This document shows, one piece after another, positions 1-40,089 of a stretch of DNA of 40,089 nucleotides. The position numbers and the translations under genes are program-made. Numbering within the stretch: the stretch's first letter is position 1; every line of letters starts with the position of its first letter. The notes under the pieces are model-generated. The model was not told the DNA's origin, ran no database searches, and was given only the letters and a program-made list of their open reading frames with translations. The DNA is taken from the NCBI GenBank assembly GCA_010015585.1, contig ML975155.1; one strand, given 5' to 3'. The DNA comes from Eremomyces bilateralis CBS 781.70. Lineage: Eukaryota.

Positions 1-3000
1 CGGCTCCTTTAATCGACGACACCCTCCCCCAAGGCAGCTTACCCGCCAAAGTCCGAGAATTTGCGAAAGCCGAAGAGGCGGCCAAGAAAGACGTCGAGAT
101 GAAAGACGCAGACGGCTTCAAGGAACCCTCTAACCAAAAGATGGCCCTCCTCAAGGCCCTGCTTTGCATCGGCGCCCTTCCCGAAGCCCTCTATTTCCTT
201 GGTCGATTCCCTTGGCTGATGGAACTGGACCCCGAACTCCCCAAATACATCCATCGCTTCATTAATCACAGCATCAGCCAAATCTACGAGCCCCTCGAGC
301 CACTTGCTCATCGAACGCACGTGCGAGAGGCGAAGAAAGTTCCTTTCGAACAGGCGGGTATGCCAAAGGGCCATCTGAAGGCTGGCAATCCGCCATCAAG
401 GAAATCCCTCCGTTGGCAGAACCTCGACCGTGCCGACAATGGCGACGGGATCGACTACAAGTTCTACTGGGAGGATTGGGGTGACAATATCCCGGTGTGC
501 AGAAGCATCGACGACTTCTTTGCCCTCTGTGCCTCGTTTATGAATGTTGCTGGCCTCAAGATCGGTCTAGATCCGGCTCTCTTGACGAAGATGACCAGAC
601 TTGGGAAATGGAGTCTGGGGCAAGATACCTCCGAAGCCAACTTCAAGAGATGGGCGGACCTGTTGAAGCGTCTCATTGTTCCTGCATTGAGTCTGACGAG
701 CAACAATCCCGGTGTTGTCAACGAAGTGTTCGAATTGCTCCAACTCTATCCGACCAGCGTCCGGTACAACATCTATGCCGAATGGTACACCGGTGCAACC
801 TCACGTTTACCAGAAATGAAAACCGCCTTCGATCAATCTCGCGCAGAGACCAAAGACGTCCTCAAGCGCATCAGCAAGACCAACATCAAACAGATGGCCC
901 GATCGCTCGCAAAGATCTCTTGCGCTTCTCCTGGCATTGTCTTCAGCGTTGCCATCAACCAAATCGAGGCGTATGACAACCTCATTGAAGTCATCGTGGA
1001 GTGCGCTCGCTACTTCACGCTGCTGGGCTACGACATTCTTACCTGGACACTCCTTAACTCCTTGGGCGGCAAAGGACGGAACGCTATGCAAGCCGATGGA
1101 ATGCTCACAAGCCGCTGGCTCCATTCCCTCTCCACATTCACGGGACGAGTCCTCAAGCGGTACAGCATCATGCAACCCACCCCGATCCTACAATACGTCA
1201 ACTTTCAACTTCGCAACGGCGTCTCCACCGATCTAGAGATCCTCGAACAAATCGTCACGTCCATGTCCGGCATCCGATCCGACCCGACCTTCTCGGAAGC
1301 GCAGGTTCAGGCGATGGCCGGCGGCCAGGCGCTCCAAGCGCAGATCATGGAGCAACTTCTCGACAAGCGGAGCGACGCGCGGGTGTCATCGAAGCGGTTG
1401 ATGAAATCGTTAGAATTTAAGCTCGCTGGAGACATTTTGATCGCGTTGACGCACGAGCGACAGAATTACATCTTCTATGAGACTTCGGAGAACGCGCCGT
1501 TGAAAGTGGCCGCGAACAACCTGGACAAAATCCATTATGTCTGGGCGCAGTATCTGGATCTGCTCCACACCAATTTTTCTTTCAAGGAGTTCGAGGCAGC
1601 CATTCCTGGCATCATTGACTTGGTGTCGAAATATGGCATCGATACTAGCCTTGCCTTCACGATCTATCGTCCGATCCTTACGCAAGGGATGGCAGAGGTC
1701 GATGCGAGCAGGAAGGCTGAGGAAGCGAAAAGGACAGACACGGAATCTCCTAAGACCAATGGAGACGTGGACATGAGTGATGTTGGAAAGGACGCTCCGA
1801 AACTGGCAGAGAGCACTGCCGCTACACCAACCTCTCAAGAGTCCGACTCGAAAGATGTGAGGATGGAGGATGCTTCGCCCGAAAGTACAGAGGCCAAGAC
1901 ACCAGCTCCCTCAGTCATGTTGGGTGAGCCATGGCACCCCGTCCTGAAACCGCTTTTGGACGAGATTCCCACGGACCACCTCGGCAGCATGAAAGATTCC
2001 TTGAGTCGATCCTTCTACGCCACGTTCTGGCAACTCGCCTTCCACGACATGCTAGTCCCCACACAGAGCTACGAGGACGAGATCAAGCGACTTCGGGAGA
2101 GGTTCACCTCGGTGGCTACCGACCGTTCGGACATTTCCACGACAGGAATTGCGAAGCGTGATGCCAAGAAGAAGCAAATCACGGAGGTGCAAGACAAGCT
2201 TCGAGCTGAAATGAAGTCGCAGATCACCGCATACCAACAGATCCGAACCCGATTGCAGAAGGAGAAGGACCATTGGTTTGACAGTTACCCGATCAAGAAG
2301 AACGAGTTCCATGACGTCCTCCTTCAAGAGTGCTTCTTCCCACGCATGCTTCTATCGCCGCTGGACGCGCAGTATTGTGTTCGCATGATGCTGTACCTCC
2401 ACAATTCCGGCACACCCGGCTTCCACACCGTGACGTTCATCGACCGTCTCCTCCGCGAGAAGCAAGTCACCAACATGATCTTCCAATGCACCGCGCGCGA
2501 AGCGTCGAACTTCGGCCGCTTCCTGAATGAGCTGCTCAAGGAGCTCAAGAAGTGGCACGCGGACCAAGCCGTCTACGAAAAAGCGGCGTTCGGCCCGAAG
2601 AGAGACCTGCCCGGCTTTGCACGGAAGCTGCGCGTGGACAAGACACCCGAGATGTTCCTGGAGTGGGAGGATTATCGTCGGTTGCTGTACAAGTGGCATG
2701 GGCAGATCATGGCGGTGTTCAAGAACTGTTTCACAAGCGGGGAATACATGCACATTCGGAATGCCATCAGCATTCTCGAGTCGATCCACCAGCACTTCCC
2801 AGCCATCAACTGGGTTGGCAAACAGATTCTGGAACATGTCTCCACTCTGTCACGGAAGGATCCCCGGGACGATGTCAAGCTTGCGGCCATGTCGTTGATT
2901 TCCAAGTTGAAGAAGCGGGAGAAGGAATGGTTGATGCCCCAGGCTTTCCGAATCGTAAGTGCCCGAAAACCGTCGAACGACGAATCCAGGACTAAGGCCG

Positions 3001-5720
3001 CAAAGGGCACCGACTCTCATCCCAGTGCGAAAGCGCCCACAGCAGGATCAAAGGCGGGCACGCCTGCTCAGCTGGGGAAAGGACTCAACGCGTCGGCGGC
3101 GGAGTTCAAACCCCTACCAGCTACTACGTACGTTTCTGCCACACCAGGCAAACTCGGAACCCAATATTGACTATCCTGTAACAGCAATGGTGTGGCGACT
3201 TCCCCGACCAAGATAGAAGTTGAAGATGGCGAGATTGACGATGCTAAGCGGGCCGAGGGAGAGACCACAGTCCAAACGCAGCCCAAAGAAGTTCAGCCTG
3301 AAACGGCGGTGACGGAGCCACGGCCTATATCGGCTGGTAACGAAAACCAACTTCCACTACCACCCAAATCTGCGACCGACGAACGACCTTCTTCGCATCC
3401 AAACACGCCGATCCTTCCGCCTCAGCCTCTAGTCGGCGCACGTCCTCCATCGTCTCTCCCGCCTCGTCCACACGGTCTACCCAACAAACCAGAACCAGTG
3501 GCGGCCCGTTCGCGGCTCTCAGATCGCGGCGATCGACCGAGCGAGCGACATGCCGATCGCCAACCACATCGGCAGGAGAGTCGTCAATCCACCGAATACG
3601 GCAGACTCGATCGTCCTGGTGACATATCCCGGGAGGGTCATGATACTCGCACTCGTTCCCGATCTCCGAGTCGTAGAAGACGAGCACTGACACCGGAGAG
3701 GATAGCATATGAGACTCGCGATCGAACCGATCAAACCCGCCCAACTAGTACTCGAGAACCTCGTCCCGCTGACGATAGGCAAACGCGGGCAGGACGGGAG
3801 ACGAGGCAGAGTGCTAGAGGTCATCCGCGGGATCGACCAGCGCAAGAGTTGCAGAGCAGCCCCGCAGAACGAGTTGTGAGGCAAGCACCAGGAGCACCAC
3901 TAGCAAGAGAAGAGGCACCGAACCGGGCGGATACGGAAGTTGCGCCTTCGGTCAACCCTGCGAGAGCTGCCTTAATTGGACAAGCAATTGTGCGCGGTGA
4001 ACCTATTGGCCGATCATCCTCAAGAGGTGCTCCAAGAGGCGATGGACAGCAACGTCCTGGTGACCGAGGGCCTGGCCCTGATGAAGGACGTCGGCGATAC
4101 GATATCCCGCCTACCGAACCCGATGATCGCAGCCAGAGAACTTCTCGAGCACCGTCACCTCGCAGGGCTCGCACCGAAGCAAGAGATGGCAGGAGAGATG
4201 AATACCGTGGCGGCCATCCGGACCGACCTTCACATCCCAGCGAGCCCACACCAAGGGGTCGGAAGGAGGAGAATGCCGGTCCTATGCCGACTGGGCCGCG
4301 AGGCGACCGTGGTGCCAGAAGCGATCTGTTTGAAAGCACTCACACCGGTCGTAGCCGTGACTTGTTCAATCTTCCTCCCCGGCCTCCGATGGAACCCAGC
4401 CATGGTCGGCTGTCTGATTTCGGGCTACCTGCTCGGCCCCCACAAGATCCTAACTACGGTCGATTGAACGCGGCCGCGGATACTCCACAGGGCCCACGAG
4501 GCGGACCTCGACAGGTCGGCCGACCTCCACGCAACTTCCCCGCGCAAGGAACGGGTCAGCCTCCACATGGAACTGGTGTCCCGTCTCCCAGCCAAGAGCG
4601 CGGTCCACCATCTGGACCAGCCTCTGGTCGACGGGATAGGAGAGATAGCAACTTCCCAGACACTCATCAACAGCGTGTCTCGGGACCTCAGGCATCTGAG
4701 CAACGACCACAGCAGCAGGAGACTCTGGGTATCCACCCGAGCCGGCTCAACAATATTCAAGCGGCTCCCGGACAGATCCAACCTGACGGTCATGGTCCTC
4801 CACCGTCTGCACCACGCAGCGCACATGCTCGTTCCAACCAACCATCCTTCCCACCCGCAAGTCCGCACACCCAGGGACCCAACGTCCCGTCCGGACCCGG
4901 ACGACACGCACCCACTGGTCCTTCCGGAGTCTCCGACCGCATGCACACCATGCCACCGCCCCAGCCCGAACGCTTTCCACCCCGCGGCCGTCCCGGTTCC
5001 CGCAACCTCGACACCTCCCAACCACTCACCCAAAACGTCCTCCCCCAGCAGACTCCCCCCCGCGGCATCCAACCCCGCATGGACCAACCTCCGCCATCCG
5101 CACCCGCTCCCCCTCCGTCTGAGCAACCCGATCTCATCGACGATCGCGGCCGACGTCGGGGAGGGGACGAGCGCCGCTCGACGCGTCAAAGCCGTCGCAG
5201 CAGCCGCGAGCGGTCTCGGAGCCCGAAAGATCGCGAGGAGCGAGACCGCACCGTTCGTGAGCCGAGGGAGCGCGCCGGGGGCATACGCGGACGAGATCCA
5301 CCGCGCGACGAAGCGAGGCCGTTGCGATCTATGCCTTCTGGCTCGATGAATGGGGAGCGAGATGGGCGTGCAGAGAGGGATTATAGTCGGGATCATCGCG
5401 GTGGCGAGGGGCGAGATCGGGAGAGGGAGCGGCCGATGAGAGATGACGGCGCAGGACGCGAGCGAAGTGGACGCGATGGCCGGTTGAGTGGACGAGGCGG
5501 GCCCGATGGGCCGTGGGGTGAGCGCGACGATGGCAGGAACGGCGGTGGCGAGATGAGGGTGAAGGGAAGTTCGGAGCGGCGAGAGAAAGATGAGAGGGAG
5601 CGGAGGGAGTATAACGAGATGCCGCCTGGGAGTGGTGGACGCGATGGAAGGAAGAGGGGACGGCCTGAGGAGGGGATGGGGCATATGGAGGCGAAGAGGC
5701 CGCGGAGGAGCATGGGGTGA
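1..5720 (+). CDS. THO2: THO complex subunit 2 (Tho2/Rlr1), 5' end outside window; long Arg/Pro/Gly/Asp-rich C-terminal tail
   Basis: ORF 99-3170 has Tho2 hallmarks (ETKDVLKRISKTNIK, NQIEAYDNLIEVIVECARYFT, FYATFWQLAFHD, LQECFFPRMLLSPLDAQYC, EYMHIRNAISIL). Predicted introns 2955-3005 (GTAAGT..ACTAAG..AAG, 51 nt, in frame) and 3128-3184 (GTACGT..CAG, 57 nt) join it in frame to ORF 3192-5720 (TGA). Confidence 0.93.
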
Positions 5721-6398
5721 AGTGGCGGATTGATCGATTCGAGATGGACGGGGGCGTTGGACGCAAGCCGACACTGTTTCATAGGAGGAGAGCTCCTTGG
5801 GTCGGTCATGGAGCGAGATGACGTTTCCAGCGGTTCCTTTTGTTTCCATCACCATCCTGTGCCGGCTGTTCTTCACGGAGATGCCTTCATTCACGGGCAC
5901 CGGATGAGTTTCTAGGATGGCAAAGCATTGCGTTGTATGGCGTTTTTCTTTGGCTCGGCGATTCGTGGCTGGGAATCACTACAGTAGATTGACTGATTGA
6001 CTAAGCACGGAGTTGGGATGTTCCCTCCACTAAAACATGGGAAACGAGTGCGCAAAGAGCACCGATAATGTCGCATGAGAGAGATCACTATTGAATGTGA
6101 ACTGGTGGAATGTGAACGGTTTTCATCGAACTCTACAAAACGCAGAGCTCCCCCCACTGCAAGAGATCCAGAAACGCCCCGTCGCGTAACCGTACAAAAA
6201 CTGAACGGCGTCACGAAAAAACGCAAAAGACCCACCCAACATCGAGTGCGCCAGATCGCCGGTGTCCCATTGATCCCCCAAGCTTTTCTCCCAGCCACGG
6301 GACGACGATGTAAAGCCGACCGCCTTCCAAGGCAACCAACGAACGACGACTCAGCAAACCCCAGGCGACCGGTTTGTTTTTGCTTTAAACAGGAATCT

Positions 6399-8066
6399 CT
6401 ACTCCGACGACGCTCCACCCATCGACTCCCGCTTCTTCTCCTTCTTCGCCTTCTTCTCCGCCTTCCTCCGCTTCCGCTCCGCGCGCTCCTCCGCCGTCTC
6501 GCCGTCGTCGTGCTTCCGCTTCTTGCTGTCGGCCTTCTCTTCCTTCCCCGGGGTGGCCTGCGCGGCCGGCTCCTCGTCGTACTTCAGCTCCTGCGGCTTC
6601 GCGGCGGCGGCGGCGGGGGCGTCGTCTTTGATCTCCTCAATGCGGCCGGTGGCGGCAGCAGCGGCAGCGCTGGGGCCGGTGTTGGAGTAGTCGGTGTAGC
6701 TCTTTTTCCAGGTGGCTGGGGTGTCGTCGTTGGCGCGGCCGAATTTCTAGATGCTCGTTAGTTTGGAACGCTCTTCTCGGAGCGGGGAGTAGGGATGGAT
6801 GAACGAGGATGGCAAGAGGAGGGGGATTAACACGTACATCTAATTTGCCAGCGGCCTTCATCTTCTTCTTCTCCATCGAGATCGGTCCCAACCCCCATCG
6901 CTTGGGGTACAGATCCCGCTCCATGATGACGCGCTTAACCTTCGCGACGACGCCGTGGTCGCAGCTGCCGAGGTCGGCGGTGGACATCATGGCGATAGCG
7001 AGGGCGATGGCTTCGCCCTTGGTGGAGATGACGATGATTTCCTCGAACTGTTTGATTCCAGCCTCTGCGGTCATGTTAGCATTGTGCAGAATGTCGGAAA
7101 GGGGGAATAAACGTACGGTATCGCAAAAGACCCGGCATCATGACCTTCGCACCGTAGGTGATGGCGTTGATCGAGGTGTCCTTGACGACAATGCGCTTGT
7201 AGGTCGTCAAGAGGGACTCAAGCGGTTGGATGACGGTACGCAGCAGCGCCTCGTCTCGCTTGTTGTCATACGCCCACTGCGCATCCAGCACGTCGTGCAT
7301 CGTGACCAATCCCTTCTCCTCGTGCATCGCACCGCTGCGCACTCTCCTCAGCTCCTGCATATGCCCACCAACGCCCAGCAATACACCCAAATGCACACAC
7401 AGCGTTCGGATATACGTCCCGGCCTCGCAGCTCACCCAGAACACGCCCAGATGCCTCTGCTCATCGTACTCATACAGCTTCGTCTCGTAGATCGTCCGCA
7501 CGCGCAACTGGCGCTTCACGGCCGAGATGACGGGCGGCCGTTGGAACAGCGCACCGCTCAGCGTCTCCAGAGCGCGCGCCACGGACTTCTCACCCCCCGG
7601 CACCGGCGCATGGAAGCGCACGACGCACACGTACTCCTTTCCGGCTCCCTGTTGGGCCTTCACGAGGCGGGTGGCACGGTCGATGCAGACGATCAGGCAG
7701 CCGGTGACCTTGGGGTCGAGGGTGCCGCTGTGGCCCGTCTTCTCGACGCGAAGCATGCGCTTCACCCAGGCGACGACTTCGTGGCTGGACGGGTTGGCGG
7801 GCTTGTCGAGGTTGATGACACCGGAACTGACGTAGGATTTGAGGTCGCGGTTTTCGGGCTCGCTGCCGGCAGGGATGGGGGTGTAGTGGGCGGTGCGGAC
7901 CAGAACTGGAAGGGAGGGTTAGTTTCCAATTTTGTCGTGTGCGTCGGGGGAATGGCCTACGCTTGTCCCAGTCTTTGAGAAGCAATGGGTATTCCGAGCC
8001 GGGAATCTCCTGCACCGAGCTCTCCGGCTTGATCGTATATTCGGGCTTCATTTCGACGCTCGTCAT
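6399..8066 (-). CDS. CBF5: H/ACA snoRNP pseudouridine synthase Cbf5/dyskerin
   Basis: Motifs [53 protein letters not shown]-region [18 protein letters not shown] and a Lys/Glu-rich tail. Introns 7906-7960, 7065-7116 and 6747-6837 restore one frame; stop TAG at 6401-6399. Confidence 0.96.
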
Positions 8067-8246
8067 CTTGCCTGTGGTTAAAATGATTTGGCGAGGTGCC
8101 AATTGAAGGGATAAACCGGAGCGATGTTCCCTATCAATACCAATATATTATATGGTATTGAGGAATGGGATGAATGGGAGTGGACCGGATACGCGAGCCT
8201 CTGGGGAGTGATATGGAGGTGGCTGTCAAATCCGAACTTTTGAAGC

Positions 8247-8257
8247 CGAAATTTTCG
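8247..8257 (-). promoter_or_regulatory. RRPE-like element (CGAAAATTTCG) upstream of CBF5
   Basis: GAAAATTT core ~180 bp upstream of a ribosome-biogenesis gene; resembles the yeast RRPE motif. Short motif, so a chance match is possible. Confidence 0.35.
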
Positions 8258-8332
8258 ATATGGAAAAGCTCAAGGCTCAAGCTGCAGGGAAGGCGCACGA
8301 GCCATGCCTTCCTCATTTTATGTGGCGGTGCA

Positions 8333-8362
8333 TGACAGTGGCTGACAGTGGCTGACAGTGGC
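8333..8362. repeat. Tandem repeat (TGACAGTGGC)x3 in the divergent CBF5/GMT promoter
   Basis: Three perfect 10-bp copies; related TGACAG copies occur near 8223 (inverted), 8507 and 8723. Confidence 0.85.
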
Positions 8363-8568
8363 GGTACCACTCTGCCTTGTAGCCTCAATATCTAAGGCAG
8401 AAAGATCGGAAAGATGTGGCTGACGACATGACATCTACATGGCAATAACAGTCTCCACGTATCACTGGCCACAGCAGCAAGAGCCCGGAGGAAAGGAGAA
8501 CAGAATCTGACAGTTTTGCCTCTCTAAGGCGGTCATAAGCAGTTCATGTTATTAAGCACTTCTTAACC

Positions 8569-8604
8569 ACCATATCAACTGCCATATCAACTACCATATC
8601 AATT
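8569..8604. repeat. Tandem repeat (RCCATATCAAYT)x3
   Basis: ACCATATCAACT GCCATATCAACT ACCATATCAATT read directly. Confidence 0.8.
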
Positions 8605-8881
8605 CCAATATCACATGTATCTCACTGCTCTGCATTCGCAATTCACACACATTCATTCTTCTTTAAGTTGGTGCTAGCAATTTGTTCCTAGCAGGTAGTA
8701 GTATCCTTGATCCTGGACTGAGTGACAGTGGAACCCTGGAGTCTCAATCACGAAGCACCGGCGTACCGTATTGAAACCCCTTACTTGTCCAAATTTCCCT
8801 GTTACCCCCCGACCGCCCGACCGCCCGAACCAGCCTGCGGCAAAGGACTTTCGCCTTTACGCTGTCCTCTTCTCCGCGTGA

Positions 8882-10247
8882 ATGGCCGATGAGAAGCACA
8901 TCGTCGAGATCCCCCTTCAGGTTCGCAGTCAGGACAACCTTCGATCGCGCCCTCTTTCGTCCGCTTCCTCCTCCAGCAGCCGACCGTTGACCTTCCCCTC
9001 CGACGACGAAGCCACCACTATCTCCACCATGTCGAAGGATTTGTCGAGTAGCCCGATATTGCCGGTCATATCGTACTGCGCTTCGTCGATTTTGATGACC
9101 GTGACGAATAAATATGTTCTATCGGGTTTGGATTTCAATTTAAATTTCTTGCTGCTGGCCACGCAGGTTCGTACATTAGGGTGGGATCGTGACATTCGAT
9201 GTGCTGACGCGTTGCAGTCAATCATATGTGTCCTGGCCATCCAGACATGTAAATCAGCCGGATGGATCAACTTTCGCGACTTCAATTCGGGCGAGGCGAA
9301 GAAATGTGAGTTGTCCTCGCGTCAAGTCGCACGCGAATACGCTGATGACCATCGATTATAGGGTTCCCCATATCTCTCCTCCTCATCGGCATGATCTACA
9401 CAAGCACAAAGGCGCTGCAATTCCTCTCCATCCCCGTCTACACGATCTTCAAGAACTTAACCATCATCCTCATTGCCTATGGCGAGGTTCTCTGGTTCGG
9501 CGGCTCAGTCACCGGCATGGCATTGCTATCGTTCGGTCTGATGGTGGTCAGCTCCGTCGTCGCCGCATGGGCGGATATCCAACACGCGATGGCATCATAC
9601 GGCACCGCGAGCGAGCGAACCAACGACGCCATCAGCACATTGAACGCGGGTTATATCTGGATGATGCTGAACTGTTTCTGCACCGCGACCTACGTCCTGG
9701 GAATGCGCAAGCGGATCAAGTTGACGAACTTCAAGGACTTTGACAGTATGCCCTCCTAATCTCTTTCTAACCCCCTTCCCGAACAACATACTAACTCCTT
9801 CAAGCCATGTACTACAACAACCTCCTCACCATCCCCGTCCTCGCCGTCTGCACCCTCTTCCTCGAAGACTGGTCCGCCCACAACATCGCGCGTAACTTCC
9901 CCCCTTCTCACCGCATCCCCATCCTCACCGCCATGGTCTTCTCCGGCCTCTCCTCCCTCTTTATCTCCTACACCTCCGCCTGGTGCGTGCGCGTCACCAC
10001 CTCCACCACATACTCCATGGTCGGCGCCCTCAACAAGCTGCCCATCGCCGTCAGCGGCCTCGTCTTCTTCGACGCCCCCGTCACCTTCGGCAGCGTCAGC
10101 GCCATCGCTATCGGCTTCGTCTCCGGGATCGTGTATGCGTGGGCGAAGGTGCTGCAGAACGCGAAGCGGGATACCGTGTTACCGTTGACGCGGCCGAACA
10201 TGCAGAGCGCGAGCGCGAAGAGCATGAGCGAGGGCCTGAAAGGATGA
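8882..10247 (+). CDS. VRG4: Golgi GDP-mannose transporter (Vrg4/Gmt family)
   Basis: Motifs [51 protein letters not shown] and the GALNK signature ([13 protein letters not shown]). Introns 9167-9217, 9306-9361 and 9746-9804 give a continuous frame. Confidence 0.95.
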
Positions 10248-11019
10248 GGAGAAGAACGGGGAGTGGGATGTGGAGGGTTGGACGTCGTTCCGCACCGCAT
10301 GGTCGGAAATGCGACGGACGGCATTTTGGACGATCAACCGGGTATTCGAAAACGGGAGGCGGTGCGGTTCCGCTGGTCTATCAGCGACCGCGAACCACAC
10401 CTGCCGTGGGTTGCGTCTATCGGAGGCATATGACCTATTCCGGGCCATGGTCTCCTTGATTCTCGAATAGACAGTTTGTAATGGGCTTCCGTGATCGGTT
10501 GCTCTGCGTTGGCTTTGGTACGCGTGCAAAAATTCCGGGCTTGGAAGGCTGGCTCTTGATGGAGTTATGGACATTCCAATGTGTATATTATATTACCTTT
10601 TGAGATATGTTGGAGCGGTGATGAATCGAGTGTATAGGTTCTAATCTTGGATGTCGAGATCTTTCTGATGCCTCCATTGACCTTGAAAACACTCCGGATC
10701 GTATATTCGAACCCTATCTTAAGCCCCTCCAGGCTATTCATTATATATGATACAGCCTGAACATGTCCGGAAGCACATTTGCATCAGAAGTCGACTATTC
10801 TTCTCGACATAAAAATGACTCGCAGGAGAAGATGAGCACGTGACATGCATCGCCATTTGGAAAATATTTCTTTCCCAGCAACATGAACGTTGAATTAATG
10901 AAAGCTTCGTGAACGAATAATCTTTATCAGATATAAAATGCAATAATCCCTGCATTGTAACCTACCAGGCGATCGTTGCGTTCAGCGTTGGGCGCGAAAA
11001 GCCCTCTCCATCCATCACC

Positions 11020-12681
11020 ATGGCTCCAAATCCCATGCCATCCGCCCTCACCTTCGAGCTGATCGCCAAATGTTCGGTATGAATCTCCCTAAATCCCTAA
11101 TCTGAATTCAAGAATATCAATTAACATATGTCCAGGTCACCAAAGCGCGCGCATCGCTCCTCACGTTGCCCCATGGACCCGTCCAGCTCCCCGTTTTCAT
11201 GCCGGTGGGGACCCAGGCGACGCTCAAGGGAGTCACCCCTGAGCAGCTGGAGGGGACGGGATGTCGACTGTGCTTGAATAATACGTATCATCTGTAAGTT
11301 CGATATTCTGTCTCATCTACGGTTGAAGGATACACGATGCTAACGGGTTACGTAGCGGACTCAAACCCGGACAGGCGGTTCTTGACGCCGTCGGGGGCGC
11401 GCATAAGTTCCAATCATGGCCGCATAATATTCTTACAGGTGAGGATTCCATGGATTCGCGTGGATGATCAGATTACTGAAAATGGTGCAGATAGCGGAGG
11501 GTATAGCGACCTCTCCCCGTCAACCTCTATCAGGCATTAACCTCTCTGCCCAGTTTCCAAATGGTCTCCCTCCTCGAACTCGCCAAAGTCACCGAAGAAG
11601 GCGTCCGCTTCCTCAGTCCGCACGATGGCTCCCCAATGTACCTCTCCCCCCTCATAACCTCCAGCCCACACACTAACCACCCCCAGGCTCCTCACCCCCG
11701 AGCACTCCATCTCCCTCCAAAACTCCATCGGCTCCGACATCATGATGCAACTCGACGACGTGATTGCGACCACCTCGCCGGACCTCGCGCGCATGGAAGA
11801 GGCGATGCACCGCTCCGTACGCTGGCTAGACCGGTGCATCGCGGCGCATAAATACCCCGAACGGCAGAGTCTGTTCTGCATTATTCAAGGGGGGTTGAAT
11901 CTGGAGCTGCGGCGGGAGTGCTGTCGGGAGATGGTGGCGAGGGATACGCCGGGGATTGCGATTGGGGGTTTGAGTGGCGGGGAGGAGAAAGATTCGTATT
12001 GTAGAGTGTGAGTGGGAACTGAGGGGGAGTTGGTGTGGACTGTGGAGGCTGACTGGTTGGTTTAGGGTTGATACGTGCACGGGCTTGTTGCCGGAGATGA
12101 AGCCACGATATGTTATGGGAGTGGTGAGTGGCGCCTAACAACCGCAGGTTATATGATTCCTCTGACATGGCGTAGGGTTACCCAGAAGATCTGGTTGTTT
12201 CCGTGGCACTTGGAGCCGACATGTTCGACTGCGTCTGGCCAACCCGGACGGCCGTAAGTGTCTATCTACGCCCCATCCAATCCCACTGCTGACTTGGATC
12301 CCAAAGCGCTGGGGCAATGCCGCCACCTCCTCCGGCACCCTGAACCTCAAACACGGCAACTACGCCAACGACTTCTCCCCTATCGAAGAAGGCTGCACCT
12401 GCATCTCCTGCCGCCCGAAGTCCGCCGGCGGCCTGGGCATCTCGCGGGCGTACATCTACCATCTCGCGGGTAAGGAGACGGCCGGCGCACACCTTCTAAG
12501 CATACACAATGTGCATTATCTGCTCGCCCTGATGCGGTCGGCGCGGGAGGCAATCATCGCGGATCGGTATCCGCAGTTTGTGAAGGGGTTCTTTGGGAAG
12601 TTGTATCCGGATCGGACGATGACGCCGTCATGGGCGGTGACAGCGTTGAGGAGGGTAGGAGTGGATTTGCTGGCGGATTAG
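11020..12681 (+). CDS. QTRT1: Queuine tRNA-ribosyltransferase catalytic subunit (eukaryotic TGT, QTRT1-like), 9 exons
   Basis: Spliced model gives [66 protein letters not shown] and Zn motif CTCISC..HN. Introns 11077-11135, 11294-11355, 11439-11490, 11501-11553, 11638-11686, 12008-12065, 12124-12175 and 12254-12306; stop TAG 12679-12681. Confidence 0.93.
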
Positions 12682-12700
12682 TCTTGGCCATTGGATATTA

Positions 12701-14004
12701 AAGTACTAGGACAAAAGTCTGTGCATGCCCCACACCAAAATCAAAACAAGCTGAACAACCACCAATCTTCAACCATCAATATTATCATCAAAATGAGGTC
12801 GTTTGGGCAAGAAATTAGTGGTAATCGACAGAGAAATCGCGAATTAAGCGAACGTCAAAGAGCTGCGATTTTACAGGCCGTTGCGGACGGTAGAACTAAG
12901 GCGGAGGTTGCGGAGGAGCATAATGTCGTTGTTCGCACCGTATACAATACCATCAATCGATGGAACCACCACCACGTCACTGCATCCTTACCCCGTAAGG
13001 GGACCCCCCGAAAACTATCGCGGTCTGACGAACGACATATCGTCAAAATTGCACGTAGATTCCCAAAGATAGAGTATACAGAGCTCCTCGAAAGCGTCGA
13101 ATACCTCCGGATCTCGAAGAGGACTATCTACCGAACCCTTAAGAAATATCACCTTACGAAGTGGCGAGCGAAGGAGAGGCCCCATCTTAGGCCTCATCAC
13201 GTCAAAGACCGGCTCCAATTCGCCCGCGAATTTGTGAGATTCAACTTCTCAAGGACCCACTCTACAGACGAGTGCTCTTATGAGAAAGGGGCCGGCGAAA
13301 AACAGGTTTGGGTATGGCGCCTATATCACGAGGCATACGACCCAAAGATGGTCGAGCCTAAGACCCCTAGCAAGGCGATTTCGCAGATGATTTGGGGCTC
13401 AATCTCGCGTGAAGGGAGGTCGGAGCTGGTGATCATGGACCGCGACGAAGACTCTCTAAGACAGGGCTATTCCGCGAAATCTTACATCGCTGCGTTAGAG
13501 GAGGGGCTGCTCCCTACGTACGAACCCGGGGATGTTGTTATCCAGGATAACGCAAAGATCCACACGGCCAAAATCACCCAGGAATGGCTGGAGATTCACG
13601 GCATCCGGGTCATCGATTGGCCAGCCAATTCTCCGGACCTCAACCCTATAGAACACATGTGGCATGTGCTGAAAACGATGGTCAAGAAGCTCCACCCTGA
13701 ACTAATGCGAATGGGGGCATCAGATGAGACACGGGAGGTAATGAATAAGGCGTTAAAGGAGGCGTGGTGGGCGATCCCTCAGGAGAAGATCCGGGCACTG
13801 ATTGACTCAATTCCGCGACGTTTACAAGCGGTGATCAAGGCAAAGGGCTGGCATACGAAATACTAGGCTAGTACTAATTAGGCAATCAAAAAAGCATACA
13901 CTGATCGCTTCCTCTGCGGTTTTGAGCGTATCTCACGATGGGGGTGGTGGTGGTGGTGAAATCACGTGGTTGACGACCATGCACAGACTTTTGTCCTGTC
14001 AGTG
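12701..14004 (+). mobile_element. Tc1/mariner DNA transposon (DD34E), full length, TA target duplication
   Basis: 20-bp perfect inverted core AGGACAAAAGTCTGTGCATG at 12708-12727 and 13978-13997; outer 7 bp of the 27-bp ends diverged; TA at 12699-12700 and 14005-14006; internal transposase ORF. Confidence 0.9.
12793..13866 (+). CDS. Tc1-type transposase (HTH + DDE, DD34E), intact ORF of 357 aa
   Basis: N-terminal HTH, catalytic STDE, QDNAKIH and WPANSPDLNPIEHMW with 34 residues between D2 and E; C-terminal RRLQAVIKAKGWHTKY. Confidence 0.92.
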   Translation: MRSFGQEISGNRQRNRELSERQRAAILQAVADGRTKAEVAEEHNVVVRTVYNTINRWNHHHVTASLPRKGTPRKLSRSDERHIVKIARRFPKIEYTELLESVEYLRISKRTIYRTLKKYHLTKWRAKERPHLRPHHVKDRLQFAREFVRFNFSRTHSTDECSYEKGAGEKQVWVWRLYHEAYDPKMVEPKTPSKAISQMIWGSISREGRSELVIMDRDEDSLRQGYSAKSYIAALEEGLLPTYEPGDVVIQDNAKIHTAKITQEWLEIHGIRVIDWPANSPDLNPIEHMWHVLKTMVKKLHPELMRMGASDETREVMNKALKEAWWAIPQEKIRALIDSIPRRLQAVIKAKGWHTKY

Positions 14005-14173
14005 TATAGACAGCAAATGTCACCTGTTACCTCCTCCTCTGCGTGATGGAACACCCGCTGTGCCGGAACGAAATCGATGTACTTTGACGTCAACCCTACT
14101 CAGAGGCCCCACACATATTGTAATCCTCATAATATTATATAAATTGCGCTCATCAGCCACTTCTAAACATGCA

Positions 14174-14357
14174 TGTCGGAAATCCGCGGCTATTACTTAG
14201 TCACCACACCTTGTAGATTACATAAGATTACATAAGCCTGGGTATATATACCCGTCAAGGTAAACTATGTACTTCTGACCGAATAGAAGCATCTCACTGC
14301 CTCTGAACAGGTGTCCTATTGTTTCCGTGATTGACTGACACGCCAAAACGATCCACA
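14174..14357. mobile_element. LTR-like sequence A (184 bp)
   Basis: TGTCGGA...TCCACA termini, internal TATATATA; abuts and truncates the RNase H relic exactly at AECN; no matching 5-bp TSD. Confidence 0.55.
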
Positions 14358-15150
14358 GTTACACTCTGCTGGGGTAAGCTTCCGAGAAGAGAACCCCACA
14401 GGTCGCAGCATCCCTTGGTCATCTTACTGATAGACTGCGCCGCCAAGGGCCCAGCCGGAACAATCGCAATCAAGAATGGTTTCTTTGCCATCCTCCCACA
14501 TCTTCAGCAGCGGTGCTTTCGTAAAGGCCTCCTTCAGGAGCTCGAAACTTCGTGTAGCTCCTTCGTCCATCTCGAATGGCGTTTCTTGCTTTGACTTCTT
14601 GGTTAGGGCGTTTAGGGCTAGTGCTAACTCGGAGTAATCCTTTATAAAACCTCTGTAAAAGTTGGCAAAACCCAAGAACCCCCGAAGACCCCGGAGGGTA
14701 GTAGGCGGAGCCCAGTTCATGATCGCTGAGACCTTCTCAGGGTCCATAGAGATACCTTTTTCTGCTTCGATGATAAAACCCAAGTACTTGATTCGTTTCA
14801 CGAAGAACTCGCACTTCGAAATGTCGATCTGTAGCCCTGCATCTCGTAGAAGTTGAAGGACTTGACGGACTTATTGCTTATGCTCTGCGAGCGATCCATC
14901 CGTTGAAACGTGCTGGGTGCGTTTGCTAAACCGAATGGTGTAACTAGCCATTCAAACAAGCCGTAGCGGGTCCGAAAGGCTGTTTTCCATTCGTCTCCAT
15001 GGGCTATCCGAATCTTGTTAAACGCAGCGATGACATCAAGTTTCGTGAACCATTTTGCTTGGCTAACTTGGCTCAAAGTCTCTTTAATCAAAGGTAAAGG
15101 GTAACGGTCCTTGCTTGTCATCTCGATGATCCCTCGATAATCAACACAGA
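14358..15150 (-). pseudogene. Ty3/Gypsy pol relic (reverse transcriptase + partial RNase H)
   Basis: [106 protein letters not shown]. The YxDD segment is deleted near 14900 with a frameshift; in-frame TAA stops. Confidence 0.93.
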
Positions 15151-15383
15151 TGTTATGGTCCCAGGCCTGCGGCCTGTTCCCTTGGTTGTGGCTGAAGACG
15201 TGGCTGGTGGATTATATCAGAGAAGCAAACAAACATGGTAACACAGCAGTAGGGCATTGGAGAGGAGAGTCGCTATCTCGCGCACAAAGGTGCCGGGAGA
15301 TTTCTTCTCTCTCTCTCTCTCTCTTCAGTTTAGATTAATGGAACTTGGTAATCGCAGACCTTGCGCATCCAGACCGTGTCACA
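15151..15383. mobile_element. LTR-like sequence B (233 bp) with (CT)n tract
   Basis: TGTTATGGTC...GACCGTGTCACA termini; directly abuts the RT relic; not similar to LTR A; no TSD match. Confidence 0.55.
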
Positions 15384-15780
15384 TTATTCGTAATTATTCG
15401 TAATTATTCGTAATTATTCGTCTATCTCTGAAGCTATTTCCATGTATCTCGCATCGGAGAGATGGTCGACAGAGAGCTTTGAGCTGGGGTCACTTGGCTT
15501 GCTGAATCGTCAGGACTCAGGAGTGATCAATTCGACGCTATTGATATGTTTTGTATCTCTTAGAGCTCAAATCCTCCAGATCGTGTTCGGGTAAACAAAA
15601 GTCGCGACTGCTGGGCATTCATTCATTGGCTCGGCTTTTGCCGAATAAGTCTTGGCATTATTTACGAATATTCGCGAATAATACGAATAAAGCGTCTCAA
15701 AACTTAGTCGAATACGAATAATCGTTCAAGAGGAAAAGTCGAATACGAATAGCCAAATTCCTTATTCGTGTCCAGCCCTA
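15384..15780 (-). mobile_element. Truncated non-autonomous hAT-like element end with ATTCG/CGAAT subterminal repeats
   Basis: Reverse complement begins TAGGGCTGGACACGAATAAGG (hAT-like TAGGG terminus) at 15780; nearly four tandem TTATTCGTAA units at 15384-15421 and many CGAATA copies at 15640-15770; the other end is missing. Confidence 0.55.
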
Positions 15781-16603
15781 ACCCTGACGGGACCCGGATA
15801 GCACGTTAAATTGAAATATTATTATTAAATATTTGTCACGATATTGTTAGAACATCAATCTAGGGAGTTTTCTGCGTATGTAGTTGGCTGCAGGTACGGA
15901 TAAACTTCGGCATAGATAGCAACTTTCGTGGTTGCTCCTGGTTTCCGTTTGGGTTTAGCCCTATGATGAGGTTGAAACTTACCCGAAATTCCTCCGTACA
16001 TGCGGTCAATTGTGAGCCCGGGTTTCACACCTGTCCCCAGGTCCAAGGATGACTGCTGTCAAGCGAACATGATCATCCACTAAACCTTACGGGATATATT
16101 AAAGTTATATTCGGGAACATTAGGGTAAATCTCGGTAAGATATGCCCTATCTTCCTTAAATTCAATGCTCTTGCTTCTGCACCTGAGTCTCTCGACTCCC
16201 TTGCCACGTTCTCCACAACTAAACACGGTTTCTCTGATCGCCTAAGATCTAGTTCGCTCGCGGACTAACCTCTTTGGTACTATATTCTGATCGCTTGGCT
16301 TACAATTTGGGTTCCAACAAAGTTGACGTAGGATCACCAAGCACAGCTTCTCCACATCGAATTGCTATACCGAAAACGCGACGACGTTGCTAAGACCTTT
16401 AGCTGAAATTAACGCAATATTAAGGTCGTTGGTCTAGCCAAGATGGACTCGTGTGATCTGGTTATTATTCCGGAATCAAATCGGATATAAAATGACCTTC
16501 CGAATCAGAATCATGCTTCCTCTATTTCTATAGTCTCCTCAACAAACCTCTTAGGCTACTACAGCTCACGGTTCCGTTATTTCACTTCGTCTATCCTTTC
16601 AAA

Positions 16604-17687
16604 ATGCAGTCAGTAACACTCCTTCTCAGTCTTTTGGCCGTCGCCACTGAGGCTGCCCCTCAGTTTGGTGGGCTTGGTGGTGGATCAGGCGGCTCCAGTG
16701 GCGGAGGACTTGGTGGGTTGTTGGGCGGTGGCGGCGGCGGCGGACTCGGTGGGTTGTTGGGCAATCTGTTGGGCGGTCTTTTGGGCGGTTCCGGCGGATT
16801 CGCTTCTTTGGGAGAACCTAGCACTGGTGGCAGTGGCCCGTATCCAGCGGTGAGTGTCCCTCCAGCAAGCCACGGAAAACAAACATGAACTGATCATTTT
16901 AGAATTTCTCAACGGACCCAGGTCTACCTAAACACACCATCTATCTTCCAAACGAGATTCCCGCAGATCTGAAGCTGCCTGTTCTCGTTTGGGGAAATGG
17001 AGGTTGTATGGCCGACGGTACCGGGTTCCAAGGGGCTCTAACCGAATGGGCTTCCCACGGCTTCCTGGTTATTGCCAATGGCAGTCCAGGCGGCTCCGGC
17101 CAGACTACTTCGGACATGTTACTCCAATCGATCGAGTTTGTTACTCAGAACGCCGGTAACGGGAAATACGCCAATATTGATGCGAGCCGAATTGCTGCTG
17201 CGGGACAGAGCTGCGGTGGTCTCGAGGCATACGATGTCGCCCCCGATCCTCGCGTTTCGGCTATTGGGATTTTTAACTCTGGAGAATTCACAGACTCAGC
17301 ATCACAACAAACGATCGCTCAACTGCAGCAGCCCGTCTTCTATTTCCTTGGTGGTCCAGACGATATCGCCTATGAAAACGTACGTTTTTCGGCCCTATAT
17401 CCGCAGCTCGCAGTCAGTCGATGCTAATCTATTATTAGGGCGAACGTGATTTTCAAAATCTGCCCAGCAATATTCCATCATGGAAAGGCAACCTCCCTGT
17501 TGGCCATATGTCAACCTTTATGGATAAGGACGCTGGCAAAGTCGGGGTTGCGGGCGGCAACTGGTTGAAGTGGTTACTGAAAGGTGATCAAGAAGCAGCG
17601 CAATGGTTCACTAGCGGCTCTGCCCAACAAGCAGGGTGGGACGTAGAGGAGAAGAACTTGCAAAGTATCCAGGTTACACCTATTTAA
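16604..17687 (+). CDS. Secreted alpha/beta-fold serine hydrolase (esterase, chlorophyllase/cutinase-like) with Gly/Leu-rich N-terminal segment
   Basis: Signal peptide MQSVTLLLSLLAVATEA, GGLGGLLG repeats, PVLVWGNGGC, WASHGFLVIA, nucleophile elbow GQSCGG, candidate Asp (GGPDDIAY) and His (VGH). Introns 16850-16902 and 17380-17438; stop TAA 17685-17687. Confidence 0.88.
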
Positions 17688-18165
17688 ACTCAACGCGAAG
17701 AGTCAGGGGCCGGAGCTAGGGTTTTGAACGATTCCTGTAACTACCTAAGTTAGTCTTTCTCAAAAAAAAAGTGTACCAGGAAGGAAACTCACACCATGAA
17801 GGCTTTGATTCAAATTTCCATCGCCCCAATGTGCTGACGAACAACCCATCAACCGATCTCTAGAGCCAAGATTCTCTTAACTATCAGCGCTCTGCCTTGA
17901 GCATTTGGCTACATTGGCCTAATTTCCATAGTTTGGCATGCCTAACAATGGATGTGAAGTAAGAAATGACGGAATAAGTAGAGACTAGATGGCATTACCG
18001 TTAACCGTATGCATGCTACCCGTTGAAACAAAACATCGCAAAGTATATCGTAAACTCCACCAATGCGTCATATCGTCCTCGCATCATAGTGCTGGCTCAA
18101 TTTGTTTTATTAACAGAGAGGTGGACGTTCTATTCCCTCAGAAGCGCAGCTCACAAGCGGATGAA

Positions 18166-19740
18166 ATGGAAGAAGACTGGATTGGGAGTTCATTCGAAGC
18201 GATAGACAAATCGCTTCTGGGAGAGGAAATGGTTTTAGGGATGGCACCATCTCAAATGTCCATGGAGTCCGCATATCCCTTCCAGTGCTTCGCCCTACTC
18301 TAACGAAAATGGGAGCCGACTACGGTGCTATGGACGACGACCTTTCAGTAGCGGACCATACGCGACTGCTATTTGAGAGCATCGTTCAATCTACCGAAGC
18401 GGCCGAATCTAGCAACCAGCAACCTTCAGGTAATTATGGCCTTGCTGCGCTCTAGAATAGGCATGACCCGGACTAACAGGTTTGTACAGAGCAAACGGAT
18501 GGCATCGCCGATGAAAACCACGACCTTGAAATCAATCTGTCGTCCCTTGAACAAAGGAAGCGGAACCGTTCCTCCTCCTGCACTACCCCATCCACCGATC
18601 TCGGTGCTGCGCCCGGCGCTAGTCCGTCGCCGCTGTCCACGATGCTGGGCTTGACTGTTCAGGGCGGCGCGAGACTCCACCCATATATCATCGTGTAGGG
18701 AAGGAACGACCGGGCTCTGCCGATGCCGAGACATCTCCCCAAGACGGCGATAAGAGCGGCGCAGCGGATAATAAAGGAAGTGCGCGAAGCGAGCACATAA
18801 ACCGCGACCGCTCTAGCAACCGTGGGCTGACCAGCACTGGCCTACGACCGGCCTCGTCTCCCCGTGTAATAAGAGCGTACTAGCGACGCGAGACCAACGA
18901 TCCGATTCGCGAGCATAGCCAGCTAGGAGACACTGCTCATTATGGTCGTGGCTGTGGCGGTGACACAGACGAAGAGCATGCCGTGGATAACAACTATAGA
19001 ACAACGTCGCCGAGACCGCCACTGGCGCGAAGGAATCGAGGCAAGATCCAGCTCAGAGGTCGACCGTTCCAGTCGGATGCTGGGAGGAACATACCCACGC
19101 TCGCACGGGATCAGCGGATTCCACGCTGCTTGAGTAGCCCGCATCCCGACTCCTCAGCAGCCAGAGGCGACGATCGAGGCCCTTGGTACAGTCACGAGAG
19201 CGTACCTTTTGCCATGGCCCGGCACAATATAACCGACACTTCTCTTCGTCCAACGGCGGGGGACACTTTCCTAGCAGCTACGATCAAGATCGATAGCAGC
19301 ACCAAGGCGATTTCTTGCGGCACGTTACTCACGCTTCTCGAGAGAATCCTAGGCCATACAACGAAAGTACAAGACATGACGCTCAAACCGCTCTTAGAAG
19401 GCCAATGGCTGCTGACCGGTTTCCTGTGCAGACCTTGCATCAATGTCGGCGCCACCACGCAGCGCGAGACCACGCCAAACTGGCGAAGGAGTGCTGCCTC
19501 GGGGGCCGCCATTCCAGTGGCCCGATTTCCTGACTCGGAAGATGACGGTAGCGTCGGCGGGAACGATAGTAGCGTCAGTGACTATGGTATCGACGACGAT
19601 AATTACATCGATCAGGGCGTACATGGGCGAAGGAATCGGCGCTGGGAGCCTTTGGAGGATGAGCGCTTGCGGGCGTACAGAGTAGAGGGAAAGTCATGGG
19701 AGTGGATCTCGAAACAGTTCCCGGGTAGGACGCCGGTCGC
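18166..19740 (+). pseudogene. Degenerate gene ending in a truncated Myb/SANT domain
   Basis: ORF 18983-19816 contains an acidic tract then RRWEPLEDERLRAYRVEGKSWEWISKQFPGRTP (Myb/SANT helices) but lacks the final recognition helix. Upstream frames are broken, with a putative intron at 18429-18479. The 5' boundary is uncertain. Confidence 0.55.
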
Positions 19741-20071
19741 CGGACGCCGTTTGTATCCACTGGCACTAGGGTGGTTGAATTTCAGTAATTTATATATATT
19801 TCTTCGGGGCTGGTGAGGTTTGGCTGGTGAGATTTTCCCCCCCCGCTTTTGAGATTTTGCCCCCCAGCCGCGGGCAAAAAGGCGCAAAAGCTGTAATTTT
19901 CGTACCGCGTTGTGATTGGAGTCTATTAGTACGCTAACTTGGCGCCACCAAGCCCCTCCCGGCGCTAAAAAGGAATGAACCAGATGGACCGTGTATGGGA
20001 TAAGGTTTCTACAGGCTTCTATAAGAATTACGATATGCATAGAGCCTCTGAGTGGGTATGAGGTCAAAGTA

Positions 20072-21621
20072 CGGAGGACCCCTTCAAAAGTTCTTGCCCA
20101 CGCCAAGACCCCGTAATAAAACCATTCCTAATTAGGATACATGTACTAATGGCTAAGTCCTCCCCATTCGCGTTATCTCAGTCCTTTCTCGTATGGTCTC
20201 TCCCTTCCTTATACTCGTTCCCTCCTTCTAGCTCAATTATCTGTTGAATATGTCGTGGAATCCGCTCAATCCAAGCCTGTACCTTCTCCTGCGGGAGTCC
20301 TTCCCAGCAAGCTTCCCAGGCTTTAATGGCTTCATGCCTATTCTTTGGAGCACCTTTTCTTGTCGTCGCTCTCTTCATGTATGGCCAACATGGCTCGATA
20401 GCATTTAGATCTAGGGAATTCCCGCACCAAAGAAGTCGCTGTACTCCGTACAAATCGTATACTCGTTGCTGTGCATGATGGGCGTGCGACGGAGCTTTAT
20501 CCTCTTGAACAATCGTGTCTGGCCGATCCTTCTGACATTCCTCTACGAAAGGAAATAGCTTCGGAATTAATATCTTTGTCTGATATCGATACCAGTCGAT
20601 TCCTTCTCCTTTCCGTCGAACTAGTTTCCCTGTCTTCTGCGTCCATTTCCAGATTGGCTTTCTGCCAGAGGGATTCCGGAGTCCCATCCTCCTCATACCG
20701 GTCTCAAGTTCCCACTGGTCTCGACGAATAGGTTCAAGCAAGTCGTTCATCTCTTCTAATACCTTTTCCGCGTCGATTTTCTCCTGTTTCGTTTCCGGCA
20801 TCCAGCAATGGCAAGGGCCTTTCTTATCATACGTAAAGCAGGCCCAGAACATAAATTCTGTATATCCTTTCCAACGCTCCCGGATACAGGTCTTTGCAAG
20901 CGCTTCGTCTTTCGTCCTCCATACTCGATAACTACCTCTCCGGTGGAGTAATACGATAGCTGTCTCGTCACTCCAAATAACGTTTTTCCAATCTTCCAGT
21001 GTCCAATGCTCGTGCTCTTTCGCAAACTTCAACCATTCAGCTTTCATCTTCTTCGTCAATCCAGGCTTCCTCGTCGGCTTCGTCTTGTTGAAGCCGGCTT
21101 TCTTGAGCACTCTCCAGATGGTAGACTCGGAGACAATCCAACCGCCTCTACAAAGCTCGCCCGCGATATCAGCGCAAGTCTTCTCCCTTCCATATCGATC
21201 CTGACGCACTTTGGTAAGAACGGTATTCGATAGCTCCTCCGTCTGTTTTTGGGGCCGGCCGGGACGGGGTGCATCTTCTAGCCATTCGTCTCTAATATGC
21301 AGAGGCAGATGATTAGGGTCAAATCCCCGCTCAATTGCACGGGCATAAATAGCATTAATTGTACGCTTTGGAAGACCCGTTTTTTCAGCGATTTCAGCTG
21401 TTGTTTTTCCCCCAATAGGTGACTTAAGAGTAACAATAAGCGCCCGTGTTGCGATGTCAGTATTTGAAGGCATTTCGTAACGTGAGAGAGACTTCATAAG
21501 ATTCAAAATAGGAGCGATGAAGGACAGATTCGATGTACTTAGGATTCCTCGGCTGGTATTGTGGGACTGCCAAGAAAGTGGCGTATTTAGCGTGGGCAAG
21601 AACTTTTGAAGGGGACTTCCG
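20072..21621 (-). mobile_element. Tc1/mariner DNA transposon (DD34E), full length 1550 bp, TA target duplication
   Basis: 32-bp TIRs CGGAGGACCCCTTCAAAAGTTCTTGCCCACGC and CGGAAGTCCCCTTCAAAAGTTCTTGCCCACGC (2 mismatches); TA at 20070-20071 and 21622-21623. Confidence 0.93.
20178..21473 (-). CDS. Tc1-type transposase (431 aa, DD34E) with an insertion in the catalytic domain
   Basis: Start taken at MPSNTDIATRAL; HTH motifs, WKNVIWSDET, QEDKAPSH and NSLDLNAIEPCW (34 residues between D and E). Confidence 0.9.
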   Translation of the reverse strand: MPSNTDIATRALIVTLKSPIGGKTTAEIAEKTGLPKRTINAIYARAIERGFDPNHLPLHIRDEWLEDAPRPGRPQKQTEELSNTVLTKVRQDRYGREKTCADIAGELCRGGWIVSESTIWRVLKKAGFNKTKPTRKPGLTKKMKAEWLKFAKEHEHWTLEDWKNVIWSDETAIVLLHRRGSYRVWRTKDEALAKTCIRERWKGYTEFMFWACFTYDKKGPCHCWMPETKQEKIDAEKVLEEMNDLLEPIRRDQWELETGMRRMGLRNPSGRKPIWKWTQKTGKLVRRKGEGIDWYRYQTKILIPKLFPFVEECQKDRPDTIVQEDKAPSHAHHAQQRVYDLYGVQRLLWCGNSLDLNAIEPCWPYMKRATTRKGAPKNRHEAIKAWEACWEGLPQEKVQAWIERIPRHIQQIIELEGGNEYKEGRDHTRKD

Positions 21622-21666
21622 TACCTCGAATTCGTTCCAGCACGGCGGGTGTTCCATCGCGTAGGG

Positions 21667-21854
21667 TGTTACGGCACGGTAGCTGGATGCACACAACATA
21701 CACGTAGCCAAAGATATTCTAGATTAAGCTAAAGAAGAGAACAAGAAAGGGAAGCTTTCTTGTTTACATCGGAGAGGTTGGACTCTGATTTATCCTTAAC
21801 CTAATCAGGCTTAGGCTCTCAGCCTGAGCCAACCAAGGGTTTCAACCCATAACA
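21667..21854. mobile_element. Solo LTR copy 1 (188 bp), TSD TAGGG
   Basis: TGTTACGG...CCATAACA termini flanked by TAGGG on both sides; near-identical copy at 28045-28232. Confidence 0.93.
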
Positions 21855-22175
21855 TAGGGAGGGGGTCTACATAATATCAAAGTGCTCAATACGGTTAGAT
21901 CTTGTCTTAATAGCGGCTCCTTAGCATCGATTTGTTTTCGGCTCACTTTCCATCATTCCCCCCTAAACAACGGCGACGCTTCTCATTGGCTGCGTCTACG
22001 ACGCGTTTCTGCGCGATGCCATCACAAGTTTTGGGAGAAACATCTGCATCATAACTTTACGTTGTTGTATTCGCATGTGTAAGACAACGGAAAGCTACTG
22101 TGGTTTAGCTTGTTTTTGAGAATTGCAAAGAGAACCCATTCTAGGCATCCAACGTTCCCTCCTTGCATCACAACC

Positions 22176-25100
22176 ATGGAGCCCCGTCCTCCCGACCAAG
22201 ACGTTCGCCAATTCAATGAACCGCGACACCAGCAACCACCCGAAACCATCTCGGACAGCAGCGCGCGACTGGTCGATTCTTTAAATCAACTATCTATCAA
22301 CTGCGATGGACAGCCGACGTCGCCCGCCTCAGCATTCCAACCCCGATCCCCTCGACGTGACCAAAACGGCGCCTCTCGCTCCCCTTCTACCACGAGAATG
22401 CCCCCTAGCCCTCTACGCCGTATGTCGAGCAACTTGACCAGCGACCGGAGCCGCAACCAGGAATTATCCAGGCGAGCGTCCTCGTCGTCGTTGCGCGCAC
22501 ATGATCCGTCGTTGACTCCGCGAAAGTCCCTGTCGAGAAGATCGTCAATCAATCCACTTCCTTCTCCGACTATGGACCGGCGCTTCCCCCTGCCTCCGAT
22601 GGAAGAGGCGACACCACTCACCGCGGCCTCGGTGGCTGCGGGACACTTTCAGAGGGAGCTGGCGCTTCATGGGGAGGGGCAAGAAGGAAAGACGGTGGTG
22701 ATTCTGCACGACGATTGTTATGGACACCGATTTTCGCGACCAAAGACGAGCAAGGCGAGCCTGTCGATGATCGTGGAGCGTCCGGAGCGGATACATGCCG
22801 GTATACTAGGGATCACAACTGCGTATGTCAGGCTGGGCGAACGACATGCAGGAGGGCTCCACGCTCCCCATCCCGCCCGATCTCCATCATCGAACCTCCC
22901 CTTCCGAATCCACAAGACGGCCAGAGCTCTCCCTCTAAATTCCCCCTCGGTGGTCGCAGTCCACGGCGCCAAATGGATGGACGAATTGAAGACCATGTGT
23001 GGCGACGCGGGCCAGAAACTCGTGTCAACCGGGAAGGAGCTGAGCAGGACGGCGAGCTTGCCTGGGCAGCCTACCAAAGAGAAGTTTCACGAAGGCGATT
23101 TATATCTCTGCTCGGAATCCCTCAACGCTTTCCAAGGGGCGCTCGGTGGCGTCTGTGATGGTATCGACGCGGTTTTCGCTTCCACGAAGGGGGGTAAAGG
23201 GGCTTCAAATGCCTTCGTATGTGTCCGACCACCGGGCCATCACTGTTCGGCAGACTACCCATCCGGCTTCTGTTGGCTCAACAATGTCCATGTGGGGATC
23301 CAGTATGCGGCACAAACGCACGGACTGACCCACGCGGCGATCATCGATTTCGACCTACACCACGGCGATGGCTCTCAGGCGGTCACTTGGAATCACAACG
23401 CGAAGACGCTAAGGCTCCCGAAGAACACGCCGAATGCGAAGAAGAACACCATCGGATACTTTAGCTTGCACGACATCAATTCCTACCCATGCGAATACGG
23501 CGACCAGGAGAAGGTGCAGAATGCGAGTCTGTGTATTGAGAATGCGCATAACCAGAATATATGGAACGTGCATTTGCAGCCTTGGAAGACCGAGAGGGAC
23601 TTCTGGGACTTGTATGAAAGTCGCTACCTCGTCCTGATTGAGAAGGCTCGGGCGTTCCTCCGCGCGCACACGACGAAATTGAACACGGAGAAGAACCAAC
23701 CGAAGCCGCTCGGAGCGATCTTCTTGTCTGCCGGGTTTGATGCGAGTGAGTGGGAAAGCGAGGGAATGCAGAGGCACAAGGTCAACGTACCGACCGAGTT
23801 CTACGCTCGATTTACCCGCGATGTCGTCCAGATGTCGAAAGAAGAGGGACTTGGTGTTGATGGGCGAGTTATCAGTGTACTGGAAGGAGGATACAGTGAT
23901 CGGGCGCTCACTAGCGGCGTTCTGAGCCATCTCAGCGGACTTTGTGACAATGACACGCCGATATTTAAGCAAGAGGAGACGGAGAATGGTCTTGGTTTCG
24001 AGATGGGCAGGCGCATGGGTATGTTGAACATGTCGGACGGTCACGAGCTACCGACTCCGGCTCCAGTGCCTGTATACGACAGTGCTTGGTGGCATCCGTC
24101 CGCGCTCACCACGCTCGAGACTCTTGTCTACCCAGCACCACCAGCGCCATCCAAGAAACCGAAATCCGGCCCGCACCCAACCTACCAGACCCCCACGCAG
24201 TCTTTCACCGCCAAGGTCATCGACCCTGAGCGCGTCCGACGAAGTGCGTCCAGCACCTACCGACCAATGTCCGCTAGCCCGTCCCGCCCACCATCTCCAC
24301 CTCCACCGGAAGTAGACTGGGCAACCGCCGCTCACGAACTTTGCAAGCTGCTCGTCCCCACTGATCGCCAGACCAAGAGCTGCCAACCTGAAGAGCTCGC
24401 CGAAGTGCGTGTAAAGAAAGAGCGGCATTCGACGACTAGCCTCCCAGCTGACACTGCTCCGCCGACCCGTCAACTTCGCGAGCGACGGACCAGAGCGCCG
24501 AAGTATGTAGAACCTCTCTCGGATGACGAGACTGCCTCCGTGCGCTCAGTATCGCGGACAGACAGGCGCAAGACGATGGGTGACTTCCCGCTTCCCACCG
24601 ACGAGGTCCCCGCACCGGCCGCCACGAGGAGTTCGAGACGACTCAGCACCGCGTCGACGATGAGCTCGACCAGCACGGTGGCACCATCCGTAGCCAGCAC
24701 GGCCACTCGACCAGTCAAGCCTCCGCCTGCAAATCTACAAGTCAAGAAAACCCGTGTTGCCTCGGGTACGAAGCCGGATGCTACCAAGTCAAGAAATCCC
24801 TCCGCGCCCCCCGTTCCTCGAGTACCATCTGGCTACGCCCCATCCACCAAATCCGCAACCCAGGCAGCATCACAAAACAAATCCACCACCGCCTCGTCAA
24901 CCGACGCAGACGTCGACGCCCTGACTACCGGCGTCCAACGCATCCGCATCAAGATGCCCACGCCAGAGGAATACGCGGTGCGGGAACAGCAGAAGGTGAA
25001 AGAAGCCGCGGAGAAGAAACGAACGACCACCAAACCTGCGCCTCGCAAACCCGCTGCGCCGCGGACGACGAAGGTTGGTCCGGTGACGAAGCGTGGCGCG

Positions 25101-25721
25101 GCTACGAAGGAAGCGAAGCCTGCAGCGGTTGGAAATACCTCCGCTGGTGTGCCTCGACCAGCGATTCCAGAAAGCCAGGTACCCCCTGTTCCTACTCCTA
25201 TTGCTGCTCCTGCGCAGGCTTCGGCTTTGCATCCCCCCGCAGTCGCTCAGCTAGTGAAGCAATTTAATCCCGGTCCCGCCGAGTCCGTCCCTCCTCACGT
25301 CGGCTCCGCGGAGCTTAGCGCCCAGTCCGTCATCTCGCGCAGTAACGGCGCGCAAGTTGCCCGCGCATCGCACATCACGCCTCCTGCTGCTCAACCATCC
25401 CCTCCCGCCTCCATCTATCCGTCCTCCCTCATCCCCGAGACCCACGCCGGGTCGCCACCTGCGTCCGTGCACAATGGACAGCCTGCAGTCGCCACAATAC
25501 CCGAACAACGACCTGGTACTAGTCCACCGGCATTTGAGTTCCATAACTCGTTCCCCCCCTCGTCAACGCCCACGAATAGCGTGACGTCTCCGAAGGGAGA
25601 TGATGCGGGGTCGCCTAGAGGAGGTCCACCGCGGTTTCCGATGGGGTTGCAGTGGCAGCCGGTAAATGGGGATATCGGAGCGGCAAAGAGTCGGGATAGC
25701 GAGGGGAAGGGAAGCGAGTAG
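22176..25721 (+). CDS. HOS3: Fungal HOS3/HosB-type histone deacetylase
   Basis: HDAC motifs IVERPERI, RPPGHH, GFCWLNNVHV, IIDFDLHHGDG, SLHDINSYPCE, SAGFD and VLEGGYSD, followed by a long Pro/Ser/Thr-rich tail; first ATG at 22176. Confidence 0.93.
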   Translation: MEPRPPDQDVRQFNEPRHQQPPETISDSSARLVDSLNQLSINCDGQPTSPASAFQPRSPRRDQNGASRSPSTTRMPPSPLRRMSSNLTSDRSRNQELSRRASSSSLRAHDPSLTPRKSLSRRSSINPLPSPTMDRRFPLPPMEEATPLTAASVAAGHFQRELALHGEGQEGKTVVILHDDCYGHRFSRPKTSKASLSMIVERPERIHAGILGITTAYVRLGERHAGGLHAPHPARSPSSNLPFRIHKTARALPLNSPSVVAVHGAKWMDELKTMCGDAGQKLVSTGKELSRTASLPGQPTKEKFHEGDLYLCSESLNAFQGALGGVCDGIDAVFASTKGGKGASNAFVCVRPPGHHCSADYPSGFCWLNNVHVGIQYAAQTHGLTHAAIIDFDLHHGDGSQAVTWNHNAKTLRLPKNTPNAKKNTIGYFSLHDINSYPCEYGDQEKVQNASLCIENAHNQNIWNVHLQPWKTERDFWDLYESRYLVLIEKARAFLRAHTTKLNTEKNQPKPLGAIFLSAGFDASEWESEGMQRHKVNVPTEFYARFTRDVVQMSKEEGLGVDGRVISVLEGGYSDRALTSGVLSHLSGLCDNDTPIFKQEETENGLGFEMGRRMGMLNMSDGHELPTPAPVPVYDSAWWHPSALTTLETLVYPAPPAPSKKPKSGPHPTYQTPTQSFTAKVIDPERVRRSASSTYRPMSASPSRPPSPPPPEVDWATAAHELCKLLVPTDRQTKSCQPEELAEVRVKKERHSTTSLPADTAPPTRQLRERRTRAPKYVEPLSDDETASVRSVSRTDRRKTMGDFPLPTDEVPAPAATRSSRRLSTASTMSSTSTVAPSVASTATRPVKPPPANLQVKKTRVASGTKPDATKSRNPSAPPVPRVPSGYAPSTKSATQAASQNKSTTASSTDADVDALTTGVQRIRIKMPTPEEYAVREQQKVKEAAEKKRTTTKPAPRKPAAPRTTKVGPVTKRGAATKEAKPAAVGNTSAGVPRPAIPESQVPPVPTPIAAPAQASALHPPAVAQLVKQFNPGPAESVPPHVGSAELSAQSVISRSNGAQVARASHITPPAAQPSPPASIYPSSLIPETHAGSPPASVHNGQPAVATIPEQRPGTSPPAFEFHNSFPPSSTPTNSVTSPKGDDAGSPRGGPPRFPMGLQWQPVNGDIGAAKSRDSEGKGSE

Positions 25722-26409
25722 TGGGATGCGAACGACCGGAACCCATGGTGTGGAGGTGACGGGGTTGTAATGGAGGAGGACATGATCACTGCATAACGCT
25801 TGTCGCTAGGGGCTAATGTTTGCGAGTTTCTGTGTTTCATTTGTACGATTTCCTTGGCTCGAACATGGATCGGTTATATGGATGGAATGGTGCGAACGTG
25901 GGAGCGGACCATTGGGATTTTACCTCTGGTGTTATACCCAATCTGATGTTGAGGTTGCTCTGTTTCGTTATTGGTGTCAACAGGTCTGAAAGTGTGATAC
26001 CCCTGAAGCTCAATGTAATCTATACTTCTATTCAAACTACAGCCTGGAGTGATTCCAATTCTAATTGAACGAGTTCTTTGTATACAATCTACTAACAATC
26101 CTTTTGGTCCTCTCCGCCCGTCTGCCCTCGCACTTCCACCTCCGCCACCCCGTCTCCGTCTTCTACCTTGCTCGACCTCTACCTCGACTGCCTCCTCAGG
26201 TGGCTGAACGATGCTCTGAAAGAAAAAAAAATCCATCTCTTCCCAGTGTTCTTAATTCGGATCTTTGAGGTGGTGAAGCATGATCCGCAAGAGGTCGTAG
26301 ACAATGTTGCTATGTCGTATCAGTATCATATCCATAAACAAAGATCCAGAAGGCTTACAGATCCTGGAGAATATTCTCCCCATTGCGAAAGTTTCGGAAA
26401 CGTCGCCCA

Positions 26410-26615
26410 TCACTCCATACAACCAACATAACGTTGAATGGCTTCCAGGGCAAGCATGTCCGTCTCTCTAACCCATTGGGCTTGTTCAGCGGGATAGCCC
26501 TTCCATTTAACGAGGTATTCCGTGAACTCTGTGCGTGCATGACCGATGCCCGTTGCTTATACTTGACGCTCAACTTCGGTGGATTACTTGAATGACTGCT
26601 TGAATGGGTCTCGCA
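26410..26615 (-). pseudogene. Chromodomain relic, probably from a chromovirus (Gypsy) integrase
   Basis: A frame absent from the ORF track reads DPFKQSFK*STEVERQV*..TEYLVKWKGYPAEQAQWVRETDMLALEAIQRY, with the classic chromodomain EYLVKWKGY..W pattern and in-frame stops. Confidence 0.75.
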
Positions 26616-26766
26616 TGGTTTGTTTTGTCAGGCGGATCGTCGAGTTTGCTGTCGATAAGATGCAGTTTCATTCTCTAATAGAGACACACAAAAGAGAACC
26701 CGAAGGGAAGTGCCGAGGGCACCCACACCCGCAACCAGACACAACATACCACATTTCACGGCCAAA

Positions 26767-26972
26767 GATAGAGGACGAGCTGAGCTTTAACGAGGCGGTG
26801 AGGGTGCTGTGCGACCACGCGTTAGTGGGAGTGGATAGGTCCTCTAAAGGAAGCGTTGAGTCTCTGGACTACGGGATGCATAGCTGTGTGCATTCATGGA
26901 CGGTTTATGTGGTCAACCAAGAATGGGATTCAGAGATGGCCGAGGTAGCTCTGGAGTGTGTAGGTAGACATA
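26767..26972 (+). pseudogene. Internal fragment of a fungal NB-ARC/TPR NLR-like gene
   Basis: EDELSFNEAVRVLCDHALV..YGMHSCVHSWT..NQEWDSEMAEVALECVG resembles the winged-helix MH-motif region preceding TPRs in fungal NLRs; no P-loop or start nearby. Confidence 0.6.
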
Positions 26973-27756
26973 CGTTATGTAAGATCTCAGGAGGCCTTCT
27001 ATACCAGTATCTCCTCTCAAAATTATTTACCTCCTCGTAAAAATCCGGATAGAGATCAGCCAGCCGCACCCTCTGAAATCCTACATCATGTGTGCTCCTG
27101 CCCTCTATTACCGGATACCCATCATTAGCCTCGATGTCGTCCAGCTCATCCGGGTCATCGCCAGGCCAGTCAGCCTGTACTATATTTACATATCCCTCAG
27201 CTGGATCGTTTTCCACCAGAATATTGTCGATACTCTCTTTATTAGCCCGAATAAAGTAGTGGTATTTCGGTCTGCTTATAGCAAACAGAATTGAACTTTT
27301 CTCGTTACTAAGATGAGGTTCGGCGGTAATCGGCCCGCCGCCGGATCGCCAGGCCAGAAAATGTTTTCTTAGCTCTGTTGTGCTTGCTTCATTGAAGCGC
27401 TCTTGATCAGCCACAATAGGCCACTCCATATACTTCATATGTTCCTCGTTCCCATGTACCTCTCGGATTGTCGATAGTAGAGCCTCGTTAAAGATTTGAA
27501 TGAATCGTTCCCATTTTACTTCCGAGTCGTACGTCGTTCTGTAGATACGCCAACCCCACCGCTTGTGATTCTGGCCAAGGTACCACCACCGGAGTAGTTC
27601 TAGTTTCCCAGCGGTAGTCCATAAGGGGCCATATCTCTCCCGACGGAGTTTATCTAGTGGAACTCCGTCGAGAGCGGTAATTGCCTCGTCGGTTAATCCT
27701 AGGTCACCGACCGTAAACATACGTCTACCAGCTTCAGCTTCAGCTTCGTCGTCCAT
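26905..27756 (-). CDS. Conserved-type fungal hypothetical protein (WGWRIYRTTY...YRRPP family)
   Basis: Single-exon ORF, ATG at 27756, with the WG.xIYR.TY, F..W, YFI..., DVGFQRV and YRRPP pattern that I recognise from expanded uncharacterised fungal families; the C-terminus overlaps the NLR fragment. Confidence 0.65.
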   Translation of the reverse strand: MDDEAEAEAGRRMFTVGDLGLTDEAITALDGVPLDKLRRERYGPLWTTAGKLELLRWWYLGQNHKRWGWRIYRTTYDSEVKWERFIQIFNEALLSTIREVHGNEEHMKYMEWPIVADQERFNEASTTELRKHFLAWRSGGGPITAEPHLSNEKSSILFAISRPKYHYFIRANKESIDNILVENDPAEGYVNIVQADWPGDDPDELDDIEANDGYPVIEGRSTHDVGFQRVRLADLYPDFYEEVNNFERRYWYRRPPEILHNVCLPTHSRATSAISESHSWLTT

Positions 27757-28044
27757 CCTGGTATTCTGTCCGTAATTTTGAATACGGGCAAAGCTTTGAG
27801 CTTTGTGAGGATAGAAAAAGGAGGCGACAAAAGATTGCTGGAGTCTGTGGGCGCTGCGGAGGCGGGCTCGGCTATTCATGTTCTAGGGCTGTCCGGCTAT
27901 CTTGCGTAGAACTGGGGCCGTCAGGTGCTTCCCTTGGGGCGGTTGATTAATTGTATCTGTGACGAGCAGGAAGCCTCATAGACGAGCATATCTGGGATGA
28001 CGGTTTTATTCGTGATATCGAATCTAAAGAAAGAAAGGAATGAG

Positions 28045-28232
28045 TGTTACGGCACGGTAGCTGGATGCACACAACATACACGTAGCCAAAGGTATTCTAG
28101 ATTAAGCTAAAGAAGAGAACAAGAAAGGGAAGCTTTCTTGTTTACATCGGAGAGGTTGGACTCTGGTTTACTCTTAACCTAATCAGGCTTAGGCTCTCAG
28201 CCTGAGCCAACCAAGGGTTTCAACCCATAACA
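28045..28232. mobile_element. Solo LTR copy 2 (188 bp), TSD ATGAG
   Basis: 184/188 identical to 21667-21854 by manual comparison (4 transitions); flanked by ATGAG on both sides. Confidence 0.93.
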
Positions 28233-28445
28233 ATGAGAGAGAGATGGAGGCCTTATGTGGAGAACTGGGTAGGGTGACTAATTATATCAGAAATAAGAGT
28301 GGGGTACTATGGTTGGGCCTGTAAATAATGTGGATGGCCGCGCTAGCAGGGGCATTGACGCTTTCCCTATAATAGTCGAGAGAAACCATAATAGTGGGAG
28401 AATAAGCGGAAACTTCGCTCGTCTAGAACGTTAGCGATAAGATTC

Positions 28446-28605
28446 TGTCGCAGACCAAGGCATGAGCTCTAGGAGTCCAAGGCTACAAACTGCATTAATA
28501 ATCTTGCCGTGACTCTCGTATATCTGTAGGGCCGGGGGACCAGGCATTCAGCTAGAACACACAACTTACACAACACACAATACAAACAACTTCGCTGCTG
28601 TAACA
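28446..28605. mobile_element. Possible additional solo-LTR remnant
   Basis: TGTCGCAG...CTGTAACA imperfect inverted termini with a CA-rich 3' part; no TSD. Confidence 0.3.
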
Positions 28606-28664
28606 ACAGCACCTCACTCCCAACCATTTTAGCACATGACGTGCGACAATATATTATGCGCGTA

Positions 28665-28942
28665 CGGAGGTCCATTTCAAAAGTTACTGCTCGCCAAGAA
28701 AATGGCTTGATTACATAATCCGTTCGAAAGCCGATAGAACGGGCAGTAGGGTGCCTAGCCAACAGGCCGGCACTAGGCGCGGTAAGTCGAATTCCTGGCG
28801 CCCTTGCTTCGAATTAGGCTCTAAGACATAAACTAAATGCCTAGTTGATAGGCAGTCTAGTGCCCATGGTATCGGCTCTCGCAACTGCTTATATAATCAA
28901 GCCACTTTCTTGGCGAGCAATAACTTTTGAGATGGACTGCCG
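28665..28942. mobile_element. MITE (278 bp) with ~100-bp imperfect TIRs, Tc1-type ends
   Basis: 28665-28768 aligns with the reverse complement of ~28838-28942 (CGGAGGTCCATTTCAAAAGTTACTGCTCGCCAAGAAAATGGCTTGATTACATAA vs CGGCAGTCCATCTCAAAAGTTATTGCTCGCCAAGAAAGTGGCTTGATTATATAA); TA on the left, CA on the right. Confidence 0.85.
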
Positions 28943-29229
28943 CATTCTCAGAATTAAAACAAGTAAAAGAGACGACGGTAGGTCGACCGCTAGAATGGCA
29001 GGCCTGCTTACCGTGCATGCTCATTGGTTGATGCGCATGATCCGAAGATTTCCCACATGCTCTACCCGGTCCGCCTGCTTCGACATCATAGATATATCTG
29101 CCCAATTTCTTGCATACTAACCACAAAATCAACCATAACTCTACGAAAAATGACCAGATCGCTTCTAAACAAAGTTTCAATCGATTTCTTGCCTGATTCT
29201 GTATTAGAATAAAAAATGGGCAAAAAGAA

Positions 29230-29317
29230 AGGTCCTACGCAGATTCGAACGGCGGTTGTCGGAAAGATGAGGATTTGACATCAAAATCCGAAGTGATAAC
29301 CACTACACTATAGGACC
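29230..29317 (-). tRNA. tRNA-Gln(TTG) with a 16-nt intron
   Basis: GGTCCTA acceptor stem, D arm TAGTGTAGTGGTTATCAC, anticodon stem TCGGA/TCCGA with TT-TTG-A, intron TGTCAAATCCTCATCT after position 37, GTTCGAATC B box and downstream TTCTTTTT terminator. Confidence 0.92.
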
Positions 29318-30782
29318 TGTAATTATAGAACAATTCCTGAGTCAAACTCACAACCCCAAAGGAGAAGCGAAGAGTCAGGGAGCTCCATGATTCACGATCC
29401 GTCATGGCATCCAGACCGGACGAAATCGATGCCCTTGGAGCACACCTCCTTTGATTGTTGTTTTTTATTTTTGAATAGTTTGAATAGAATTCGGGTACTC
29501 TGCTGACCGTGTTAGGGATATTTTGATAGTAATTAATATTTTATATGGATGTGTCCTGACAATGTCTTCTGTAATCGCGTCCCACCCCCATTACGAGCGA
29601 GTAATGCAATATTTAGAGCATTTTCTTTACATTATCGCACTGCGCACTAAGGCTTCAGCGCCTCCTAGTCCGGGTTTGGGAGCTCTTTTGGGCTCTTCCT
29701 ACTTGACATACGAACATTCCCTTTCTCTGCTGCGAATACTTCGATCCTGGGGCTCAAAACGTCTTCTACCTCTGCATGTTGTGAATGCCCGCTTGCTTCA
29801 GTCAAAGCTTGCACCTACCATTACCTCATTACTCCATTCTTGCGTCACGCCCAGAGAAGATGTCCTCTATGCGATTCACTTCTCCTAACAGCTCACCATG
29901 TCCAGTTGCCGTGATACTTCACAAGGAGAAGTTGTCGCAAGATGCCCCTGTTGGTTTCTATTGCCACCTAACATTATTCACTGCCCTCTACCCCTGGGCT
30001 AGGCCCAATCAGGACTCTTCAGCCTTCTCCTATGTATTTAAGTTATCTTCATCTGGCTTACTAGCTAGATCTCCTTTTCTAGATACTGGGAACCATTAAT
30101 ACCAATTTGCGTTATGACTCTACAGTAAATGAGCTTAAGCAGCGATCGTGCTTAATCATCATCCCCGCGAAATGCGACAGAAGTACGCTCCTTGAAGCGA
30201 TGACCTGGAAGCAATGAGAGCGGACTTTGCACAGACACAAAATATGTTATCGGTAACTGGTCTACTTGTTACGGTACAACTCCAGTAGTCACTGTTGCTG
30301 CATCCCTCGTTGCTTTATGCGCGGAATCAATCTCATCACAAACAGGGGATGCCACTGCTACGTCGGACGGCACATTATCCATCTTTTCTGTCCCCATCAA
30401 TCGACCGTTAACATTAGAGCCAACTGCCTGATTTTCCAACGACCGACATCGGTCCACTGAGCTAGGATTCCTTCTGAAATCCTGCCTGTCTTCATCGTCT
30501 TCGTGAGCACCGAGCGCGGAAGGACCGCGTTCCAACACACTACTAGAGATTGAGATTCTGGCAGGGCTTGGTGTTGGATCAGGGATGGGACTCCCTCTGG
30601 TGCAAATCCGAGCAACGCGGGGAGGTCGCAGTCCAGGGTCCGAGCGAACTGAAGTCGCGATGGAATTGCCATAGCCAAAGGTTGGAAGATAACTGAGAGG
30701 GAAAACATAGGTCATTCTCTTACTGAAACCAAATTGTAGGGTCGTGTAGTCTGAGATATGAACATGGAATGTTGCTCGTACC

Positions 30783-31906
30783 TCATTCAAAAAGCACATA
30801 CGCTCTGACCTCAACACTCGCTCTTGCTGCTGCATTTGGATCCGCCTTGGGATTGTAGATGCTCACACGCGCAACACCTGATCGAAGAGCCTGTTAGAGT
30901 GTATTGGACATACCATTAAGTCTGAAATCAGGAAAAATAGCCTCACTCACCCCCGGCACCTTCAAGGGCAGAATCAGTCTGTCGAAGTAAGATGACTTCG
31001 TCATCTTCCAAGTCCTTGAAGTAGTACCATTCATGTTTCGGATTGTAGTACAATCGTTCATTCTCTGTAAACCGGTTGGTGAACACCACGTCCGCCACGA
31101 TGCTGTCAGACTTGTGGTCAATAATTCGCGAATCGCAGAGTGCCAGAGGCCAGTCGTTGCCGGGACCTTGAAGGGACTTCCAAACGCTATCAAGTTGAGG
31201 ATGGATTTTCGTAGGAGCAGGGTGGTATTTACTTCACCGTCAGCAATCGTTTATATTCATCTAACTTAGTCGTGAATGCCCGAGCGGTTCGAGCGGCCGA
31301 GTAAGGGGAATAGTCTGGCGGTCTGTGAGCAAAAGACAATATCAAAAAGCGCTGGGACGCTCACCAATATGGACAGCAGTAGCGGACTGAACGGTCTCGA
31401 ACAATTCTTCGCTGTTCGCATTGAACTGCGCATCTCTTTGGCTGACCTTGCCTTGTCACTATGAAATCGTAAATGGTGATCAAGCGGATCAAACATACTC
31501 CATGTTCCAGTACTCGAATCTCAGCTGCGTCGGGGAACATTTGCTGTAGTAATTTCTCAACTGCTGGATAGTACTGCGTCTCTACCTTTTCATCGTCATC
31601 GAATGCCGCCTCGGTCATGGAGCAGTCCACGTTCGCTACCCGGAAACCATATTCTATGAAGCTTCGAGGATCTTGCAGGGGCCGGAAATTACGAATCGTA
31701 ATGGTTCTGAGATCACTCGACATGTTTGTATGGGGAATTACTCCTCCAGTGTCGTATCTCATCTCGTATGGTTTCTCTTCTTTGTGCTTCGCCTCCTTGG
31801 TGAGGTAATTCAGCTCAGTCTGCACATCATCGCTAAGCGTGTCGCTGTATCCGGGGTTTAGAACTCTCATTTTGTCCTTGAATGGGGTTGCGTGTGGTGT
31901 TTCCAT
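30783..31906 (-). CDS. AsaB/CmcJ (GA4 desaturase-like) hydroxylase/desaturase family protein
   Basis: Motifs EKPY, YYP..E, AVHID, NVWKSLQGPGNDWPLALCD, LYYNPKHEWYY, DEVILLRQTDS and RASVEVRAYV. Introns 31447-31498, 31315-31364, 31187-31232 and 30878-30950; stop TGA 30785-30783. Confidence 0.85.
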
Positions 31907-33191
31907 CGTGCTTGTGGTTGTCACTGTTAATAAGTATGGTGATGGAACTTCCGAAGTATTGGACTGGCGATAATAGCGAGTGGATGGCGGAGGCGTCAGT
32001 CATGAAGCGTGAATCGACAATGAGCTCGGAGCATGTATGGATATGGTAGGGCGGGCGATGCAACTAGGATGCATCGGGCAGGGCAAGCGTCTTCGCCCTC
32101 CGTTTTCTTGTCGATTCCGGTGAAAATTCCAGCATTCGTAGCATGTCGCCTTGCCAACACATTCCGCAAAGTGAACAGTCTCGCCTAGCGGGAAGATATA
32201 ACTACGAAGTACGAACCCTAGGCGAACTAAGATCTGCATGCTTATACGATCTCCGCCCCCTCAAAGCGATGAGCGCAGTTCTGCAGCATGCAAGGATACT
32301 AAGGATTTAAGACAGTATGACATGAGGAGGATGTATTCATTTATTGCACAGTTAAAGAAACAGAAACGAAGTAACCTCCCTCCCTGTGTGGCGGGCATCC
32401 CTGCGTAACGGACAAATTCCTAGGTACTTCGATTTCAAAGCAATCCAGGCTCTGCACATACAATTATAATTCCATATCTTTAGATTGATCGTGCTCTACA
32501 GTCATTTCTTAATATGCTAGACAATTTGAATTAGAAAAATATATTGGGGTGGCCGCATTCCCGCCTGGTTTCTGGAAAGTATGTCATTATCCTAGTAGCA
32601 GACCACCTCGATCAGAGCGCCACCCTTATGGTCTTCTTACCTTTAAAACCGATTAAAGACTTTATCCAGGCGTTAAAGTCACATAAAGATATTTAGAACG
32701 TATCATCAACGATGCGTGTGCGATAGCGTACAAGATTGCGCAAGTTCGGCATGCAGGCAGGTACTTCCAATCGAAACGATGAACAATCTTGGTTAGTGCG
32801 GTATGCTTATACAAGCAATGTATATTTGGTCGCCTACAGTCAGTAATGAAATTTTATTTAGTTGTCATAAACTCCATTGCCAAGTATGTGGTCTGTGGCT
32901 GGTGGAGTCCAACTACTTCTGGGGGACGTGGATTTCCCTGCGTGCAGGACCAGGAAACGACGTCGCTAATTATGCTTCTTCAGAACGGCTCTCAGCCGCC
33001 CCACGGAAGTTCTCTCATCAATTCTCGTGATCTAAGCGCTTGGGTCTACTCTAGAGGACCGCGTGCTTTCTATTAACAGCCACATTTGAATCTAGTTCCT
33101 GTAACATGGCGCTGAACCACGACGAAAACTAACCTCCCGCCGCCCAGTAACAACCCGAGAAAAGTGCGTAAGCCGTCCTGCTTCATACAGA

Positions 33192-34750
33192 TCAAACTGG
33201 TCTAGACGATAGATTTCTTCGCTTTCCGCAGGCTATTCCACTGAAGTTTGAAATTCTGGTCCAATTCTCCAGCCATAACCACCAAGATAAAAGGACGAGC
33301 AGAGTGGAAGGGATTACCACCGCCCAGTATATCCAGAACTGGTTAGAGGTCTTCCACTTATCCTCACCAAAAGAGAAAAATGTAGTGCTAAACACTGTCT
33401 ATAAAAAGTTAGCCTGTCCGAGTAGAAGCCTAGGACGTGCGAAAAGTTAAAGCACCTACCGAGACGAACGTCGCCGGGAGAAATGCCATGGTTAAGAATG
33501 CGATTGATTTAATTACCACACTATCTTGACTGGCAATCATATTGTATGCCTACTTGGTTAGCTAGCTCATGTTGCAGCAAACCAAGGAACAAGCATCATG
33601 CGAACCTACCACATTGACTTCAGCATTAAGTCTTTCTTGAGTAGATAATGAGCGCCATTTGAGGCTCTTCATCATCTGAAGTTGGAAGCTCAAACGCTCT
33701 CGCGCCTGTACCAAATATCCATTTCCAAGCTCTGTGGGGAGCGTTTGATGAAGAGCCTCCTGACGTTGCAGCAAGCTTTCGATGGCTTCGATTGCGACTG
33801 ATTCGGTTTCCACGACATGGCTTGTATGCCTGGAAATCTCGTGCATCGTCATGAAGTCTGGCCGGCGCTTTAGTCTATTCTTTGAAAACATTAGTCTATG
33901 ATCAACTGCACAATGCAACCAAAGTACCTCTTCGATCGCCCGCACCGCGTCTCGCGCTCGCCAAGTGCTCTCGTCATATAGTTGGATGATTTCGTTGAGG
34001 AGGGGGTCGAGCATTGCCAAAGGATCCCCAAGATTGAGTGGTCGCGGCTTGTTGAGGACTGCTTGGAGACGCTCGCGTAGCGTATCTGGTGTGCCGATGC
34101 AGAGCACTCTGCAACGATGTGGGTGATACCAATATGTGAAGCATGTCATTTCATACCACAAGTAAGGATTCCCATCAGGGACCCTCTCTTCCTCGGGTTT
34201 TAAAACCTTTTTTACCAAGCATTGAAACCAAATCCCTACATCACGAAGGCGTAAATGGATTGCCGCGTTTAAGCAGATTCGACTGCAGATCAGGAGAACG
34301 TACTAAGGTCTACCAGTTTCCCGTTATCGTCAAGTGCGCTCTTAGAGCCCAAGTAACCGTTGAGATCGGTACATAGCTGGTTGGAGAGAAAGTCCGGCAC
34401 GTTAAAAGGCGCCAGCATCCTTTGCCGGTCGTTTTCGGTGCACCGCCTCTTGTATAAATCCTTGTCTTCAAGGAAACTAGAGAAATATATTCAGCCAAAA
34501 CTTCACGATTAATATTCTCTCGTCCTACATATAACATATTTCAGGGAGATCAGGATTCTATATCACTGTTAGTCATATACTAGGCAAGGCTGCATGTGGC
34601 ACCGACATCAAGAAGGTCGATCCGACTCAAACTCCACGCATTTCCGACTGCCAGTCCGACATAAGTGGACTGTCACCGCTCTGGTCCTCTGAACTTACTG
34701 AGGGCTAAAGCCATTGCGAAAGCGTGCACCACGGGAGGTTTCGATGCCAT
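33192..34750 (-). CDS. Fungal CorA-like membrane protein (two C-terminal transmembrane helices), multi-exon
   Basis: Coiled region then QDSVVIKSIAFLTMAFLPATFVS / VFSTTFFSF..FWIYWAVVIPSTLLVL, typical of fungal CorA-like proteins. Several GT-AG introns; the 5' exons and start at 34750 are tentative. Confidence 0.7.
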
Positions 34751-35437
34751 TCTTCACCGATTTTCGCTGTTGTGTGAGAAAAGCCGACACGGTTAGGTGG
34801 TTTCCAGAAATGGTTCCAAAGCTCGGGGTAATTAAGAATGACAGTGCTTCTCAATGTCTATGTAGACCTAGAGGCAAGAACGTGAGAGGAAAAGCATAAG
34901 TCGTGTTAAAGTGTTGGATAAGGCTGTCGACAGGGAGTGGGCCGTGGACTCACCAGGGCAAGTCGAGCGATATCATGTTTTCCAGTGCTTCTTTCTCCAT
35001 CCAATGAGACGTTCAGCGAGCCTCGGGACTCGTTCAACGTGGCTTGCATAGATTCATGGGCACATGCAGGAGGAGAGCGCGTTTAGTTTTGGATGACTGG
35101 ATGAAGCGTTGTAGGGTTGTGGATGGCCAGTGATTTGAACCGTCCTACCGCCGCGAACCAACAAAATGGGCCCATTTTCGGCTCCACGCTTGAAACGATG
35201 TCCAAGGCCTGCAGCCAAAAATAGGTTCGATGGTTTTAATCGTGCCTTCGACCAGTTTCTTGCATGCTACGGAGAGCGCTCGAGATTACGATGATTCTAT
35301 TAAGAAATAATATCGCTTAACCTGGATGAGTCGTAGTGCCGCGTCTGGTTCTATAGAGAGTCTATGAGCGGCCGCGTGTTCTCTAGAATTATTGCCTAGC
35401 GCCTCTCGCTCGTTCCTCTCCCATCACTATCGTCGAA

Positions 35438-37120
35438 ATGGATCGAGCCAGTGAGGTGCTGGATGAAGGGCTTTACCCAGATGCACCTAAAACATACGCT
35501 GCCCTAGCAGGATGGGGCAACGTCCCTCGCTCTACCTTGTGGCATCGTGCACACGGACGGCGGTCGAAAGAAGAGAAGGCCCAAAGCCAACAGTACCTCA
35601 CCCCATCGGAAGAGAAAGCCCTCGTAAAGTATCTGTTACGAATGTCGAGGAATGGATATCCTATTCCGGTTAAGTATCTAGGCTCGCTAGCATATATCAT
35701 GGCGCGTCGGCGCTCCTCCGCCGTTCAGCCTTCGGGAACGGACGAAGCAACCGACCCTCCCGGCAAGAACTGGCCTCAGGCCTTCCAGAGACGCCATCCC
35801 GAGCTCAAAGCGAAAAGGGTCAAGGCACTAGATTGGAATCGACACGATCATAATATCTACGATAAGATCATACACTGGTTCGAGGTGATCGGGAAGGAAC
35901 TACATGACCCGGTCATTATGCCGGAGAATGTCTATAATATGGACGAGACGGGAGTTATGTTAAGTATGCTCCGCTCTCTCAAAGTCCTGGTAGGTAAAGA
36001 TGACCTGCGAGATTATAGAGGCACGGGAGTCAAGCGAACGGTAGTAACTGCGATCGAGTGTATATCCGCAGACGGTAGGTCTCTTCTCCCAATGGTCATC
36101 TGGCCAGCTACAACCCACCGAAGCAACTGGACCACGTACCCCACCCCTGGATGGCATTATGCATGCTCCGAATCTGGCTACACCGATTCCAAGATCAGCC
36201 TGGAGTGGCTTAAACGTGTGTTCGACCCCCAAACCAAAGCACAAGTTCATCAGAAACCACGGATTCTGATTTGCGACGGCTTCGGGACGCACGAGACCCT
36301 TGAAATCTTGGAGTACTGCCTTGAAAATAACATCATCTTATGTCGTATCCCCTCTCACACCTCCCACAAGCTCCAACCCTGTGACGTCGGAGTGTTTGGC
36401 CCACTGAAGACCGCCTATCGGGATCAGGCTGAACGCCTGTATCGAGGAGGAGCAAATACAGTCGGCAAGGAGCATTTCACGTCTCTCTACGGCCCTGCGC
36501 GGGAAAAAGCGCTCACTTCTCGCAACATTAAAGCAGGGTGGATCAAGGCCGGGCTGTATCCATTCAGCCCGGAGAGGGTGCTAAAGGATATCCAGAAGCC
36601 GCTCGCCGAACTAACTGTTCCGAAAGCCGATAAGGAGAAGGCGGGATTATATCCGCAAGGCGATGTACTCGAGACGCCAGTAACAGTAGAGGCTCTAAGT
36701 TCGTTGCGTAGCCGGATCGAACAGGATGCTCATATGCTTGACGGTCCGGGCAAACAACGCCTTCAGAAGCTGGCAAACGCCGCCCAAGTATCGTTTGCTG
36801 AATGTGCCCTTCTTCTCGATGGAAATCAACTTTTGTTTCAACAGAACAATGAAGCTAGACGTCGCCGATCGACCAAATCCACGGTAGTAGGGAAGGCGAA
36901 AGTGATGAGCTATGACATTGAGGAAGCGCGAGGGAAGCGTGCTGCGAAAGAAGCTGCGAAAGAGGTTACGGCGGCTTCAGGAAAACGTGGCCGGAAGCGA
37001 AAAGGCCCTGCGCCAGCGAGAGCGAAGGCTAAAAGGACACGGAGGAACGAAGCAGAGATTGCGGAGGATGAGATTGCCGCAGCAGGCTTAGAGAATTACT
37101 GCTCTGTTCTCCAACTTTGA
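35438..37120 (+). CDS. pogo/Fot1-family transposase (HTH + CENP-B-like + DDE_1, DD35D), intact 560 aa
   Basis: VPRSTLWHR, QYLTPSEE, PGKNW, VYNMDETG, LICDGFGTH and HTSHKLQPCDVGVFGPLK with 35 residues between D2 and D3; basic C-terminal NLS-like tract. Confidence 0.93.
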   Translation: MDRASEVLDEGLYPDAPKTYAALAGWGNVPRSTLWHRAHGRRSKEEKAQSQQYLTPSEEKALVKYLLRMSRNGYPIPVKYLGSLAYIMARRRSSAVQPSGTDEATDPPGKNWPQAFQRRHPELKAKRVKALDWNRHDHNIYDKIIHWFEVIGKELHDPVIMPENVYNMDETGVMLSMLRSLKVLVGKDDLRDYRGTGVKRTVVTAIECISADGRSLLPMVIWPATTHRSNWTTYPTPGWHYACSESGYTDSKISLEWLKRVFDPQTKAQVHQKPRILICDGFGTHETLEILEYCLENNIILCRIPSHTSHKLQPCDVGVFGPLKTAYRDQAERLYRGGANTVGKEHFTSLYGPAREKALTSRNIKAGWIKAGLYPFSPERVLKDIQKPLAELTVPKADKEKAGLYPQGDVLETPVTVEALSSLRSRIEQDAHMLDGPGKQRLQKLANAAQVSFAECALLLDGNQLLFQQNNEARRRRSTKSTVVGKAKVMSYDIEEARGKRAAKEAAKEVTAASGKRGRKRKGPAPARAKAKRTRRNEAEIAEDEIAAAGLENYCSVLQL

Positions 37121-37642
37121 TACAGATCCGACTTAATGTAGGAAACGCCAAGTGTCTTCGAGACCCGTTACTATATAGTAGGGGGTTGGTTTTCGTCGTG
37201 TATTCGGCGCCATGTTACAGGAACTCCATTCAAATATGACCATCTGAAAGGAAACGATCCAATACCCTTGGTCCGAGCGCTTGGATGACGAGAATTGTCA
37301 ATTGATGAGTGTAGAAGTGATTGGCGAGAGCCAATTCTGACCAGAACGCATTGTCACTTGCGATTCGACGCCACGCATCAGCAGCAGCCGTATTTCTGTC
37401 CGACCGACCAGCCAGATGCGTGTATAAACGCCCGGCCAAGGCGCAAAACGCGAGGCTAAGGTCGCAGAGAACAAGCTGTGGGCTGACCGGAACGAAGCGC
37501 AGCCTTGTAACAAAGGTTATAATGGCGGCCTTTCTTCGCCGGTATGCCCATAGTTATCATTCTTCAAGTCAAGCTAGTGTTTATCCTTCATTAAGTGAAG
37601 CCCAGAGGCATTGTTCGATATTTTGACTGATGCTCGAGCAAG

Positions 37643-40089
37643 ATGGCACCCCGGCTCCGACATAACGATTACACGGTGGGCTGGGTCTGTGCCTTGCCGG
37701 ACGAGCTCACCGCAGCGCAGGAGATGCTGGACGAAGAGCACCACGACCTCCCTCCGAGCGGCAACGATACGAATATATACTGTCTAGGCCGCATTAGCGA
37801 GCATAATGTCGCTCTTGCCTGCCTGCCTGCGGGTTTCATAGGCGTCGCCTCCGCCACGGCCGTTGCTATGCAAATGAAGTCTACTTTCCCCGCCATTCGG
37901 TTTGGACTCATGGTGGGGATCGGAGGCGGCGTTCCAGGCAAAGACGCTGATATCCGTCTCGGGGATGTTGTTGTTAGCCAACCAGGGAAGGGTCATGGTG
38001 GGGTGATCCAATACGACTTTGGAAAATCGACGCCTAGCGGATTCGAGCGGACGGGGTTCCTTAACGCGCCACCCCTAGTACTTCTTAATGCGGTCACGAA
38101 GCTTCGATCCAACCAACGCCGAGGAAGAAACCGTCTCTCGCTACATCTATCGAAGCTTAGCGACCTCCCCGATTTCTCCCGCGATAAAGCAGAAAGTGAT
38201 ATGCTGTTCGAAGTGGGGTATAATCACGTTGGAGAAGATAGCTGCGTATCATGCGTACCGACAAGACAAATACAAAGGGAGGATCGGGCAAACAGCACGC
38301 CTATGGTCCACTACGGCACGATCGCATCAGGCAACCAGGTGATGAGGGATGGGACTATAAGAGACCAGATCAGCTCGGAGTTCGGAAGAGTGCTCTGTTT
38401 CGAGATGGAGGCGGCGGGCCTAATGAACAACTTCCCCTGTCTAGTGATCCGCGGCATCTGCGACTACTCCGACTCGCATAAGAATAAGAGGTGGCAACCA
38501 TACGCTGCAGGAACGGCGGCAGCGTACGCGAAGGAGCTGCTTTTGATTATTCCTGCGGCGGAAGTGGCGAAGACGCAGACGATTGATGAAGTAACGCGAG
38601 GTTAGTATCGCCATCGAGTTTATATAAGGCAATTGAACTTATTTGCTATAGAGTATCTTCCTTTCTCACGAAATCGAAAGTTTGTTGGCCGAGACACCGA
38701 CCTTGATGCGTTAAAAAACAAGCTCTTCATAAGCAAAGAATGCCAGAAGATGGCCCTTGTTGGCCTCGGTGGTGTCGGCAAAACACAGATCGCGCTCCAA
38801 TTCGCGTACTGGGTTAGAGAAAATCATCCAGATTTCTCTATCTTCTGGTTACCGGCGCTGAGCATGGAGACGTTTGAGCAGGGGTGCACGGAGATAGCAA
38901 GAGCGCTAAGGATACGTCAGTCGGAAGACGGCAAAGAAGATGTCCGGAAGCTAGTGCAGCAACGGCTCAGCGCGAAGACCAAAGGCAAGGGCAAGTGGTT
39001 GCTAATTGTCGATAATGCCGACGACATGGACCTCCTCCGCGGCGTAGAGGAAGAGGAAGGCTTATTGGACCTTTTGCCCCAGAACGACAACGGTCTAACT
39101 TTGTTTACCACCCGGCACAACGAAGTTGCGCAGTTAGTGGCCGGTAGCGATATGGTTGAAGTCGAAAAGATGGAAAAGGAGGAGGCAATGAACTTGCTGA
39201 AGAAATCCTTAACCTTAAAGCGCCTGCCCAACGACGATGGGCTTATGACGGACCTTCTCGTTGAACTAGACTATCTCCCCCTAGCTATTACCCAAGCGGC
39301 AGCATACATCAACACAAACAGAAGCTCCATCTCTGAGTATCACCGGTTACTTAAGAGCTCAGAGCAGGACGCCATCGCGATGATGAGTACTGAATCCCCC
39401 GACAACACACGATACAAAAAGTCGGTGAACGCTGTAGCAAAGACTTGGATAATCAGTTTTAATCAGATTCTTAAGCATGATATAGTGGCAGCAGACCTTC
39501 TTGCCTTTATCTCGTGTATCGAATGGAAGGCGATCCCATACTCAATTCTACCTGCTGTTCAGCCCGAAGTACGGATGGCGAGTGCCATCGGCACGCTTTA
39601 TTCATACTCGTTCCTGGAACGAAGAGAGGACGGTAAGATGCTTGATATGCATAGGCTTGTCCATTTATCAACGAGAATATGGATCAGTCAGAGGGGCCGT
39701 GAAGGAGAAACAAGTAAGGCGGTACTGAAACGCCTCTCGGAAGTTTTTCCGTGTGACGATTACACGCATCGTGAGATCTGGAGACAATATCTGCCGCATG
39801 CGGCGCGTATAGGGCAAATCGAGCAATGCCAAGATACCGAGGAGAAGAGCGAGCTCTGTCTGAAGGTAGGGCGATGCCTATACGTTGATGGGAGGATAAA
39901 GGAAACTGTCGTCTGGCTACGGGAGTCTTGCGAGTGGAGGGATAGAAATCTTGCTGAAGATGACGCAGATCGATTGGCGTCGCAGCATGCGCTTGCCGGA
40001 GCATATCAAGCAAACGGACAGGTTAAGGAGGCGGTCGATCTACTGGAGCGTGTTGTCGCGATACGAGCGGAAGTGCTCGCAGAAGACCA
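37643..40089 (+). CDS. Fungal NLR-like protein: PNP_UDP (nucleoside phosphorylase) - NB-ARC - TPR; 3' end outside window
   Basis: Exon 1 has YTVGWVCAL, GLMVGIGGGVP, DIRLGDVVVS, HYGTIASG, CFEMEAAGLMN and IRGICDYSDSHKNKRWQ. After intron 38601-38651, exon 2 has FVGR, P-loop GLGGVGKT (38762-38785), WLLIVDNADD, TTR, YLPLAITQAAAYI, MHRLVH and TPR RLASQHALAGAYQANGQVKEAV; open to the window end. Confidence 0.93.

Follow-up and report, generated by a model that had tools for sequence, protein, structure and literature searches.

Classical Fot1 transposons are about 2 kb long and end in TIRs of 40-90 bp. Domesticated pogo transposases include CENP-B, fission-yeast Abp1/Cbh, POGZ, and TIGD, and Starships, which span tens to hundreds of kb, are moved by a tyrosine recombinase. 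In the Pezizomycotina, NLR genes have been linked to these giant elements (excerpts of PMC13449251 and PMC9815663). ToxhAT, a 14-kb class II transposon with ToxA, is a precedent in fungi for a class II DNA transposon that carries cargo and moves it as a defined unit (excerpt of PMC12506042). Podospora anserina NLRs with high internal conservation have flanks made up of 23.4% transposon versus 2.4% for random genes, and in the portion of that report consulted the authors suggest duplication via flanking transposons or direct mobilisation (PMC13449251). Fungal NLRs number 46 per genome on average, their N-terminal domains and NODs assort combinatorially (excerpt of PMC4986451), and DNA transposon remnants co-occur with PNP_UDP_1 genes (excerpt of PMC6416283). 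The accessible text of the literature searched does not describe the particular DDE family, the 3'-side bias, or the shared transposase-PNP_UDP junction reported here.

The window analysed is a 40,089-nucleotide stretch of contig ML975155.1 from Eremomyces bilateralis CBS 781.70. On its plus strand a stop-free ORF of 560 aa (35438-37120) encodes the intact DD35D transposase that a first-pass annotation had reported. This pogo/Fot1-family protein matches the Pfam domain DDE_1 (E 3.2e-33) and carries D169, D280, and D316 as catalytic residues. The CENP-B/Tc5-type HTH domain HTH_Tnp_Tc5 reached 18.9 bits, below the cut-off of 22.2, and PF03221 is present in the precomputed annotation of some relatives. 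A search recovered more than 1100 related proteins; where an organism is named, it belongs to Pezizomycotina. The copy is single in the source genome, since its exact contig in run X1 has a depth of 167.7 against 149-166 for single-copy neighbours, and a search of the window for a second transposase found none. An exact contig of run X3 spans 35887-37647, from the transposase into the start of the NLR; the transposase gene is intact and transcribed.

Measured against the systems above, the window copy shares the DDE_1 domain and DD35D spacing with Fot1/pogo elements of the Tc1/mariner superfamily, and most of its relatives' termini likewise carry TA. It departs from classical Fot1 in that the terminal regions of its family are about 0.4 kb long, and in that no terminal region was found on the window copy itself. 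Starships similarly link NLR genes to a mobile element; here, however, the enzyme is a DDE transposase, and THO2 and a histone deacetylase gene, both housekeeping genes, are found 12-35 kb upstream within the window. The Podospora NLRs resemble the present one in having conserved repeats and transposon-rich flanks, although the part of that work consulted concerns general transposon content rather than a single family (PMC13449251). Unlike ToxhAT, the locus has no ends found to bracket the NLR.

The NLR gene had been placed 522 bp downstream of the transposase stop codon and on the same strand, and it is indeed present there. Its two ORFs, for PNP_UDP (37643-38605) and NB-ARC/TPR (38633-40087, open at the window end), are spliced together in run X3, where two contigs join 38598 to 38650 and the reading frame was checked. 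Exon 1 (37643-38598, plus strand) encodes the PNP_UDP domain (PNP_UDP_1, E 2.1e-08) and is followed by a 51-nt intron (38599-38649), for which a cut 2 nt rightward fits equally well and gives GT..AG ends. Exon 2 (38650-40089) encodes NB-ARC (E 2.2e-16) and the first TPR repeats (TPR_10, E 5.7e-08) before it leaves the window. The spliced product has 798 codons without a stop, with its C-terminus beyond the window, and the Pfam matches and spliced joint assign N-terminal effector domain, NOD, and repeats to one gene. Contig joints with a period of 123-126 nt were seen in exon 2 at 39871-40089. The NLR is expressed and spliced, and presumably functions like any other NLR; transposon-derived DNA lies within 300-520 bp of its start codon.

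The anatomy of the family was derived from metagenome relatives, whose terminal regions start with TA followed by ACGTCC. The left terminus (TA, then ACGTCC[G/C]TCC) precedes the ATG by 585-1137 bp, with differing flanks beyond it. The right arm is composed of a middle stretch and an inverted terminal region, normally 0.8-1.7 kb beyond the stop codon; in loci L013, L018, L047, and L048 an inverted terminal region occurs no more than about 1.7 kb past the transposase match. Both terminal regions were seen together in none of the 62 loci examined, and with 4 kb flanks at each of the 79 loci an NLR of 3-5 kb could hide the right one. The two-ended anatomy was therefore pieced together from different copies, from which we infer complete elements of 3.3-4 kb.

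The window also contains a second, ORF-less family piece at 32374-33190, which has the same right arm as the relatives and no NLR inside. Its terminal region (32374-32799, plus strand), the outer end of a reverse-oriented right arm, begins with TA followed by ACCTCCCTCC and resembles those of L003 (E 3.5e-12), L047 (E 6.8e-14), and L001. The family 3' block of this copy (32980-33190, minus strand) forms the left arm of a 120-nt inverted repeat (33019-33137 against 37181-37297; 74% identity, E 3.5e-14), which is explained by this second right arm and was absent from the first-pass annotation.

In the copy with the transposase, family-like sequence extends only from about 35366 to about 37345, roughly 2.0 kb. 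Homology is detectable from the proximal 5' leader onward (35366-35437, plus strand); the alignment with L001 starts at 35366 (928 in L001) and that with L004 at 35392. Directly after the stop codon lies a family-specific 3' block (37121-37345, plus strand), which includes a palindrome at 37163-37186 and is kept in L001, L003, L007, L037, L061, L064, and L066. From about 37345 the right arm of the family is replaced by the spacer upstream of the NLR (37346-37642, plus strand), which is common to L001 only. A left terminal region of canonical type was not found 5' of the copy: comparison of 35100-35437 with family terminal regions gave scores of 10-16 against shuffle maxima of 17-20, where positive controls score 52-57. 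The left end formerly proposed at 35140 (35140-35175, plus strand) exists as a string with about 12 nt in common with the family terminus, but the two letters before it are GA, not TA, and it was rejected because scores there are at shuffle level and family homology begins only near 35366. No TA target-site duplication was found, as GA precedes 35140 and the right end is absent up to 40089. The earlier observation that no inverted repeat closes the element between stop codon and NLR was borne out and holds as far as the window end. None of 17 inverted pairs in 34000-38000 brackets the transposase ORF. When 35139-35198 was compared in inverted orientation with 37121-40089, the highest score was 18, below the 95th percentile of shuffled sequence (22), and no matching right TIR lies between 37120 and 37643.

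Comparison with L001 revealed how old the present arrangement is. Window 35366-38606 corresponds to L001 928-3993 in one continuous block of the same order and strand (71.9% identity over 3272 columns). Within it, dN/dS is 0.154 for the transposase (dS 0.90) and 0.101 for the PNP exon (dS 1.20; 80% amino acid identity to L001 3030-3989), and 200 of 334 aligned columns of the spacer 37121-37642 are identical (60%). The homology ends with the PNP_UDP exon, after which NPHP3_N/NACHT follows in L001 and NB-ARC in the window. The transposase-PNP_UDP junction is shared with L001 only, where the sequence on either side of the block is unlike that of the window. Since L001 has this junction at dS of about 1, the block, made up of transposase, spacer, and PNP_UDP exon, is old; the NOD-repeat part was exchanged later (NB-ARC-TPR in the window, NACHT in L001). 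The picture of a block inherited together is weakened by the transposase tree, in which the window copy pairs with L062 (support 95) and not with L001.

With a probability of roughly 0.55, we read the window copy as a stranded, single-copy, end-less Fot1/pogo copy joined to the 5' module of an NLR in a transposon island. The surviving element would consist of the 72-bp leader, the transcribed transposase, and the family 3' block, its right arm having been swapped for the 5' flank of the expressed PNP_UDP-NB-ARC-TPR gene. Most likely the element inserted into a transposon island beside the NLR locus and then lost its ends by deletion or by ectopic recombination with neighbouring copies, such as the fragment at 32374-33190. 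Repeats are abundant between 27.4 and 37.3 kb, and word depth climbs to 8080 at 27.4-30.8 kb. Other family copies may still be targets of the transposase in trans. Against this reading, a decaying remnant would not be expected to keep an end-less transposase open at dN/dS 0.15 over dS of about 0.9; its maintenance calls for selection, for conversion by active copies, or for mobility of some kind.

The first-pass annotation had instead taken the NLR for the cargo of the transposon. Linkage of the family to NLRs stood up to analysis (the L001 block, the neighbour survey below, the pair L017/L021, and fused gene models), but an end-bounded vehicle did not for the window copy, which is single in its genome, lacks a left terminal region, has lost its right arm at about 37345, and shares homology with L001 only as far as the PNP_UDP exon. 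A mobile element with an NLR or PNP_UDP module as cargo would need a degenerate left end and a right end beyond 40089. The missing right end between stop codon and window end would fit such an element, as would the full catalytic triad, the co-divergence of transposase and PNP exon from L001, and the position of most NLR/HET neighbours on the 3' side, that of the missing right arm. Loci L017 and L021 also favour it: the stretch of transposon and NLR shows a uniform identity of 94-99% between them, and the left flanks, unrelated to each other, begin exactly at the terminus. This pattern resembles movement of a unit that includes the NLR and speaks against the stranded-remnant reading. Between L017 and L019, however, the transposon is 95% identical and the NLR part only 72-74%. 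Further against cargo are the different NOD domains that follow the PNP exon in the window and L001, the right arm at 32374-33190 without an NLR, and the lack of an inverted terminal region beyond the NLR/HET gene in L008, L054, and L056, within the 0.8-1.7 kb available there. We consider cargo of this kind quite improbable for the window copy.

In the survey of family copies that had been proposed, 34 unique metagenome loci were annotated. NLR/HET-type genes are neighbours in 22 of them (p 1.8e-08 if the null rate is set at 0.2 for each locus), and the other 12 have only non-NLR neighbours; L024/L044 and L047 combine non-NLR neighbours with a right-end motif or terminal region. The NLR/HET neighbour lies downstream of the transposase in 17 cases and upstream in 5 (p 0.017), a bias that becomes 14 versus 5 when near-copies are collapsed (p 0.064). 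Loci with NLR/HET neighbours are scattered on the transposase tree (9 changes over 31 labelled rows, the maximum possible), and gene type, strand, and side vary from locus to locus. Two of the three long database proteins found, from two named fungi, are transposase-NLR fusion gene models. The linkage of this family with NLRs is genuine and exceeds chance. Since the survey covered one family, the association may be either a family trait or a general sharing of islands by transposons and NLRs; both fit.

On the latter line, chance alone could have produced the pairing in the window: an old, ordinary insertion whose ends have decayed, beside an unspecific partner. The repeat-rich surroundings, the 12 loci with non-NLR neighbours only, and the islands shared by transposons and high-internal-conservation NLRs in Podospora (excerpt of PMC13449251) are in keeping with this. 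We nevertheless regard it as improbable, given the same junction with both genes equally diverged in L001, the excess of NLR/HET neighbours, the fused models, and a published mean of 46 NLRs per genome (excerpt of PMC4986451). The opposite view, that the family is a vehicle for NLR building blocks whose right-arm-less copies mobilise or recombine DNA 3' of the transposase, is doubtful. If true, N-terminal modules (PNP_UDP among others) or entire NLR/HET genes would be spread to new sites and come to stand before different NOD-repeat modules, which would explain how fungal NLRs shuffle their domains combinatorially and how their copy number turns over. The transposase-PNP_UDP block, with NB-ARC-TPR in the window and NACHT in L001, would then be one such event.

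Domestication offers another account of the open ORF, with the host keeping the transposase for a function tied to the NLR, such as regulating it or diversifying the locus. Like known domesticated pogo transposases, the window gene is end-less, single-copy, and under purifying selection, so that all these hallmarks are present; it is also transcribed, its junction with the PNP exon recurs in L001, and the spacer is 60% identical in aligned columns. It differs from them in retaining the catalytic triad and in having ordinary and broken copies among its closest relatives (the L002 ORF breaks at codon 215). The junction is known from only one other contig, with putative orthology, and NLR-linked copies are scattered among ordinary ones, L017 being 90% identical to L024, a carrier of the right-end motif. 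Neighbours that change in type, strand, and side, and an ORF that conversion from active copies could keep open (the L017/L019 pattern), also count against it, and we regard domestication as unlikely. The stranded, end-less copy remains our preferred reading.

Sequencing runs were compared with the window in search of empty-site alleles. Run X3 has the same arrangement, and run X4 is too diverged for alignment outside conserved genes. Between the two family pieces lies an unrelated gene, a 218-aa ORF on the minus strand (33562-34218) that has no Pfam match and no likeness to the transposase. Its sole match, among proteins of 383-2000 residues, is a 391-aa protein of Talaromyces rugulosus with a CorA-like domain (PF01544), at 39% identity.

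The window transposase, a member of the pogo/Fot1 family, is encoded by an uninterrupted 560-aa ORF (35438-37120, +) which matches Pfam DDE_1 (E 3.2e-33) and carries its catalytic residues at D169, D280, and D316, giving a DD35D spacing. The Pfam match to the Tc5/CENP-B HTH was sub-threshold (18.9 bits vs the 22.2 cut-off). On the same strand, 522 bp downstream, begins a PNP_UDP ORF (37643-38605), which is followed by an NB-ARC/TPR ORF that is open at the window end. In two contigs of sequencing run X3 these ORFs were found to be spliced together across a 51-nt GT..AG intron, and since the spliced frame runs for 798 codons without a stop, they form one NLR gene. ORFs, Pfam, and spliced joint thus confirm the arrangement described in the first-pass annotation, an intact DD35D transposase followed by a PNP_UDP-NB-ARC-TPR gene. 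An exact X3 contig spans 35887-37647 and the spliced NLR occurs in the same run, whose RNA label is only a guess, yet the spliced joint is present. By contig depth (167.7 vs 149-166 for adjacent single-copy contigs) this copy is single in its genome. Alignment of run X4 to the window was limited to conserved genes and short transposase pieces. Contig joints in X1 and X3 (37526 to 26772, 37464 to 37652, and 37749 to 38388) showed that NLR upstream and PNP_UDP sequence recurs at paralogous loci in other parts of the genome; one of them is joined to a paralogue of the ORF at 26905-27879 (-), for which no Pfam match was found. Further joints at 39871-40089 have a 123-126-nt period and point to the start of closely similar TPR repeats at the window end.

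More than 1100 database relatives of the transposase were found, the best at 75% identity, and a metagenome scan gave 79 loci, each with at most 4 kb of flank, which falls short of the far side of an NLR (3-5 kb). The family anatomy was derived by comparing copies with differing flanks. The left terminus, 585-1137 bp ahead of the ATG, reads TA followed by ACGTCC[G/C]TCC, then a conserved terminal region of ~0.4 kb. A conserved 3' block adjoins the stop codon in the window and in seven metagenome loci (L001, L003, L007, L037, L061, L064, and L066), and the right end is formed by the terminal region in inverted form, up to ~1.7 kb beyond the transposase match (L013, L018, L047, and L048). None of the 62 loci examined has both terminal regions, and the two-ended plan is therefore a composite of different copies. 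A search for TIRs up to 900 bp from the ORF found none in 31 relatives and the window, a range too narrow for right arms, which reach 0.8-1.7 kb. A self inverted-repeat scan of the 62 loci returned an ORF-flanking pair only in L046 and L066; neither is a family terminus and both were rejected. A right-end motif in L022 (at 6297) matches over 11 nt, lacks a flanking TA, and was dismissed as chance. In locus L055, two forward terminal regions (at 821 and 3343) occur on the same contig at a distance of 2.5 kb, pointing to family copies arranged in tandem or nested.

Measured against this plan, the window copy appears to be without either family end. None of the 17 inverted pairs in 34000-38000 brackets the ORF, and because no inverted repeat closes the element before the NLR, the first-pass description was correct. 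It was also right that the proposed left end at 35140 has no reverse complement further on: within 37121-40089, 35139-35198 has an inverted match of score 18 at best, below the shuffle 95th percentile of 22. The string at 35140 has about 12 nt in common with the family terminus and follows a GA, not a TA, and 35100-35437 lacks significant likeness to any terminal region (scores of 10-16 vs shuffle maxima of 17-20, with positive controls at 52-57). On the 5' side, homology with the closest relatives starts only at 35366 (L001) or 35392 (L004). On the right side, family sequence stops at about 37345, beyond which the sequence is common only to L001 and leads into the NLR.

A right arm of a second pogo-family copy was found at 32374-33190 in reverse orientation, comprising the terminal region, a middle stretch, and the inverted 3' block without an ORF; its terminus reads TA followed by ACCTCCCTCC. 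This accounts for a 120-nt inverted repeat that had been overlooked (33019-33137 vs 37181-37297, 74% identity, E 3.5e-14). The fragment also shows that in the subfamily of the window copy the right arm is devoid of an NLR. A degraded second transposase in 33190-35140 was considered and rejected, as tblastn gave no likeness and an ORF there resembles a CorA-like protein.

Neighbours were annotated from the 122 of 251 unique flank ORFs with at least 185 aa, which left 34 unique loci with at least one Pfam-annotated neighbour. NLR/HET-type neighbours (PNP_UDP, NACHT, NB-ARC, HET, SesA, Patatin, or TPR/WD40/ANK arrays) were found at 22 of these, a count that includes WD40-only or ANK-only matches and one locus (L021) entered by tblastn alone, and only unrelated neighbours at the other 12. 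Against an assumed null of 0.2 per locus this share is far higher (p 1.8e-08); the published mean NLR number per genome is 46 (PMC4986451). On the transposase tree the NLR/HET label is scattered, its 9 changes over the 31 labelled rows being the maximum possible. The neighbours lie downstream of the transposase in 17 cases and upstream in 5 (p 0.017), or 14 vs 5 once near-copies are collapsed (p 0.064). Moreover, two of the three long database proteins are transposase-NLR fused gene models, one from Cladosporium fusiforme with a complete transposase followed by NB-ARC-TPR, and a second, transposase-NLR-domain fusion from Pseudogymnoascus australis. The link between the transposase family and NLRs is real. 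Complete-looking NLRs directly beside family copies include HET-NACHT-WD40 (L022/L023, 2829-6463, -), SesA with TPR repeats and NB-ARC by tblastn (L025/L026, 2993-6166, -), and Patatin-NB-ARC-TPR (L013, 2-2432, -). Some of these contain 126-nt tandem repeats whose copy number varies between assemblies. One neighbour (L068, 8020-9000, -) has a ubiquitin-like domain and PF17111, shown as PigL_N and formerly named Helo_like_N, a domain of STAND proteins; it was excluded from the NLR-type count.

Window 35366-38606 and L001 928-3993 form one unbroken alignment (71.9% over 3272 columns) that runs from the transposase through the spacer, identical in 200 of 334 aligned columns, to the PNP_UDP exon, whose amino-acid identity is 80%. 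Transposase (dS 0.90, dN/dS 0.154) and PNP_UDP exon (dS 1.20, dN/dS 0.101) show similar divergence and purifying selection. The homology ends at the PNP_UDP exon end, after which L001 has NPHP3_N/NACHT and the window NB-ARC-TPR. The alignment suggests that the transposase-PNP_UDP exon junction was kept over long divergence and that the NOD-repeat part (NOD being NB-ARC or NACHT) 3' of it was swapped. L001 also contains, 135 bp upstream of its ATG, the terminal region of a different element in the wrong orientation.

The most likely reading (probability about 0.55) is that the window transposase belongs to a single-copy family member left stranded without its ends, which long ago became joined to the 5' module of an NLR inside a transposon island. 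After this joining the NOD-repeat part would have been exchanged, which agrees with combinatorial assortment in fungal NLRs (PMC4986451). This reading leaves unexplained why the transposase is intact over dS ~1, and so some weight goes to other accounts: a domesticated transposase gene is unlikely, and conversion from active copies is a possible reason for the intactness. The same intactness would fit a still-mobile unit with its right TIR beyond the NLR, as the first-pass annotation proposed, which we regard as quite unlikely. In its favor, L017 and L021 are uniformly 94-99% identical over 4.2 kb of transposon and NLR, and their left flanks turn unrelated exactly at the terminus. However, in L019 the transposon is 95% identical and the NLR part only 72-74%, window and L001 differ past the PNP exon, and L008, L054, and L056 have no inverted terminal region in the 0.8-1.7 kb past the NLR/HET gene. 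Tabulating the family copies, as the annotation had advised, bore out the NLR association but also yielded L024/L044, of the same subfamily, in which a right-end motif follows the ORF match by about 500 bp and the neighbour is not an NLR. These comparisons cover the window to 40089, inside the NLR, and up to 4 kb of flank in relatives; a right end past the NLR lies outside this range.

Fungal NLR repertoires show fast turnover and free domain mixing, and we know of no established mechanism behind either. Published work describes general transposon enrichment near some NLRs and NLRs carried by Starships. Transposons are enriched around NLRs of high internal conservation, for which mobilization was suggested (PMC13449251), DNA-transposon remnants statistically co-occur with PNP_UDP_1 genes (PMC6416283), and NLRs carried by transposons are described (PMC9815663). 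Searches of the literature on fungal NLRs and transposons turned up no account of a pogo-family link, 3'-side bias, or conserved transposase-PNP_UDP junction. To this the present analysis adds a single DDE transposon family beside NLR/HET genes at most loci with nameable neighbours, usually with the NLR 3', the apparent retention of a transposase-PNP_UDP exon junction over long divergence, and the putative swap of the NOD-repeat part downstream of it. If the link is mechanistic, NLR shuffling becomes testable; should transposons and NLRs merely share islands, the locus would be an ordinary one.

High-copy repeats at 27400-30800, with X1 word depth of up to 8080 vs about 150 for single-copy sequence, mark a transposon island that separates the histone-deacetylase gene from the NLR. 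A 218-aa ORF (33562-34218, -; X3 contig depth about 120) had a single match among proteins of 383-2000 residues, a CorA-like-domain protein of Talaromyces rugulosus (39% identity). Both Tc1-type elements in the window have paired TIRs, as first described: the element at 20055-21638, with a minus-strand Tc3-HTH ORF, has 52-nt inverted ends of 83% identity, and that at 12691-13997, with a DDE_3 ORF, a perfect 20-nt inverted repeat (12708-12727 / 13978-13997).
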